This document shows positions 1 through 64,000 of a DNA stretch of 64,000 nucleotides, in pieces. The stretch lies in IMG/VR virus record IMGVR_UViG_3300025411_000008, positions 32,001 through 96,000 of that record; one strand, written 5' to 3'. The number at the start of each line of letters is the position of its first letter. The stretch's first letter is position 1. The translations under genes and the position numbers were made by a program. The stretch is from a virus. The notes under the pieces were generated by a model. It saw only the letters and a list, made by a program, of their open reading frames with translations. It had not been told where the DNA came from and searched no databases.

Positions 1-70
1 GCTTAGGTTCTGCTGGAATGTTGCAGAGCTCCAGCATAACTGATGCTGCTTGCTTTAATGTCATTGTCAT
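1..70 (-). CDS. hypothetical protein, 5' part only (runs off the left edge)
   Basis: Translated by hand: ATG at 70 just downstream of tRNA-Thr gives MTMTLKQAASVMLELCNIPAEPK..., open to the window edge. Confidence 0.5.
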   Translation of the reverse strand, partial: MTMTLKQAASVMLELCNIPAEPK

Positions 71-72
71 AG

Positions 73-144
73 TGCCCCCGGACGGTATCGAACCGCCGAC
101 CTATAGTTTACAAAACTATTGCTCTACCACTGAGCTACAAGGGC
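73..144 (-). tRNA. tRNA-Thr(UGU)
   Basis: Reverse complement GCCCTTGTAGCTCAGTGGTAGAGCAATAGTTTTGTAAACTATAGGTCGGCGGTTCGATACCGTCCGGGGGCA folds as a cloverleaf; anticodon arm ATAGT-TTTGTAA-ACTAT; CCA not encoded. Confidence 0.93.
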
Positions 145-167
145 TGACTTGGTTTGCTTCGTTCGGA

Positions 168-299
168 TTATTTCTTGCGCTTAGGGAACTTAACCTTCTG
201 GAACAACCCTGCCTTCACGCCTTTGTTCCAACGGTAGACAAAGTAACCTACCATTGCGAACGCAATCGCTGGGAATGCCAGCACCCATAGAATTGTCAT
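168..299 (-). CDS. small single-pass membrane protein (43 aa, below the ORF-track cutoff)
   Basis: MTILWVLAFPAIAFAMVGYFVYRWNKGVKAGLFQKVKFPKRKK: hydrophobic helix followed by a basic tail; ATGA overlap with the upstream gene; GGAG SD. Confidence 0.7.
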   Translation of the reverse strand: MTILWVLAFPAIAFAMVGYFVYRWNKGVKAGLFQKVKFPKRKK

Positions 300-490
300 T
301 CTGTTTCTCCTTCACTAATGTCCCAGTCAGATGGTTGGCCAAGACGCACCATGTGCATGCAAGGATCTCCACCGTCTTCCCAGACTAGCTCTTCGCTCTC
401 ATGCATGGGTGGACCATCGTGAGTATCGCAGAACTGTTCTGTGCAAAAGTTGTTATCGATGCCGTACTTCAGCCATTCTTCAAATGTCAT
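296..490 (-). CDS. hypothetical protein with a Cys/His motif (C-x4-C-x2-H...C-x-H)
   Basis: 64-aa ORF coupled (TAATG) to the glycosyltransferase. Confidence 0.7.
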   Translation of the reverse strand: MTFEEWLKYGIDNNFCTEQFCDTHDGPPMHESEELVWEDGGDPCMHMVRLGQPSDWDISEGETE

Positions 491-1794
491 TATTGTCCAG
501 TTGTCGGAGCCATTGTCTTCAAGAACTCACGCTTCTTGTCAAGGCTATCCTTAGCCTCTTCAAACAGCTTCTTCCAGTCCTTGCAAACATCGTACCACGT
601 GTGGCCCTTGATCCAGTCAAGTGCCAGTGCTGAACGACGCTCTGCTTCTGCCTTGTTTGCCATGATCTCTTCGATGGCATCAGCTGCACCCTCTACACTC
701 ATCAGAGGACGCATGCGCTCATTGTCGTTGTCCTTGATGATCCAGTGTGATGGAGTGTGGCCACTTTCAACCAACCAGCCACGCTCATTGTCACCGAGGA
801 TCTCTGGGAGGCTTGTGTTGCGTGGGCCAACCACAGGGAGGTTTGTAGCCATTGCTTCAGTGATGCTAAGGCCCCAACCTTCACCGTGCGTGGTGGTCAA
901 GTAGCAGTCACTTACATTGTAGATAGCATTGAGGAACTCAATTGGGAACCCAGCATGTGCACCGAACTGACGTGGGTCTGGTACGGTGAAGTCATTGTTG
1001 GGGTCGAGCTCGAGTGCACGTGCCATCTGCATAACGCTGCCACCGAAGTCTGTCTCCTGCATGTGCATGTAAAGGAATGCATCCTTGTTGCCACGGCGAC
1101 GGAGTTCCTTCATAATCATAAGGCTACGTGAGATGTCCTTGCGGCCCTGATTACGGTTGACGTTGGTGATGATGAAGCGACCTTCCATGGTTGGGAAGAT
1201 ACTCTTTCGAGCTTCAACAATTTCCTCTGGCTTCATTGGGAAGAAGTCCTTGGTGTTGGTACCGTGGTAGATAACGTGCTGGCTATCTGCGTACTCACCA
1301 ATGAACTTGCGGCTTTCGTTCTTAGCGTATTCGGTGTAAGCGACTGGGTAGTCGAACTGAGCTACACAATCCTTAACCCACTCTTCCTTAGGACCGCAGT
1401 CGAATGGGTAGTAGTAGATGGTCTTGAAGCTACCAGGCTTAAGGTTCTGAAGCTCTTGAATCTGAGGAACGATCGTCTGTACGATGAATGTGTCTTGCAC
1501 AATGAAAACAAGGTCGTACGGACGTGAGCCCAACAGGTCGAGGAATACTTGACGACCGAATACGTCGCCGTAAGGACCCTGGGTGCGAAGTGCACTAATA
1601 GCAGGCCACAGGGTACCTGGCCACTTCTCTGTGTCGTATGGGCCACCATCGTAATTAACACCGACAACGTCAATCTCGTACTTGCCTGACTTGTTAAGCT
1701 CGCCCATGATGTTCTTCATCACAGTACCGAATCCTGTGCTACAAGCGTAGTCACCCCAAGCTAGTACACGAATTTTCTGAGCAGGGTTTGCCAT
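490..1794 (-). CDS. GT4-family (GT-B fold) glycosyltransferase
   Basis: N-terminal TGFGTV motif, NVNRNQGRK, and C-terminal E-x7-E motif EGWGLSITEAMA. Confidence 0.9.
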   Translation of the reverse strand: MANPAQKIRVLAWGDYACSTGFGTVMKNIMGELNKSGKYEIDVVGVNYDGGPYDTEKWPGTLWPAISALRTQGPYGDVFGRQVFLDLLGSRPYDLVFIVQDTFIVQTIVPQIQELQNLKPGSFKTIYYYPFDCGPKEEWVKDCVAQFDYPVAYTEYAKNESRKFIGEYADSQHVIYHGTNTKDFFPMKPEEIVEARKSIFPTMEGRFIITNVNRNQGRKDISRSLMIMKELRRRGNKDAFLYMHMQETDFGGSVMQMARALELDPNNDFTVPDPRQFGAHAGFPIEFLNAIYNVSDCYLTTTHGEGWGLSITEAMATNLPVVGPRNTSLPEILGDNERGWLVESGHTPSHWIIKDNDNERMRPLMSVEGAADAIEEIMANKAEAERRSALALDWIKGHTWYDVCKDWKKLFEEAKDSLDKKREFLKTMAPTTGQ

Positions 1795-2210
1795 TAGAGA
1801 CTCCAGTCCTCTTCTAAGTTATCACCATAATAATCAAATGGGTTTAACTCTGTCAAGGTATTACTAGAATTCTTCTTTGCGCCACGGCCTTGAATCTTCT
1901 GAGCCTGAACAGCTTGCTCAATACGCTCTCTTTCAGCAGCATATTTAAAGATTGACTCGTACTCGATGCTGGTCAACTCGATGCCGAGTTCTTTGCGCAT
2001 TCGGTCACGGCTTTTACGGTTGGTACCGCCCCAGAAGCCATGCTCTTCATACTTTAGTGCATGATCTAAGCACTGTTGTTTTACTGGGCAGGAAGCACAA
2101 ATCTTCTGCAATTTGGTCTCTGGTGCTCTACCCACCTTTGGGAAGAACAAGTCGTATTTATCTTTGCATTTTGACTGGTCTTGCCAGCTGTAATCAATGG
2201 TTGTATTCAT
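1794..2210 (-). CDS. whiB: WhiB-family Fe-S transcription factor
   Basis: Four Cys (SKC...ICASCPVKQQC), LFFP and GFWGG turn; start placed at ATG 2210 (MNTTIDYSWQ) rather than 2258. Confidence 0.88.
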   Translation of the reverse strand: MNTTIDYSWQDQSKCKDKYDLFFPKVGRAPETKLQKICASCPVKQQCLDHALKYEEHGFWGGTNRKSRDRMRKELGIELTSIEYESIFKYAAERERIEQAVQAQKIQGRGAKKNSSNTLTELNPFDYYGDNLEEDWSL

Positions 2211-2235
2211 TGAATGATTGTATAAAGAGGAGGCT

Positions 2236-2330
2236 GGTAGGGCCTCGGGGGGAGTCAAAGCATTGACGCCGACTACGACCCCCGAGGAAGACCAGGCCCT
2301 ACAGGAAGGAGCTTTACAATAGCTCTCTTC
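2236..2330 (-). promoter_or_regulatory. GC-rich structured element between the 2342 gene and whiB
   Basis: Minus strand: hairpin GAAG-A-GAGCT/AGCTC-CTTC followed by a long stem GTAGGG..CCTCGGGGG..AGTC..GACT..CCCCCGAGG-CCCTAC. Confidence 0.5.
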
Positions 2331-2341
2331 ACAGACTAGGG

Positions 2342-2557
2342 CTACTTTCTGCTCTTTTTTACATTGTCCTTTCTAAATTGTTCTGCTTTTTTAAGCAGAT
2401 TGACAACGTAATTAGCAAATTCATCGGCTTGCTGCTTAGAGCTTGCCTCTGAACCGCCTAGTGTGACTTGCTTTCCTACCAGGGTACTGTGCATCTCTCC
2501 ATTGAGGAGCAGCTGCATGAGATCTTGGTGGATCTGGTCATACTTATTAATTGGCAT
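2342..2557 (-). CDS. hypothetical protein
   Basis: ORF in operon context; likely start MPINKYDQ at 2557. Confidence 0.65.
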   Translation of the reverse strand: MPINKYDQIHQDLMQLLLNGEMHSTLVGKQVTLGGSEASSKQQADEFANYVVNLLKKAEQFRKDNVKKSRK

Positions 2558-2571
2558 ATTTATCTTTCTTT

Positions 2572-2898
2572 CTACCATGAATGGCAACCGTATTGATCTG
2601 GGATACCCATATCATAGTGTTTTATGAAGCGTTGAGCAACAATGATTTGCGTTGCTCTGCTACTTGGTTTTGTTACACTGCCCCCGAACTGTAACCAGTT
2701 GGGTCTATCGATACCTAGTGCATCTGGGTACCAATAACTAAAATGTTTCCAGTCCCCACCCTCTTCGCATATTGCAACCTTCTGCCACTTAGCAATTAAA
2801 GCTGCGCTAATGACTACCTTGGTTGATGCTGAGGCGGTGTGTGGTACTACAAACAAACTAAACATTACTGCAATTGAAATTATAGCTTTCTTTAACAA
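2572..2898 (-). CDS. secreted Rpf-like (resuscitation-promoting factor / lysozyme-like transglycosylase) protein
   Basis: Sec signal peptide (MLKK + hydrophobic stretch + ASA); WQKVAICEEGGDW matches the Rpf W-x2-[VL]A-x-CESGGNW motif with the catalytic Glu; W..FGG; QI.VA. Confidence 0.8.
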   Translation of the reverse strand: MLKKAIISIAVMFSLFVVPHTASASTKVVISAALIAKWQKVAICEEGGDWKHFSYWYPDALGIDRPNWLQFGGSVTKPSSRATQIIVAQRFIKHYDMGIPDQYGCHSW

Positions 2899-2910
2899 AA
2901 TTCTCCAATC

Positions 2911-2943
2911 CTAGAGGGATAAGTACTCTTGGTGTTGGCTCAT
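2911..2943 (-). CDS. putative 10-codon upstream mini-ORF (MSQHQEYLSL)
   Basis: Preceded by AGAAAGGAGGTGAT (2948-2961), a 14-nt perfect complement of the actinobacterial 16S 3' end. Confidence 0.45.
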   Translation of the reverse strand: MSQHQEYLSL

Positions 2944-2962
2944 GGGCATCACCTCCTTTCTT

Positions 2963-4825
2963 TTATCTTCCGAACAGGAAGCCGTATGGCGTCATGTCAA
3001 TAGTGTCGGTCATGTCAATGTTCTCATCGACTACACCTCTGATAGCTTCTGCTTCGTCTCTTCTGCGGAGGATCTTAGCATCTGCTCGTTCTTCGATCGT
3101 GTTAGCAGCCACCGCTCGATAGATCCAAGTGTGGTCAATACCCTTGCTCTTTGAGTCTGCTCTATTGATGCGGTTAGCTCGTTGCTTGTAGTCTGAGTAA
3201 GTTCGTGGTACTTCGATATTCCAAAGATACGGGGCATATAGGTTTAGCCCTTCCTGGCCTACATCTGAAGTAATAAGTATAGCAGGTCCTTTAATGGTGT
3301 TAAAGGTTCTAATGTTTTCTGCCACAGTATCACTGCTCATGCCTACTCCCCAGATAGGGAGCACAGGAATATCTGGGAACTTCTTCCTAAGTGCTTCAAG
3401 GTAAGGGAACAAGGTGCCATTGGTCCAGAAGGTGAATAGAACTACCTTGTCACCAGCTTCTACATAGTTCTCGAGGTTGCTTTCAATGAGCTGATATTTA
3501 GCACTGTTAGCGATATCAATATCAGTGCCGAACTGTGCAACAATCTCCTTAGCAAATCGTCCATCGCTGTTCTTAAGGCCAGCAGTGGTGTTGCAGATCA
3601 TACGCAGTGTGTCAATGTATGCCCAGCTAGCTACGGGGTTGTCTGGGTTGAAGTTGTTACGAGCTTGTTCTTCTGCCCAGTCATAAATAGCACGATCTAC
3701 TTCAGAAAGCTCGTAGACAATCTTCTTAGGGATGCTCTCAGGGAACTGAGCCGAGATGATTGGGTCGCTCTTCATAGCGATGTGCGTCCAGTTCTCATGC
3801 TTCTTGCCGAGCAACGACAGTTTTGCTCTGTCCCATTCTTTGACGTATAGCTCTTGTACGAAGCCATTGTTAAACATGCCAAATTCTTTGCCGTACAATC
3901 GCTTGAAAGAATCTCGCTTGAGGTCGCTTACGTCAGGGATGTTTGGGTCAACAATAGAGAAGATATTCCTGATGTTCAATGGGCTAGTGGTGTATGGTGT
4001 AGCGGTCAGGGCCAAGGTCATTACCTGGTTGCCAGACTCATTAATGAGCTTGTAGAAGCCTTCACCAATAAGGCTTGTACCACTGTTGATTTTCTGAGCC
4101 TCATCGATGATGATCAGAACACGCTTGCCTTTGATCATCTCCATAACCTGCAAGAAGTCTGTGCGGTCATAGGACTTTGACTTGCGTCGTGACCCCTTGA
4201 CCTTTACCATGTTGCCTTCACGAATCTTCTCGTAGTTCATGACAACGACTTGAGCTGTATTATTCTCATAAAAAGCATGCCGCTTAGCACGTGTCATCTT
4301 CTCGCCAACACGAGTGACTTCCAAGTGTGTCATACGGCGGAACTCTTGTTCCCAGTCGTACTGTTTGATCTTCTTACAGAAGACCAGGACGAGATCGACA
4401 TCACCAGCATCAAAAAGTTTCTGACTGGTTAGGCAACTCAACAGCGTCTTACCAGCACCAGTGTCCCACTGCACCAAGACACGTGGGTTCTCTGAGTGCA
4501 TCTGCTTCCATACATAGTTCAGACCAACGTGCTGAAAAGGAAACAGAGCATGGTCCTTTAGGAAAGGACTGTCTACTTCATAAGGGGAGGTACTGCATTC
4601 TCGTAGCTCATCATATGCCAGCTCAGCTGAGTCATCCTCAAACGTGAGTTCATACCCATTATCCCTGGCCAAAGCATGAAACTCATCGATCTTGTCACGG
4701 TTCTTGAGAGTACCGTAGGAATCTAATGAAAATAATGTCTTGACTTTTTCGTCCAGGGAGGAGTATCTTAGTACTCCATTGAGTAATTTACTCTTCTGAA
4801 CATATATCATCTTCTCCGAAGCCAT
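2963..4825 (-). CDS. SNF2-like superfamily 2 helicase/ATPase
   Basis: Q motif LFPFQ, Walker A DTGAGKT, DEAQ, LTATP, GQEGLNL, QRANRINR. Confidence 0.9.
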   Translation of the reverse strand: MASEKMIYVQKSKLLNGVLRYSSLDEKVKTLFSLDSYGTLKNRDKIDEFHALARDNGYELTFEDDSAELAYDELRECSTSPYEVDSPFLKDHALFPFQHVGLNYVWKQMHSENPRVLVQWDTGAGKTLLSCLTSQKLFDAGDVDLVLVFCKKIKQYDWEQEFRRMTHLEVTRVGEKMTRAKRHAFYENNTAQVVVMNYEKIREGNMVKVKGSRRKSKSYDRTDFLQVMEMIKGKRVLIIIDEAQKINSGTSLIGEGFYKLINESGNQVMTLALTATPYTTSPLNIRNIFSIVDPNIPDVSDLKRDSFKRLYGKEFGMFNNGFVQELYVKEWDRAKLSLLGKKHENWTHIAMKSDPIISAQFPESIPKKIVYELSEVDRAIYDWAEEQARNNFNPDNPVASWAYIDTLRMICNTTAGLKNSDGRFAKEIVAQFGTDIDIANSAKYQLIESNLENYVEAGDKVVLFTFWTNGTLFPYLEALRKKFPDIPVLPIWGVGMSSDTVAENIRTFNTIKGPAILITSDVGQEGLNLYAPYLWNIEVPRTYSDYKQRANRINRADSKSKGIDHTWIYRAVAANTIEERADAKILRRRDEAEAIRGVVDENIDMTDTIDMTPYGFLFGR

Positions 4826-4856
4826 GAATCAACCTTAGCATGACTTACTGACTAAA

Positions 4857-7800
4857 TCAATCTACCGAGTAAGGGATGATTGTTCCAGCAATATTATCTA
4901 GGCTGAACTCTGAAGGATAAACGTTCTTATTCAACTGGAAGTATGGCTTGTTCTCAATGCTTGTCCTTACAGGCAACTCGTTAGTCTTACTAGTTCCCTG
5001 GTAATCAATATTGAGGTTTGCATAGTAAGGATTCTGTCTGTACTGAGGAATGACGCTCACTCCGGCTATATAAACATTAGGGTCAAGAGCAGTCATTCTG
5101 ATTTGGATACCGCTTGATGGTACGTTCAGAGAGTTAGAGATGAAATAATTGGGGTCATTGATACCGACAGCGATTGGTCTATATGAACTCGAAGTGTTGT
5201 TCCGGTATTCGTATCTCACCGGGTGGTAGAACGGTGCTAGCATACTCAAGTAGAATTTCTCGGTGACAGCTGTATTGGTTTGTACTACACGGATAAAGAA
5301 TGATGTGTAGTTGGCGATAGTGTACCCATTCAACTGCACATCAAACCAAGAATTCAATGGCAATTGATTTGCTGTATAGGTTTTATAAGCTATTTCAGTT
5401 TGTACGTTTGTACTGCTTACAGCATAGAGGCTCACACGGTACGAACCAATGTTCGTATTCGGCAAGAACATGCGAGCGACACCGCTTACTCTCATGTTGT
5501 TGCGGTCCGTTGGGCTGATCCAGATGTTTGTTGGCGTGGTGAAAGCACCAGCTTGGTATACCTCGTAAGGCACACCGCTGGCCGTACCACTCAGTACAAC
5601 CTGCACGGTGTTGCTAGGAATACTTGCGTTGTATGATGCACCGGTTGCAGTAATAATACTGAAGCCGGACGCAGCTGTGAGGTTAACTGTACTACCTGTT
5701 ACTGTTGTCCCAGAGATCACACCACTAGTGGTCGAGTTGATAAAACGAGTGGTCATAGTGACGTTTGTCGTACCACTCGACTGCAAGTTTGTCAGGAAGT
5801 AATAACTCATTCCTGATGTTGGAGCATAACTGGCATAGCCGACGACACCCAACGATGCACTACCCAACTGCGTTGTGTAAGGCGTTGCTCCGCTTATGTC
5901 AAATACGTTTGGCAGAGTGAAGTTGTAAGTAACAGTGTTACTTCCACCACTTACAAGGATTCCGCTGGAGGTACCACTGGAAGGCGAAGTAGATGAACCT
6001 GAGTAGCCACTCCAAGATACAACGGCACTAGTCACAGTGGTTCCTGAGCCCGCTACCCAACCCGAGGTAGTTAAGAAGTTGGCGTCATTATAATTCATGA
6101 CATTGTTGCCAGTTTGGTACGGAGAAGACTGCACACCATACGTACTGCCAGATGTGATTGGAGCTACTGAATAGATAGTGCTCTTACCAAGAGTACCTGT
6201 AAGGGTCATGGTTGAGTTAAGGCCACCAACCATGGTACTAATCGTATAGTTGCTCAGCTTGTTAAGCAGAGTTGGGTCTGATTGGATTGGGTTACCTTGC
6301 GTAAGAAAACTCCTCCAGTCAGTTGTAAGTCCACCAATGTTAAAGCTAGTGAATGCATCGATGGTGTTGAAGAATGGTGTTGTTGCAGTCTCGTCAGGGC
6401 TAAGCCCTACGTAATTAATATCTGAAGGGTACCCGGACGAGAAGCCACTTGTTGTACCATTTCTACTAATCAAGTTTCCTGGCGTGCCGCGAAGATCATC
6501 GTAAACGGTTTCATAGAAGGCATTGATATAACGAATACCAACGAAATAAGCCTGGTGCCATGTCTGATTGATAGTTACCTGGTTATATTGGTGAACTCTT
6601 GTGTTTGGGAAGCGTCGGTATAGGAAGTCTGTGTAACTATTGTTATTATAGTTTCCATTGGAATCAAGCAGCTTGTAACTCGTACTTGGGTCAATGATTT
6701 GCACACTAGAAGAGATACCATTAAGTGATGTGCCTTGTTGAACGTCATTCAACGCTGCTAATGCTGGCCATGAATTGTTGCTGACTGTGCTAGTTGATAA
6801 ACCGAAGATTGTTGAAGCAGTCAATTGATTGGTATTCTGACTACTTGTCCCGAGTCCTTGTGTACCAATATTAGAGTTGCCAATGGTTGAGTACTTAACA
6901 GCGTTACCATCGATGATCTCTTGCTCGAGATTAGAATAGTATTGCTCGACATCAAGCGGGAATACATTGATAGTTCTATCAATTGAATCAAATGGCAAGT
7001 CATAAACTTCTGCTTGCAGCTGCGTAAACTCAAACTTCAAATAAGTAGCACTTGTTCTAGGGATTTCGTAGATACCCTTGCGCAGTGTGAAGTCTGATTG
7101 GATAGGAGTCCAGGTGAAGTTACCTGGGTCAATAGTATTGCCAGACGTAGTATTCGTGCTGTAGTAGACGTTGAAACGGCAACCGCTGTAAAGAGGATCA
7201 ATATAGAATCGATTGATCACAGTAGGAGTAGGGTCGCTCAGCTCGGCATAGAAGTAAACGATTGAGTCTTTAACTGGTTGAGGGGCACTTCTCCAGTAAT
7301 TAGTACCTGAAATGCTCTGGAACATATTTGATGTTGCATTCGTTACAAAACTATAATTCTCTACAAAACCCAAACGGTTCTGAACAATCATATTAGCTGT
7401 GCCGCTTACAACAACTGATGGGATATCAGAAGTCTGTTGGATATTTAACTTAATTCTAAAGTTCTCAATGCCAACGGAATAGGCAACGCTGTACAATACA
7501 TTCTGACTATTTGCAGACTGTACAGTTTTATTACGCGTAATCCTTACGTTAACAGCAGTTGTGCCAGTCAAAGGGTACGTGAAAGTAGTGTTGTTTGCAC
7601 TATTCAGGCTAGTAATGTTTGTAGGAGCATTGTATTCAATGAAAGACCAGTCAGTAGTGGTGAAGATATCACTACCGCCTGCGATCGTAAACGTTGAGGC
7701 ACCGGGGAGAGCATTCATGTTTTGATCAAGTAGCTCTACATAACAAGGTACGTTCAGCACAGACATTGTAATGCTGTTGTAGTACGTAGTATTTGATAAG

Positions 7801-8084
7801 TTATACGTAATAACAATAGGTTGACTGCTTGGCCCACCGAAGTCAGTGTTTGACAACCAGTAAGTTGCTGTCTGTGGATTGAAAGACAACAAGCCATTTG
7901 ATTGGTTTGTTGTATTGAAGTTAGGATCAGCGTAGTTAGAAACACTGGTATTGTTGAGTGAGTCAATGACACCAGTTTGAGCATAGATCTGGTTATAGAC
8001 AAGACCATCTGAAGTCAATGCAGGCGTAATATTGCCTGACACATAGTCGTCTAGTGGATCAGTATTATTTGGTAATACAGGCAT
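4857..8084 (-). CDS. large baseplate/tail structural protein
   Basis: 1075 aa, S/T/N-rich with beta-type composition; last gene of the baseplate operon. Confidence 0.7.
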   Translation of the reverse strand: MPVLPNNTDPLDDYVSGNITPALTSDGLVYNQIYAQTGVIDSLNNTSVSNYADPNFNTTNQSNGLLSFNPQTATYWLSNTDFGGPSSQPIVITYNLSNTTYYNSITMSVLNVPCYVELLDQNMNALPGASTFTIAGGSDIFTTTDWSFIEYNAPTNITSLNSANNTTFTYPLTGTTAVNVRITRNKTVQSANSQNVLYSVAYSVGIENFRIKLNIQQTSDIPSVVVSGTANMIVQNRLGFVENYSFVTNATSNMFQSISGTNYWRSAPQPVKDSIVYFYAELSDPTPTVINRFYIDPLYSGCRFNVYYSTNTTSGNTIDPGNFTWTPIQSDFTLRKGIYEIPRTSATYLKFEFTQLQAEVYDLPFDSIDRTINVFPLDVEQYYSNLEQEIIDGNAVKYSTIGNSNIGTQGLGTSSQNTNQLTASTIFGLSTSTVSNNSWPALAALNDVQQGTSLNGISSSVQIIDPSTSYKLLDSNGNYNNNSYTDFLYRRFPNTRVHQYNQVTINQTWHQAYFVGIRYINAFYETVYDDLRGTPGNLISRNGTTSGFSSGYPSDINYVGLSPDETATTPFFNTIDAFTSFNIGGLTTDWRSFLTQGNPIQSDPTLLNKLSNYTISTMVGGLNSTMTLTGTLGKSTIYSVAPITSGSTYGVQSSPYQTGNNVMNYNDANFLTTSGWVAGSGTTVTSAVVSWSGYSGSSTSPSSGTSSGILVSGGSNTVTYNFTLPNVFDISGATPYTTQLGSASLGVVGYASYAPTSGMSYYFLTNLQSSGTTNVTMTTRFINSTTSGVISGTTVTGSTVNLTAASGFSIITATGASYNASIPSNTVQVVLSGTASGVPYEVYQAGAFTTPTNIWISPTDRNNMRVSGVARMFLPNTNIGSYRVSLYAVSSTNVQTEIAYKTYTANQLPLNSWFDVQLNGYTIANYTSFFIRVVQTNTAVTEKFYLSMLAPFYHPVRYEYRNNTSSSYRPIAVGINDPNYFISNSLNVPSSGIQIRMTALDPNVYIAGVSVIPQYRQNPYYANLNIDYQGTSKTNELPVRTSIENKPYFQLNKNVYPSEFSLDNIAGTIIPYSVD

Positions 8085-9088
8085 TATTGTGCTCCATACA
8101 CCGTTGAAGTTACACTTAAGGATGGGTTTGCAATGCTGTCAGAGATACCGCTACTAAGATCTGATACGTTTGCTGAAACGATATTGCCTGTGAGGTCGAT
8201 CGAGATTTCTTGTGTCTGCAAGTGAGAGAAGTATGGCGCAACATTGTTCGTGTTGTTCTTCAACCAGTAACGCGTGTGCGACCCTGGCACAAGCGTTGAA
8301 GGCGTGCTAATCATTGTGGTATTAACAGTTGGCTGTAGGAAGTGATACTCCGAGTATCCACTTGCTGCAACATAAGTAAGCGGTGTCTGCGTAAGGTTTG
8401 CTAATGGTGCACCAAAGCTGAACTGGAAGTTAGCGAAGCCCAGCTGCTGAATGGTTTGCAGAATTGTCTGCTTCTTGCTCTGGTCCCAGGTGAAAACACC
8501 GCTATTATTAGTGGAGTCAAGAATAGGAATGAGCACAATTTCGTTCGCTGGGTTCAAAGCAGCTGGGTATGTCCCTGTTACAGAGCTAGTGTCTGTGCCT
8601 GAGTACGTTGTACTTCTACCGTATCCTGGAGTTCTCCAACTCTCAACAACATAGAATTTAACCTGTGTCAGAGCTTCACAGAGCGTCTTAATGCCCCAGA
8701 GGGTACAACCTGTCTGAAAGGCTTCAGCGGCACCTAGAAGGCGCTCACGGTAGTTTGAGTCCTTGATGCGTACTTCCTGCCATTGTGTATTGGTTAATTG
8801 GTCAATGAAAGGGTTGGTAGCAAAGCTATAGATCTCAGGTGCAATACGCTTTACATTCAGAATCGTACCAAGAATAGTATCGAGGTTGCTGTACTCAAGT
8901 GTTTGTTGGCCGATGCTCGCTGCAATCTGAAGATTTCTCAACTGACCCGTACCACTATTGCCAAGCAAGATCTTCATCAATGTGGTTAAGTTGTCACCAT
9001 CATTAAAATTGTAGATGTCGTCGGGAAAGTTTCTTACCTTCTCAAGGAAGGTAGAGTGAAGAGCAAGCGAGTAAGTATTGCCAGCCAT
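8084..9088 (-). CDS. baseplate wedge protein (P2 gpI-like)
   Basis: Follows the baseplate J-like gene; LD.ILG, YRERL and G.T..GI motifs typical of this class. Confidence 0.65.
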   Translation of the reverse strand: MAGNTYSLALHSTFLEKVRNFPDDIYNFNDGDNLTTLMKILLGNSGTGQLRNLQIAASIGQQTLEYSNLDTILGTILNVKRIAPEIYSFATNPFIDQLTNTQWQEVRIKDSNYRERLLGAAEAFQTGCTLWGIKTLCEALTQVKFYVVESWRTPGYGRSTTYSGTDTSSVTGTYPAALNPANEIVLIPILDSTNNSGVFTWDQSKKQTILQTIQQLGFANFQFSFGAPLANLTQTPLTYVAASGYSEYHFLQPTVNTTMISTPSTLVPGSHTRYWLKNNTNNVAPYFSHLQTQEISIDLTGNIVSANVSDLSSGISDSIANPSLSVTSTVYGAQ

Positions 9089-11559
9089 TAGAAGTTGCTG
9101 GCTCCTCTAATTGTGTAAAGAATGTTGTAAAGAGAAGGCAGCGTATTGCTAGGAAGAATAAAGTCGCTAGTAAATGTCTGCAAGACGGTTCCGTCAGGCG
9201 CAGTAGTGCTAACGCTTGTAATCTTTACGTTGGCGATACCAGGCACTGATAGAAACTGTGATGCCAAACCAGCAAACGTCAAAGTGCCGAAGTAATTAAA
9301 CCCATTGAAGTATGAGCTAATAAGATTTGTAGCGTTAGAAAAGACTGTGCTTTGGCTGTAACTATTGTCAAGAACTACACGTGCATTGATCGTTAAAGAA
9401 GCAAACTGCGCTTGGTGAACAAGCGTGTTGACGCCGAGAGGCCTGCTCTGCTGGATAAGGGACTCAACAGTTGTAACATCACCATTGTAATCGTGAGCAT
9501 AAGTAACCCATGCTGAGCTTGATGGCAATGCAGGCCATCCTGAAGGAGGTGTAGACGTATCGAAAGCAAGGCCAGACATGTCGAGGATGCTGTTCTGATT
9601 AAGGGTCTGGTCATACAATGGGTAGACGATTGCTTTACCACTAAGGGTAACAGTGCCAGTAGCAGTGGTATTCTGGTTCAGGTAGATGCCGTTGCTAGTT
9701 ACGCTGCTAATAAAGAACTGACTGCCAGAAGTTAATGTACCTGTTGCCAAGGCAAGTCCTGGGTAGAGGAACGTATTAGCGTTGCTTACCGTAACGAATG
9801 TACCACCTAATCCGTCAGAAGTCACAGTACCAGTGAATGTGACGTATGGGTAAGGGTTAAGAGCGATTGGATAGATGTAACTAAGACCATTGGTGGTGTT
9901 ATACAAGGTAACAGTATCTGCAACTCCGCTAGAGGAAGTGCTAATCTGCGACGGGAAATTGATCAATGGCTTCTGGTTCAATGATACGTAAATATCATTT
10001 GTTGTAGCAGTGTTTGTTGCTGCTGTTACACCACTTCCAAGCGTATAGTTTTGAGTGTTTAAGTAACTCCTACTGTTACCCGAAATCAAAACGGAGGTGG
10101 GGTTATAGCTACTTTGTTCGTATACCTGGGTTGCTGTAGTGCCATTGATAAAGATATCAACGAAGTTACCGCTCGTGATTGTTGTCGAACGGCTCGAGGC
10201 AGGGCTGTATTCAGATGTTAGACTGACCTGGCTACCATTGAATAAAATACCTGAGGCAGCATAATAACTATTGTTAAGGATGTTGATCTTCAAAGGAATA
10301 GTAAGTGCTGTACCGCTTGGGTAGTAGTAGTCAACTAAGTTAGCAAACGTTGACTGGTTTGAAGTATTAAACCCATAGCCAACTAGTTCATTGCCTTGTG
10401 GGAAAAGGTAACCACTATACGTAGGGTTGTAAGACAAGGTACCAGATGTACCAATGTCTGGGTTGTTTGATGTAATTGACTCATAGAAGTAGAAGTTACC
10501 GCTACTAGTAATACCACTGGTCGTTGCTGTGCCACCTGTACCAGACATGGTTATTCTGTAAGGGCTAGGGAGGTTGGCAGTGATATTGAAGCTACCTGCT
10601 GTGTTCAGGTTGGTTGTACCACTAACGCCGGATACGGTGTAAGCAAAACCACTGCTTAAAACATAACCCGGGTATAGACCTGAGATAGTAGTGTTCAAAG
10701 AAGTTTGCAAACCGCTTGGGGTCGAACCACCACTAATTGAGATGCTAGCTACGTTTACTGTTCCCGTGTACGTGATGTTGTTGACGTTCATACCACTGTA
10801 TGCGACAAAGTTCAGAGTAGCTGTAGTGCCACTAGCAGTAACACCAACGGTTGAACTGATCTGCAACTGTTCATTGTAGAAATACTGTGTGCTATTTGCG
10901 GTTGCCAGGGTTACATTTGGGTTTTGCAAAGCAGTCAAAACATACTTACCAAATGTACCTGTGGTGTTGTTGAAAGCAGTGTTCTGCCATCTTGATCTAA
11001 GAGCTGAGTCGCTTTCTGTGTCAAGTCCACCAGATAATGGGTTGGTATTAAAAACGCTACCGATGCCGAAAAGACTGCCGACAAGATTTGTAATTGCACC
11101 CGCAGGGGCGTTACCAATCGCTCCTGGGATAGAAGCTACGACCGGCACATCAACAGAAGTATCACCAATACCAATGATTGCTGGAGCAGTAGTCGCAAAG
11201 TAGATAGAGGATACGTAATTACCACCAATTGGGATAGCAACCTGAGTTCCAACGGGAACGTCAAGGATGTTTGTGGCTGGAGTACCGCCTGTACTGAAGG
11301 TTACAAGGCCCGATGCTCTCTTGCCGAGCTGACGGTATACGCCGAAAAGGTTGCAGAAGTTGTCGAGCTGATTGCCATTCTTCGTATTGATGTTATAACT
11401 ATATGCTTGCAGCACTGAGTTGTTGTTTGCTGTAGCGATCTCTTGGGCGACAGCTTCCAAAATCTTGTACGTTGCTGTTCCAACGCTAACGTCCCAGGTG
11501 GGGTCGTAAACGGAAAGGGCGGCTTGAAGCCTAGCGAGAACTCCTGTTGTATCAGCCAT
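9088..11559 (-). CDS. baseplate J-like wedge protein with a large Ser/Thr-rich insertion
   Basis: G..LD...LFG..R...A.G.V.F, G..GN...G.I and GG.D.ESD..LR.R signatures. Confidence 0.88.
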   Translation of the reverse strand: MADTTGVLARLQAALSVYDPTWDVSVGTATYKILEAVAQEIATANNNSVLQAYSYNINTKNGNQLDNFCNLFGVYRQLGKRASGLVTFSTGGTPATNILDVPVGTQVAIPIGGNYVSSIYFATTAPAIIGIGDTSVDVPVVASIPGAIGNAPAGAITNLVGSLFGIGSVFNTNPLSGGLDTESDSALRSRWQNTAFNNTTGTFGKYVLTALQNPNVTLATANSTQYFYNEQLQISSTVGVTASGTTATLNFVAYSGMNVNNITYTGTVNVASISISGGSTPSGLQTSLNTTISGLYPGYVLSSGFAYTVSGVSGTTNLNTAGSFNITANLPSPYRITMSGTGGTATTSGITSSGNFYFYESITSNNPDIGTSGTLSYNPTYSGYLFPQGNELVGYGFNTSNQSTFANLVDYYYPSGTALTIPLKINILNNSYYAASGILFNGSQVSLTSEYSPASSRSTTITSGNFVDIFINGTTATQVYEQSSYNPTSVLISGNSRSYLNTQNYTLGSGVTAATNTATTNDIYVSLNQKPLINFPSQISTSSSGVADTVTLYNTTNGLSYIYPIALNPYPYVTFTGTVTSDGLGGTFVTVSNANTFLYPGLALATGTLTSGSQFFISSVTSNGIYLNQNTTATGTVTLSGKAIVYPLYDQTLNQNSILDMSGLAFDTSTPPSGWPALPSSSAWVTYAHDYNGDVTTVESLIQQSRPLGVNTLVHQAQFASLTINARVVLDNSYSQSTVFSNATNLISSYFNGFNYFGTLTFAGLASQFLSVPGIANVKITSVSTTAPDGTVLQTFTSDFILPSNTLPSLYNILYTIRGASNF

Positions 11560-12001
11560 TTACGCTAACTCCATTATTATCGATATATACGTTAAGATTA
11601 ACATTGCTATTTGCCATGGTCAACAAGTTAATATTAGCTATGATTGTTGTGTTTTGTATGCTTACATTAACTGAAGTGATGCTTTGAATGATTTCACTCT
11701 TATTCCAGTTTGAAAGCTGTGAAGAGTTTTGTGAAAGCTGTAGAGACTGAACCTGATTAACCATGTATAATTGCAAAACTCTATTAATTTCGCTCTTCAC
11801 TGAGCTTATGGTAGAGCCATTCTGCGTACCGCCAATCATCCCTGGCAATAAGCTACCTACGTTTGGGGTAGTATACCCAGTTCCAAGAGGCTCTTCAAGC
11901 CACAATGTGAGGTCTTGCACAAGCTTATTTTGGCCAACGATGAACTGGATCTTCCCACTGTTTAACTGGATGTCTCCGTTGCTGACCGCGATAGTTTTCA
12001 T
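11552..12001 (-). CDS. baseplate wedge / sheath initiator (gp25-like)
   Basis: 149 aa; GD+, L.Q.L..WL.EP.G....P..GS.L pattern; position before baseplate J. Confidence 0.75.
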   Translation of the reverse strand: MKTIAVSNGDIQLNSGKIQFIVGQNKLVQDLTLWLEEPLGTGYTTPNVGSLLPGMIGGTQNGSTISSVKSEINRVLQLYMVNQVQSLQLSQNSSQLSNWNKSEIIQSITSVNVSIQNTTIIANINLLTMANSNVNLNVYIDNNGVSVNG

Positions 12002-12033
12002 ACTATCTTAGGCAAAATAAGGGCTGTAGTACA

Positions 12034-12840
12034 TTACGCCTGGCTGACAGTCATTGTCCAGGATGGGATTGAAGGGCCGTATGGTGGCGTTGGCCACGCT
12101 GGTGCATAACCATTAGCCACACTTGGTTGAGCAGCAGCATAAATTTGGTTTGGTGTATCTACTGCCCAAACCAACTCCATGAAGTCTCCAGCACTCATTT
12201 GTTGAATAAAGTTCCAAGAAGGCAAAGCATAAGGAGATTTAGCATAAATACTTATTTCTCCGCTTGACCATGGTGTGTCTGCTCCATTTATTCTTGCCCA
12301 TATGCTTGCATTGTATGTTGAGTTGCCACCAACTCCAACAACAGCAAATTGTGCACTGAAGCTAAAGATGTAAACACCCGCTGCATCGGGGGTAATTCTA
12401 CTGCCTGATACTAGAGTAAACCCTTGTGATCCTGCATCGTTGTTGAAAGTTACCGTATAAGGCGTTCCGCTAGCCACTGCGATCTGATTAGTTGTGTCGT
12501 AGTAGTTACCATAGGTTGATGAGTATTGTGGAAGGATATCAGTGCTATTGATCTGACGCGTTGTAGAGTCAAATATGCCAGCGTATAGATACAAGCGGTA
12601 CAAACTAGTGCGTTTTTCAACCCACCAAACCTGATCAGGTGCAATCTGCTGAAGGTTGATGCCTGCTGGGTATGCCTGCAGATCGATCTCGATCTGAAAG
12701 CCCTTCATGTCTAAGCCCAGACAGTAATAGTTATTAGGTGCGCCTGCAGCATTGCTGAATGGGTGCAGCAGAGGACCCGTCGTTAGGATCACTCTTCTTA
12801 CGTTGAGATTGCTACTCGTTTTTGAACCGCTGATGTTCAT
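12034..12840 (-). CDS. baseplate spike-region protein with a C-terminal beta-sandwich (BclA/C1q-like) domain
   Basis: Position after the hub gene; C-terminal AGVYIFSFSAQF...AGDFMELVW pattern. Confidence 0.5.
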   Translation of the reverse strand: MNISGSKTSSNLNVRRVILTTGPLLHPFSNAAGAPNNYYCLGLDMKGFQIEIDLQAYPAGINLQQIAPDQVWWVEKRTSLYRLYLYAGIFDSTTRQINSTDILPQYSSTYGNYYDTTNQIAVASGTPYTVTFNNDAGSQGFTLVSGSRITPDAAGVYIFSFSAQFAVVGVGGNSTYNASIWARINGADTPWSSGEISIYAKSPYALPSWNFIQQMSAGDFMELVWAVDTPNQIYAAAQPSVANGYAPAWPTPPYGPSIPSWTMTVSQA

Positions 12841-15644
12841 GCTAGATTCAATCCATAGCTCATAATTTTACCATTTTTCATAGGCGCTGTGAGAGTGGCT
12901 TGTGTAGTGAACCCACCTGAACGGTCACCCGTGTGAATGACTGATGATACATAGAACATGTAATTGTTCTGTGTGGCAGTCTCGTCAGTTACGTTCATAG
13001 ACACTCTCATACCTGGATAGAGCTCAGGCATAAATGTAAAGGTAACATTGCTAACGTATTGATTGGTCCATTGCTGCATGAAGGTATACAAGGCATAAAT
13101 ATACTCAAGAGACAATGAGTGAATCATATTCTGCTCATTAACGTATGGTCTCATGCCATATCTATCAAGGAATGTCGCTGCAGACAATGTATTTTGCTTT
13201 GTTGTCGGTTCGCTTAATGATTGAGAACCAAACAGCATTGACATCGTTGTTGCATCTTGGATGCTAACGATACCGTTGGTAGTAAGATAGTCAGCATTGC
13301 TTACCTGTTGACCGACGCCGTTGGTGTCACCAACAATACCTACGTGTGTTGCAAGTTGGTTATCATCATGATAAATCTGAAAGTCGATGATTTCAACTGG
13401 GCTAATGTCTAGAACAGGGTCAGTGCCATAAATGCCGTAGTAGTCAGGGAACCATGCAACGAAGTCACCATTTGGTGCACTCATATATGAACGCATGCCT
13501 CCCTGCATAATTTGAGTCAAGTCTTGCATGACAGGGTTGTCAAGCAGGAAAGCTCTTGGTGTACCAAGCATTGAGCTCGATCTTGGGTCGAACTGTGGCA
13601 TACCAAACAAGTTGTTGTATGACTTGGCAAGGTTGATTGTTGCTCGTTGTTGCGGGTCGTTTGGGTTAAGCGTCGTTGCTTTATCTGTGGTAGATGTAGA
13701 AGAGTTGTAATCAGTATTCAATAGAGAGGTTGCTTGAGCACCAGTCCAGCTATTGATTAACGTTAATGGTGAACGAGCACCAATATACTGTTGACCAGCA
13801 TATCCTTTGCTTGCAAAGATGGTCTTACCACCCACCATGTCAGGCCAAAAAAGCTTCTGAATGTGAGGACCTACTCCATAGGTGGATGACTCAATGGCCC
13901 AACCGACTCCTGGCTCACTGGGAATATTGTCAAGCCCAACACCTAAAGGTGGTTGCTGTCCAAACCCTCCGATCAGAATAGAAACGTGGTTAGGAAGGGG
14001 TCCTGCCTCACCAATAACATTCCAGAAAATTAAAGCACCAGGGGTTGGTATTGTATTCTTATCAGACCAGATACCATACGTATCGGGTAAGCTACCGTCA
14101 AGTGGGCCACATTCACCAGTTGTATTGCTACCATGAAGATTAATACCAATTTGTTGGTAAGCCCAGTAAGCAAGTCCTGAGCAGTCAAAAGCACCGTTCT
14201 TTGCTCCATAGGCAGTAGCAGGAGTCATTCGTGTTACTTGACGACCATCATATTCAGTTGGCTTCTGCGTATAAGCATCGCCAAGCTGACCGGCAAGTAC
14301 ATAGATAAGCTTATTAACTGCTTCTGTCCAAAGAAGGCCACTATTGGCAAGGGTTGTTCCTCCACCATAGGTCGAGTTGGCGTTTGCTTGATCAGTTTTT
14401 GATGGAACAACAACACCAGCAACTGGTGAAGTTGTTGGGTCTGGCCAACTTGTACTAATTGTTATAGGTCCTGGGTCTTCTGTGGAGTTCCATTTCGTAG
14501 GGTCACTAATTTTACCATTAAGGTACGCTGCAACACCTGGGTGAACCTGTATATAATCAACAGTCGGGTCATATACTGCATATCCCTTGAGCGATTGATT
14601 TGCTTTTTGTGGGATAGATGTTGCTCTTAGATTAACAACAAGGTTGTTGCTGCTATATAGTTGAATAATTCTTCCATCAGCCCCAAACGTACTTGGGTTA
14701 TTCATCAACCATGTTTTTGCATTGTCTTGAATCGTTTGATATTGCTTCTTTTGTTCTGAAGTGAGCTTATCTGTTACCTGGTACTGCAAGAATGACCAGG
14801 GTGCTGAGCAGTAAAAGATATCTTCTGTAATAAGATTATCGTTTACTGGGTTCATCGTGTTAGGACCCGGAAAGTTTGCTTTGCCACCAGCGATTGGGCT
14901 AGTTAAGAAACCTCTTGCTTGATTAGCAGTAAGAGAAACTCCAATACCTTTATCTGGTGCACTAGTATTGCTTGTCGTGCTTAGGTCTGTTGAACTGCCC
15001 TGAGATCTTGATTTATTAACATTTAGAATATTAGCAAGGTCTTGCACTGCATTCTGATTAAGTTGCTCGCCAGCTAGCATTCTTGTATAAGCTTGAGCTG
15101 CATAGTTAATGAATTGATCTGGAACGTTTTGAATGTGAATGCGATCAGGATTCCAGCCGCAAACACCATAAAGCATATTTACAACAGCAGTTGCTACGCC
15201 ACCATCATTAAGAGTTTGCTGTGTACTCCGAGCAACTTTGTCCATAAAATTAAGCAGCAAGCTTTGGTACTTGACAAGCGTGTCATCCCAATAAGTAACT
15301 TGAAGAATACGCAGAGTACAATTAGCTGTGATCTGGATAGGCGTTGGCACCAGTGTCTCGATAGGAGCATACGTGACATAGCCTGTAAACACTTGTACCC
15401 ACTGTGTTCTCTTTAGGAAAACAGTAATACGGTCCATAGTACTGATTTGGTTAGGCATACCAAAGTTATACTTACGGCCTGGGTTGTTTAACGTGCAGTT
15501 GAAACTACTCACTGCATTCATCTCACGGTCCACTGTAAAGTTCATTACATCAGCAGACACGTCCATAGGCCCAGCAGCAACTGAGTCAATGACAACACTG
15601 ATGTCCGGCGAATAAATGAAGGTACCTGATTGATTAAAGCTCAT
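12837..15644 (-). CDS. baseplate hub protein with an NlpC/P60 peptidase domain
   Basis: FDCSGLAYWAYQQIG, PGALIFW and NHVSI catalytic Cys/His motifs; hub-like termini (FMPELYPGMRV). Confidence 0.85.
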   Translation of the reverse strand: MSFNQSGTFIYSPDISVVIDSVAAGPMDVSADVMNFTVDREMNAVSSFNCTLNNPGRKYNFGMPNQISTMDRITVFLKRTQWVQVFTGYVTYAPIETLVPTPIQITANCTLRILQVTYWDDTLVKYQSLLLNFMDKVARSTQQTLNDGGVATAVVNMLYGVCGWNPDRIHIQNVPDQFINYAAQAYTRMLAGEQLNQNAVQDLANILNVNKSRSQGSSTDLSTTSNTSAPDKGIGVSLTANQARGFLTSPIAGGKANFPGPNTMNPVNDNLITEDIFYCSAPWSFLQYQVTDKLTSEQKKQYQTIQDNAKTWLMNNPSTFGADGRIIQLYSSNNLVVNLRATSIPQKANQSLKGYAVYDPTVDYIQVHPGVAAYLNGKISDPTKWNSTEDPGPITISTSWPDPTTSPVAGVVVPSKTDQANANSTYGGGTTLANSGLLWTEAVNKLIYVLAGQLGDAYTQKPTEYDGRQVTRMTPATAYGAKNGAFDCSGLAYWAYQQIGINLHGSNTTGECGPLDGSLPDTYGIWSDKNTIPTPGALIFWNVIGEAGPLPNHVSILIGGFGQQPPLGVGLDNIPSEPGVGWAIESSTYGVGPHIQKLFWPDMVGGKTIFASKGYAGQQYIGARSPLTLINSWTGAQATSLLNTDYNSSTSTTDKATTLNPNDPQQRATINLAKSYNNLFGMPQFDPRSSSMLGTPRAFLLDNPVMQDLTQIMQGGMRSYMSAPNGDFVAWFPDYYGIYGTDPVLDISPVEIIDFQIYHDDNQLATHVGIVGDTNGVGQQVSNADYLTTNGIVSIQDATTMSMLFGSQSLSEPTTKQNTLSAATFLDRYGMRPYVNEQNMIHSLSLEYIYALYTFMQQWTNQYVSNVTFTFMPELYPGMRVSMNVTDETATQNNYMFYVSSVIHTGDRSGGFTTQATLTAPMKNGKIMSYGLNLA

Positions 15645-16309
15645 TTCAGTCCTTTCAAGATAGCTTTGGTACCAGCAGTAAGATTATTGATGTTGATCCA
15701 GCCACTACCATAAGCGTTAATATCTGCCGCTGTTGGTGCATAAGTTATACCACCAGGTCCTTGGCCGCTAGTACCTGACATAGCAGTTGCTGGCGTGTTC
15801 GCTACATTTGGAGTCAAGATATTCATTGTATACTGCGTTGTAAATGAGCTCTGGAACCTAACATATTGCTTATCTACTGTCTGAATCCAGCCAGTGTGTT
15901 GAATAACATCTAATGGGTCCTTGCTAATTAACGTATTGTAGATGGGCAATGTATTATCAGAGTTATTATAGTACGTTAATGTCATTGGCGCAACAGTAGA
16001 GCCATTAATGATTGCATTATAATGAGAATAAATAGCATCTTGGAATTTATTCATTTTAGAGAAGCCATCTGCAGGATCGATATCTTCGTAACCAAGGGTT
16101 AGTCGGGCCCCACCAATGGAGATAAGTGGCCACAATGCATCAAACTGGAACATCATTTGAGCGCGACGAATAGGTATCCAGCTCATGCCAGCACGAACCT
16201 GTTGACTAGAGAACTCATTGTTGCTGCTAGTGCTGATCGTCTGCATCCAGATATCAAATGTGGTTAAACTACCATTGTAGTAGAGAGTTACTGTAGCGTT
16301 CCCAGCCAT
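15641..16309 (-). CDS. tail/baseplate structural protein
   Basis: Synteny between tape measure and hub; start MAGNATV at 16309. Confidence 0.65.
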   Translation of the reverse strand: MAGNATVTLYYNGSLTTFDIWMQTISTSSNNEFSSQQVRAGMSWIPIRRAQMMFQFDALWPLISIGGARLTLGYEDIDPADGFSKMNKFQDAIYSHYNAIINGSTVAPMTLTYYNNSDNTLPIYNTLISKDPLDVIQHTGWIQTVDKQYVRFQSSFTTQYTMNILTPNVANTPATAMSGTSGQGPGGITYAPTAADINAYGSGWININNLTAGTKAILKGLK

Positions 16310-16470
16310 TGTTCCCAACTCGCATCTGGTGTTTTATTTGCTTCATGGATGATACCCATGTTATTACTCCATGCAAACCCATTGAAGCTAATCGTTTGTT
16401 GGCCTGGATAAAGAATCGGTGTAGTGACTCTACAGTTTGCGTATGTGGTTCCAGTATTGATGTTATCCAT
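16288..16470 (-). CDS. small tail-module protein (60 aa)
   Basis: MDNINTGTTYANCRVTTPILYPGQQ...; fills the gap between two tail genes. Confidence 0.55.
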   Translation of the reverse strand: MDNINTGTTYANCRVTTPILYPGQQTISFNGFAWSNNMGIIHEANKTPDASWEQWLGTLQ

Positions 16471-16474
16471 AAGA

Positions 16475-17077
16475 TCATCCAGTCTGAGAATTGTTAGTGT
16501 TAGTAGGTTGAATTGCGCCGCTTTGCAGTGCATTGATTACGTCTTGATACTGTAGGTTACTAAGTGCAGAGGAAAGTCCCGTCCACTGAGGGCTAAACCC
16601 AACTCCTTCTGCGATCTTATTCACTGCATTCAAACTTGCAGCATTGGTAGCGATATTAGTGAGGTCTTGTTGCACTTCCATCATGATTACATAAGGGTAC
16701 TGCACGGTTGTTACACCCCAGCCCATTTGAAAGTTCTCGAGGAAGACTCTATAACTTAAATTACGACTAGGAATATTTATGCTCATAGACTGCTTAGTCT
16801 GATTCTGGTTATCCTGCATTGTTTTGAAGTCTTTAAACAATTGCATCAAGGTACCACGGTTACCAGCTTCGCCTTGCATAGTCATAGTTGTTATCTGTAC
16901 AGAAAGCAACTGTACGACACGACCACCAATAGTGCTGTAACTTTGTGTATTCATGTTGTAGCTCCAGTTCAACTGATTAATGTTGAAAGGGAAACTGTAT
17001 ACAGTACCGGTTGTATTATCTGTTAAATACGCTACATCAGGTGTATTTTTATCGAGGAAGGGGGCTACGCTACTCAT
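16475..17077 (-). CDS. tail tube initiator / baseplate hub-associated protein
   Basis: Immediately after the tape measure gene; F..N.NQL.WSY......TIGGRVVQLLS motif. Confidence 0.65.
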   Translation of the reverse strand: MSSVAPFLDKNTPDVAYLTDNTTGTVYSFPFNINQLNWSYNMNTQSYSTIGGRVVQLLSVQITTMTMQGEAGNRGTLMQLFKDFKTMQDNQNQTKQSMSINIPSRNLSYRVFLENFQMGWGVTTVQYPYVIMMEVQQDLTNIATNAASLNAVNKIAEGVGFSPQWTGLSSALSNLQYQDVINALQSGAIQPTNTNNSQTG

Positions 17078-19533
17078 TATTTAGTTGGCTGTCTATTGGG
17101 GTTTACTGCACCATTATTAAATCCTGCGGTGCCTTGTTTTGTTGATGCTGTAAGAATGCCTGCGAAAGAAGGGTGGATACCAACAGTAACTTGAACTTGC
17201 TGTGGAGTGGGGTTGGTGGGCGTGGGCACGCCTGGCATTGAATAGCCCGGAGATGATGATGAGTACCCTGGTATGCGATATGGTGTGGTGGGCGTTTGGC
17301 CTGGTATTGAATATTGATACTGTGGCAATTTACCACTGTTTATTTGGTTTACTGCTGCTTCTGCTTGTTGATAAGCTTTTAAGTTTGCAGGTGTTGGACT
17401 GGCAACGTAAGTATTATAAGCTGTCGTTGCTTGAGAATTGGCTGCGTTTGCTTGGTTTTGAGCAAATGCGTTAACTCCGCCACCCATGTAAGCAAGAGCT
17501 CTGGCTGATGCTCCTCCAGCACCAGCGGAGTTTTTATTAATTGCTGCGGCTAAGGCTGTGGGGGTAGCAGCAGCTGATCCAGTACCAGCTTTATTAAATA
17601 TTTGTTGCCGTTTGACGATATTCCAAGCCCAGTCAGCAGCTTTTTGCAATGATGAAGCAGCAGTTTGATAACCAGTTGCGCCTGATGAAACAAGGCTTTG
17701 TAAGATAAGCTGAAGAACAACGATGCTATCTTGATTCTTGTTTAAGAAGTCGTTCTCATCCTTATATGTTGATTGGATGTCGATTCCAGCCCAACTTAGA
17801 ATTTGTTCTTGTGATGCATTAGTTGCTGTGGCAATTGATGACTTGGACATGTTTCTCATTGCCCCGAACAAGCCCGTATAACTTACACCAAGCTGTTGAG
17901 ACAGAAGAGCATTGTTAATCATGGAACCCATACCTTCGGTTCCTGTAAATCCTGCTGCCTGTGCTACAAGGTCACCAGCACCAAACTGAGCTGCATTAAC
18001 ACCCAGTTGTGCTGATGTTGCAGAACTCGTTCCCATGCCAGCATAACTAGTCATGCCCTGTAGATAAGATTGGTTACCATAGGTAGTACTTGTCGTAGTG
18101 TTATTTTCAAGGTTACGAACTGCACCGAAAGCACTGGCGTTATCATTAAGGCTTACGCCAGCGCCCAACCCTGCTCCAAGAATTCCTTGAGCCTGTTGTG
18201 CAGAAAGACCATATTGTGTTTGGAACTGGATACCCTTATTCACATAGTTATTAAGGGCGCCACCCTTCAAACCAAGTTCAGATCCATAAACCTGGTTCTG
18301 CATAACATCTTGCATGCTATAAAATGGGTTTAAGTTAAAGTCAGACTTAAGGAAAGCACTGATTCCCTGGCCAATGCTACGACCATAGTCAACCTGACCT
18401 GTTACACCACCCATGGCTTGACCCATTGCAGTGTACTGACGTGCTGTATTTGCAACGTCAGATAAGCCACCATATATTTGCCCTGCTACGTTGGCATAAC
18501 CTGAGAACTTTGTAAATCCTTCTACGAGCTTGCTGCTAAAGACCTTAGCAACGGCGTTGGCTGTCTTAAGGGCTGTTGTCTCAGGTCCTTCTTGGATACC
18601 ACCGACTCTGGTATATGTATCTGGACCAGTTTGTACAGTATTAGAGCGTTGTGATTGCTTAATGCTTTTTAGGTCTACGCCAAGACCTCCAAGCGCAGAT
18701 TGTACTCTTCCACCAATGCCTTTGCCAAGGCCAAATGGGAGTGCGTCAGATACTCTGGAAATCTGGTCCATCATATCTGTATAGGCGTATTCAGCTGCTC
18801 TACCTTCGCTACCAGGTGCCATGATCTTGCCTAGTCTTGCATTGGCATAAGGGTATTGCTTAAGCTGAGAACGAATTAAATTCTGAGCAGATGTAACAGG
18901 TGTTTTTCTAACGTATGCTCTTCGGCCTCGTTGACTAACGCGTCCTGTTAAAGAATCAGTATTAACTGATCTAGTCTCTTCTTCATCGTCTTCATCGTCA
19001 AAACCGCGACCACTGGCGCCACCGCCACCGCCACCACCACCGCCTCCAGACCTTTTCAAGAAACGGCTATAGATGCCACGACGCTCATTCTCGTAAGAGT
19101 TGGTAAAGTCGGGGCTAGCAGTAGATGGGTAAACACCACCTCCACCGCCTCCTCCACCACCGCCTCCTCCACCACCGATGCCAAGCATGCCAAGGACATT
19201 GCTCATGTTGCCGCCAAGGCCCTTGACACTATTCATCATCTCGTTTAGAGCATTGATGTTATTAGAGAAGTTGCTCTGGTTAGATTGCACCAGGCTTTGG
19301 ATAGTCTGGAGAACAGTATCCATCTTGCTCAGCACTTCGAGGTTCTGGTCGAAGTACTTACGCATAGTATCAGCACGCTCACTAATACCAGATACGCCCT
19401 CTTCGATAGCGCCGATGTCAGCTCTGATCTGCTTTGTTAAAGCACCGAGCTGGTAGAAACCCTGTACTGCAGGGCCTGTATTACTGGAGACATCAATATT
19501 TAGGTTATACGAGCTTTCATTGTCGTTAGCCAT
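17077..19533 (-). CDS. tape measure protein
   Basis: Follows the frameshifted chaperone pair; A/G/S/Q-rich and helical; poly-Gly tracts; start MANDNESS with GGAG SD. Confidence 0.75.
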   Translation of the reverse strand: MANDNESSYNLNIDVSSNTGPAVQGFYQLGALTKQIRADIGAIEEGVSGISERADTMRKYFDQNLEVLSKMDTVLQTIQSLVQSNQSNFSNNINALNEMMNSVKGLGGNMSNVLGMLGIGGGGGGGGGGGGGGVYPSTASPDFTNSYENERRGIYSRFLKRSGGGGGGGGGGASGRGFDDEDDEEETRSVNTDSLTGRVSQRGRRAYVRKTPVTSAQNLIRSQLKQYPYANARLGKIMAPGSEGRAAEYAYTDMMDQISRVSDALPFGLGKGIGGRVQSALGGLGVDLKSIKQSQRSNTVQTGPDTYTRVGGIQEGPETTALKTANAVAKVFSSKLVEGFTKFSGYANVAGQIYGGLSDVANTARQYTAMGQAMGGVTGQVDYGRSIGQGISAFLKSDFNLNPFYSMQDVMQNQVYGSELGLKGGALNNYVNKGIQFQTQYGLSAQQAQGILGAGLGAGVSLNDNASAFGAVRNLENNTTTSTTYGNQSYLQGMTSYAGMGTSSATSAQLGVNAAQFGAGDLVAQAAGFTGTEGMGSMINNALLSQQLGVSYTGLFGAMRNMSKSSIATATNASQEQILSWAGIDIQSTYKDENDFLNKNQDSIVVLQLILQSLVSSGATGYQTAASSLQKAADWAWNIVKRQQIFNKAGTGSAAATPTALAAAINKNSAGAGGASARALAYMGGGVNAFAQNQANAANSQATTAYNTYVASPTPANLKAYQQAEAAVNQINSGKLPQYQYSIPGQTPTTPYRIPGYSSSSPGYSMPGVPTPTNPTPQQVQVTVGIHPSFAGILTASTKQGTAGFNNGAVNPNRQPTK

Positions 19534-19954
19534 TTTCGTCTCCAATCTTATCTATATCTATATTGGCAAATGGGTTGATTAAACTCATTTGCTTAACAAA
19601 TTCCTCATCAGCAGATCTGTCTGGGCTAGCATTAGCACTCTTGTGGATCTCAGCGAACATCTGTTCCACTACTCTTGCTTCTTCAGTTGAAGTGGGAGCT
19701 GACCAAACGACTTCGTTTTCTTCGTTTTCTTCCTTGTGCTTCATGTAGCTCTTGTATAGCTCTGGGTTAGAAACAAACATTGATTGCTCAAAATGTATTT
19801 CTTCAAGCTCATTATCATATTTGCGTTTGCGAAGCTTAACGGAGGCAAGCAAGCATTGCTGTAAGAAATTGAGATCTGTGTTGGCAAAGATACCAACCGA
19901 GTGAGCGTATTCGCTCTTCTCAATTACGTACGGGTCTACTTCCCATCTTTTGGG
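19526..19954 (-). CDS. tail assembly chaperone, -1 frameshift extension (gpGT-like C-terminal part)
   Basis: The -1 frame is open from the slippery heptamer C CCA AAA (19954-19948) through RWEVDPYVIEKSEY...LLASVKLRKRK to the stop at 19526. Confidence 0.8.
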   Translation of the reverse strand, partial: PKRWEVDPYVIEKSEYAHSVGIFANTDLNFLQQCLLASVKLRKRKYDNELEEIHFEQSMFVSNPELYKSYMKHKEENEENEVVWSAPTSTEEARVVEQMFAEIHKSANASPDRSADEEFVKQMSLINPFANIDIDKIGDENG

Positions 19955-20439
19955 GTATCCGTTTCCTCTTGCGTCTTCTCAAAGATCTCAAAAGGTACTA
20001 CAGGTTCAATGATGCCGAGCTCTTGGAGCACGAGGACCACACGATTCTCGAGGATTTCAATCTCTTCGTAAAGGATATCAATCACTGTGTCATACCAGTT
20101 TTGAGAGACGTAGTCATACTTTTGCTTAATAACATTCAGGCTCTTATTACCTGGGATAAGCTCTTTGCCATCTACACTGATTAGACCGGCTGCAACAACA
20201 GCTGCCTTGTACGAACGGCCATAGCCAATTGTATCAAGGAAAGGCTTGGTGAGTAGGCTGATTTCTAACTTGTCATTTACTGTTAGTGTACGAACCACAA
20301 ACTTGTGGAAGGGAATTCGAGTGACTTCTCTCTTAAGCTGACCTAAGAAGAGAAGCCCCTCGAATTCGTCCTTCCACTCGTCGGGGAAAGTATTCATATT
20401 GTTGGCCGGGTTAAAGCCTTCATTGTTGATGGTTGTCAT
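19936..20439 (-). CDS. tail assembly chaperone (gpG-like)
   Basis: Between the tube and tape measure genes; ends ...DTPKDGK over the slippery site; alternative start at 20478. Confidence 0.8.
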   Translation of the reverse strand: MTTINNEGFNPANNMNTFPDEWKDEFEGLLFLGQLKREVTRIPFHKFVVRTLTVNDKLEISLLTKPFLDTIGYGRSYKAAVVAAGLISVDGKELIPGNKSLNVIKQKYDYVSQNWYDTVIDILYEEIEILENRVVLVLQELGIIEPVVPFEIFEKTQEETDTPKDGK

Positions 20440-20494
20440 ATTACCTTTGGGTCTAGGGCTACGTTCATAGCCTACCATTTAGTAGACTAAATTA

Positions 20495-21484
20495 CTAGTT
20501 CTTGTTCAAGAAACGGTTGTAAGGCTTCTTAACACGGCGGCTACGGAGCTCAACCTGTGCAAAGAACTGACCATTAGTACCCGTACCGGAAGCAGGTACC
20601 GTAAGAACCGTACCAGCAATGTTGTTAGCCAGAGCAGAACCAGTTACGATACCACCGCTGACAGACGTTGTGGTCGAAGCAGGAGCAGCCAAGTAACCAA
20701 TGTTGCTTGTACCGCTAACACCTACAGCCGTACCTACAGCCGTACCAGAAGCAACGGCAACTGAGGGGTGGATACCTTCGGTCTGAATGAAGCCAAAGTA
20801 ACCAGCTGGGATGCTAACCAGTGGAACACCAGCGAATGCACCTTGCTTGGTACCAACCGTAGTAACCAGACCATTTACACCGCTGAGGCTGGTGTTGGCA
20901 CTGATAACATACGATGTACCCTGACCATCTTGGCGAACCTGGTAAGTAACACCAGAAGCGGTCGAGATGTAACGGTTGGTCTCATCGAACCAAACAGTAG
21001 CCCAACCACCAGAGATGGTTGAAGTAGTACCGTTGTAAGCAAGCGTGTAACGAGCGCCATCTGGGCCAGTCAACGAGTAGTTAGCAGAAGAACCAGAGAG
21101 TGTCGACTGAGGTGTACCGATACCGGCACCAGCACCAGCAGCACCACCAGCAGAAGCACCCTGGGCACCAAAGCCAGCAATGCTGAACGAGGTCAGTGAC
21201 TGACTGGTTGTGCCAAGGAGGCCCAAGAAGCTTACGCCACTTGCAACAGCCTGCTGGTTAAGGCCAGCCTGCGATTGTGCGATAAGGTAGCCACCACTTG
21301 CAGTGGTAAGGTCGGTGTTCACGGTGACAACCTTGATCACGTTCTGACGAGCACCGAGGCTGATCTTTGAGAACGTGTCGGCATCTACAACGTATTGAAC
21401 GCCTTGCACCATCTTGCGGTGATCAGGAAGAATGGCTTGGCCAACTCCTGCTTGAAGCTGAATAACGTATGAACGTACAGACAT
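20495..21484 (-). CDS. Ser/Gly/Thr-rich virion structural protein
   Basis: 329 aa within the tail operon; ten S-G motifs counted. Confidence 0.65.
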   Translation of the reverse strand: MSVRSYVIQLQAGVGQAILPDHRKMVQGVQYVVDADTFSKISLGARQNVIKVVTVNTDLTTASGGYLIAQSQAGLNQQAVASGVSFLGLLGTTSQSLTSFSIAGFGAQGASAGGAAGAGAGIGTPQSTLSGSSANYSLTGPDGARYTLAYNGTTSTISGGWATVWFDETNRYISTASGVTYQVRQDGQGTSYVISANTSLSGVNGLVTTVGTKQGAFAGVPLVSIPAGYFGFIQTEGIHPSVAVASGTAVGTAVGVSGTSNIGYLAAPASTTTSVSGGIVTGSALANNIAGTVLTVPASGTGTNGQFFAQVELRSRRVKKPYNRFLNKN

Positions 21485-21502
21485 TTTTAATTCCTTTTCT
21501 TA

Positions 21503-22024
21503 TTAGATAATTGCGTTGTTGTAGTTAGAGTAGACAGAAGGCACAAACGCAATTGGCGACTCTGTTCTCTGACGGTACATGATTGTCATCGTCTTAGGGA
21601 TTGTCATGGTACCAATCTGGATCGTTTCATCGATCTGTGCATTGGTAATGACGCATCCGTGGTAAACGATCGAACGTTGTGTACCGTCCGGCTTCGTGAT
21701 GACCTTGATGCATTGAACTTCACCTTGCTGCAGCTGAGCCTTGAAAACATCAAGGAGGTCAGCAGCTGTGGTAAAGTTCGATCCGAGCTGGGCCCAGACT
21801 TCTGAGTTCCACTGTTCAAGGAACGTGACTTCAAGAGTACCGGCCTCCAACGCAGCAGGCAGTGCAATCTCAATTGGGTACGCAGCATCAAGTGGCTGAA
21901 TAGGCACTGGCTGATTAACAGGCTGTGGTCCACGTTCAGCAATCATCTGTGCGTAAATGAGCACAGAACCATTGTAAGTAAAAGCTGTATAATGCCCACC
22001 TACACGAAATTTTGAATTAGCCAT
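21503..22024 (-). CDS. tail tube protein
   Basis: 173 aa directly after the sheath; GTL..., YHGC.I.....DE.I and tube-like C-terminal strand. Confidence 0.8.
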   Translation of the reverse strand: MANSKFRVGGHYTAFTYNGSVLIYAQMIAERGPQPVNQPVPIQPLDAAYPIEIALPAALEAGTLEVTFLEQWNSEVWAQLGSNFTTAADLLDVFKAQLQQGEVQCIKVITKPDGTQRSIVYHGCVITNAQIDETIQIGTMTIPKTMTIMYRQRTESPIAFVPSVYSNYNNAII

Positions 22025-22037
22025 AAGTTAATTACTC

Positions 22038-23858
22038 CTAGTAAACTACGGTGTTGGTCTGTGAATTAGTAGCGATAACTGAACCAGTCTGAGTGTTGAG
22101 ACTCAGAGTTGCCTGGATGTAGTTGATCGGGTACGTAGGCGAGTACTGGAACGTGATGTTAATCGTCGTAGGTGTACTCGGGTTGATGGAGAATGACAGG
22201 TTCTGGTAGCTCTGAATCAAGCCATTGTTAACTGCATAAACCAATTGCCCCTGTACTGCACCAAGAGCTGCAGCAGTTGTCGTAGCAGTCAGAGGTCCAC
22301 CAATAAGCGACGTGTTCTGGAGGGCAACTCTAATTTGGTTAGCCAGAACGTCACCGATAGCATTCAGCGAAATTTCCTGTGTCAACCAGTTGCTTACGTT
22401 CGTTGTAAGACCTTGGAGGATCCAGAAGTTACCGTCACGACGCTGGTAAACAGTAGTAATACCGTAAGGCAGGTAGTTGTACTGAGCGTCAGACAAGCTG
22501 ATTTGGTTAGGAACATAGTTGAAGCCAGCAACCGTCTTATTAGTAATTGGCGTGGCAACGTTAGTTTGACCGACGTATACACCAGCAATAGCAGCAGCCA
22601 GGTAGTAACCAGGAATATTGAAGTTAACGTTGTTAAGGCCAGTCGATGTGCTCAAACCTGGGTTGAAGTTGATCGATGCTGGGAACACGACTGATGTTCT
22701 CACACCAGCATTAGTCGCACCAATACCGCTTGCGAAGGCTTGCATCTGGCTTGTAGTCACTTGGTTGGAAGTACCATCGATACCAAGGAAAGCTCTCTGG
22801 TAGTTACCAGCAGCTGCTTGAGTCGTAAGGTAATTCGTAACAGATGCAGCTACGGTGTTCGTACCGTAAGGAATTACCTGACCATATGTATTACCGCTTG
22901 TATAAACGTTACCGTACAGAGGTACGACCACATCAATGTTGTTAAGAGCGGCAGCGTAAATGGGGTTAGAACCAGTGGTGCCAGACCCAACAGAGAACGT
23001 GTTGTTCCAGTCACCAACCGTTGCAGCACCAGAGCCGGAAGTGGCAAGACGAGCAACTGGAAGAATGGTTACAGTGTTTGCACCATTCATGAAAGCCATT
23101 TGCGCACCAAGCAGAGCTGGGTTGGTAATGGTTGTTCCACTAACTGTAGCACCAATTACAGAAGCAGCTTGTGTGTACTCGTAGAAAGTACCGTAAGCGC
23201 CCCAGTTGTGACCATATGTGATCTGCACAAGACCACTAGGGATAAGGTTCTGTACGGCTGTACCGGAGTAAGTAGATGTGTTTCCAACCCCGCTCAACGT
23301 AGTATTGTTAACATAGAAAGCAGAGAGCGAAGCAGAAGCAACGGTGTATGTACCGTTAAAACCGCTCGATGTACCAGTGAAACCTGTAATGTTTACGCTA
23401 GAGCCACCACTAATGGTGTTTGTACCAGACGTAGTGAAGATCCACTGAGTACCATTACCCGAAGCACCAGTGAAGTTGGTAAGAGCAGTGGTTCCGCTCG
23501 TAGTCAGGTAAGAGAAGGCGCCAAAGCCACCTGAAGCAGTGGGTGCGTTTGCAATGGTAAAGCTAGTACCATAAGAACCTGTAACGGTTACACCGAGGCT
23601 GTTTGTCCAAGTTACTGTGTAACCAGAGTTAGCTGTGTAGGTACCATTGTAGCTTGTATTGACCATTGGAATGGTGAGCTGACCAACGTTGATACCACTA
23701 ATAGCTGCTACGTTACTGAACGTGTCAGTCTGTGTACCGGCGAGAGGGTTGTCAGCGATGATGGCGATGTTAAGAGACGTAGGGTTAACTGCTGTTAAAG
23801 CTTGGCTCGTCGTTTGTGTGACGTAAACCCCAGGAATCTGGTAGTTGGAAATGGGCAT
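22038..23858 (-). CDS. tail sheath protein
   Basis: N-terminal Y..PGVYV; YLAAAIAG...P.TNK; G.TT; C-terminal YP.NYI; inserted beta module. Confidence 0.9.
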   Translation of the reverse strand: MPISNYQIPGVYVTQTTSQALTAVNPTSLNIAIIADNPLAGTQTDTFSNVAAISGINVGQLTIPMVNTSYNGTYTANSGYTVTWTNSLGVTVTGSYGTSFTIANAPTASGGFGAFSYLTTSGTTALTNFTGASGNGTQWIFTTSGTNTISGGSSVNITGFTGTSSGFNGTYTVASASLSAFYVNNTTLSGVGNTSTYSGTAVQNLIPSGLVQITYGHNWGAYGTFYEYTQAASVIGATVSGTTITNPALLGAQMAFMNGANTVTILPVARLATSGSGAATVGDWNNTFSVGSGTTGSNPIYAAALNNIDVVVPLYGNVYTSGNTYGQVIPYGTNTVAASVTNYLTTQAAAGNYQRAFLGIDGTSNQVTTSQMQAFASGIGATNAGVRTSVVFPASINFNPGLSTSTGLNNVNFNIPGYYLAAAIAGVYVGQTNVATPITNKTVAGFNYVPNQISLSDAQYNYLPYGITTVYQRRDGNFWILQGLTTNVSNWLTQEISLNAIGDVLANQIRVALQNTSLIGGPLTATTTAAALGAVQGQLVYAVNNGLIQSYQNLSFSINPSTPTTINITFQYSPTYPINYIQATLSLNTQTGSVIATNSQTNTVVY

Positions 23859-23919
23859 ACATTCTCCTTCAATGCCTTATGCAAATTGTTTGTGGTTTTA
23901 CAGTGTTACTTTGATAGAA

Positions 23920-24585
23920 TTATTGGGTAAATGGCTTGCCGGGAGCTGTATAGATATTTGGTACTTCTGTTCCAGTAGCAGTAATTTTTGTAATCTGTGG
24001 GTAAATAACCTGGTACTGTGGCTCATAGAAGTCACCAATACATGCCACTCTGATGCTGGCTTCATAAGTTAATTCTTCTGGGCTCCATGGAGTTCCTGCG
24101 CTAACGCTGTCCCCCAACGGGGTAAGCGTATCTAATCTAAGCGTCATACCAACAAGATTGCTATTAGCAATACTTTGAGTGAAAGCCACACTGGCTGGGC
24201 TAATCATATCCATAAGAATGAGGTTTGTTACGCTGTCGTACAAACGATCCCGTTCTTCAGAGTGCATTGCCATGATCTGAAGGTCGATATTGCCTTCAAA
24301 GTAGCCTTCTCTAATGGTGTTGGTGCCTGAGTAAGTGGTGCCACTGATGGTAATACCGCCTGATGAAACAGAATAAATGTTAGGGTTGATACCTGACCAT
24401 TGGACTTTGCTTGGTCTGAACTGAACAAAGATGGCAGGCCACTGAACAGGCTCGAGTGGGTACTCAATAGTGATACTGTTTGGCGTTAAGTCAAGGCTAG
24501 TGTTGCTAGGGGTGCCTGAATTGAGCGTGTTGAATCCTGCTTCTAGTGCTTCAACTATTGCTGTTTTTACGGCTGTTACAAACAT
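23920..24585 (-). CDS. tail terminator / tail completion protein
   Basis: IEYP.....WPAI.V and ERDRL.D motifs; position upstream of the sheath. Confidence 0.7.
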   Translation of the reverse strand: MFVTAVKTAIVEALEAGFNTLNSGTPSNTSLDLTPNSITIEYPLEPVQWPAIFVQFRPSKVQWSGINPNIYSVSSGGITISGTTYSGTNTIREGYFEGNIDLQIMAMHSEERDRLYDSVTNLILMDMISPASVAFTQSIANSNLVGMTLRLDTLTPLGDSVSAGTPWSPEELTYEASIRVACIGDFYEPQYQVIYPQITKITATGTEVPNIYTAPGKPFTQ

Positions 24586-24593
24586 TATGTCTC

Positions 24594-25112
24594 CTAGACA
24601 GATGGTCTTCCGTAGAAGACTTCACTGACATCGTCTTTTTCATTGGTCTTAAGTAGCATTTGCACTACATCTTCTGCTCTAGCGCCCTTCTTCCATTCAT
24701 CGACACTCATCTGAATGGCTTTCTGCAAGAATGCTGTACCAGGCTTGCCTGGGTAATACCATGCAGGCAAAGCAGACTGAATGCTTCCGTCTCTTGATGC
24801 ACGTGTGATGATAGGGATTTGACCAATCTTGTTGGCTGAAGCTCTTCTAAAAGCCATTGTTCCGTCTGAGTTGCGGATGGGGATAACACGACCAGCAACG
24901 TCAACCATTGCGTGCGCTTTAATACCCTTGTCAAGATCAAGTAGATAAGCAAACTTATCCGGCACTTCCAGCCCAACAATACCAGGTTGAGAATAAGGGA
25001 TAAGGCTATTTAAACCTTTACCAGTCTTCCTTGGTCCAATGATTTGAGCGATCTGGACAGCACGACGGGAGAGCTGTTGCGTTAACTCTTCTGGTGCTGG
25101 GATCATGCTCAT
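24594..25112 (-). CDS. neck / tail completion protein (HK97 gp10-like)
   Basis: P.KTG...S and YPG.PG..FL..A motifs; synteny. Confidence 0.6.
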   Translation of the reverse strand: MSMIPAPEELTQQLSRRAVQIAQIIGPRKTGKGLNSLIPYSQPGIVGLEVPDKFAYLLDLDKGIKAHAMVDVAGRVIPIRNSDGTMAFRRASANKIGQIPIITRASRDGSIQSALPAWYYPGKPGTAFLQKAIQMSVDEWKKGARAEDVVQMLLKTNEKDDVSEVFYGRPSV

Positions 25113-25846
25113 AGAACAGGTACGTTATAGTAAGGGTGTCCTGGCCATACATTCTCGAGGACTGTCTGCTGGTTAACGATGATTGTCGTGTTGCTAAATG
25201 GTTGGGTGGTACCAACACGATATGGGTATTGTGCGCTGGGCCCAGGACCAGTTCTGATGGTTTGCGGGCTTACGTCTGCAACTTGGAAGCGTTCACTCGT
25301 AGAGGTAGGAACACCATTGTTCCAGCTTTCTACTCGTACCACTAGGTCACCAGTACGGATCTGAGGAAACCATGAAAACTGAACTCTTGGGTTCTGCTTC
25401 CAGAATTGACCAGTTGAGAGGCTCTTACGATCATCTTCTGTATCAGAAGCCAGCATATAAAGGTGATAGCAAGTAGGTTGGAAGCCACCTGAGAACGTAG
25501 TGCCATAACAGGTCGGGCAGTAGCTATTGCCAGTCTGTTTATAAACGTTGCTTACACGGTTTTGAATAGACGTGTAAGGATTAGATGGGTTAGGGCTGTC
25601 TTGGCATTCTTGGCAATAGCCTACGAGACCAGCTTCTGCGTCTTCAGCACGCCACAAAAGACGTACGATGCACTCTTCTCCGAACCATTGCAATGTCTCA
25701 TCGTGGAAACGTTGTTGGTTAACTTGAGTGAAAGCTTCCCGTTGTTTAACAACAAGCAAAGGGCTTTCAAGCTGTGTATTTAAGCCGCCGCTACCAGAAA
25801 CAACAGGACCTGGCTGTGGATTGATACCTGACACACTAGACCCCAC
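25109..25846 (-). CDS. head closure (stopper) protein with a Zn-binding insertion
   Basis: C-x2-C...C-x2-CYGT.F.GG; P.IR.GD+.V; synteny; the start may be GTG at 25834. Confidence 0.7.
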   Translation of the reverse strand: MGSSVSGINPQPGPVVSGSGGLNTQLESPLLVVKQREAFTQVNQQRFHDETLQWFGEECIVRLLWRAEDAEAGLVGYCQECQDSPNPSNPYTSIQNRVSNVYKQTGNSYCPTCYGTTFSGGFQPTCYHLYMLASDTEDDRKSLSTGQFWKQNPRVQFSWFPQIRTGDLVVRVESWNNGVPTSTSERFQVADVSPQTIRTGPGPSAQYPYRVGTTQPFSNTTIIVNQQTVLENVWPGHPYYNVPVL

Positions 25847-26462
25847 CCATGTTCACTGCAAAATCAGCAACTTCGTTTTCCCACACTACGCGGGCAGTCC
25901 AACCTTGTTTTGCATACCAATCAATGAGATCCTGCGGGTTTTCTCCACGGTGCCAGTATGTTCCCCATACTTCTACAATCTCACGGGTGTCTGACTTTAC
26001 GTAGTCTGGGATGTGAACGCCAACCTTTGGGTTCCCAATAAAATAACGCTTGTCTTGTGTGCTAACATAGCCAAGTGGTTCAAGAACGGGCTTAAGTGAC
26101 AATTCCACTTTAGAAGACTTATTATTAGAACCATAGACGTTCATAAAACGGCCTTCTTTGTGAAGACGCACATTCTTTTCTGACATCTTTTTGCGGAACT
26201 CATCATCATATTTATGTTTTGCCAAGCGTTTTAAGTTACGCTCTCTTTGTTCTTCAAACGTGACCGTGCGTATGTAATGGCCAGCAACAAAACGTGTTTG
26301 ACGTGTTTTATTTGTTTTTACAGTTTCACCGCATCCGCATCCACATAAGACATCTCGGTCTTGACATTCTGGACAAGTTTTACGGCTTGGACCGCCACGT
26401 GTTTTAATTTGTTCTTTTTCTTCATTGCAAACACGGCATACGTATTGGAGTGTGACTGGCAT
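25836..26462 (-). mobile_element. free-standing putative homing endonuclease (Zn-finger + CGCGCG domain + Vsr/DUF559-like PD-(D/E)xK nuclease)
   Basis: CRVC, CPEC, LCGCGCG, RFVAGH, SKVE...PDY...IVEVWGTYWH...GW...VVWE; interrupts the neck gene order. Confidence 0.78.
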
Positions 26463-27328
26463 TATGCACCTCCAAGGTTGACTGCAGCGTACTGAAAGTG
26501 CGGACGACTCGGATTAGTGTACATACGTGGGATAAGACCACCAGCAACCAAAAGGCTTCTCTTCGATCCAACCATGAACTGACGCTTCATCTGACGCAGC
26601 TGCTTGTCAGCAACTTCCTTGTCAAACAGGTAAAGCTGCCACCAACGGTTGTAGTAATCTCTGCGGTCCATCCAAGCAGCGTTCATGCCTTGTGGCATAG
26701 GCTGCTCAATGTAGTTACGAGCAATGTGCTTCAAGAAGTGAGCATATGTTTGCGTAGCTAGTACACCGTAATAGGTAGTTGGGAATGGAACAATGGCATT
26801 AAGACCAATTTGGTAAGCAGGGTTAAAGATAGGCTGGAACTCAAAGTTAATGTAGTCCATGGTTTCGTCTTGCATAACCATAGCTACTTCTTCGTAAATC
26901 AAGAAGCCACTTTGATTGAGTTCCTGAAGGTATGGGCCACCAGCAGTGCTGTCAAAGCTCTTGTCAATGCGGTGAACAATACCAGCAACCAATTGACGTT
27001 GATCAGTGTCTAAGTTACTCCAGTAAGGCATCTGGTCAGTAACAACAAAGTTGTCTACGTAAGTTCTTGGGCTACCGCTATTAACTGTGTAGTTCCAAGT
27101 AACGGCATAGTTTCCTTGAATAGCAGTCTGGCTTGAATTAAGTGTGTACTGATATGTGCCAGTACTTTCATAACTAGTCTGTCCCGAAGCAAGAACCACA
27201 GTATTGCTATCAGTGTTTGTAATGTTGATCCATACGTATTTGTTATCAGGGTCAGCAAGAGAACCGCTGATATACGTTGTGATGCCAACAGGCTCTGCTG
27301 CATACTGTGGTATAGGACGTACTCTCAT
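26462..27328 (-). CDS. head-tail adaptor with an N-terminal Ig-like (BppU-type) domain
   Basis: TGTYQY...G.Y..TW N-terminal domain; helical C-terminal domain with DRRDY..RW; synteny. Confidence 0.7.
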   Translation of the reverse strand: MRVRPIPQYAAEPVGITTYISGSLADPDNKYVWINITNTDSNTVVLASGQTSYESTGTYQYTLNSSQTAIQGNYAVTWNYTVNSGSPRTYVDNFVVTDQMPYWSNLDTDQRQLVAGIVHRIDKSFDSTAGGPYLQELNQSGFLIYEEVAMVMQDETMDYINFEFQPIFNPAYQIGLNAIVPFPTTYYGVLATQTYAHFLKHIARNYIEQPMPQGMNAAWMDRRDYYNRWWQLYLFDKEVADKQLRQMKRQFMVGSKRSLLVAGGLIPRMYTNPSRPHFQYAAVNLGGA

Positions 27329-27331
27329 TGG

Positions 27332-28552
27332 TTACGAACCGATGTAAGTCATTGAAAGATAAGTGTGTTGGTATCCTGCTAGGCCGAATGCAGTAGCGCC
27401 AACAGATTGCTGATTATAAGTAGATTCAGAACCATTATAAGCAACAAGAGTGACAGACTGACCAGCAAAGCAATACTGAATATCAGAGAAAACAATGGTT
27501 TCAGGCCCTTGTTGATAAGGTCCGCCACTGCCACTTTGCAACAAGAAAGCACTGGAATGTGTTGGGTTACTAAATGTATTCCCCAAAGACAAGCCATAAA
27601 TGCCAGGGAGAGAAACATTTCCTCCATTATTGACAAACCCTGCAGATGCATTGATTTGATAATAACCAGCAATAGGAGTAATTAACGATGTGCTACCGTC
27701 AGTCGTGAACCCACCTCTTAGATAACCAATGGCACCGCCAGTTGACATGTTGCTAATAGTTGCGTAACCACCACTTGAGGCAAGGGTGGTAGGTGCAGTC
27801 GCACCAATTCGTGCAGATGGAATGCCACTGATTGTTACGCCACCAACTGTTAAGTTACCGCTAACAGTTAAATTACCACCAACTACAACATTGCCATTGG
27901 GTGCACTAATAGCAGTTCCAGTGTTATTCGCATAAATTTCACCAGCAGCATTGATGGCATTTCCAACAGTAAGAGTATTGCCGACATTTACAGTTGTACC
28001 GGAAATTGTGGCAGCTTGTAATGTACCACTTGTGGTTATATTTCCAGCAACTTGCAATGCTCCGTTTGGAAATACGATTGAAGTACCATTGACATTGAAG
28101 TTTCCTGCAACACCCAAAGATCCTAGTACTGTTTCACCACCAGCTACTGTAACATTGCCACTGATAGTAACACCATTGGCAACAGTTAGACCATTATTAA
28201 GAGTAAGCGTTCCTGTGCTAGTAAGGTTAGATACATCAAAGTCAGATGCAATTGGTCCAGCAACCCATGGATAGTTAGTACCGCTTGTAGTACCAATGGT
28301 TGAAGTGCCTTCCTGAGCACGAAGGACTGTAGCTACGTTATTAGTACCACCACTGACGCTAGATACACCAGTGACATAGACAATCTCTTGTGAACCCGCT
28401 ACACCAAAGTATCCTGGGTTTAGAGTGACAGCAATGGTATAGCCACCGCTTGGCACCGGCCAAGTTGTACCAGTAATGGTAGTTTGGCTGGTGTTATTGA
28501 TCACACCTGATACGACACCGGATTGGAAATTAACACGTTGACGCAGAGTCAT
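27332..28552 (-). CDS. fibre/appendage protein (beta-helix-like repeats, C1q-like tip)
   Basis: EIVYVT...VLRAQEGT anchor motif; GNLTVSG repeats; P.AGYYQI.A tip. Confidence 0.7.
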   Translation of the reverse strand: MTLRQRVNFQSGVVSGVINNTSQTTITGTTWPVPSGGYTIAVTLNPGYFGVAGSQEIVYVTGVSSVSGGTNNVATVLRAQEGTSTIGTTSGTNYPWVAGPIASDFDVSNLTSTGTLTLNNGLTVANGVTISGNVTVAGGETVLGSLGVAGNFNVNGTSIVFPNGALQVAGNITTSGTLQAATISGTTVNVGNTLTVGNAINAAGEIYANNTGTAISAPNGNVVVGGNLTVSGNLTVGGVTISGIPSARIGATAPTTLASSGGYATISNMSTGGAIGYLRGGFTTDGSTSLITPIAGYYQINASAGFVNNGGNVSLPGIYGLSLGNTFSNPTHSSAFLLQSGSGGPYQQGPETIVFSDIQYCFAGQSVTLVAYNGSESTYNQQSVGATAFGLAGYQHTYLSMTYIGS

Positions 28553-28560
28553 TTAATTCC

Positions 28561-29127
28561 TTAGGCCTTGGGCAAGTCAGCAGGTGTGCGGATAGGCTTT
28601 GTTGTGTTGGTTACATTACGAAGGAAAGTCTGTGGCATGCGGCCATCAACTGCAAAGTTTTCTGGGTTTGGAGTATTTTTGGGGGTATTTACCCAAACGT
28701 AAGACGGGTCGCCCTGTTGTCCCATGCTCACAGTAAGGATATCGCTGCCATTCACCTTAACAACGATCGCTACATGTTCGCCCGTTCCACCACCATAAAC
28801 TACGTGGTCACCAGGCTGTACTTCTTCTACGGCAACACCCTTGGCACTCTTAACAAACAGTGCAAGGTGCTGTTCGTGGCTAAGGAATGTACCGGTGTAG
28901 CCCTCGTGGTCAAAACCAAGGCCATTAGGGTCATTACCATTAGCAAGAAATGCCCACAAGGTGCAAGAACCCGAGCAGTCGGTGTTGATAGGGAATCTGG
29001 GGGGCCAGACACCAATGGCATTCATACGGTTGGCGAGTTCTGAGTAGTTCCAGTTCCCAGGATTATTGGTGCGATTAGCTACGCCCCATTCGGCCCAAGC
29101 TACTTGTGCGTTACGTGTGTCATTCAT
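28561..29127 (-). CDS. NlpC/P60-like cysteine peptidase, probable endolysin
   Basis: TDCSG, GYTGT, PGD.VVYG...GEHVAIV. Confidence 0.75.
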   Translation of the reverse strand: MNDTRNAQVAWAEWGVANRTNNPGNWNYSELANRMNAIGVWPPRFPINTDCSGSCTLWAFLANGNDPNGLGFDHEGYTGTFLSHEQHLALFVKSAKGVAVEEVQPGDHVVYGGGTGEHVAIVVKVNGSDILTVSMGQQGDPSYVWVNTPKNTPNPENFAVDGRMPQTFLRNVTNTTKPIRTPADLPKA

Positions 29128-29160
29128 ATTATCTCCTTTGGTCTATTATCTACAGCAAAA

Positions 29161-29490
29161 TTAAGAGGGTACTACATCTTCGCCTGATGGATAGTCAGGT
29201 TCTGTAAAGTCATTGGGTTGCAGGACTTCTTCTGCGGTGTACCCTTCGCTAGCAGGAATTATTGGTTCTATCCAATTAAGACCTGGCTGGTCATTATTCG
29301 CAGTGAAGTTGCCAGCATTATCAAGATTTTGATCGTTATTTAATGCATAATTATTAACATTGATAAGTGGTTGTACTTTACCAAATTCAACCAACAAGAT
29401 GTTTAATATATAAGATTGCAGCTTACGTATACCACGGTAGCCTTCATACACTTTGGCGTTTGCGCTGTAATATCCTCGGTTACCTAGCAT
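29161..29490 (-). CDS. hypothetical protein (109 aa)
   Basis: Real start likely MLGNRGYY at 29490 (TAATG overlap); the longer track ORF overlaps the next gene. Confidence 0.6.
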   Translation of the reverse strand: MLGNRGYYSANAKVYEGYRGIRKLQSYILNILLVEFGKVQPLINVNNYALNNDQNLDNAGNFTANNDQPGLNWIEPIIPASEGYTAEEVLQPNDFTEPDYPSGEDVVPS

Positions 29491-30248
29491 TAGAACGTTA
29501 CCGTTCCTGTACCCGCCGTGCTGAATGTAAACACAACGTAACCGGTGTAAGTGGTCTTGGTGTAGGCGAGCGACGAGGTCGGCGTTCCGGTGTAGGTGCT
29601 TGGCAGAGAGATGATGACCACGCCACCCGTAGCCTGAACGGTGGTAGCGCCATTGAGACCCGAGCCCATTCCGTAGCCCGTTGAACTCCACCCTGCTCCG
29701 GTTGAGCCAGGTAAGTGGGTGGCGTAGCCACCACCACCGGCTGCGTAGTAGACCGCCGTTCCGGTAATCGAACTCTGAAGTCCGTCACCACCATTACCAC
29801 CGATACCGGTTAGGGAGCTGAAGCCGGTTCCGTTCGTACCGGCGCTACCAGCACCACCACCACCGCCGTAGCCGAACGCGTTTCCCGTGCCACCGGCATT
29901 TCCCTGTCCCGAAGTTCCGGCGTAGGAGGTCGTGGTGTTAGAGCCACCAGCAGATCCAACTACACCCGAGCCACCGGAGTTGAACTGACCACCACCGAGT
30001 GAGGTTGTGGTATTAAACGTCGAGTTGCCACCATTGCTCGAGGAGCCCTTAGCACCGACGACGATTGTGTAGTCAGTTCCTAATTTAATTGTTGGTGTAA
30101 TGGTCTGCATACCACCAGCACCACCGGCAAAGCGAGGCGTGGAGTAGGAGCCACCGCCACCGACGATGAGCACAGTTGCAGCAAAAAACGGTGAGAACAT
30201 ACCGAGTGTTTGAATAGCATCGTCCGCAAATGTGGTTACAAGTGGCAT
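29490..30248 (-). CDS. glycine-rich domain virion/fibre-associated protein
   Basis: VLIVGGGG, GGAGG, GQGNAGG, SSITG.AVYYAAGGGG and GGVVII motifs; elevated GC. Confidence 0.75.
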   Translation of the reverse strand: MPLVTTFADDAIQTLGMFSPFFAATVLIVGGGGSYSTPRFAGGAGGMQTITPTIKLGTDYTIVVGAKGSSSNGGNSTFNTTTSLGGGQFNSGGSGVVGSAGGSNTTTSYAGTSGQGNAGGTGNAFGYGGGGGAGSAGTNGTGFSSLTGIGGNGGDGLQSSITGTAVYYAAGGGGYATHLPGSTGAGWSSTGYGMGSGLNGATTVQATGGVVIISLPSTYTGTPTSSLAYTKTTYTGYVVFTFSTAGTGTVTF

Positions 30249-33200
30249 TAGAACTTAGTCAATCCTGCTAACAGTGTCCAAGTAGGCGTGTTTGACGTGC
30301 AAATCACAGTAAACGTATAAGAATCAAGAGTGTTGGCATCGGCTGATGACCATGCTGTACCACCTTGGTAGTACGTAGTAATACCATTGTTTGTTGCGCC
30401 CTGCAATGGGAGTGCTGAGCTACTTGCACCCGCCTGATTACCATTAATGGTAACGTTGCTGGGCAGATAAGCCGTAGAACCATTATTTACAAGCAAAGCA
30501 AAAGTGGCACTTACACCAGATACGGTTGGTGCTCCGGTGATTGCTACTGTATATGAACCAGATGGTGCTGTATTATAGAAGTAGAAAGAGCTGTTTGCTG
30601 CATTAAGCGTAGCTGGAGTAGCTGTTCCGCTAAGCACTGTTGATCCACTGTATGATACAACTTCATAAGCACCCTGAAGAATAGGGTTGATAATAGCACT
30701 AGCTACAGTGAGTGTACCACTAAACGAAGCATTGCCAATTTGCGTTAAAGCACCAGATACGGTAAGACCAGAAGCAGCTACCAGGTTGCCACCAACAGTA
30801 CCACCAGAGATAGCAAGGTTGTTAAACCCAGAGATAGCAGTGGTTGATCCTGTTCCACCCTGTGTAATTGGCAATCCTGCCCCAGCAGCCGTTTTAGAGA
30901 GGAAGACAACTGAGTTGTTCGCTGCTGTATTGATTACTGTAATTGTATAAGTAGCCCATGTGCTGGGGTCTGCCGAAGCCCACTGAGTTCCACCTTGGTA
31001 ATAGGTAGTAAAAGAACGTACTGGCGTTGCCGTTCCTGTTCCGCTTGATACACCGACAGTAGTGTTTAGTACAGTAAAGTTGTTTGCAGTCGAAGCAAAG
31101 ACCTGAACGTTCGTTAAATTAAGCGATGAACCAGAAGCAATGCCAAGACCTGTGATGTTAACGGTGGCTCCTCCAATAAGAGAGTTAGCACAGGTATAGG
31201 TAACAGATGTGCCGTTACCCGATGCTGCCGTTACTGTATAGGAGGTGGGTGATGTTTGCCCATTTGTGGGAAGGCTGGCAGTAGAACCAGATGCAGCAAG
31301 CTGGTAGCCATCAATAGAAATTGATGAAGGCAGGTAAGCAGTTGCACCGTTATTCACCGCGAAGTTAGCAGTTGTGGCATAACCGTTTGCAGCACCACGG
31401 TAAGTCGCATAGTTAATCGGGTAAGGACCCGTAGGGTTTGAAGTGTATGCGAAGTATGGTCCATTTGTGTTAGTAACACTGATGGGCGTTCCCGAACTTG
31501 GAGCTACAGCAGAAGTAGACAGAGCTGTTGAGAATGCTCCAACAATTTGTGGTGCTGTCAGAACTGGCGCGGTGATCGCGGGATTAGTTGAGTAAACTAC
31601 TGTGCCGGTTCCCGTTTGACCAGCCCAAGGGCCGCTGGTCGGATACCAGACACCGTTGTAGTAGATGCACGAGAAACTGTTGTACCAAGTCGGAAGGGCA
31701 ACGCTTGAAACCTGGCTTGCATTTATTTGGATTTTGTCGGTTCCACTACCGGAAACAGTTACCGTGTATAGAGAACTATTTAATGAAATATTGTTGGTGG
31801 TTCCGTTTGCTGTTCCGCTCGGAAGAGTAAGTGTAAGAGTGCCAGTAAGGGTAGTGACTAATGATGTTTCTCCAGCCGTAATGGTGGGGTTGCTCGTGGA
31901 GGTGTGAGTGACGAAGTTGTTCGTCTGTGAGAGAAGCGTGGCCTGCGTCGAGCTGATGCTCTTGCCCTGAATAGCGCCGACCACCGAGGCAGTGGCGGTT
32001 CCGGTCACGTCACCCGTCAGAGGGAGTGCGCCGGTTGCGGAGCCGGTTCCACCGTTCGCTACTGGCAGAACGCCGATCATGTTGGTGATGTCGGTAGTCC
32101 ATGTGTTGTACCAGTAGGAAGTACCGTCATAGACCCAGCCGTACGCTTCGCCTGGATCTACCGTATACGTGGTGTACGTCGTTTTTTGCGCTGACATTGA
32201 TCCAGAAAGCGTGATGGTCGCAGACGAGTTGTTGATAATTGAGTACTGCGAGCCAGAGACGGGACTGGTCGGAAGAGTGATAGTAAATGGCGTTGAGCCA
32301 GTGCAAATCGAAACCTCGCCAAGCGCGGCGGTGGCGGCAGCCGAGCGCGTGGCAATGCTCTGGCTCTCCGTTGGCGACCAGTTGCCTGTAGTGACTGCCG
32401 AGCCGGTAGCGGTGACAGTGGTGGTCGAGGCAAGGTTTACCGCGAAGGTGTTGGTGCCGTTGGAGGAAGCGACCAGACCGCCCGTGGCGTTGTTCGCCCC
32501 CATACCCGTAATCGTGACGTAGGAGCCAGCCTTCGGAGCCGTACCGCCCGAGGTAGTGTAGGTGACGTAGGTGGTGTGACCGACTGAGTTAGTAACGGTG
32601 TAGGTGGCGCTTGCCGCGACACAAGACCAGATTGTCGAAGTGTGATCGATAACGTAGTCACCTACAAGGTAAGTCCCTTGCGTTGGTGGTCCTGAAGTCG
32701 TACCACCTACAAAGCGAGCGCCAGCAGTTGCATTGCCAATTCCAGTGGCATTAAAGTCCGAAGCAACATCTTCTCCAGTAAGCGTGATCGAGGTGCCTGT
32801 AATAGCACCCGTCATTGTTCCGCCTGATTTTTGAAGCGCACCAGCAACGGTCGTGTTTGCCGAGATGATGCTCTCGACGTTGGTGGTCGCAGCAAGAGTG
32901 GGGTTGGGGTAAGTACCTGAAAGGTCACCGCCAGCGGTATAACCACTGGTCATCACGTTATTGCCACCAATGGTTACAGTTCCACTAAATGTAGCGTTTC
33001 CAATGTGCGTTGAGGTACCAGTAACAGTAAGGTTGCCGCCAATTGTCATTGCGCCTGAATCAATTTCGCTAGCTACTGAAAGTGCCCCGCTGACTGTAAG
33101 CCCACTAGCAATTGCAAGATTACCGCTAATTGTTCCACCGGATCCTGGCAGGGCAGCATAAGCTACACCACTAACGGTGTTAAGGTTGCCTGAAATTAAC

Positions 33201-34480
33201 GCGATAGAGCTCGTTTGACCAGTAACAATGCCTGAAGTTGTGTTGTATTGTCCAGACAGTGTAACAAATTGTCCACTAAGAGTAGCAAGATTTGCAACTG
33301 TACCTGTTACTGTTGGATTAACGTTGATTATGGTATTGACTACACCACTAACAGCAGTGGTTCCTACAAGTGTTGCAGCTACTGCACCTGTACCAGTTGC
33401 CGTTACGTCCCCAGTAAGAGAAGTAATTCCTCCTCCACCGCCACTAACCGTTGCTGGCACCCATTGTGTGTTGTTCCATACAAGAGATTGTCCGCTAGTA
33501 GCAGTTACACCACCAATGATGGGGCTGGTGATGTTCAATGCACCACTGATCGTACCGCCAGAGCGTTGCAGAGCAGAGTAAGCAACTCCGCTTACAGTGT
33601 TGAGGCTACCCGAAGTAGTTGCGTAAGCTCCACTAAGAGTTACGAACTGACCACTTAATGTTGACAGGTTGCTATTTGTTGTGTTGAGGTTCCCTGAGGT
33701 TACAGCATAGGCGCCTGACAATGCAACAAATTGACCTGACAGGGTGTTAAGACTGCCACTAATGCTCGCAATCGATCCAGTGTGACCGGTTACAATTCCG
33801 CTGGTTGTTACATACTGGCCACTGAGGGTAGCCAAGCTGCCTGACAAACTGGCGATATTAGCTTCATCAGTGACTTGCTTACCTGAAATTGTAGCAATAT
33901 AACCAGATTGAGTAGTAACAACGCCAGACGTAGTGGCATATTGACCCGACAACGTTGCGAGTGAGCCACTCAAGGCAGCAACGTTTGCAGTAGTAGTGGT
34001 TACGATGCCGCTAGTTACCACATATTGACCTGAGAGAGTCGTAATCTCATTTGTAAGGGTGATTGCTGACGTATTGAACTGGAGGTCATCTACGGCTGTT
34101 CTAACGGGGAATACGTTGAACCCTGACGTAGTACCGATGGCATGGGCAACAGAAGATGTTCCATCCCAGCCACGTCCATTATTTGTACCGTCAGTCCATA
34201 CGGTGATTAATGCATTCGTGCCAATGCTGATGGCTCCTGAAGCACAAAGAATCTTTTCTTCTGTGCCAAGGCCATAGTCAACTACAAGGGTAAATACACC
34301 ACTAGTTCCAAGAGGGTTAGTAGTGGCAGTTCCGCTCGAGCTTACTTCATACCATCCTGCTGTATTTGCCAGTTGCAAAGTTTGACCAGCAGAGTACCCA
34401 CTTGCCAAAACTGCGGAAAGGTACGTAGGTGTGGCAGCACCTGCAAGAGATCTAGGAGTTGTGTAATTGGGGTAAGCCAT
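30248..34480 (-). CDS. long tail fibre / appendage protein (1410 aa)
   Basis: Heptad S-G repeats, GGT+SG and LTGDVT hinge motifs, duplicated C-terminal YYQGGT.W..AD domain. Confidence 0.82.
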   Translation of the reverse strand: MAYPNYTTPRSLAGAATPTYLSAVLASGYSAGQTLQLANTAGWYEVSSSGTATTNPLGTSGVFTLVVDYGLGTEEKILCASGAISIGTNALITVWTDGTNNGRGWDGTSSVAHAIGTTSGFNVFPVRTAVDDLQFNTSAITLTNEITTLSGQYVVTSGIVTTTTANVAALSGSLATLSGQYATTSGVVTTQSGYIATISGKQVTDEANIASLSGSLATLSGQYVTTSGIVTGHTGSIASISGSLNTLSGQFVALSGAYAVTSGNLNTTNSNLSTLSGQFVTLSGAYATTSGSLNTVSGVAYSALQRSGGTISGALNITSPIIGGVTATSGQSLVWNNTQWVPATVSGGGGGITSLTGDVTATGTGAVAATLVGTTAVSGVVNTIINVNPTVTGTVANLATLSGQFVTLSGQYNTTSGIVTGQTSSIALISGNLNTVSGVAYAALPGSGGTISGNLAIASGLTVSGALSVASEIDSGAMTIGGNLTVTGTSTHIGNATFSGTVTIGGNNVMTSGYTAGGDLSGTYPNPTLAATTNVESIISANTTVAGALQKSGGTMTGAITGTSITLTGEDVASDFNATGIGNATAGARFVGGTTSGPPTQGTYLVGDYVIDHTSTIWSCVAASATYTVTNSVGHTTYVTYTTSGGTAPKAGSYVTITGMGANNATGGLVASSNGTNTFAVNLASTTTVTATGSAVTTGNWSPTESQSIATRSAAATAALGEVSICTGSTPFTITLPTSPVSGSQYSIINNSSATITLSGSMSAQKTTYTTYTVDPGEAYGWVYDGTSYWYNTWTTDITNMIGVLPVANGGTGSATGALPLTGDVTGTATASVVGAIQGKSISSTQATLLSQTNNFVTHTSTSNPTITAGETSLVTTLTGTLTLTLPSGTANGTTNNISLNSSLYTVTVSGSGTDKIQINASQVSSVALPTWYNSFSCIYYNGVWYPTSGPWAGQTGTGTVVYSTNPAITAPVLTAPQIVGAFSTALSTSAVAPSSGTPISVTNTNGPYFAYTSNPTGPYPINYATYRGAANGYATTANFAVNNGATAYLPSSISIDGYQLAASGSTASLPTNGQTSPTSYTVTAASGNGTSVTYTCANSLIGGATVNITGLGIASGSSLNLTNVQVFASTANNFTVLNTTVGVSSGTGTATPVRSFTTYYQGGTQWASADPSTWATYTITVINTAANNSVVFLSKTAAGAGLPITQGGTGSTTAISGFNNLAISGGTVGGNLVAASGLTVSGALTQIGNASFSGTLTVASAIINPILQGAYEVVSYSGSTVLSGTATPATLNAANSSFYFYNTAPSGSYTVAITGAPTVSGVSATFALLVNNGSTAYLPSNVTINGNQAGASSSALPLQGATNNGITTYYQGGTAWSSADANTLDSYTFTVICTSNTPTWTLLAGLTKF

Positions 34481-34490
34481 CAGTTAATTC

Positions 34491-35096
34491 CTAAGAAAAT
34501 TGTACGCTAACGTTGAGTTGCAGGCTATCCCCTGGGTTTAAGTTAATTGCTGAGAAACTACTCTTCAAGAACATATATCCAGCTGGTCCTACAACCGGAG
34601 TGAGCGAGGGAATAATACTCGTCACCTTACTAGAGCCATTTGTAGCTCTAATTACATTGAAGACATTGGTTCCATTGCCAGAAGTTACAGTCATCACTTC
34701 GGTAAGCACCTGTACATTGAACGGAAAGGTACCTGGAAAGCCGCTGTAGCCGCTCACAGTGATGGTGGTATCCGTAGGTCCAACCTGATTTGCAAGCGAC
34801 CCTACAGCTGAACTAGACTGACTGGTAAAAAGGCCTACCTCGGTGATCGAATCAATACCACTAGCAGTAAAAGTACCGTTACAAAGGTAAGTATCTCCTG
34901 ACGTAACAGTAGTTACAATGCTTACTGTTCCAGAGATAGGAGTTCCCAAAGGGTTACCAAGAGCAATGTCGGTAGGCAAGGCAGTACTAATACCAGTTCC
35001 AAGGTAGAGGTATTTTGGCTCACTCAAGGAATAACCGACCCCTGTAATGGCATTCACAAAGTTGCTTCTTGTGTTAGAGGTCAGTACCGTGTTCAT
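34491..35096 (-). CDS. virion structural protein (fibre/baseplate attachment type)
   Basis: LGTG......TD.AL, ITEVGLF, F..INL..GDSL motifs. Confidence 0.7.
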   Translation of the reverse strand: MNTVLTSNTRSNFVNAITGVGYSLSEPKYLYLGTGISTALPTDIALGNPLGTPISGTVSIVTTVTSGDTYLCNGTFTASGIDSITEVGLFTSQSSSAVGSLANQVGPTDTTITVSGYSGFPGTFPFNVQVLTEVMTVTSGNGTNVFNVIRATNGSSKVTSIIPSLTPVVGPAGYMFLKSSFSAINLNPGDSLQLNVSVQFS

Positions 35097-35202
35097 TATC
35101 TTCCTTTAAAGCAGTAGAACCAATGGCGCCGAGATCTTCCCGGTCACCATTGGCTCTAATAATTACTGCTTCTACCTTTAAACTAAAAGGTAAGTGTTCC
35201 AT
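35074..35202 (-). CDS. small structural-module protein (42 aa, missed by the track)
   Basis: MEHLPFSLKVEAVIIRANGDREDLGAIGSTALKEDNEHGTDL; TAATG overlap with the upstream stop. Confidence 0.6.
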   Translation of the reverse strand: MEHLPFSLKVEAVIIRANGDREDLGAIGSTALKEDNEHGTDL

Positions 35203-35930
35203 TAGCTCTGCTGACGGTACGTTCTCTTCTGACCAGTCTGGTACAGGTTTCCGCTGTAGCTAGCAAAGTAACCAGCGTATTGTTGCGTCTCAGAAACGTT
35301 TGTCTGGATCTGACGAACCTGTTGTTGAAGGGCAGGTACACCGCTCGAGCTGGCATTCGTGGTACCAGCCTGAAGCTGCGTAGCGTTAGCAATATTACCG
35401 TTGAAACCAACGAATGGAGTGTGAACAGTAGCGTCATCAATCCAGTTAGGTGTAGCGTTAGGAGCGCCTACGTAGCTTGGGTAAGCCTGACCCTCAGTAC
35501 CGGAAGGTACAAAGGCAGTCAGCGTAGGAGCAGTACCAGTCAGATTAGATACGGTCAGGTTTACACCACTAGGAACGATGATGGTTGTAGTCGTGTCGTA
35601 CAGGTAGTTAGCGCCACCAGCATTGACATAGAACGTGTAACCAGCAAGAGGACCAGCAGCAAGAGCTGCAACCAGACCACTAACTTGCGTACCAGTCGAG
35701 GTACCAGTCAGAGTTGAGGTTACAACACCAGTACCGAAACCACTAATGGTGAATGTACCAGCAGCTGCAGGGACTGAAAGCTCCAGGATACCGCTAGCCG
35801 TGTAGGCAGCGTTAACCATAATGGCTGGGTCAACAGCCTCGAAGTAGGCATTAGCACCACCGCGTGTTACACCACGCAGTGCGGCCTTTGTAGCCTGCTC
35901 GTTTGGAACGTTAGGAATTGGCTGTGCCAT
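35202..35930 (-). CDS. virion structural protein
   Basis: A/G/T/S-rich, 242 aa, downstream of the MCP. Confidence 0.65.
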   Translation of the reverse strand: MAQPIPNVPNEQATKAALRGVTRGGANAYFEAVDPAIMVNAAYTASGILELSVPAAAGTFTISGFGTGVVTSTLTGTSTGTQVSGLVAALAAGPLAGYTFYVNAGGANYLYDTTTTIIVPSGVNLTVSNLTGTAPTLTAFVPSGTEGQAYPSYVGAPNATPNWIDDATVHTPFVGFNGNIANATQLQAGTTNASSSGVPALQQQVRQIQTNVSETQQYAGYFASYSGNLYQTGQKRTYRQQS

Positions 35931-35931
35931 A

Positions 35932-36201
35932 TTAGAATCCTCTCACGGTTGTGTTGTATTGGTCGTTCTGGAATACCAGGCCAGTGTTGTTTTGACCCTG
36001 CCAGCCGTTACCACTCAAGGTAGGCTGTGCATAGCCACCACTAACGGTACCGGAGAATGTCTGGGGTGCCCAGACGTTGAACCATGGCTCGTTGTAGATT
36101 GTTGTGCCGCTCAGAACCGTACCACTGGGGATAATTGCACCCAATGGCTCGGCAGCAGCCTCAACAACAGGCTTCACTGTGTTCTTGATCTCGTCGCTCA
36201 T
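35932..36201 (-). CDS. small S-G-rich virion protein
   Basis: 89 aa; AAGGAG SD; five S-G motifs. Confidence 0.65.
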   Translation of the reverse strand: MSDEIKNTVKPVVEAAAEPLGAIIPSGTVLSGTTIYNEPWFNVWAPQTFSGTVSGGYAQPTLSGNGWQGQNNTGLVFQNDQYNTTVRGF

Positions 36202-36244
36202 TTAAGCTCCTTCTAGAAGGTGGAGCTTTGCAGTCCACCGGTTG

Positions 36245-36811
36245 TTATACGTTCTTTGGTTTTGCGGTGCTAGTGCTGTTGTTCCAGATCTGCTCCCATG
36301 ACTGCGAAGGACCCTTAGGCTCAGCTTCATCAGGAAGAGGAATCTTGTACAGACCTGTGTTTTCACTAGCTCCGGCAGCGAGGCTTTCACGGAGGTGATC
36401 CATGTGACTCTCGCTTGTACTGCTTTCGTCCTTAAGTTCAGCGATCTTTTCCATAGCCTCTTCAGAGGTAATGAACGCAATACGACCACGCTGTACAGCT
36501 CTCAGCAAGTAAGGATCCTTGCGGATTTCCTCTGCGATAGGCTGAATGCTATTGTGAAAGCCAGTTCCGGCTAGCTTAAAGCTACCCTTGTCACTGGCAA
36601 ACACGGTAGAACCAGACATAAGGTTCTCGATCCAGTCTGCAGTCTTAATGTCTTGCATATCCTTAAACGAAGCTGGTGCACGCTTTTGAAGTGCTGCTGC
36701 TCTGTCTGCGGGGTCTGCCTTGTGCTCTTCAAAGTGACCACCCAAGTCCACTACTGGGACTGGGGTACTCTCTGCTCCGACATCACTTGACTTTGATACA
36801 GTTCTTGCCAT
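36245..36811 (-). CDS. hypothetical head-module protein
   Basis: 188 aa; AGGAG SD; directly after the MCP. Confidence 0.7.
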   Translation of the reverse strand: MARTVSKSSDVGAESTPVPVVDLGGHFEEHKADPADRAAALQKRAPASFKDMQDIKTADWIENLMSGSTVFASDKGSFKLAGTGFHNSIQPIAEEIRKDPYLLRAVQRGRIAFITSEEAMEKIAELKDESSTSESHMDHLRESLAAGASENTGLYKIPLPDEAEPKGPSQSWEQIWNNSTSTAKPKNV

Positions 36812-36896
36812 TTTAATGCTCCTATTTTCAAGGGACTCTCGTCCTCAATAGATACGAAATTTTCATACCTAGTTGTTACTTCAAGGGTATTTCTTT

Positions 36897-36949
36897 GTAC
36901 GATGACCGGGGAGCGATCTCGGAGGATCCGACCTCCCCGGCCGTAGTAC
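36897..36949 (-). terminator. strong GC hairpin after the MCP stop (U-tract-less terminator or mRNA stabiliser)
   Basis: GGCCGGGGAG...CTCCCCGGTC stem with inner GATC/GATC and outer GTAC pairs. Confidence 0.6.
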
Positions 36950-36960
36950 GGTTGTTAAGA

Positions 36961-37971
36961 CTAAGCCTTAACGATCTTGCCCAGACCACGGGGGTTGAGA
37001 ACGATCTCGGAAACGAGCTCGTCCATGACCCAACCCTTGTGGAACTTCTCAGGCGTGTGGTTCTCTTCGACGTCGAGCGAGTACATGACGGGGAAGACAC
37101 CGAGGAACTCGGGGCTTGGGGTCATGTAGACAGTACCCTGAGGTACTTCGATCGAACGCTGAACTTGGAAACCACCGAATTGAACGATGCGCTCACCAGC
37201 AACAACACGGTCCTTGAAGGCCCAACCGGTCTGGTTGATGTCCCACTTGTAAAGGTCACGGTAGTCGAGTGGGTTGAACAACAGTCTCGAAGCTTCCAAC
37301 TGGTGGACTTCGATGAGTGCAACGAGGTCGTACAGCGAGTCAGGGGTGATGTAACCCGAGAGCTCGTTAACGATGTGGTTGGGCGAAACTACGTGGTTGG
37401 GGTCAACGGCGTAGTTGTTGATGGCAGCTTCGAGGACCGTGATCAAACGGGCGTCTTCCTGCATCATGATTGCCTGCTTGGACATGTCCTGGGCGTACTC
37501 CACGATGTTTACGCGGAGGTACCACAAGTCTTCCTTCTTGATCTGAGGGAAGGTAGCGATACGGAACAAACGGACTGGAACCTTCTTACCTTCGAAGGGT
37601 GTCACACGGACTTCACCTTCGTTACCGGAAAGAATGTAAGCCTGGCCGTACTCGTCGAGGACGTCGTACATGACAGGTACACCAGGGGTAAGCGGGTCTT
37701 CCAGGAGGACGTTACGGGTCATACCTTGGTAACGGAGCTTCAGCTGGATGGGACCGATCATACCCTGGCCCAAACGGACCATGTAGTTGTCCTTGTCGGC
37801 CAGAACACCGGCGAGGCGACGCTGCTTCTCTTCACGAGTAGCAGTTACGCGGCCAGTTGCAGTCTTAAGACGGTCCTGAGCCTCAATGATACCGGCGACG
37901 TAGTCGTCCGACTTCTTGGCTGTGCGGGGAGCGAGGTGCTCAGCGACAGCGCCATTGGGAGTGATTGACAT
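36961..37971 (-). CDS. major capsid protein (HK97 fold; Bxz1/Myrna-like by recall)
   Basis: MIGPIQLKLRYQG..RNVLLED.LTPG, FRIATFPQIKKEDL, QED.RL, GWVMDELV; strong codon bias; GAAAGGA SD. Confidence 0.9.
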   Translation of the reverse strand: MSITPNGAVAEHLAPRTAKKSDDYVAGIIEAQDRLKTATGRVTATREEKQRRLAGVLADKDNYMVRLGQGMIGPIQLKLRYQGMTRNVLLEDPLTPGVPVMYDVLDEYGQAYILSGNEGEVRVTPFEGKKVPVRLFRIATFPQIKKEDLWYLRVNIVEYAQDMSKQAIMMQEDARLITVLEAAINNYAVDPNHVVSPNHIVNELSGYITPDSLYDLVALIEVHQLEASRLLFNPLDYRDLYKWDINQTGWAFKDRVVAGERIVQFGGFQVQRSIEVPQGTVYMTPSPEFLGVFPVMYSLDVEENHTPEKFHKGWVMDELVSEIVLNPRGLGKIVKA

Positions 37972-37995
37972 TTTCTATATTTCCTTTCAAATACC

Positions 37996-38523
37996 TTAGG
38001 CAGTTGCGCCGAATGGAACGAGACGGACAACAATTTGCGTGGGGCTGATGACATCGATCAACTCAGCGACAGGAATGGCGTTCAAGGCACCAACAGTGGC
38101 ACTTGTACCCGAAGACGAAGTCAGCTGACCAGTACCTGAAGCGGTGTACAGCAAGGTACGAGTACCGTTCGTAGGAACGTTGTAAGCTACCGTCGTGTCG
38201 AAAGCAGGGGCGGTGATGGTGAAGAAGGCGTTAGAGCCACCCAACCATACTGACCATGCGTTGACGCCAACCTGAGTTACGTCGTCAATGTTAGGGTTAC
38301 GGTCAAGAGCAGAAAGACCAAATGGCTTTGCACCTGAAGCAGTAGCCGTAGCAGCATTGGCAACGGTGTCGGGACCTGTACGGTACATGACCATACCTGA
38401 GTAGATGTTCGTGGTGTCCGTGGGATCCAGGAACGTGTTGTAAGGTGTAGCCTCGTACTTTTCGTACAGTGGGGTGCACGTACGGTGAACCCCAACGTTA
38501 GCTACGCTATTAAGTTGCAGCAT
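37996..38523 (-). CDS. capsid decoration/cement protein
   Basis: 175 aa between scaffold and MCP; I.SGMVM...G, PFGL. Confidence 0.7.
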   Translation of the reverse strand: MLQLNSVANVGVHRTCTPLYEKYEATPYNTFLDPTDTTNIYSGMVMYRTGPDTVANAATATASGAKPFGLSALDRNPNIDDVTQVGVNAWSVWLGGSNAFFTITAPAFDTTVAYNVPTNGTRTLLYTASGTGQLTSSSGTSATVGALNAIPVAELIDVISPTQIVVRLVPFGATA

Positions 38524-38555
38524 ATTTTCTTTCTCCTGTTAGTAGGGGATTTGGG

Positions 38556-40016
38556 TTAAAGTGTCATCAGCCAATCGTCAGACATAACGTCCTGACGAGT
38601 AACTGTTGAGGCCGTTGTCAACCGACCCATTTCTGGCAAACGATTACTTCCGCTTGCCACTTTCTGGCTCCGGGGTTGACGAGCCCCAGACTCTTCAAAC
38701 ATGTCGATGGAAGCTACAAAACCTGCCAGCTTAACATCAGACATTTGTTCAAACTTTGCGATGTGCTTAGCACGATCTTCGTGTTGGATCATGCTCATCT
38801 TTTCGAGACGATCTACAACTTGGATAGCAGCGAAGATCTTTTCACGGCTAGCCTGTACAGCGGCAACAGTGCCTGCGTAAGGAGCCAGGGCAGGGTTGGT
38901 GCCATCTTCGAAGTCGATTCTGCCGTGGCTAGGGCCGTGCAGTTGGTCATCAAGGATTCCTGTCTCGGTACCATCGTTGTAGAATGGTACGTAACCAGCG
39001 TCTTCACCGTTTACTTCCTCAGGAACGAGTGCGTTGGTCTGGTGGTCAGGCTGCATTACGCGCTGACGGTCCCAAACACCAGCCTGGTCATCAAGGTCAC
39101 GGACATCAACAACCTGGAGGCTCTCCTGGTTACCGTTAGAAGCCTCCTTAGGCTCCTTCTTGCCATCGCAGTTCTTGGTCTTGCAACCAGGGCCACTGCA
39201 CCACTCGGTGCGAGCAGACTTCTTCTTCTTCAAGAAAGCAGGCTTGTCGTCGTCGTCTTCGTCATCATCGTCTTCGCAGTCTTCGCAGCCCTTACCCTTG
39301 CAGTTCTTGCAGGATGACTTCTTGCTCTTAGACTTAGTCTTCTTCTTAGCGGCAGTCTTCTTGTCGTCTGCATCGTCATCATCGTCGGCACCGCCATCCG
39401 AGTCGCTGTCGTCGTCTGTGGCAGCAGTCTTGATCTCTTCCAAGAGGCCCTCAAGAGCCTTCAGGTCGACAGAAGCTTGACGGTAGTCACCGGTAACAAC
39501 AAGGTCGTTCTCGATGTCAGTTACGATGCTTGCAACGGTACCAACAACCTGGTTGAGGTCATCGTTAGTGCTAGCAAAGCGCAGAACGGTTGCAGCGTCA
39601 TTCGAAGCAGTGATAAGGTTATTGAAGTCGAAGTCAACTTCGTCACGGATAGCATCGCGTACTTCACGGCTAGCCTTGTAAACCTGGTACAGACTCTCGT
39701 CAATAGGGTTAATGCTTGCGTACATTGGGCCACCTTCAGAGTAAACGGCACTCGAGCCAGGACCACCGATGATTTCGCTTCCATCGTCAACGCCAGTGAA
39801 GTCACGGACATCAAGTTGACGTGTCATTGGCTGGTTAGCAATCCAGTCAGCTACTTCTTCAGTAGGAGCAGGAGCTTGCTCAGGCCAACCGCCTGAACCA
39901 AGACTGTCGACCTGGTCGTATGGTTGCACTCTTGGAGTGGTAGTCGTTCCCGACATGCCTCTTTGTTGGAAAGCATTTTCTGCTTGCTTAATCATCTCGT
40001 CATCAAAACGGCTCAT
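38556..40016 (-). CDS. capsid scaffolding-like protein
   Basis: Acidic, low-complexity D/K tracts; coiled C-terminus; many [KR]xA[SA] motifs; position between protease and MCP. Confidence 0.7.
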   Translation of the reverse strand: MSRFDDEMIKQAENAFQQRGMSGTTTTPRVQPYDQVDSLGSGGWPEQAPAPTEEVADWIANQPMTRQLDVRDFTGVDDGSEIIGGPGSSAVYSEGGPMYASINPIDESLYQVYKASREVRDAIRDEVDFDFNNLITASNDAATVLRFASTNDDLNQVVGTVASIVTDIENDLVVTGDYRQASVDLKALEGLLEEIKTAATDDDSDSDGGADDDDDADDKKTAAKKKTKSKSKKSSCKNCKGKGCEDCEDDDDEDDDDKPAFLKKKKSARTEWCSGPGCKTKNCDGKKEPKEASNGNQESLQVVDVRDLDDQAGVWDRQRVMQPDHQTNALVPEEVNGEDAGYVPFYNDGTETGILDDQLHGPSHGRIDFEDGTNPALAPYAGTVAAVQASREKIFAAIQVVDRLEKMSMIQHEDRAKHIAKFEQMSDVKLAGFVASIDMFEESGARQPRSQKVASGSNRLPEMGRLTTASTVTRQDVMSDDWLMTL

Positions 40017-40726
40017 GATTGCTCCTCGCTAGTTTCTTCGTTTTTATTTTGTGCATCAATCTCTGCGGTGCCCTTGAGCAGGTCCCACATTCTTGTGGTA
40101 CCATCCATGGCTGCATTCATTGAGTCATCTTGAAGAGCTCCAGGATTCATACCCTTTGCACTCTTCTTTTTAAGCTTCTTCTTATTCTTTTCGATCTTTT
40201 GTGATGCTGGACTTAGGAAATTACGCTTGATGTTTTTTCCTACCTCAGGATCTATACCCAGGAACTTGGGTCTTTTAAATCCTAAAGCTCCAGCAATTTC
40301 GTGTCCGCAGGCAGGATTTTCACAAGAACCTGACAAATCGCCCTTTTTCATCGAGTCATTAACGAATGTACGCTGCTTACAACGAGGACATTCAGCCTTA
40401 CCACTTGATGTACCGCTAAGGTCGAGACCTTCAAAGTCTGGTGAAACAATGTCTACAAAAGACAAGCTTCTGTAGGCAGCTTTAGCATTAGGGTTCTGCT
40501 CTGCAAGACTCTGCTGCTGCTTTACAACCTGTTGGATGCCCATCGCATCTTGCCATTCTTGAATAGCTTCTTGTACCCGAGGGTCAATATAGCTACAGTC
40601 TGGACAAATGCCATCTCTGTAACCATTACCTTGACACTGCGGGCAATCACCAAGAGGTGAAATGGATACCCTGATTACTTCCAGTGCATACTTCTTAATA
40701 TCGCTAGATACCTTGAGGACAGGCAT
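40013..40726 (-). CDS. Zn-ribbon-containing head-module protein
   Basis: CPQC.G.G....CPDC and CPRC...CENPAC; start MPVLK at 40726. Confidence 0.7.
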   Translation of the reverse strand: MPVLKVSSDIKKYALEVIRVSISPLGDCPQCQGNGYRDGICPDCSYIDPRVQEAIQEWQDAMGIQQVVKQQQSLAEQNPNAKAAYRSLSFVDIVSPDFEGLDLSGTSSGKAECPRCKQRTFVNDSMKKGDLSGSCENPACGHEIAGALGFKRPKFLGIDPEVGKNIKRNFLSPASQKIEKNKKKLKKKSAKGMNPGALQDDSMNAAMDGTTRMWDLLKGTAEIDAQNKNEETSEEQS

Positions 40727-40728
40727 TG

Positions 40729-41388
40729 TTAGTAACGCTTCTTTTGCAACAACCAAGCTGATTCGTCTGCTGGCTCAAATACAAAGCTCAGCTCGAAGAA
40801 GTTAGGTCTGATGCAACTTTCGAATACAAGGCTCTCAATACGCTTGCCAGCCTTGTAAACAGTAACGGTGCGTCCCTTAAGACGAGGAATGTGTGTGCAG
40901 TACTCAGCAGGCTTGCTGGCAACCTTGCCGCAGGCACTGCATTGTGTGCAATCGACGTCAGCACCCATGCTGACAGCGTTCAAGCTACCTTCCATAATGG
41001 AGTTGGCTAGCTTAGGAAAACTTTGTGCATCTACTTCCATCAGGCAGTAAACACTTCCGTCTGTTGCACCGGAGGCGAGCTTGCTCTCACGGTAAACAGC
41101 ATCGAGAATAACCCCACGAGCACGATCAGGATCTGAGTTGTTGTGCTCAACGTAGATAGGCCGACCAACAAAAGTCTTGTAGCTTTGCTTGATTTGGTCT
41201 ACAGGCCAACCATCATAATTAGCGTTTACTCTGGAGGAAATGGCTCTAGAAACAGCGTAAACATAACCAGGTTCTGGCTTAAAGTTAAAATCGTCAAAGG
41301 TTACATTGTGCAGCTCAATTGGCTGACCGACGCCAGCAAGAGTCTCTCTACCTTGTAGAGCAATTGAGGGAGCACCAAATTTTATCAT
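40729..41388 (-). CDS. prohead (capsid maturation) protease
   Basis: N.N.D, FVGRPIYVEH (His), G.ILDA, VSMG (Ser), C..C....C.H Zn site, FFELSFVFEPAD; start MIKFG at 41388. Confidence 0.85.
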   Translation of the reverse strand: MIKFGAPSIALQGRETLAGVGQPIELHNVTFDDFNFKPEPGYVYAVSRAISSRVNANYDGWPVDQIKQSYKTFVGRPIYVEHNNSDPDRARGVILDAVYRESKLASGATDGSVYCLMEVDAQSFPKLANSIMEGSLNAVSMGADVDCTQCSACGKVASKPAEYCTHIPRLKGRTVTVYKAGKRIESLVFESCIRPNFFELSFVFEPADESAWLLQKKRY

Positions 41389-41451
41389 CTTCAGAACCTT
41401 TTCTGTATTAACATATATTTTACATCGTTGTAACAATTAAAACTATGTTAA

Positions 41452-41847
41452 TTAGTGATGTAAGTTAATTTCGTCTTCGAGAGCATCAACGAGATTGTGT
41501 ACTTCTTTGCTTTGTTCTTGCTCGAGTTCAAGGATCTCATTGATCTTTACAAGCAATTCTTGGATGGTTGTAAGGCTTTCACGCAATACTTTAGCATCTG
41601 CTCGAGTCTGCTCAAACATACTGATACCAACAACAGACTCAATGAACAGTGCCATGTAGGAAGCCCATACATTCCACCAGCCAATAACGTTGATGTCAAT
41701 TGTTCCCCAAGCAGCGCAGAACAAAGTAATAAACGTAATTGTCCCAATGAAATACCAATTACGAATAGAAAACTGAATCTTCCAAGAAATATGCTTGCCA
41801 AGACCGATGGGGTCGCCCGTAATAGGGTGTCTAAATCTCCTGGCCAT
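41452..41847 (-). CDS. two-TM membrane protein (DUF1003-like; holin candidate)
   Basis: W.FI..ITFITLFCAAW and WNVWASYMALFIESVVGI helices followed by a coiled coil. Confidence 0.6.
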   Translation of the reverse strand: MARRFRHPITGDPIGLGKHISWKIQFSIRNWYFIGTITFITLFCAAWGTIDINVIGWWNVWASYMALFIESVVGISMFEQTRADAKVLRESLTTIQELLVKINEILELEQEQSKEVHNLVDALEDEINLHH

Positions 41848-42221
41848 TATTCCTCGTTTTCGTGCGCTGCTCTGAGTCCTTCGTGGTAGCCAAGGTGTCT
41901 ATCAATAGACTGTGTAAGCTTGTCTACGTGCTGTTCGATACCCATCAAGTGGTCAACCTTTGTCTCTAGGCGATTCCACTGGTCTTTAGGGCTCGAGCCA
42001 CCGTTAGTCTTGAACTGGCTGAACAAGCGTTCAAACTTCTCGTCTTGATCAATCTTGCTTTCAATGATTGACTTCTCAAGCTCATCCATCTTTTTGTCGC
42101 TATGGCGCACAATAAGCTTGTAGATGAAACGTGCCACAGTTGCAAAACCAGCTGCAGCAAAGAAGAAGTTAGAGATATAGCTAAACCAGGTATTGCTTGA
42201 ATTAAAAAACGTGCCGAGCAT
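41847..42221 (-). CDS. single-TM membrane protein with coiled coil
   Basis: N-terminal TM; NGGSS.KD...RLE motif common in actinophage membrane proteins. Confidence 0.65.
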   Translation of the reverse strand: MLGTFFNSSNTWFSYISNFFFAAAGFATVARFIYKLIVRHSDKKMDELEKSIIESKIDQDEKFERLFSQFKTNGGSSPKDQWNRLETKVDHLMGIEQHVDKLTQSIDRHLGYHEGLRAAHENEE

Positions 42222-42409
42222 TATGCATCAATTTTTTCATAGATGCTATTTGACAAATCAAGCTTGTGGGCATTTCGGCACTTAATGCCTTCTCCCTCTT
42301 TGATAATGTCAAGCTTAACTAGGGGGCTAACTACGTCAAGAAAGCTCTTCTTATTGAAGGCAGCTTTTGGTAGAAGACGAGGAGTCTCATTATTAAAAAG
42401 AGTGCTCAT
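42221..42409 (-). CDS. hypothetical protein
   Basis: 62 aa; GGAG SD; coupled to the downstream gene. Confidence 0.6.
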   Translation of the reverse strand: MSTLFNNETPRLLPKAAFNKKSFLDVVSPLVKLDIIKEGEGIKCRNAHKLDLSNSIYEKIDA

Positions 42410-42467
42410 GGATGTCTCCGTTGATTAAATATTACACGTTCTACTAATTAGTGCAATATCTATTGTG

Positions 42468-44852
42468 TTATAAATCTTCCTTTGGAAGATCTGGGTGATA
42501 ATCTCCGCTAATAGCAGGTGCACTGATCGCACTATCTCCACCCATACTGTTGCCACCGGCCATATCAGCGATAGGGTTACCAGTATCTTCAGGGTTAGTA
42601 GGAGTAGGGATCATTGAGCTATCACCGTCAAGAGCATTAGCAAGATGTTGCTTAAATGCCTCTTCGTCAAACTTCTCATAGCTATTGTCAACAATAACCT
42701 TCATACCAGTAGCAAGCTTCATACGCTTACGCTTCTTCTGCTCAAATGGTACAGCGAACTTCATACGGTCACCGTATTCAACGCGACCACTAAAGTCATC
42801 GTAATCATCTTCGTCCCAACCAGATACGGATGCAGTCTTCTTCTTAGGTCCATTCTTAGGACCCTTCTTAGAAGGCTTAGGTTGGCTCTTACGCTGTTCG
42901 TAGCTTTCTTCTGGACGTTGACGTTGCTGAGCAGCTTCTTGGTTGATGCTTGGGTATACTTGTGCACCAGCAGCAGCGTCACTGTTGCCTGCGGCATTAC
43001 CAGTCATATTGGGTGCGCTAGGTGGAGCTACAAGACCAGCCATAGCACCTGGGGCAAGCTGTGCACCAAGCGATGGGTCTTCCATCATCGCTAGGTAGGC
43101 CTGGTATTCCTGTACATATTCTGGTGGTACTGGCAATTGCAGAACCATCAAACGGTTGAACAGTTCCTTCTTGAATTGCTGTTCAGCAACAACCGTCTTA
43201 ATCTTCTCTTCCTTACGTGCATCAATCTCGTCATCGAAGTCGATTGGGATATTGACAGCAAGTGTGCTGAGGGAGATGGGGAAGCCTGAGGCGCTGAGCT
43301 GCTGGAGGAACCCACGCTCAACTGTCTCATCTCTGAGGTTCATCGAACGGAATCTTACCTCTGGAATGGCCAGCTTGGGTCGTTCTTCAACATATTCAGC
43401 ACCAGTCTCTTCATCAACCATGAGAACAGTTTCCATAACAGGTACCATTTGGCCACCCACGTTACGCATCTCATAGTGACCTTGTCTTTCTGCTACTGGC
43501 TCCATACGGGAACGGATAAACTTCTCGATCTTGTGCTGGTAAGTACTAAGCATCTGAGTAATAAGCTCTCGGTTCAAAGCACCTGAAGCATAGGTACCAC
43601 CCTGGCCACCCTGAATAAGGTCAGCACCGATACCGAATACACCCATGAGGTTTGTCTGTACACGCATGAAATCTGTGTCAAGACGAGGCATGCTTTCACG
43701 TCCAAAGGCGTTCTGGATCTGCAAACCGTGGTGGTATGTCATCAGACGGAAGTCTGAGTTAATAGCCATGGCCAAGTCGTCACGCAAAGACTGGAGCTCC
43801 ATAGCATCTGGGATCCATGGACCGTCCTGGTCTACGTCAGGAAGTCCCAAGGTAGCAAGGATAAGGGGAGAATACAGACGGTCAGCAATAGCGTCTTGAG
43901 CGGAGTTGAGGGACTCCTCAAGCATAAGAGTGCGAAAGGCACGAAGAAGAATAGGAGTACCATGTTCGCTCCACGGGTTGGTAGAGAACTTGATCTGCTT
44001 CATGATTACATCAGAAACAGGGATTTCCTTATCTTGTCTAGCCCAAGCCACAACGTCTGGATAGAGCTGCATAAGCATTGCATACTCTTGTGGAGGATCA
44101 CGACGTTCGATAAGACGCTTGATCTCTTCAGGTACCTTAACGTGGAACTGGTATGTTCTAAGAGCACGGTTCTTAGCGACGATAACGTCGTTAGGGTTGA
44201 TGATCTCATCTTCTTCCCATGCACCAATACCATCGTGCCAAGAACCCATGGCGAACACTTCACCAACGGTCCAGTGCTCACGACCAAGGTCATAGAGGAA
44301 GTCTTGGTAATTAAGACCATCAAAGAACAACTCATTATAGAAGTCAGAGATGCGCTTGTCGGGGTGTACTAGCTCGATGTCCAGCAAGGGGAAACGAGTA
44401 TAGATGTCAATAAGACCAGGTACCAAGTGGTGAGTGGTGTAAAGAAGGCGAGCCCAGTCACGTATCTTACGAGTCTGCTCATCTGGGTCTTCCATGTTGA
44501 ACCACCACGTGCGCTCACGCCAGTATTCAAATGGGTCGTGTAGCTTAGGAAGTGCCCACTGGGCATCTGATCCTGTAGCAGCAGCAGTTCTGCGGTTAGA
44601 CGTTCTAGCCATGCCGTTCTCAGCAAGGAAGTCAGAACCTAACTTATTAAGACGTTGTCTACCCTCTGGAGGTCCACCCATTGCAGTAGCCATTGGACCA
44701 ATGTCATTAAGCATTGATCCTGGCGTAGAAGCCCTATTGAGCATGTCACGTGCAGCGACACGCCCAGCAATAGGGTTCTTAGGAAGGGTGATACCAGATG
44801 TCTTCATGCGGCTAAATTCCGCAGAAGCACTCCAGTCGTTGGTAGCCATCAA
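42468..44852 (-). CDS. portal protein
   Basis: R.W.R..Y..H.LV...IDIY.RFP, G.P.LLRAFR.L, AIADRL..P, G..YAS; long charged C-terminal extension. Confidence 0.85.
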   Translation of the reverse strand: MMATNDWSASAEFSRMKTSGITLPKNPIAGRVAARDMLNRASTPGSMLNDIGPMATAMGGPPEGRQRLNKLGSDFLAENGMARTSNRRTAAATGSDAQWALPKLHDPFEYWRERTWWFNMEDPDEQTRKIRDWARLLYTTHHLVPGLIDIYTRFPLLDIELVHPDKRISDFYNELFFDGLNYQDFLYDLGREHWTVGEVFAMGSWHDGIGAWEEDEIINPNDVIVAKNRALRTYQFHVKVPEEIKRLIERRDPPQEYAMLMQLYPDVVAWARQDKEIPVSDVIMKQIKFSTNPWSEHGTPILLRAFRTLMLEESLNSAQDAIADRLYSPLILATLGLPDVDQDGPWIPDAMELQSLRDDLAMAINSDFRLMTYHHGLQIQNAFGRESMPRLDTDFMRVQTNLMGVFGIGADLIQGGQGGTYASGALNRELITQMLSTYQHKIEKFIRSRMEPVAERQGHYEMRNVGGQMVPVMETVLMVDEETGAEYVEERPKLAIPEVRFRSMNLRDETVERGFLQQLSASGFPISLSTLAVNIPIDFDDEIDARKEEKIKTVVAEQQFKKELFNRLMVLQLPVPPEYVQEYQAYLAMMEDPSLGAQLAPGAMAGLVAPPSAPNMTGNAAGNSDAAAGAQVYPSINQEAAQQRQRPEESYEQRKSQPKPSKKGPKNGPKKKTASVSGWDEDDYDDFSGRVEYGDRMKFAVPFEQKKRKRMKLATGMKVIVDNSYEKFDEEAFKQHLANALDGDSSMIPTPTNPEDTGNPIADMAGGNSMGGDSAISAPAISGDYHPDLPKEDL

Positions 44853-44861
44853 TTAGTCTTT

Positions 44862-45044
44862 CTATAGCCCGCATCCGCAAGACTCAATGCCAGGGATTGC
44901 TTGGCAACCACATGCATAGTTGACGCTTCGGGTAGACTTAATGATACCACCAGATTTGTTCTGAATGATAGGGTTTCCGTTAAAATCAAAGTTGGCACCA
45001 ACGCGGCGGATAGATGCCTGTCTAATGTTTTGCTGTCTTTCCAT
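44862..45044 (-). CDS. small Cys-rich protein
   Basis: 60 aa; C-terminal CGC...SCGCG; AGGA SD. Confidence 0.55.
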   Translation of the reverse strand: MERQQNIRQASIRRVGANFDFNGNPIIQNKSGGIIKSTRSVNYACGCQAIPGIESCGCGL

Positions 45045-45053
45045 AAGTTATCC

Positions 45054-48000
45054 TTAAGCTTGAGGTTCGTTCCAAGAGATACGACCCAAAAGCTGCACAC
45101 CAACACCATTAAGGTTCTGGGCAACTAGAGTCAATGTATCTGGACCATCTGGGTAGATGTTCTTATCAGGTGTAGCGAGTGCTGCAACAGTAGAAGTACC
45201 ACCGTTGAGGACACTGTTACCAAGGTCGCGGACACCGGCAACGTTAACTTCCTGTGTGGTGTCTACAAAGAAACCACCGGTAACTTCACCAGCAGCCAAA
45301 CCACTAGCAACCGTAACACCATTGGGTACAGAAGAGTAGTCAGCAATCTGGCTAAGCGATGAGTTCGGGCTGTTTGTACCAGCGACGACGTTTGTCCACT
45401 GTGGCAATGTTCCACCATTGATAAGCTGTGGCACGCCATTCAAGTAAGCCTTGATAAGCACGTTACCGGCACCAACCCCCTGTGTACCAGTAACCGTAAC
45501 TGACACGTCAAGCGTCTGCAGCTGCAACTGAACTCGGTTAGCCAGTTCGTGTGATCCAAGGATAGAACTTGTTTGGCTGTTGTCAACGCTAGGGGCAATA
45601 CGAATCGACATCAGAGCCTTGGTCTGACCAGAAGCCAACGTAATTGGAGTAGTCTGACCATAGGTGAACAAAAGGTTGGCGTCAGGCGAGAAACCACCAT
45701 CCATTGTTACTGCAGTACCCCAGTGGCTAAAGTATGGGCTGTGCGTAGGCATTGCCAACTCAACCGTAGTGGGTGCGGTAGCAGAGTATGAGAATGCAGT
45801 TCCTGCAAGTCCCATAGCCTGCACTGGAACCGTTGCGCTGGCGTTAGTCGATACAGAAGCATTGCTAAACGTAATGAAGTTACCGCTGATGGAAGCAACG
45901 TATGTGTTGTCGGGGAACAACGTCGGTGCAGTAACCTTAGAACCAATTGCAACACCGGTAATAGTTCCGCTACCAATTGGGCTACCAGACGTTAAAGAAA
46001 GCGTCAGGGAAGCAGGGGTAGCAATACCACGTGTCAAACCACCGAAGCTGCTAGCAGTTACAGTTGTGTAATTAACGTATTCAACACCAGTCGTGGCGTT
46101 CTTGATCGCAAGAGTGCCTGATGCAGGGAATGCGCTATTGCCAGCTGGATTCAGCGTATTGTTAACATAGATTGTGGTGTCTGTTGCACCGATGCCAGAT
46201 GTGGTAGTGGTAATTGGTGGGATCGTAGATGTTTCGTAACGACCCGGCAAGTTACCAGAGCGCATGTAGGCAGTGGTGTTGATGTTGTTGTTAGCCAGCT
46301 TGTGGCAGAACATGATGTTACCATCAGTAGTTCTCAGGCCCCAACGCACGAAACCAGCTCCGTACCACGAGTAGTCAAGGTACCACATCTGCATCTTGGT
46401 AAGGTCAAGCTTGTAACCGCTAGGTCCAGTTCCATCAAGTTTGTCGATGTTCCATTGCGACTGTGGCACACGGTTGTCGACAGTGGCTGTAACAGTCACG
46501 TAGTTGGCAGTAATACCACGGTAAGCAGGGCTAATGGTGATCTGCGTATCGCTAGCGATATCAGTAACACGGTAAGAGCTACCACGGATAACAATGTACT
46601 GACCAGGGGTCAGCTGCTTGCTAAAGATGGTTGGGAAATTGCCATCGGTTGCAGTAACCGTTGTGCTACCGTTTGTTACAGTTGCACGACCAGCAACCTG
46701 CTTAATTGAGCTACGAAGAACAGCGTAAAGCTGCTGACCATCGTACTCGAAGAACATGCCATTTTCTTGGTTGAAAAGACCCATTCTCTGTACAGCACCG
46801 TACCAACCATTAACTGTGCAAATAAAGTTTGCAGGATAATCAGATGGTGAAGTATTGCCAAGAGTACCAGTAGCAGTAATAGTGAACTGAGTGGCATTAA
46901 GAATGTTGGCAATAGGGTATGTGCCGTTGTAACCACTAGTAATTACACCAGCGATATTTACACTTGTACCAGGGGTAAGGTTGTGCTGTTCACGAGTTGT
47001 TACGGTGATCGTCGAACCAGGAGTTGTGCCAGTGGCAGAAATACCATCAACAGTGAATGCAGTGTTAAGGATCGTACCGGTGGCCATTTCAAGACCCTTA
47101 CCAGACTGGTAGTGGAAGTTACGACGGGTTTGACGAATAGCAGATTGGTGGTTGCTCAAGCTTTGTGGTCCGAACAGCACACCACCGTCAAATGGACGCT
47201 GAGCGAACAAAGATTGGTTGCGAGGAGTGATTGAACCACCGGTAGGAGTACCACCAGGTGCGCTCAATGCATAGTAGGTAAGACCGCTAGCACTGGTAAT
47301 ACCAGTTACATAGAAGTTACCATTCGCAGCAGATTGGCTAGTACCGCTAACGCTAATTTCATTACCAATGCTCAGGCCATGAGGAACGGTTGTCGTTACA
47401 GTAATCAAGTTACTTGAGTTGGTAAACGTTGGTGTACCGCCGATAGCAGCACCGGTGTAGTACTGCTGCTGCCAGACCTGAGTCTTAAATGGGTCAAAGA
47501 AACCCGAAGTACCACTAGGAGTACCAAATGTGTTTACTGTCTTGGCAGAGTAAGTGAACGAGTTTGTGCCGCTTGTTTCTACGATGAAGTTACCGTTGGC
47601 TGGAGCGAAGAAAGCATCTTGCACAGAGAATGGTGTGCCTGTGGCAAGGCCGCCACCACTTGTAAGAACAGTCACTGTCTTGCTGTTGGCACTCATAGTC
47701 ATACCAGTTACGGTAAGACCATTAGTAGCCAGCGAAATTGGTGGGTACATGTTATAACCAGCAGGGTGCCAGTTAGTTGTGCCGAGAGCTTCCCACTTAG
47801 AAGTCTGGTTACCATACTCAAAGTCGGTGTCAATCATCGACTGAGGTGTAGAGACGCGTTGCTTACCCACTGGGTCGTAAAGCTCTTCCACAGGAACTGT
47901 GCGTTGAGCATATTCATCAACTGTGATAGTGATCTTGTCGGTGGCAAGCATGCCAGATGTACCGCCGTTGAACACAACAGTAGTTACACCCTTGCTAGAA

Positions 48001-48218
48001 GAAGTAGGAAGATTAGTAGTGCTAGAAACCTGGTTAGAAACTGTAGCAGTAAAACCAGCTAGAGTAAATACAGGGTCACCAATTTTAAACAATGTTACGC
48101 CACGTGTAGTGTTTACTACGGATACAAGACGTTCCTGTGGAATATACTGGTTGATTACGAGAGTTGAAGTACTCGGTGTAAATACGTAATTATCGTAGTA
48201 CGATGTTGTTTGTGCCAT
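45054..48218 (-). CDS. large virion structural protein (1054 aa) with repeated beta modules
   Basis: DPVGK.RVS.PQS.IDTDFEYG.Q..KWE; RQTRR.F.YQSGKG; DYSWYGAG..RWG; HWG....MDG.F. Confidence 0.8.
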   Translation of the reverse strand: MAQTTSYYDNYVFTPSTSTLVINQYIPQERLVSVVNTTRGVTLFKIGDPVFTLAGFTATVSNQVSSTTNLPTSSSKGVTTVVFNGGTSGMLATDKITITVDEYAQRTVPVEELYDPVGKQRVSTPQSMIDTDFEYGNQTSKWEALGTTNWHPAGYNMYPPISLATNGLTVTGMTMSANSKTVTVLTSGGGLATGTPFSVQDAFFAPANGNFIVETSGTNSFTYSAKTVNTFGTPSGTSGFFDPFKTQVWQQQYYTGAAIGGTPTFTNSSNLITVTTTVPHGLSIGNEISVSGTSQSAANGNFYVTGITSASGLTYYALSAPGGTPTGGSITPRNQSLFAQRPFDGGVLFGPQSLSNHQSAIRQTRRNFHYQSGKGLEMATGTILNTAFTVDGISATGTTPGSTITVTTREQHNLTPGTSVNIAGVITSGYNGTYPIANILNATQFTITATGTLGNTSPSDYPANFICTVNGWYGAVQRMGLFNQENGMFFEYDGQQLYAVLRSSIKQVAGRATVTNGSTTVTATDGNFPTIFSKQLTPGQYIVIRGSSYRVTDIASDTQITISPAYRGITANYVTVTATVDNRVPQSQWNIDKLDGTGPSGYKLDLTKMQMWYLDYSWYGAGFVRWGLRTTDGNIMFCHKLANNNINTTAYMRSGNLPGRYETSTIPPITTTTSGIGATDTTIYVNNTLNPAGNSAFPASGTLAIKNATTGVEYVNYTTVTASSFGGLTRGIATPASLTLSLTSGSPIGSGTITGVAIGSKVTAPTLFPDNTYVASISGNFITFSNASVSTNASATVPVQAMGLAGTAFSYSATAPTTVELAMPTHSPYFSHWGTAVTMDGGFSPDANLLFTYGQTTPITLASGQTKALMSIRIAPSVDNSQTSSILGSHELANRVQLQLQTLDVSVTVTGTQGVGAGNVLIKAYLNGVPQLINGGTLPQWTNVVAGTNSPNSSLSQIADYSSVPNGVTVASGLAAGEVTGGFFVDTTQEVNVAGVRDLGNSVLNGGTSTVAALATPDKNIYPDGPDTLTLVAQNLNGVGVQLLGRISWNEPQA

Positions 48219-48226
48219 TGTTTTCC

Positions 48227-48982
48227 TTAGCCGAAGTAGTTATGGTTGTTGTCAACACTTGACAATGGTGTTGGGTTCTCGTTGTAGTTAGTAACAACAC
48301 CACCAGAGATAGTTAGTTGATCAGAGTCAGCAATATTAGGTTGACCAATACTACCATCAACCCATGTTGCTTCTTGGCCAATACTAACGGCGCTAAGGTC
48401 AACAAACAATCCAGGCAATGCCCAGTCAATAATACCTGTGCCACCTGATGCTGTCAATCTATAAGCAGTATAAAATAAACCATCTGCGATCGGAATAGAA
48501 ATCAGTGTTGGTGTAGAAGCAGCGGTAATGGTTGTTGTGGCTAAAGTTGCCCAGTTTGTTGAGCTGTATGAGCTAGCCGACGATGTGTAGTAAGCATTGG
48601 GCGTATAACGGTCATATGTGCCTTGCAATCTGATTGTTGCTGTACCAGTCCAACCAGCTTCTGCGCTAAGCACAGCAGTAATTGATTGCAAGTCTTGAAG
48701 TGTTACAGAAGCATCAGGTGCGCAAATGATACTAATATCAACTGCACCATTGCCATTAACATTAAGATTAAGACCAGGGTTAACTGAGCCAGGTTGCGCG
48801 TATGCGACATTACCACTCGTTGTCATGTAGCCAACTGCTCCATTGCTGAATTGAGCAGCGTAGGCCACTGCAGGAGGGTACACCGCACCAGGTGTCCCAT
48901 CATTACCATAATTGGTAACAAATTGACCCAATGGCCATGTCTTCTTTTGTTGCTTTGGGCCTTTACCTTCTGCGATGTTCAC
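48227..48982 (-). CDS. virion structural protein
   Basis: 251 aa, T/S/A/G-rich beta composition; AGGAG SD, GTG start. Confidence 0.65.
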   Translation of the reverse strand: MNIAEGKGPKQQKKTWPLGQFVTNYGNDGTPGAVYPPAVAYAAQFSNGAVGYMTTSGNVAYAQPGSVNPGLNLNVNGNGAVDISIICAPDASVTLQDLQSITAVLSAEAGWTGTATIRLQGTYDRYTPNAYYTSSASSYSSTNWATLATTTITAASTPTLISIPIADGLFYTAYRLTASGGTGIIDWALPGLFVDLSAVSIGQEATWVDGSIGQPNIADSDQLTISGGVVTNYNENPTPLSSVDNNHNYFG

Positions 48983-48991
48983 AATGTCTCC

Positions 48992-49672
48992 TTAAAGACT
49001 CATATAATCTATGCCTAGATCCGGCGTATCTGATTGCTGGAGAAACTTCATAGCATTCATGCTAATGTCATCATCTGCAACGCTCATAGCCGGTGCATCA
49101 GCCATTGGTACTGACTGAACTGTCTGTGGCCTTGGAGCAGGAGCAGCTTGCACAGGAGTTTGTGCTGGTCTTGCCGTAATCGCCTTGTCTAACTTACCTT
49201 CAAGGTTCTTAAAGGAGTTAGCAACTGGGTTCAATGAGTTCTTTATTGCTGATTCAATTTTGCTTATTGCTTGTTCGATCTGTGGACCAATTGGCTCTTC
49301 AGCCTTAGTTGACTCCGGCTTGATAAAGTACTTGTGTAGGACATCATTGCAAAGGTCCCAAGTTAACTTATCAACTCTTTTGCCAACAAGACGCATGATC
49401 CTTTTTGCCTTGTCATCCCATTGGTATTCATATTGATTGCCATCGTAGTCAATCAACTTTCCCCAACGGAACTCATCCTCAACCTGATCAAGGGTTAAGA
49501 ACTCTATGTTAGCAATCTGATAAAGCTCGGGCTCTTCGTCTTCCCAGACTTCTTCCCAAGGGTCTTCATCTTCCCAATCCTGATCCCATGTGGGCTCAAA
49601 CATTGGCTCTACAACCTCAAGGACCTCTTCTACAGGAGTAGAAACGATCTTAGTTTTTCTAGATCTGAACAT
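48992..49672 (-). CDS. hypothetical acidic protein
   Basis: 226 aa; W/E/D-rich N-terminus, P/A linker. Confidence 0.7.
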   Translation of the reverse strand: MFRSRKTKIVSTPVEEVLEVVEPMFEPTWDQDWEDEDPWEEVWEDEEPELYQIANIEFLTLDQVEDEFRWGKLIDYDGNQYEYQWDDKAKRIMRLVGKRVDKLTWDLCNDVLHKYFIKPESTKAEEPIGPQIEQAISKIESAIKNSLNPVANSFKNLEGKLDKAITARPAQTPVQAAPAPRPQTVQSVPMADAPAMSVADDDISMNAMKFLQQSDTPDLGIDYMSL

Positions 49673-49675
49673 GAG

Positions 49676-50239
49676 TTATTGGGCAATCACCAATTCGTAG
49701 TCGCCCTTGCGCTCTACAGAGGCAGTGCGGTCGTCCCAAACAACAGCGAACTCAGCATCACCAACGGCAATAACCGTACCGGCGATCTTCGTAGTGGGTG
49801 TCTCAGCAACGACTCGAGCATTGACCAAAGAACCAGTCTTAGCGTTAGCTACAAGACCAAGTGTGAAGTCAGGGTGAGCTTGGTTGGTACGGAAGCCACT
49901 GGCTTGGCTAGCAAGCTTGCTGGCAGCCTTAGCAGGGGCAAGTTGCAAGTCTTGTGTGCCAGCAACCTCGGGCTCCATAACCATGAGAGCACGGTCCTGA
50001 GCAGGGTTAGACAGGTCATTGCCCTGCATACCTTCATCAACATAACGCTGGATCTGGTCGCCCAGGCCCTGACGCTGCTGCATGTAGGCGTCCATGTTCT
50101 TCTCGAAGTGGTTGCTGTCCTGGTCGATGAAGTCACCAATCCATTGCTGGCTAGGGTCCATAAAGTTAACATCGGGGTTGGCATCGGCTGCTGTCTTGTC
50201 GAACAGTTCAGCTACTTTAATATTCAAACGGGGTTCCAT
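49676..50239 (-). CDS. hypothetical protein with a C-terminal SH3/Tudor-like barrel; candidate head protein
   Basis: RV......GTV.AV....F.V.WDD; FDKTAA leader; AGGAG SD. Confidence 0.7.
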   Translation of the reverse strand: MEPRLNIKVAELFDKTAADANPDVNFMDPSQQWIGDFIDQDSNHFEKNMDAYMQQRQGLGDQIQRYVDEGMQGNDLSNPAQDRALMVMEPEVAGTQDLQLAPAKAASKLASQASGFRTNQAHPDFTLGLVANAKTGSLVNARVVAETPTTKIAGTVIAVGDAEFAVVWDDRTASVERKGDYELVIAQ

Positions 50240-50298
50240 TGGTTTCTCCTGTGCGTGGATACATACACTACGGTATGTATTGTTGATAATTACATTGT

Positions 50299-50769
50299 CT
50301 ACTTGCTAGGCGGATTCGGCGCACCTGTGTTATCAGCGTCATATTCCTCTGATTTATTAACACGGCTTGCTTCTTCTACAGCAGGCGATTTCTTCATTTT
50401 TGTTAAGCCATTTGGCTCTGGGTGAGCAAAATAACGCATTTTCGATGCAAAAGCCCAAACATCATCATCTTCTTGAACGCTGGCAGTCATCACAGGCTGT
50501 TCAGTGTGTGCAGATAAATTATCTGAGTATGGACTACGAAGATCTTTGGTAAGCAAATTCTGCAATGAGAAGTCATAGTTATCTTGCTTAGCACCACCTG
50601 AGTTCATCAGGCAATATCCGTGTGAGTACAGTGGGCGCCTACCATCGACTGCAGTACCGTCCACAAGTACCTTACCCAAACCATCAGTGAATGATGGCAT
50701 ATCACAGAAACGGCAAGGTACTCCTGCAGGAGCGTCTTTTGGCTCTACGTAGCTTCTTTTACGGTTCAT
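50299..50769 (-). CDS. hypothetical Zn-binding protein
   Basis: CRFC...H.YC; start MNRKRSYV at 50769. Confidence 0.65.
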   Translation of the reverse strand: MNRKRSYVEPKDAPAGVPCRFCDMPSFTDGLGKVLVDGTAVDGRRPLYSHGYCLMNSGGAKQDNYDFSLQNLLTKDLRSPYSDNLSAHTEQPVMTASVQEDDDVWAFASKMRYFAHPEPNGLTKMKKSPAVEEASRVNKSEEYDADNTGAPNPPSK

Positions 50770-50770
50770 G

Positions 50771-53176
50771 TTATCCCTCGTCTTCATCTTCTACATCAAA
50801 CCCAGCAGCTCTCATACCACCATTGATGTGACCTTCGTTGTGGATGCCATCCGCAACATTCTCTTGCTCTTCGTGGCTCATGTTACGGCCATTCTTCTTA
50901 AAGAATTGCTTGTTGACCGTGTCAACCATGCCATCAACGTCTCTATCTGAAATCTCTGGTGCTGCGCCACGGTTGAGTCGACCAGGCATTTGTGCAGACA
51001 TTGGTGCGTCAAAGCTAGGACTTTCAACAGACTTCTTGTAAGGAGCATCAGCAATGATAAATCTCTGCTTGTCCTTCTCGCTTACATTGCCTGATGGGAT
51101 ACTGCGTATTTCTGGTGGAATCAGGTTGTAAGGGTGGTGCTCTGGTACTCCATACGTGTCTTCAAACTCGTGACCAAGACTTCTAAGTCGTCGTCTAGCT
51201 TCATTGTTAGGCGTAGTGAGCATGTGGTGCTTGATACCCTCAGTGCTCAATCCTGTTGGCTTAACGTGCTTAACGATAACCTGGACCTTTGATTCTGGGT
51301 TGCTAACGTAATTGCGAGTACCATCTGGGTTTTTGCTGTCGCTTGTTAATAGATCTTTCTTTTGCATAGTTGTCTGGACATCGCCCACAACTTGAACGTG
51401 TTGTGAGTTAAGACGGTCCATTCTTGCAACCTGGCTAATGTGACAAGCGAAAGGAACTGCAGTTGTTCTTCTTGCGGTAGATCTTTCACCAACGATTGGT
51501 TGAATGCTATCAAGCGCATCAGAGATGTGGTTCTGCAAAGGTCCTCGGACAGCTTTGTCACGCTGACTACTGAATGTACTGTTTACAGTTGCGCCCTTTG
51601 AGAACATGGTCTTACGACGACCGCCGTATTGCCCCTTAAGCTGTTCTCTGAGGGCATCACGCTCATCTTTAGCAGTGGTTCCCCAGTGAACACCTTCGAC
51701 GTATTGCCCATCGTGGCTAACGTTTGTGACAACACCAAATACGTGCTTGCCTTGGAAACCACCACTGCTAGCAGACTCATCACGCTTGAGTCTTTGTCTG
51801 TTCGGGCTCTTTGTAAAGTTCTTTTGTTCACGGATATTATTAGCAGCTTCTACCTGGTTTGTCCAGTCTTCGTAGTCCTGCTTAAATTGCTCATCGTGAG
51901 CACCATTCTTGTACTTAGAATCACCAGGAGTAGGCATGCCTGGCACGTGCACGGTTGCACCCCATTGAGGTGCCTTATACATCGTGTTAGGGACAGCCTT
52001 CTCACCAGGTGCTGTCTCGTATGCAGAATCTTGAGGCTGCTCAGCATGTAATGCGGCATTTGGCTCATTCGTATCCCAACCAAGGTGCCAGATAGGAGTA
52101 CCACGTCTGATCTCTTGTCTAGGGTGACCACCCATAATCTCCAAGGCAGGAGCGATGTTATCCTTTTCACCAACCACTGCTCTATAGGCAGCAAAAGCCA
52201 TGGTATTTGGGCTTGACTTGCTACCCGCGAACGCTACGTGGCGTGGGATCTTAGGGTCTGTGCACTTTTCGCAACCATTAGTACAGTCGCAGTTATCACG
52301 AACAGAATCAACATACTTGCCACGTTCAATGTCAGCAGCACCCATTGGGCCGCCTTCACCGGTCTCAAAGTCACCTTGTCCTAAGTGGTGATCACAACCT
52401 GATTGACAATGCCAATCCTTGCCTTCATCGAATGTTTGTTCGTGTCTACAATTAAAGTCGGTGCATTCACTCTCAGGGTGGCAAGCCTTCTCTACGATGT
52501 TGCCATTCTTGTCTTTTTTATCTTTTTTGTGATTAAGAACTGCCTTATTAACAGGACAATTAGTATCGCACATTCCAGCCAAGCAGTGAGTGTTGTGCCA
52601 GTTAACAGCATCATTGTGGCGCCTAGTCTCTTCGTTGACATTTGTCATTCTATCGAAGGTGCCAGCATGTTCTCTTGGCTCATGATAACCTAAGTTGCCA
52701 CAAGTAATGCATTCAATCTGATCGTGAGATCTATCTGCTGGAGCCTCTGGGAAGCCGCCGTGCATCTTGCCCTTACAAGTAGGGCATGGGAATGCTGAGA
52801 TTGCTGTAAGCACAGGAATCTTCATAGCTGCTTTGATGTAATTACGGTTGCTCAAATGGTCGCTTGGTACAACTGCAGTCTCCTGCAACTTTCTTGACTC
52901 TGGTGAGTTCTCAACGAACTTAACCTTCTGGCCCTTTGGGACTCTGATGCTCTTTTTGTCCTCAACGGTTCCTGGAGTGTGATACGTAAGGTCGCCAAAC
53001 TCTTCTTGCTTCTTAGTCTTCTTCTTTTCCTTTTCCTTGCGCTGTCTAGCAACAGGCTCAGGCTCATAGGAAGAGAAGCCAGAATCACCGAGCTGTTCAG
53101 GGGTCAATGCACTGTATTCACCATACTCATCCTCGGGGAAAGAAGCAGTCTTTGAGTTGAAGATTGGTCTATTCAT
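50771..53176 (-). CDS. large Cys/His-rich hypothetical protein (801 aa)
   Basis: CPTCKG, CITCGNLG, HC...C...C, CH...C....C.H, CDC..GCEKC; leader FNSKTAS. Confidence 0.8.
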   Translation of the reverse strand: MNRPIFNSKTASFPEDEYGEYSALTPEQLGDSGFSSYEPEPVARQRKEKEKKKTKKQEEFGDLTYHTPGTVEDKKSIRVPKGQKVKFVENSPESRKLQETAVVPSDHLSNRNYIKAAMKIPVLTAISAFPCPTCKGKMHGGFPEAPADRSHDQIECITCGNLGYHEPREHAGTFDRMTNVNEETRRHNDAVNWHNTHCLAGMCDTNCPVNKAVLNHKKDKKDKNGNIVEKACHPESECTDFNCRHEQTFDEGKDWHCQSGCDHHLGQGDFETGEGGPMGAADIERGKYVDSVRDNCDCTNGCEKCTDPKIPRHVAFAGSKSSPNTMAFAAYRAVVGEKDNIAPALEIMGGHPRQEIRRGTPIWHLGWDTNEPNAALHAEQPQDSAYETAPGEKAVPNTMYKAPQWGATVHVPGMPTPGDSKYKNGAHDEQFKQDYEDWTNQVEAANNIREQKNFTKSPNRQRLKRDESASSGGFQGKHVFGVVTNVSHDGQYVEGVHWGTTAKDERDALREQLKGQYGGRRKTMFSKGATVNSTFSSQRDKAVRGPLQNHISDALDSIQPIVGERSTARRTTAVPFACHISQVARMDRLNSQHVQVVGDVQTTMQKKDLLTSDSKNPDGTRNYVSNPESKVQVIVKHVKPTGLSTEGIKHHMLTTPNNEARRRLRSLGHEFEDTYGVPEHHPYNLIPPEIRSIPSGNVSEKDKQRFIIADAPYKKSVESPSFDAPMSAQMPGRLNRGAAPEISDRDVDGMVDTVNKQFFKKNGRNMSHEEQENVADGIHNEGHINGGMRAAGFDVEDEDEG

Positions 53177-55625
53177 TTGCTGGCTCTTCTACCTTCGCTG
53201 GGCTAATGGACCAGCTATCCGTTTGGTGTGTTGGGAACTTAGAAACAGATTGCTTAAAAGTTTCTTTTGCTGCGGGGCCACTGAAACGTTCAATCTGTTC
53301 AGCTAACTTATTTGATGCCTTTGTAGCTTCTTCCATGTTTCCATGAGAAATGTGCTTGTACAATTCATCCTTAGTTTGATTGTAACGTCCAGTTGATGCA
53401 TCTGGCAATGAGTTAACAGTCTTTTCTACAGAAGATACACCTTCACGCATGTGCTCCGGGAATGCTTCAGGGTCGTGCTGGAACGTGGGCTGAGCAGCTC
53501 TCATCTTACGCTCGACTTTGTTGCTCATGTATGGAGGCAGCAAGTCAGGGAATGTACCGAACTCTTTAGACACTTCCTTAACAAGAGCAAGGTCTTTTGA
53601 TGGTGCTGTGTAATGAGCATTCGGTGCTTTCCAGTGCTGCTCACTTTGACGAACAATCTGGTTCATACGCTCTTCAGGAATGTCAATACCATTCTTCATC
53701 ATTCCGCTAACAAGGCGCTGATCAAGTGGTGCATCGCTCTTCATGTCTTCTACACTTGAACCAAGCTTGCCCTTGTATGTTTCCATAGTGGTCTGGCCAG
53801 TTGATGGGTCAATGTAATTAGGGAAGTGATCAAAACTGTGAGGGTTATCTGCTGTTCCTAGGCCACCGTATTGATTAGCAAACACTGCTTGTACGTGTCT
53901 CTTAGGCAAGTAGAACCCTGGTTTGCCACCCTTTGTCCTAGCACCATGGATGATGCGAGTGCCTGGGGGCAATGTGTTTGGGTCTGCGGCGCTTCTGATG
54001 TGACATGGGCATGGCAAGTTAGTAGGTTTGCCATCCTTATCGAACATCTCCTGGTCGTCATGCTCGCAGTTCTTGCAATCATCACGTCTCAAGTGTGAAT
54101 AGTGGTCAACACCAGTATTACCAACACCAGTACCAGAAAGTGGCATGTTGATCTCTGCGTTGCCATAGAAATCATCTGCGTATCCGTGCGTAGGAGGCTT
54201 CTTCTTCTTAATTACCTTTGGACCATCTACTGTCTTATCGATCAGAGTACCATCGCAGTGTGGGCAAACGTTATCAGGTGTCAAGGCAATGCTTGAGTCA
54301 TCTGAGTGGCAGTTGTCGCAACTGATAGCGGAAGTATCATGTCCAGTAGCGTTGCAAGCAACACATGGGGTTGACTTTGCACCATCTTCGGTGAACTTAT
54401 CACCCTTGCAAATCTTGCAAAGAGGTGCATCTTCTGGATTAACGTACTTTTGCTTACCGCCACCAAGGCCAATAGTGTGAGGTACCAAGATGGGGTTACC
54501 AGCACTGTCCGTGCTTTCCTTCATGTTAACATTGCCCTTGAAACAGCAACGGCAACCTACGATGTTATCATTCTGGTTGGAATTGATTTTACCATCACCA
54601 CATGCGCACGAAGGGTGCTCCTCATGTGTAGTAGTTTCCCAGTCTCCAACAGTCTGCTGACCAGCTTTAAGCGTCTCATATCTGGTGTAACGCTTTACAT
54701 GATCTCCGCCAGGCGTAAAGTGGATCATAGGCATATAGGTGCCTTCTGGGCCACCTTCATCGAATGCATGAGCTAGCTCTACACTCTTTTGACCCTTGCC
54801 GTTATCTACTTCACGATATGCTTTAAGTAGCGGGTTCTGCAGGAGTCTTTCCTTGTAGCCGGGTGTTGTGCCATGAACCATCTGTGGCAGCTGCTCTGGT
54901 TCCTTGCCTTTAGGACCGTGTGGGACTTCACAACCGTTCTCTGAGTCTCCGCCACAAACACAAAGGCTTCCACCTCTTTTGTATGGACCGGTGCCGAGAG
55001 CCATTGACATAAGGTGGTCGATTGCATCACCCTTGTGTGTAGCAATCGTATTTGCTACCGAATCAGGGTCTAGACTTTCAGTTTCTGCTCCAACACCACG
55101 TGCTCTTTGCTTCCTACCTTGCGCATTGGCACGTAATAGCTTATCAGTAGCAGTGCTAATGTTTTCGCCTTTTGCTCTGCGTCTGAAACCAATCATGCCA
55201 TGCGGAGCAAGCTCGAGAAGCTTGTCAGCGTTTTCGTGTTGTGAGTACTGTGATCTAGGAATTCTAATCATCTTGTATTCACCACTGCGCATCAAGTCTT
55301 GCTTGAGCTCACGGGCGTAGTCACCACCACGTTCATTTTCACCTGAATACTTAGGCAAGTCTTTGTGGATGAATTCGTAACGCTTAGGTTCTGCAGTTGG
55401 GTTGTTAATGGGGTGGTAGTCGTTGTCACCAAATTGGATAGCAAAAGGGGCGTCATTGAATTCTTCAGCCTGGGTACGTCGCTTTTCGACAGACTTGCGC
55501 TTCTTTCTTGCTTCACTCTCAGCCTTTTGATATTCTCTCTGCTTCTTGTTTACAAAGATGCGATCATCGTTACTGGCGGAAGTCTTAACGTATTCTATGT
55601 TCTTATTAAAAACAAACTTATTCAT
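53169..55625 (-). CDS. large Cys/His-rich hypothetical protein (818 aa) with DnaJ-type CxxCxG repeats
   Basis: CKICKG, CVACNATG, CDNC, CPHCDG, CKNC, CRCC, CVCG, CACG. Confidence 0.8.
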   Translation of the reverse strand: MNKFVFNKNIEYVKTSASNDDRIFVNKKQREYQKAESEARKKRKSVEKRRTQAEEFNDAPFAIQFGDNDYHPINNPTAEPKRYEFIHKDLPKYSGENERGGDYARELKQDLMRSGEYKMIRIPRSQYSQHENADKLLELAPHGMIGFRRRAKGENISTATDKLLRANAQGRKQRARGVGAETESLDPDSVANTIATHKGDAIDHLMSMALGTGPYKRGGSLCVCGGDSENGCEVPHGPKGKEPEQLPQMVHGTTPGYKERLLQNPLLKAYREVDNGKGQKSVELAHAFDEGGPEGTYMPMIHFTPGGDHVKRYTRYETLKAGQQTVGDWETTTHEEHPSCACGDGKINSNQNDNIVGCRCCFKGNVNMKESTDSAGNPILVPHTIGLGGGKQKYVNPEDAPLCKICKGDKFTEDGAKSTPCVACNATGHDTSAISCDNCHSDDSSIALTPDNVCPHCDGTLIDKTVDGPKVIKKKKPPTHGYADDFYGNAEINMPLSGTGVGNTGVDHYSHLRRDDCKNCEHDDQEMFDKDGKPTNLPCPCHIRSAADPNTLPPGTRIIHGARTKGGKPGFYLPKRHVQAVFANQYGGLGTADNPHSFDHFPNYIDPSTGQTTMETYKGKLGSSVEDMKSDAPLDQRLVSGMMKNGIDIPEERMNQIVRQSEQHWKAPNAHYTAPSKDLALVKEVSKEFGTFPDLLPPYMSNKVERKMRAAQPTFQHDPEAFPEHMREGVSSVEKTVNSLPDASTGRYNQTKDELYKHISHGNMEEATKASNKLAEQIERFSGPAAKETFKQSVSKFPTHQTDSWSISPAKVEEPANE

Positions 55626-55627
55626 TA

Positions 55628-56410
55628 TTAACTTTCGTCTTCCTCGAGGTCATTAACATCGAACATTCTTTGTACCTTTGCCCCAGGTATATTAACTGTT
55701 GGTGTATTAGATGGTTGGTTACTTGGTGGCGTAGCTTCAGGAACTGTTTGAACCTTACGCTCTCTTCTCTTTGGCGTAGGTGTTTCATCGACTGGTGTCG
55801 TTGATTCCTCAGAGTTATAACCCTTAACCTTTGACTTCGGCATCTTAATATCATGCTTTGGTGCTTCATCATCGGCAGATAAATAAGTAACACCTGTAGT
55901 TACTGTCTGATATGGTGTTGGTGTTGTAACTGGAGCATCGCTGTCTTGTATACCACGAGTTCTAGAACGTTCTTTGTTCCTAACAACTCGTCTCTTCGTT
56001 TCGCTCTTCAAGCTACTTACAGCACGCTCAGTCTTGTTAATGTTCCTATTTTCAATGCGTTGATCTGTCTTACCAGATTCGCCTGGGTTCAGACCAGATG
56101 GACGCTGGTTAGCAACAGCATGTTCCATCTCAACGATTTCATTACCAACAAAAAGAGCATGGTTTGCGCATGTGTGAACCTGTGTCACTCCAGATGGAGT
56201 GTAAATGAATTCACCATCTTTGTTCTCTGCTACGCCACCACGCTCGTAGCTCTTAGCACCTTTTGCTCTAGCTTTCAAAGCTTTCCTAGAAGAACGCTGG
56301 ATGCTATCGCACGGGCCCAGAGAATCATATTTCTTCGCTTGTTCTGGAGCTAAGCTATCTCTAAGATCAGCTATGCAGCAACGCTTTCCCATATTAACAT
56401 GCGTATCCAT
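55628..56410 (-). CDS. hypothetical charged protein
   Basis: 260 aa; CC...C...HTC..H; translationally coupled (TAATG). Confidence 0.7.
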   Translation of the reverse strand: MDTHVNMGKRCCIADLRDSLAPEQAKKYDSLGPCDSIQRSSRKALKARAKGAKSYERGGVAENKDGEFIYTPSGVTQVHTCANHALFVGNEIVEMEHAVANQRPSGLNPGESGKTDQRIENRNINKTERAVSSLKSETKRRVVRNKERSRTRGIQDSDAPVTTPTPYQTVTTGVTYLSADDEAPKHDIKMPKSKVKGYNSEESTTPVDETPTPKRRERKVQTVPEATPPSNQPSNTPTVNIPGAKVQRMFDVNDLEEDES

Positions 56411-57639
56411 TATTGATCTCCCTTGCAGCGGTAAGACTCAGCAATAAATTTGTCAACACGGTCAAATTTATTGCCAGGGTAGCTATCTGGAAATGGAGCG
56501 GTTTTGATTTTAGCGATGCCACTCTTGTAATCATCACTTTGCTTAATCTTGGAGATGTTTTCTGGTGTTTCAAAGCCTCTTCTTTTTTCACAACCACAAA
56601 AGACGTGTGACTCTTGCTTAGTAGGCGTTGAGGGTGTAGACGCAGGAAGCAATGCTTGCTCTTCTCTTTTTTGCCTTATTTGCTTTATTTCGTCGAAAGT
56701 GTCTTTGAAGGCACCTGCGTAACCAGTACCTTCTTGCTCTCCGCGTCTTACAAGCATCTTATTGATAGATTCAATGTTTTGACGACCCTTCATTGCAAGC
56801 ACTCGGTCTTGACCCTGCACACCGTGTTCGGGGATAGCAATGGTAGTCTTACGTGATGGTTTGCTAGCAGGCACTCTAGAAGTTCCAGAAGACGCGCTTG
56901 AGTCATCGTCTTCAAAGTCTTCTAACTCTGGTACGTGTTCTTCTGGGGTTTCATCAGTGGGAGCAGACTTTGTCTTATTGAACTTCTTATTGACAGGTGG
57001 CAATGCCTGGATAGGAATACCCTTATCTTCTTCCTGATCACCTTCATGTTCTTCTTCGTGAGAAACATTCTCTGGGATTTCTTCTTCAGCTTCTTCAGCT
57101 TCGTGAGGAGATTCTTCTTCTGGGTGTCCAGGAAGCGTTTCAGGATCGTAAGTGAACTTACCTACTTGTTCTTCTTCAGCTTTCTCTTCATCATTGGGTT
57201 CTGTATCAACTTGTTCTGGCTCTTTGTCTTCAGTTGCATCAGACCATTCTTCCTGCTTGCCTTCGTAGTCATCAGGATCGTAATCGTCGCTAGAAGCGTT
57301 GAAAAGCATTTTGAATGTGGCTGTCTTGCCCAAAGATGGCAATGCAATAATATTTGCTTTTTTCAAGAACTCAATAGATTCAGGAGAATATTTGATCGTG
57401 CCAGGCGTTTGGCCCTGCTTATTCAAAATGTCTTTAAGAGCGTCTTCTTCGCTGGTATAAAGCTTTTTAGGCGTTGAAACTGACGTAGGAGCAGTAGGGT
57501 GCTCTGTTCTCTTATATTTTCTAGGCCCTGGTTCTTTTTGCCCTGATTGTGTGTTATCTTTTCTCAAATACCACTCAGGGTCTCCATTACTAATGGCACC
57601 CGTACCCGAAGAGTACTTAGAATTAAATGTTTTAGCCAT
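56410..57639 (-). CDS. hypothetical highly acidic, low-complexity protein
   Basis: 409 aa; E/D tracts; leader FNSKYSS; C-terminal H.FCGC...C. Confidence 0.75.
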   Translation of the reverse strand: MAKTFNSKYSSGTGAISNGDPEWYLRKDNTQSGQKEPGPRKYKRTEHPTAPTSVSTPKKLYTSEEDALKDILNKQGQTPGTIKYSPESIEFLKKANIIALPSLGKTATFKMLFNASSDDYDPDDYEGKQEEWSDATEDKEPEQVDTEPNDEEKAEEEQVGKFTYDPETLPGHPEEESPHEAEEAEEEIPENVSHEEEHEGDQEEDKGIPIQALPPVNKKFNKTKSAPTDETPEEHVPELEDFEDDDSSASSGTSRVPASKPSRKTTIAIPEHGVQGQDRVLAMKGRQNIESINKMLVRRGEQEGTGYAGAFKDTFDEIKQIRQKREEQALLPASTPSTPTKQESHVFCGCEKRRGFETPENISKIKQSDDYKSGIAKIKTAPFPDSYPGNKFDRVDKFIAESYRCKGDQ

Positions 57640-57669
57640 ATCAACCTAACGATTCAACAAAGGTTGATA

Positions 57670-58275
57670 TTACTTGTTGTATTGATCTGGGTAGTTCTTG
57701 TGAAAAGGATTGTGCTTCATAGGGCTCGTAAACTTGTCGTGCTCTTGAGTGGGCTCAGGGTTGTTAAACTTCTTCCTGGAGTCATCAATGCCCTTGTCAA
57801 CTCTGCTACCAATGCAATTGTGAAGGCCACTAGCACCACACTTCTTACAACGATCATCCTCACGTGGCTCATAGTGTTTGTGGTAATCGTTAGGGCCAGA
57901 CTTAGGATTGTACTGTGGAGGAGTCTTCTTATTAGCATTGTTGGGGTCATCACCATTACCACCAGCAAATGTGGTTTCAGCAGCAATCTTGCAGAATTGG
58001 CAAGATGCGTGACGGAGCTGCCACTCTTCGTGTACAGCGCGTACGAGTTTAGCCTTGGAGTCACTGACGTTGGCGAGTCTGCGGTGTGCAGTGCGCTCGA
58101 TGTCCTCTTCGACCATTTGCATGCGGAAAGCAAGCTCCTTATCGCTGTGAGCCATGAACAAGAAATCACCTGTGTTGGTAAGCAGCTCGTGCTTAGCAGT
58201 GACAAGCTTCTTACCAGCAAGCTTGGCATCAAATGCCATATTTACTGAGTCATCGTAATCGAACATCGAGGTCAT
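57670..58275 (-). CDS. hypothetical protein, candidate head component
   Basis: 201 aa; AAGGAG SD; FDAKLA, RHAS, KIAA motifs; CQFC, CKKC...HNC. Confidence 0.75.
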   Translation of the reverse strand: MTSMFDYDDSVNMAFDAKLAGKKLVTAKHELLTNTGDFLFMAHSDKELAFRMQMVEEDIERTAHRRLANVSDSKAKLVRAVHEEWQLRHASCQFCKIAAETTFAGGNGDDPNNANKKTPPQYNPKSGPNDYHKHYEPREDDRCKKCGASGLHNCIGSRVDKGIDDSRKKFNNPEPTQEHDKFTSPMKHNPFHKNYPDQYNK

Positions 58276-58364
58276 CGTGTTACTCCTTATACTGTTCCCT
58301 TAGGAACGCTGGACAGTAGGCAATATATGCCTAATACCTGTTATAAGATAGAGCATGTTTTAAA

Positions 58365-58448
58365 TGGTCGATGGGGAGAGATTCGAACTCCCGTACCCGA
58401 AGGATCTGGTTTACAGCCAGACGCGATTGGCCACTCCGCCACCCATCG
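58365..58448 (-). tRNA. tRNA-Tyr(GUA), C1:G72, encoded CCA
   Basis: CGATGGG...TCTGG-CTGTAAA-CCAGA...GGGAG-TTCGAAT-CTCTC-CCCATCG-A-CCA; extended variable arm. Confidence 0.93.
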
Positions 58449-58453
58449 ATTTG

Positions 58454-58524
58454 CTGAGGGAGAAGGACTCGAACCTTCAACAAAAGCTCCAAAGGCTCCC
58501 GTGTTGCCATTACACCATCCCTCA
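58454..58524 (-). tRNA. tRNA-Gln(UUG)
   Basis: TGAGGGATGGTGTAATGGCAACACGGGAGC-CTTTGGA-GCTTT...GAAGGTTCGAGTCCTTCTCCCTCAG. Confidence 0.9.
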
Positions 58525-58546
58525 ATGTTTATTGCATGGCATGCAG

Positions 58547-58633
58547 CGGAATGAGTAGGATTCGAACCTACGGAGGCTTTGATACCTCGCCGGTTTAGCA
58601 AACCGGTGCTTTCGACCACTCAGCCATCATTCC
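58547..58633 (-). tRNA. tRNA-Ser(GCU)
   Basis: GGAATGA acceptor; CCGGT-TTGCTAA-ACCGG; long variable arm GAGGT..GCCTC; G73. Confidence 0.93.
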
Positions 58634-58638
58634 TTATG

Positions 58639-58710
58639 CTCCCAGGGTAGGGATCGAACCTACGACCGAGCGATTAACAGTCGCTTGCTCTGCCGCTGAG
58701 CTACCTGGGA
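58639..58710 (-). tRNA. tRNA-Asn(GUU)
   Basis: TCCCAGGTAGCTCAG...AGCGA-CTGTTAA-TCGCT...GTAGGTTCGATCCCTACCCTGGGAG. Confidence 0.93.
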
Positions 58711-58718
58711 TTGTAAAA

Positions 58719-59078
58719 CTAGTCTCCTTTGACCACTCTGATACTATCATAGTCGAAGTGTTGGGTAGAGAACTCAAATACGCGTGAATTCTCTAGACCA
58801 ATGATTCTGTGACGTAAACCGACAGGTACGTGGAAAAGGTCTCCCGCATTAAGCACCTTTTCCTGTGCGAGCTCGATATCGTCTGTCTCACCGTAAAGTA
58901 CGATGACCTTACCGTTCTCTACGTAGAAGGTTTCGTCCTTGATGTTGTGATAATGGTAAGAAAGCTTCTTACCCTTATTCATGTGCAAGATCTTGGCGCA
59001 GTACTTCTCAGAGTTACAAAGAATCTCTTCATAACCCCAGCCCTTTTCTACAAATTCCTTATTCAAAGAAGTCATCAC
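58719..59078 (-). CDS. cupin-fold sugar isomerase-like protein
   Basis: KGWGYE, LSYHYH..KDETFYV..G, GD.FHVP.G..HR. Confidence 0.8.
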   Translation of the reverse strand: MMTSLNKEFVEKGWGYEEILCNSEKYCAKILHMNKGKKLSYHYHNIKDETFYVENGKVIVLYGETDDIELAQEKVLNAGDLFHVPVGLRHRIIGLENSRVFEFSTQHFDYDSIRVVKGD

Positions 59079-59376
59079 TGTTTATTCCTTTGTCATCGAT
59101 GTAAAAATCAGCAGAAGGTTTACCCATGATTAGATGATGGTACTTACAACCCCATTGCTTAAGCTGACGCTCCGTAATGTCACGGAAAAGTATTTCTACA
59201 AGCTTTGGGTCATTATTTGTCCTATGCATACCTCGAGCCGTAAAATAAACGACTGTATGACCCTCTGAATAAAGCTTGTTTATCTGATCAATACGTTCTT
59301 GAACAGGCAGTGCATTTTCATACTTACCATCAGTAAGTGTGCAGATGGTGCCATCAATATCTACAACGTATCTCAT
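59059..59376 (-). CDS. HAD-superfamily (capsule biosynthesis type) phosphatase
   Basis: VDIDGTI, YFTARG, GKP.AD.YIDDK. Confidence 0.85.
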   Translation of the reverse strand: MRYVVDIDGTICTLTDGKYENALPVQERIDQINKLYSEGHTVVYFTARGMHRTNNDPKLVEILFRDITERQLKQWGCKYHHLIMGKPSADFYIDDKGINSDDFFE

Positions 59377-59762
59377 CGTTCTAAGATCCTAGTGGTTGAA
59401 TAAGGCTCAAGTCTAGTGAAATAATCAATCTTCTTTGCGTACTCTTTACCAGGGAAGTCCTTGCCGAACCAGTCAGCACCAGCAAACCAGATATCTGGGG
59501 ATAAAGCCTTGACGATATTGATCAGTTCTTCATCTGAGTCAAAGAGTAGCGTTTGATCAACATACTTAAAAGCATCAATAACAAATTGTCTATCATACTG
59601 ATTATGGAAAGGTCGATCAGAGCCTTTCTTCTCTTTTACACGCCTATCAGTGTCGATAGCAACAGTTAGGGTGTCACCATGCGATTTGGCATGTTTTAGA
59701 AGTGCTACATGGCCTTTATGAATGACATCAAACGTGCCAGTTAAAAAGATCTTCTTATCCAT
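59373..59762 (-). CDS. cytidylyltransferase-like nucleotidyltransferase (HldE/RfaE domain II-like)
   Basis: GTFDVIHKGH (HxGH), KG..RP, G.DW, terminal YSTT. Confidence 0.85.
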   Translation of the reverse strand: MDKKIFLTGTFDVIHKGHVALLKHAKSHGDTLTVAIDTDRRVKEKKGSDRPFHNQYDRQFVIDAFKYVDQTLLFDSDEELINIVKALSPDIWFAGADWFGKDFPGKEYAKKIDYFTRLEPYSTTRILER

Positions 59763-60540
59763 TTAGATACTCGTCTACAGTCTTGAATTTGTAGTCACCC
59801 CACTCTGGCTTAGCACAGGTATACGTCTGATACTTGCCAACCAGGTGTTCTGGGAACGGTACATATTCTATAGCACCGTTATAAAGGTATGCAACTGACT
59901 CAGCAACGTCTTTAAAGCTAATTGGGTTGCTTGTGCCAAGATCATAGATGCCAGAAGGCTTATCGTTGTTGAGAACGATTTCAACAAGGTCATCAACGCA
60001 GACAAAGTCTCTCTTGAAGTTCTCTGAGCCTTCAAACAGCTTTAGAGAGCCTGTCTCTTTAATTTGGGCTGAGAACTTGCTAACAGGGCTTGCCTGGTCA
60101 CCTTTACGGCCTTCATAATCACCATATACGTTGAAGTAACGAAAACCTTGGATAAGAGAGAACTTATCCATGTTATCTTGCACCCAGTAGTCAACTGTCA
60201 GCTTTGACATAGCATATTGGTTCTTAGGGTTAGGAATACCCTGCAAATCGCCATAAACGGAAGCAGAAGAAGCATACTTAACAGGGATACCAAAAGAGAT
60301 AGCAATCTCAAAGAGGTCTATCGTGTATTCAACGTTCCAGGCATACAGTTTCTTAACATCCTTTTCAGTAGTGCTGGAGATAGCACCCTGGTGCAAAATA
60401 AGATCAACTTTATCCCATTCTTTAAAGTTATAAAGGAAGTGATAAGCATCTTCTTTATCAATAGGCAATAAAGGCTTGTTAGAAAGAACCTTGCTAAAGT
60501 TTCTACCAATGAAACCTTCTGAACCAGTCAAAATGATCAT
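59755..60540 (-). CDS. hldD: ADP-L-glycero-D-manno-heptose 6-epimerase-like SDR
   Basis: MIILTG..GFIG.N, HQGAISSTTE, YASSASVYG, YAMSK, GFRYFNVYG..E..KG.QAS, LFEGSENFKRDFVCVDD, YQTYT.A. Confidence 0.85.
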   Translation of the reverse strand: MIILTGSEGFIGRNFSKVLSNKPLLPIDKEDAYHFLYNFKEWDKVDLILHQGAISSTTEKDVKKLYAWNVEYTIDLFEIAISFGIPVKYASSASVYGDLQGIPNPKNQYAMSKLTVDYWVQDNMDKFSLIQGFRYFNVYGDYEGRKGDQASPVSKFSAQIKETGSLKLFEGSENFKRDFVCVDDLVEIVLNNDKPSGIYDLGTSNPISFKDVAESVAYLYNGAIEYVPFPEHLVGKYQTYTCAKPEWGDYKFKTVDEYLNG

Positions 60541-61265
60541 ATCGTTGTAACCCCTCTATGCTTTACCACTTCAGAAGCGCATTTATTAGCATACTCAATG
60601 CTTTTGATGATATTGCCGCAATTAGCATACTCAACGACAAGTGCTGCCATGAAAGCATCGCCTGCACCTGAGGAGTCCTTGACTTCTACCTTGTCAACGT
60701 GATAACGGTTACCGTTGTACTCGCAACCATCTCCACCCATCGTATGGATGATCTTCTTCTTGAAAGATTCTGTAACTTTGGGGTCAGAGTTCTTGTATTC
60801 GTAATCGTTGATCTTAATGATGAAAGCCTTTTTGGCCCACTTCCCTAGCTTCTTCTTAGTATCGAGGAATACACGTGGGTGTGACTTACAAATATCTTTG
60901 ATGTCGTCTTCTGTTAGATAACCTTTGTTATAGTCAGAAATAACTACAATGTCATATTCGCTGTAATCGATATCGTTTTTAAACCTACCATAGTTTGGCT
61001 CTGTATCGACTCTAATAAACATGTGGTTAGTTGCTTCATGAACGTATCTTGTCTTAGTAATAGACCGCCAATTATGGTTGGTTCTAATGTTGACGTCATC
61101 CGCAAACTTTTTGATGTTGTTTAACACGTTCAGTGCCATACCAGGATTCTTTACCTCATGCATGGCGTTTAGCACAGGTACTGGAATATCGGGTGCAAGA
61201 CGCATTGCATCACAATAAACAAATACGTCCATGCAACTTTCACCTATTACTAAAATTTTAGTCAT
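60537..61265 (-). CDS. PfkB-family sugar kinase (HldE/RfaE domain I-like)
   Basis: ILVIGE...D, RLAPD.PVPV, KTR, +RVD, SDYNKG, D..GAGD.F. Confidence 0.85.
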   Translation of the reverse strand: MTKILVIGESCMDVFVYCDAMRLAPDIPVPVLNAMHEVKNPGMALNVLNNIKKFADDVNIRTNHNWRSITKTRYVHEATNHMFIRVDTEPNYGRFKNDIDYSEYDIVVISDYNKGYLTEDDIKDICKSHPRVFLDTKKKLGKWAKKAFIIKINDYEYKNSDPKVTESFKKKIIHTMGGDGCEYNGNRYHVDKVEVKDSSGAGDAFMAALVVEYANCGNIIKSIEYANKCASEVVKHRGVTTI

Positions 61266-61747
61266 TAGAAAATAGGTAAGCCATCTTTTTTAAGATAGAT
61301 CATGGCAGGGGCCTTGATCAAATATGCATCAATCATAGCCTTTTCTGTAGCTTCACGGCTAGTAGGAAAGTAACTTTGTACATTTTTGAATACCGTAGCT
61401 AAGCGTTCAGGGTTGAGCGGACGGTGAGTAGGACCATGCGTTGGATAATCAGAATAACCAACCAACATAACAGGCAAGTTTTGTTCATCAATATCAATTT
61501 TGACTTGCTCATAAGGTCGTTCGATTACAAAAGGAGTAATTGAATAAACTACTGGACGAAACCCATCGATAGCAAGACCAGCAGCCAAGCTAGTAATTGA
61601 TTGCTCAGTGAGACCAAGGTTGAAGAACCGTTCAGGAAACTTTTCTTTGAACTCAGTCATCTCTTGCTCTACGTCGCCTGTAATCAATACGATGCGATCA
61701 TCTTTTTCAGCGAGCTTAACGATTGTCTTACCGAATGCTACTCTCAT
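61265..61747 (-). CDS. transketolase-like pyrimidine-binding subunit (lacks the C-terminal domain)
   Basis: MR.AF, RFFNLG..EQ, R.YEQ+K.D, GPTH; ends after about 160 aa. Confidence 0.85.
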   Translation of the reverse strand: MRVAFGKTIVKLAEKDDRIVLITGDVEQEMTEFKEKFPERFFNLGLTEQSITSLAAGLAIDGFRPVVYSITPFVIERPYEQVKIDIDEQNLPVMLVGYSDYPTHGPTHRPLNPERLATVFKNVQSYFPTSREATEKAMIDAYLIKAPAMIYLKKDGLPIF

Positions 61748-62469
61748 GCCAGTTCCTCCAATGCTTGCTTTTCTAGGTCTCCACCTAGCCAATTTGAGTG
61801 CCATTTAGGTTGGTTTTCCATAAAGCTTACACCCTTACCCTTGATTGTGTTTGCAACAATCAAAGTAGGAGATACTGCAGCTTCAAAATTGATGTTGATA
61901 AGATCATCGTTGTGACCATCAATTTCATGCACTTCCCAACCAGCAGCTTGTGCAGCAGCAATAAGAGCACGGTCTACGGGCATGATTTCGTCAACGTACC
62001 CAGAACCCTGGATCTTATTGTTATCTACGATAACAACCAAGTTATTGAGCTTTAGGCGTGCAGCAATAAGAATTGATTCCCAAGTAGTGCCTTCTTGGCA
62101 TTCGCCATCACCCATAAGAACAAACACTTTTTCATTTGAGTTGTTGAGCTTACGAGCAAGAGCCATCCCCATAGACACTGGGAAACCATGTCCCATGCTA
62201 CCTGCGGTGCAATAAATGCCATTCTCAGGCTCATAATGAGGGTGACCTTCAAGGGTGGGGTTATAACCTTGTTCACGCAAAAGCACATAGTATGACCAGC
62301 AGCTGTGCCCCTTGCTCAAAACAAAACGGTCATTCTTTCCCATGATTTTATCAAAAAGATTGATCAGAATTTCAGTACAACTAAAGCTACCGCCATAATG
62401 ATAACCACCATTAGCTTTGCTAATCTCAATAGCATCTCTGCGTACTTGCTTTGATCTTTCGTTTAACAT
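61744..62469 (-). CDS. transketolase-like N-terminal TPP-binding subunit
   Basis: H.GGSFS, DRFVLSKGH, GSMGHG, GDGECQEG..WE, DGH, TIKGKG. Confidence 0.9.
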   Translation of the reverse strand: MLNERSKQVRRDAIEISKANGGYHYGGSFSCTEILINLFDKIMGKNDRFVLSKGHSCWSYYVLLREQGYNPTLEGHPHYEPENGIYCTAGSMGHGFPVSMGMALARKLNNSNEKVFVLMGDGECQEGTTWESILIAARLKLNNLVVIVDNNKIQGSGYVDEIMPVDRALIAAAQAAGWEVHEIDGHNDDLININFEAAVSPTLIVANTIKGKGVSFMENQPKWHSNWLGGDLEKQALEELA

Positions 62470-63035
62470 TAATTGGCCTTTCCAGATAGATTGCAAATTA
62501 GAATTTTTTTATCTTCATCGTAATCAAACTCACATGCGTTGTCATACTCTTTAATATAGTTAATTAATTTTTGCTTTGTAGTTTCTTCATCACCAAAATC
62601 AAGAGCCATACCACTAGAAGAATCACCAAGCAGATCAATATCATCAATCAGAATAGTGTGAGCTTTGCGAGGGCGAGCAAAGATTACGTTTAACTCATCC
62701 ATCAAAGGAACTGCTGGGTGTTCTACATTCGGGTCACCGCTTGCGCTGTGAGCATCGAGCCAGAAATCTAGCGGGACATCATAAGGCTCAATCATCTCTG
62801 ATAATTTTTCTTTTGAGTCGCCTAGAAATAACACTACTCTGTTGTCATTATCAAACTTGCTACAACAATTATCGTAGAAAGATTTATTGAACTCAACAGT
62901 TATAACCTTTTCATAACCAAGACCAAGTGCTATTTCTACTGTATAGCCATGTTGTGTACCAGTTTCTACAAAGATATTATTTCTCTTATATTTAGAGAAC
63001 ATCAATGTCATTGCTTCTGTGCTTCTATCTGCCAT
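62469..63035 (-). CDS. class I SAM-dependent methyltransferase-like protein of glycan clusters
   Basis: FVETGT..G, TVE, GDS, FWLDAH, ILIDD. Confidence 0.6.
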   Translation of the reverse strand: MADRSTEAMTLMFSKYKRNNIFVETGTQHGYTVEIALGLGYEKVITVEFNKSFYDNCCSKFDNDNRVVLFLGDSKEKLSEMIEPYDVPLDFWLDAHSASGDPNVEHPAVPLMDELNVIFARPRKAHTILIDDIDLLGDSSSGMALDFGDEETTKQKLINYIKEYDNACEFDYDEDKKILICNLSGKAN

Positions 63036-64000
63036 TATTCCATCTCAATCATTATTCTACCGGCAATGCCGCTTCTAAGTGTATCAAATGCTTCATTTAC
63101 TTCGTCAAGTTTATATCTGTGAGTAATGAACTCATCAATATAAAGCTTCCCAGCCTTCTCGAGCTTAACATAACGCAAGATATCGTTAGAAGGATCTGTC
63201 TTGCCACCCTGGGTAGCCTTGATACTAAGACCATTACCATTAAAGAAGCTGAGTGCATTGACGATTTCAAGTGACGTTCCTGGCTTGGGTTGACCCACAA
63301 GAATCATTCGGCCATTGTTAGATAGATAGCCAAAGCTCTTCTTAATAACATCGACGTTTCCAGTCGTATCAATAACAACGTCTACTTTACCTTCAAACTC
63401 TGTTTCTGAAGTGTTGTAAAAGAAGTCAGCACCAGCCATGAATGAAAGGTCGCGCTTGCTTTCATTGTTGTCAATAGCAACAATTGGGCTAAGGCTACGC
63501 ATAGCTGCACCTTGGATGAGGTTAAGCCCTACACCACCCGTACCGACAACTGCAACGCTTTCACCAAACTTAAAATCGCACTCATTGTCGATAATACCTA
63601 GTGCGGTAGTCAAACTGCATCCAAGGAGCGCAGCGAGGTCATTAGGGGTCTCTGAAGGGACTGTAGTGAGTCGGTTCTCTGACACGATAGCCCACTGAGC
63701 AAGAGTATTTACCTTGCCACTACTAAAAGTCTTGTCACCAAGGGTGTACTGAGGAAACGCAGCATCGATACCAGTACCTGGTCGCCAGTGCATAACAACC
63801 TTGTCACCTACTTTAACAGTGGTTACTCCAGGGCCAATGTCTTCTACAATGCCACAACCCTCATGACCCATAAGGTGAGGAAGGAACTTGCCATTACCCT
63901 TGTTGCCATTGATCTCGTGTAGTTGTGAGCCACAGATACCGCTGACAAGGACACGAACCTGTACTTGACCCACTTGGAGCTCAGTAAGGCCAACATCTTC
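63035..64000 (-). CDS. Zn-dependent alcohol/sugar dehydrogenase (MDR family), 5' end beyond the window
   Basis: GICGSQ, GHEG.G.V, GCSL.T, G.GGVG; frame open to the window edge; structural-Zn Cys loop absent. Confidence 0.9.
   Translation of the reverse strand, partial: EDVGLTELQVGQVQVRVLVSGICGSQLHEINGNKGNGKFLPHLMGHEGCGIVEDIGPGVTTVKVGDKVVMHWRPGTGIDAAFPQYTLGDKTFSSGKVNTLAQWAIVSENRLTTVPSETPNDLAALLGCSLTTALGIIDNECDFKFGESVAVVGTGGVGLNLIQGAAMRSLSPIVAIDNNESKRDLSFMAGADFFYNTSETEFEGKVDVVIDTTGNVDVIKKSFGYLSNNGRMILVGQPKPGTSLEIVNALSFFNGNGLSIKATQGGKTDPSNDILRYVKLEKAGKLYIDEFITHRYKLDEVNEAFDTLRSGIAGRIMIEME

Follow-up and report, generated by a model that had tools for sequence, protein, structure and literature searches.

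A mobile gene cassette for a putative heptose-type nucleotide sugar, with its own GT9-like transferase, in a phage of actinobacterial type

Among the closest described systems is the ADP-heptose pathway (HldE/GmhB/HldD), the product of which is used by the GT9 enzymes WaaC and WaaF. Thiamine-dependent two-carbon branching of nucleotide sugars is carried out by YerE/YerF in the case of yersiniose and by E1-like pairs in orthosomycin sugars. Cyanomyoviruses have long had a cassette of the kind described here annotated as LPS genes, and so it is not unique to the present phage; no functional study of the cyanophage clusters was found in the literature searched. Mycobacteriophages can glycosylate their capsid and tail proteins with transferases of their own, virion glycosylation being reported for Myrna (cluster C), Che8 and Corndog (Freeman et al. 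2023, as cited in PMC12363180 and PMC12582341).

The window analysed, 64,000 nucleotides of IMG/VR record IMGVR_UViG_3300025411_000008 (131.9 kb, 89% complete), carries nine minus-strand genes at 58719-64000, each abutting its neighbour or overlapping it by 1-28 nt. Such a nine-gene operon had been proposed from the sequence alone, and all nine genes were found when families were called with Pfam and NCBIfam. Its extent needed revision, because the window end cuts the alcohol dehydrogenase (ADH) gene and the cassette extends to window-equivalent position 64929, a GT9-like gene further out bringing the total to ten.

58365..58710, minus strand: tRNA cluster (Tyr, Gln, Ser, Asn), bordering the inserted block on its downstream side
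58719..59078, minus strand: metal-binding cupin, 119 aa (Cupin_2, E 9.9e-8)
59059..59376, minus strand: small HAD phosphatase, 105 aa (TIGR01689 EcbF/BcbF capsule phosphatase, 45.6 bits, below the cut-off of 162)
59373..59762, minus strand: cytidylyltransferase-like nucleotidyltransferase (NT), 129 aa (PF01467 CTP_transf_like, E 6.9e-17)
59755..60540, minus strand: short HldD-like SDR, 261 aa (heptose_epim TIGR02197, 204.6 bits, under the cut-off of 274.6; next family 41.7 bits)
60537..61265, minus strand: short PfkB kinase, 242 aa (TIGR02198 rfaE_dom_I, 96.6 bits, under the cut-off of 345; next different kinase family, ribokinase, 35.9 bits)
61265..61747, minus strand: transketolase pyrimidine-binding subunit (Transket_pyr), 160 aa from the ATG at 61747 (PF02779, E 1.2e-18)
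61744..62496 (or 62469), minus strand: transketolase thiamine-diphosphate-binding subunit (Transketolase_N), 250 aa from TTG or 241 aa from the ATG at 62469 (PF00456, E 2.8e-28; NF004559 transketolase 182.4 bits, below the cut-off of 488)
62469..63035, minus strand: methyltransferase-like protein, 188 aa (Atlas structure rows and a weak PDB match)
63035..64000, cut by the window end, minus strand: Zn-dependent medium-chain ADH (ADH_N and ADH_zinc_N); the whole gene, 336 aa, is L004:5036-6046 and reaches window-equivalent 64045
Window-equivalent 64045-64929 (G000:C1:96045-96929, L004:6046-6930), minus strand: GT9-like GT-B glycosyltransferase, 294 aa (from its predicted model)

The corresponding site of the relative G006, whose capsid is 98% identical, lacks the ten-gene block, and there the u104 homologue is followed directly by tRNA genes. 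The block is an insertion in which the transferase and the sugar genes move as one unit, and a kinase homologue occurs in none of 20 related records. The GT9-like gene is the first of the block, lies directly upstream of the sugar genes with which it travels, and shares one base of its stop with the ADH start. Promoter and terminator scans gave site numbers no higher than in shuffles. Judged by its genes this uncultured phage is of actinobacterial type, its GC of 47% notwithstanding, with low-GC actinobacteria as the host type: it has three WhiB genes and an Rpf-like transglycosylase domain, its capsid is 63-64% identical to those of Mycobacterium cluster C myoviruses (Myrna is among the best matches) and its portal also resembles theirs, in agreement with the sequence-only reading. 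It looks lytic and myovirus-like, and no integrase was seen in Pfam scans.

On its predicted model (pLDDT 91.1) the 294-aa protein is closest to the GT9 heptosyltransferases. Foldseek gave WaaC at E 1.7e-6 with ranks 1-27 all GT9, and Z scores were 12.6-13.9 to GT9 enzymes (WaaC, WaaF, 3TOV, TibC) against at most 10.1 to other GT-B families. The near-invariant Gly-Asp after the first strand presumably occupies the same place as that of the GT9 enzymes themselves. At the sequence level PF01075 gave no match to the protein and, among 60 members of its family, matched a single one (E 0.007). Atlas rows for the family are almost exclusively viral; a search of 50,697 GenBank phage records found no match, and the cellular loci fetched yielded one weak match. 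As TibC and WaaC score within about one Z unit of each other, the fold cannot tell a protein from a lipid acceptor.

The best families of the kinase, NT and SDR are those of the ADP-heptose type, which upholds that part of the earlier HldE/GmhB/HldD assignment, although every HldE/HldD-type score falls short of the NCBIfam curated cut-off, and the kinase, SDR and transketolase are each a shortened form. The kinase, a putative heptose-7-P 1-kinase, matches HldA (PDB 4E84) at E 4.4e-7. The SDR matches E. coli HldD (1EQ2) at E 2.7e-45, about half of 218 residues being identical, and keeps counterparts of S116, Y140, K144 and K178, which we take to be the catalytic residues, with no counterpart of HldD residues 28-50 (a gap of about 23 residues in the dinucleotide-binding domain); it is proposed to act as a 6-epimerase or oxidoreductase of NDP-heptose. 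For the NT, a putative heptose-1-P nucleotidyltransferase, the best NCBIfam model is TIGR02199 rfaE_dom_II (99.8 bits versus 73.7 for TagD TIGR01518), whereas in the PDB TagD 1COZ (63.5 bits) scores slightly above HldC 5X9Q (58.5 bits).

Other parts of that assignment did not hold, and on gene content the cassette departs from a plain HldE/GmhB/HldD set. The HAD protein, with a visible DIDGT nucleophile motif and a match to PDB 9IQW "capsule biosynthesis protein" (E 4.6e-13), is of the small EcbF/BcbF rather than the GmhB type, and is proposed as a heptose-1,7-bisphosphate 7-phosphatase. GmhA is absent, no SIS domain occurring anywhere in the 131.9-kb record, the missing portion of which could hold one since the record is 89% complete. 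The cupin is probably its stand-in, isomerising sedoheptulose-7-P to heptose-7-P. It has a His-His-Glu-His site (H42, H44, E49 and H90, invariant in 14 of 14 homologues), and its predicted model (pLDDT 93.9) has as fold neighbours D-lyxose/mannose isomerases (28% identity), phosphomannose isomerase, the CapF cupin and KdgF, the matches to isomerases, CapF, KdgF and oxalate decarboxylases being near-tied. The ADH and the thiamine enzyme are left unexplained by the plain pathway.

The split transketolase of the sequence-only reading is borne out as two real genes joined by an ATGA overlap, the stop of the upstream gene overlapping the ATG of the downstream one. The pyrimidine-binding subunit has its best PDB match in the C-terminal chain of the split transketolase 6YAJ (residues 36-197 of 341) and lacks the transketolase C-terminal domain. 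The 188-aa protein has no family in Pfam, NCBIfam or PHROGs; its methyltransferase-like label comes from leads among the Atlas features, from TM scores of 0.79-0.82 to methyltransferase clusters in the Atlas structure rows and from a weak match to the PDB O-methyltransferase YrrM (E 0.0031), and it is probably a class I SAM-dependent O-methyltransferase. The ADH matches phrog_2640 at E 1e-89 and is 50-68% identical across all related cassettes, among which three interchangeable types of thiamine enzyme are found.

In a sister phage the methyltransferase and split transketolase are replaced by one fused thiamine enzyme of 399 aa, flanked by ADH (91% identical) and kinase (70% identical). The same cassette order is found in a second, unrelated WhiB phage, its transferase being only 31% identical. 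Of 14 viral loci, 12 have ADH and thiamine enzyme together with the kinase, and the remaining two are cut just upstream of the kinase; among cellular loci the figure is 18 of 28. Phosphatase, cupin and 6-epimerase-type genes accompany the kinase in 7 to 10 of the 14 viral loci. Locus L045 has a four-gene set, NT-cupin-HAD-kinase, which matches the four steps required from sedoheptulose-7-P. Of the 50,697 GenBank phage records 32 have a kinase homologue; 27 of these are named cyanophages, and no actinophage is among them. A proposed co-occurrence test of cassette and Ser/Thr/Gly-rich fibre proved neutral, because the fibre is present also in the cassette-less relatives G006 and G008.

Tentatively, and with somewhat less than an even chance of being right in full, the cassette supplies a nucleotide-activated heptose-type sugar, which its own transferase then attaches, most likely to a virion protein. 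In the substrates and order that we infer, the metal cupin would convert sedoheptulose-7-P to heptose-7-P in place of GmhA, the PfkB kinase would phosphorylate C1, the small HAD would take off the 7-phosphate, the cytidylyltransferase-like enzyme would form the NDP-heptose and the HldD-like SDR would work at C6. The Zn-ADH, thiamine enzyme and methyltransferase-like protein might feed the pathway, though modification of the sugar, by addition and reduction of a two-carbon unit and by methylation, is somewhat likelier. The GT9-like protein would then pass the sugar to an acceptor synthesised within the infected cell, most likely a phage virion protein.

The earlier argument that a phage whose hosts have no LPS makes the sugar for its own use is weakened by L041, a low-GC actinobacterial-type chromosome with a cognate cassette (NT-ADH-thiamine enzyme-kinase-SDR-HAD). 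This chromosome also lends weight to a rather unlikely alternative, that the GT9-like enzyme puts the same sugar on a cell-wall glycopolymer or lipid-linked precursor of the host, so that receptors are masked against superinfection or a host glycan pathway is kept running. Cellular homologues of the cassette lie within surface-glycan loci with Wzm/Wzt ABC transporters, GT2/GT4 and an O-antigen-ligase-like gene, WaaC and WaaF as best structural matches use a lipid-linked acceptor, and in the available text of the sources cyanophage cassettes are read as LPS genes (PMC7378029) and pelagiphage work argues for O-chain modification (PMC7029224). However the block has no flippase, transporter, export, ligase or membrane gene, a point that also speaks for a virion acceptor, and the transferase family is nearly all viral. 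With a phage that looks lytic, any benefit from superinfection exclusion would be short-lived.

The genes immediately ahead of the cassette in the second WhiB phage are those for primase, SSB, polymerase, recombinase and resolvases, not virion genes, a placement that counts against a virion acceptor and for a sugar attached to a modified base in the phage DNA as protection from restriction. That possibility has a precedent in the heptose and di-heptose put on 5hmC by a phage HAD-APH enzyme, cytidylyltransferase and GT-B transferase (10.1101/2023.12.21.572611, in the part available), and it is nonetheless very improbable: both cassette-bearing records (82-89% complete) lack a thymidylate-synthase-type hydroxymethylase and a C5 DNA methyltransferase, the controls for these searches being positive in 10 and 9 of 14 genomes, and T4 beta-glucosyltransferase is not among the 50 structural matches listed for the transferase, which GT9 enzymes lead. 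A Tet_JBP search gave no matches and says little, because its control was silent too. Improbable as well, if less so, is a product other than a heptose, with ADH, thiamine enzyme and kinase making a polyol or other sugar phosphate, to be activated in CDP-alditol fashion by a TagD-like enzyme and used in a decoration resembling teichoic acid. Synthesis of CDP-ribitol follows just this logic of medium-chain ADH plus cytidylyltransferase, the glycerol-3-P cytidylyltransferase TagD is the top PDB match of the NT, and many Patescibacteria conserve no more than ADH-thiamine enzyme-kinase, with no NT, HAD, cupin or HldD-like gene nearby. Such a route needs neither phosphatase, isomerase-type cupin nor 6-epimerase, the very genes that recur with the kinase in viral loci, and it sits poorly with the extent of HldD identity and retained catalytic residues in the SDR, a heptose kinase family leading ribokinase by 60 bits, and a GT9-like transferase.

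Set against the ADP-heptose pathway, then, the phage cassette shares the best families of kinase, NT and SDR, has a phosphatase, and has a transferase resembling the users of the pathway product; it differs in the metal cupin that accompanies the set instead of a SIS-type GmhA, in the type of HAD, in a kinase and NT that are separate and shortened, in the SDR deletion, in the added ADH, thiamine enzyme and methyltransferase-like protein, and in a host type devoid of LPS. With YerE/YerF and the orthosomycin pairs it has in common a thiamine enzyme and reductase beside sugar-nucleotide genes, but the phage thiamine enzymes are of transketolase or E1 type and the block lacks a keto-sugar-forming dehydratase. 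TibC/Aah and WaaC/WaaF share the GT-B fold of the transferase and are its top structural matches, at 10-14% identity, without a PF01075 match and with 320-400 aa as against 294. The glycosylated mycobacteriophages include Myrna, from the cluster of the similar capsid, but the available portions of PMC12363180 and PMC12582341 mention no dedicated sugar-nucleotide pathway for Myrna, Che8 or Corndog, and GenBank actinophage records hold no kinase homologue.

In T4-like cyanophages (S-SM2, P-TIM68, P-SSM2, S-SSM7, S-CAM1 and others) the hosts are Gram-negative cyanobacteria, the "LPS"/heptose cassettes form part of glycan clusters of 15-20 kb that also hold GT2, GT10, GT11, GT25, GT61 and aminotransferases, the loci fetched lack the 294-aa GT9-like family, and the thiamine enzyme is fused in S-SM2 and P-TIM68. 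These two nevertheless have the order ADH-thiamine enzyme-kinase-SDR-NT; P-TIM68 also has cupin and HAD adjacent, and S-SM2 has two HAD genes and, further along the locus, a gene annotated like the cupin family. Across the cyanophages the kinase is 50-58%, the SDR 58-63% and the ADH 63-67% identical to that of the present phage.

Read in the simplest way that uses all its parts, the block would encode a complete route to a heptose-type sugar in nucleotide-activated form, together with the transferase for it. The viral record that carries it is 131,916 bp long (89% complete by CheckV), the window being its bases 32001-96000. Nine minus-strand ORFs lie in 58719-64000 and neighbours abut or overlap by 1-28 nt, so that the nine-gene operon first read from the sequence alone is confirmed by ORF positions and by Pfam and NCBIfam assignments. 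A tenth gene follows beyond the window end.

Genes of the block, all on the minus strand (coordinates past 64000 are numbered on beyond the window end; NT, nucleotidyltransferase; SDR, HldD-like protein; ADH, alcohol dehydrogenase)
58719-59078, minus: cupin (Pfam)
59059-59376, minus: small HAD hydrolase; best family EcbF/BcbF capsule phosphatase
59373-59762, minus: cytidylyltransferase-like NT; rfaE_dom_II 99.8 bits, TagD 73.7
59755-60540, minus: SDR; heptose_epim 204.6 bits, next family GalE 41.7
60537-61265, minus: PfkB kinase; rfaE_dom_I 96.6 bits, ribokinase 35.9
61265-61747, minus: transketolase pyrimidine-binding subunit (Pfam/NCBIfam)
61744-62469/62496, minus: transketolase ThDP-binding subunit (Pfam/NCBIfam)
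62469-63035, minus: 188-aa protein, no Pfam/NCBIfam family
63035 onward, minus: Zn-dependent medium-chain ADH, running past the window end; full length 336 aa
64045-64929, minus: GT9-like ORF, 294 aa, preceding the ADH gene; its stop shares a base with the ADH start

Leads from the Atlas and a weak PDB match suggest that the 188-aa protein is methyltransferase-like. A scan of the block and the upstream 5 kb gave 22 promoter and 10 terminator sites, as against 22.0 and 8.7 in shuffles, and so tells nothing about transcription. Since it is soluble and packs its ten genes into about 6.2 kb, the block can be rebuilt in E. coli.

The earlier assignment to a probable actinomycete phage is borne out by three WhiB genes (E 3e-16, 7e-19 and 2e-11) and a capsid shared with known actinophages. 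The major capsid protein is 63-64% identical to that of Mycobacterium cluster C myoviruses (63% to Phabba and Myrna), and phages of Mycobacterium, Mycolicibacterium, Gordonia, Rhodococcus or Eggerthella make up 224 of the 229 capsid-matching records. For the portal the identity is 39%. The record also holds an Rpf-like transglycosylase domain, a DNA polymerase III alpha and RecA. Genome GC is 46.9%, and the host must be sought among low-GC actinobacteria. Directly downstream of a WhiB gene, and far from the block, is a GT4 glycosyltransferase (490-2258, minus, 434 aa) whose best phage relative is the Tetrasphaera phage TJE1 glycosyltransferase (38% identity).

Capsid searches gave 117 related viral stretches, 80 of which were kept. 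The kinase is in none of the 20 longest related records tested, the same search being positive in all four records of a sister phage that carries the cassette, and it was not found in a complete 124.7-kb relative with terminal repeats. In the related record G006 (capsid 98% identical) the upstream genes are kept, namely a metallophosphoesterase and proteins of 353, 182 and 104 aa, and the tRNA genes then follow directly; everything that runs here from the GT9-like gene through the cupin gene (58719-64929, about 6.2 kb) is absent. The block is thus an insertion, and the tRNA site at its edge seems to be a hotspot for gene exchange. The tRNA cluster itself (58365-58710, minus) carries Tyr, Gln, Ser and Asn, and its G006 counterpart (L131:6626-7751) carries Asn, Asp, Gln and Ile plus an extra 225-aa ORF. 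Just downstream of the tRNAs a 409-aa protein (56410-57639, minus) with acidic Glu/Asp-rich and Pro/Thr/Ser-rich stretches and no family is 37% identical to its sister-phage homologue, the neighbouring genes being 73-95% identical. A few kb upstream of the cassette, a ferritin-like gene (L004:10665-11186, that is G000:C1:100664-101185 of the whole record) and a 359-aa GNAT-domain protein (L004:13895-14974, G000:C1:103894-104973) are conserved in relatives with and without the cassette.

For the kinase the best family is TIGR02198 (HldE domain I / HldA, heptose-7-P 1-kinase) at 96.6 bits, below the cut-off of 345, and the match to HldA in the PDB (4E84, E 4.4e-7) aligns in three short stretches. 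The NT is closest to TIGR02199 (HldE domain II / HldC, heptose-1-P adenylyltransferase) at 99.8 bits, below the cut-off of 181.5, and in the PDB it scores 63.5 bits with TagD and 58.5 with HldC. The HAD protein reaches 45.6 bits with TIGR01689, its best family (cut-off 162), and 19.7 with HAD-SF-IIIA (cut-off 44.6), the class of the heptose-1,7-bisphosphate 7-phosphatase GmhB; its nucleophile motif is present. The SDR has 204.6 bits for TIGR02197 (HldD, the ADP-heptose 6-epimerase with tightly bound NADP), below the cut-off of 274.6, and E 2.7e-45 against E. coli HldD (1EQ2). Since all of these scores fall below curated cut-offs, the enzymes are to be regarded as relatives and not certified equivalogs. 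Counterparts of HldD S116, Y140, K144 and K178, which we take to have catalytic roles, are found in the SDR when positions are counted on the printed alignment, and nothing stands opposite E. coli HldD residues 28-50, some 23 residues of the dinucleotide-binding domain. Close homologues in other viral cassettes (58-78% identical) are also short at 261-276 aa; short HldD-like SDRs of this size occur in loci L001, L002, L011, L013-L015, L018, L047 and L132. PHROG and GenBank names (phrog_1238, phrog_7851) call the small HAD a 'phosphoheptose isomerase' and the cupin a 'cysteine dioxygenase'; both look like inherited misnomers, since Pfam, NCBIfam and the PDB all make the former protein a HAD phosphatase.

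The sequence-only reading had a probable actinomycete phage making an activated heptose with HldE- and HldD-type enzymes. That interpretation is partly supported: the phage type stands, and heptose-pathway families are the best matches of the kinase, NT and SDR, but the textbook set does not cover a block in whose record no GmhA was found and whose ADH and thiamine enzyme it leaves unexplained. The SIS domain that marks GmhA, the sedoheptulose-7-P isomerase, did not turn up in a Pfam scan of ORFs of at least 70 aa across the 89%-complete record, and a six-frame SIS_2 search of the record gave no match (control positive in 11 of 14 genomes). SIS_2 matches are found elsewhere in all five of the kinase-holding cellular genomes searched, which says nothing here because SIS domains serve many enzymes. 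A candidate for the isomerase in place of GmhA is the cupin. It is found with the kinase at 10 of the 14 viral loci and at 7 of the 28 cellular ones, and at locus L045 the cupin, NT, HAD and kinase make up a four-gene set. His42, His44, Glu49 and His90 are invariant in 14 homologues, and the predicted structure (pLDDT 93.9) has as nearly tied best neighbours metal-dependent aldose-ketose isomerases, the CapF cupin, KdgF and oxalate decarboxylases, the most identical (28%) being a D-lyxose/mannose isomerase. These data are consistent with such a role, and the protein named 'cysteine dioxygenase' may be the real isomerase. No paper on a cupin replacing GmhA was found in the open-access literature.

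The pair of ADH and thiamine enzyme falls outside the textbook heptose pathway. In the window the transketolase is encoded by two genes, the TGA of the first overlapping the ATG of the second; ThDP-binding and pyrimidine-binding domains are present, and the C-terminal domain is missing, the second subunit ending at the position that corresponds to residue 197 of the 341-residue chain in 6YAJ. A frameshift was considered and rejected, given the ATGA overlap and a fused protein in cyanophage S-SM2 that is 25% identical over 72 residues only. ADH and thiamine enzyme occur together in 12 of 14 viral loci (the window excluded), the other two being cut just upstream of the kinase, and across 28 cellular loci, mostly of Patescibacteria, the thiamine enzyme lies by the kinase in 19 and the ADH also in 18. 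Three types of thiamine enzyme are seen: besides the split transketolase of the window and locus L016 there is an E1 alpha/beta pair, and the third is a fused protein some 400 aa long. The sister phage, known from four near-identical records, has the GT9-like protein (91% identical), ADH (91%), a fused 399-aa thiamine enzyme, kinase (70%), SDR (78%), NT (84%), HAD (79%) and cupin (95%), with neither a methyltransferase-like gene nor a split transketolase in its cassette; the thiamine enzyme is swapped in place between these two phages. A cellular locus, L041 (18.7 kb), has NT, ADH, thiamine enzyme, kinase, SDR and HAD beside GlnR, Fur and other actinobacterial-type genes (47% GC locus, 1.4-Mb genome), and its genome looks like that of a streamlined low-GC actinobacterium; nitrobindin-type genes are also there, and the database label Bifidobacterium breve is at odds with GC and genome size.

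The linkage of the pair to the kinase across phyla, and the swapping of transketolase and E1 types in one slot, speak for a two-carbon transfer followed by a reduction common to these cassettes. The two-carbon step could serve to tailor the sugar, or it could be an irreversible reaction devoted to making the ketose precursor. A bolder proposal, which we consider a long shot, is that the trio of ADH, thiamine enzyme and kinase does more than supply sedoheptulose-7-P: its product would be a methylated sugar derived from heptose, not described before and either of higher carbon number or with a two-carbon branch, put on virion proteins of phages with LPS-less hosts by a virus-specific GT9-like family. 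The trio is conserved in Patescibacteria, cyanophages and actinophages, with three unrelated thiamine-enzyme architectures tolerated. If true, this would mean a new sugar, a new way into heptose activation that uses the cupin and needs no GmhA, and viral protein glycosyltransferases of a new class. Open-access text gave no paper on the ADH-thiamine enzyme pair, and none was found joining bradyrhizose and transketolase; bradyrhizose has an eleven-gene cluster, the genes of which are not listed in the text available (PMC4743980).

Recognition of the 294-aa protein as a transferase comes from its fold. It has no Pfam or PHROG family, and a HMMER search of 1.84 billion representatives yielded 171 relatives at E <=0.001. 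The structure was modelled on 60 relatives chosen from the best 150 of the 171 (lengths about 240-300; pLDDT 91.1), and with this model Foldseek ranks 1-27 against the PDB are all GT9 heptosyltransferases (WaaC, TibC, WaaF and a Veillonella GT9). VIA-align gives GT9 enzymes Z 12.6-13.9 over 230-239 residues, other GT-B families at most 10.1, and three plant NDH-complex chains 12.0-12.8. The predicted fold is thus GT-B, nearest to WaaC, WaaF and TibC. With PF01075 there is no match for the protein itself, one of 60 family members at E 0.007, and none at E up to 1 in a six-frame search of the record; the family profile against the PDB places 3TOV first at E 0.17. As the fold match comes without PF01075 membership, the protein is termed GT9-like and not GT9. 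Its linkage to the pathway genes, in the same block in two phage lineages, makes ADP-heptose a candidate donor.

The second of these lineages is a WhiB phage with a 103-kb record, two WhiB genes, GC of 38.6% over the fetched locus and no detectable homologue of the window phage's capsid. Replication and recombination genes stand just before its cassette, which runs GT9-like (31% identical), ADH, fused thiamine enzyme, kinase, a 237-aa ORF, SDR, NT, HAD and cupin. After the cassette come a 300-aa ORF, a galactosyltransferase-like GT and a dehydrogenase (phrog_9582; L132:15665-18378), and this version may add a second sugar. That locus was the one hit in viral contigs with the single family member P0012 as query; members P0010, P0009 and P0158 found no match there, nor P0009 in metagenome contigs. 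Among 50,697 GenBank phage records the kinase is in 32, with no actinophage among these, and this GT9-like protein is in none. Cyanophage cassettes have proteins of 270-282 aa between the genes for thiamine enzyme and kinase, and their kinship with the 294-aa family found no firm support: the 270-aa S-SM2 protein ranks 16 in BFVD, but the hhalign probability is 0.3%.

The easy LPS reading is removed because the host type has no LPS. The leading candidate for the acceptor of the GT9-like enzyme is a phage protein. In its favour, export genes are missing from the block, nearly all members of the transferase family among Atlas rows are viral, and the related cluster C phage Myrna is reported to have a glycosylated virion (cited in PMC12363180). 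Between the tail-sheath and capsid genes lies a 1410-aa fibre-like protein (30248-34480, minus) of 31% Ser+Thr and 13% Gly, with many repeats of type ...LSGSLATLSGQYVTTSGIVT..., which probably serves as a fibre or decorates the virion. Relatives without the cassette have homologues of it, one of 1149 aa and others of 2057 and 2179 aa. The co-occurrence of cassette and such proteins that the sequence-only reading proposed to look for gave no specific link, the Ser/Thr/Gly-rich fibre being present in the cassette-less related records G006 and G008 (weak in G011, not found in G012).

An acceptor in the host envelope seems unlikely, if well worth keeping in mind: the cellular homologues of the cassette sit inside surface-glycan loci, and those with kinase, thiamine enzyme and ADH contain Wzm/Wzt transporters and GT2/GT4 enzymes, whereas the phage block is without export genes of its own. 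Far less probable is phage DNA as the acceptor, by base hypermodification. A preprint (10.1101/2023.12.21.572611) shows heptose on 5hmC, the making of which takes a HAD-APH enzyme together with a cytidylyltransferase and a GT-B transferase, and the cassette adjoins replication genes in the second WhiB phage. Such clusters call for an enzyme that forms 5hmC or 5hmU, either a ThyA homologue or a C5-methyltransferase plus a TET/JBP dioxygenase, yet homologues of thymidylate synthase and C5 methyltransferases are both missing from the two cassette-bearing records. PF00303 and PF00145 matched none of three records, their controls being positive, and Tet_JBP (PF12851) none of the three with its positive control also silent. 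Should the target be the virion, such sugar coats would bear on host recognition and environmental survival of phages that infect the most abundant actinobacteria of freshwater type.

For two decades cyanophage genome papers have listed 'LPS/heptose' genes, and no functional test of such phage genes was found in open-access text. The missing piece supplied here is a heptosyltransferase-like enzyme of the pathway's own, the two travelling together in a single insertion. In print the cyanophage heptose genes appear as host-derived LPS genes (available text of PMC7378029), and for pelagiphages a role of 'rfaE' and glycosyltransferases in modifying the O-chain is discussed (available text of PMC7029224); the open-access literature gave no paper on such a cassette in an actinophage. 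Cyanophage-type contigs and the cyanophages S-SM2 and P-TIM68 have the core in common with the window, their kinases being 50-63% identical, but there the core is found inside large glycan clusters, which also encode methyltransferases, an aminotransferase and GTs of several families. The block is an actinophage version of this aquatic phage heptose cassette, one that brings a GT9-like transferase along, lacks GmhA and has a thiamine enzyme that can be exchanged.
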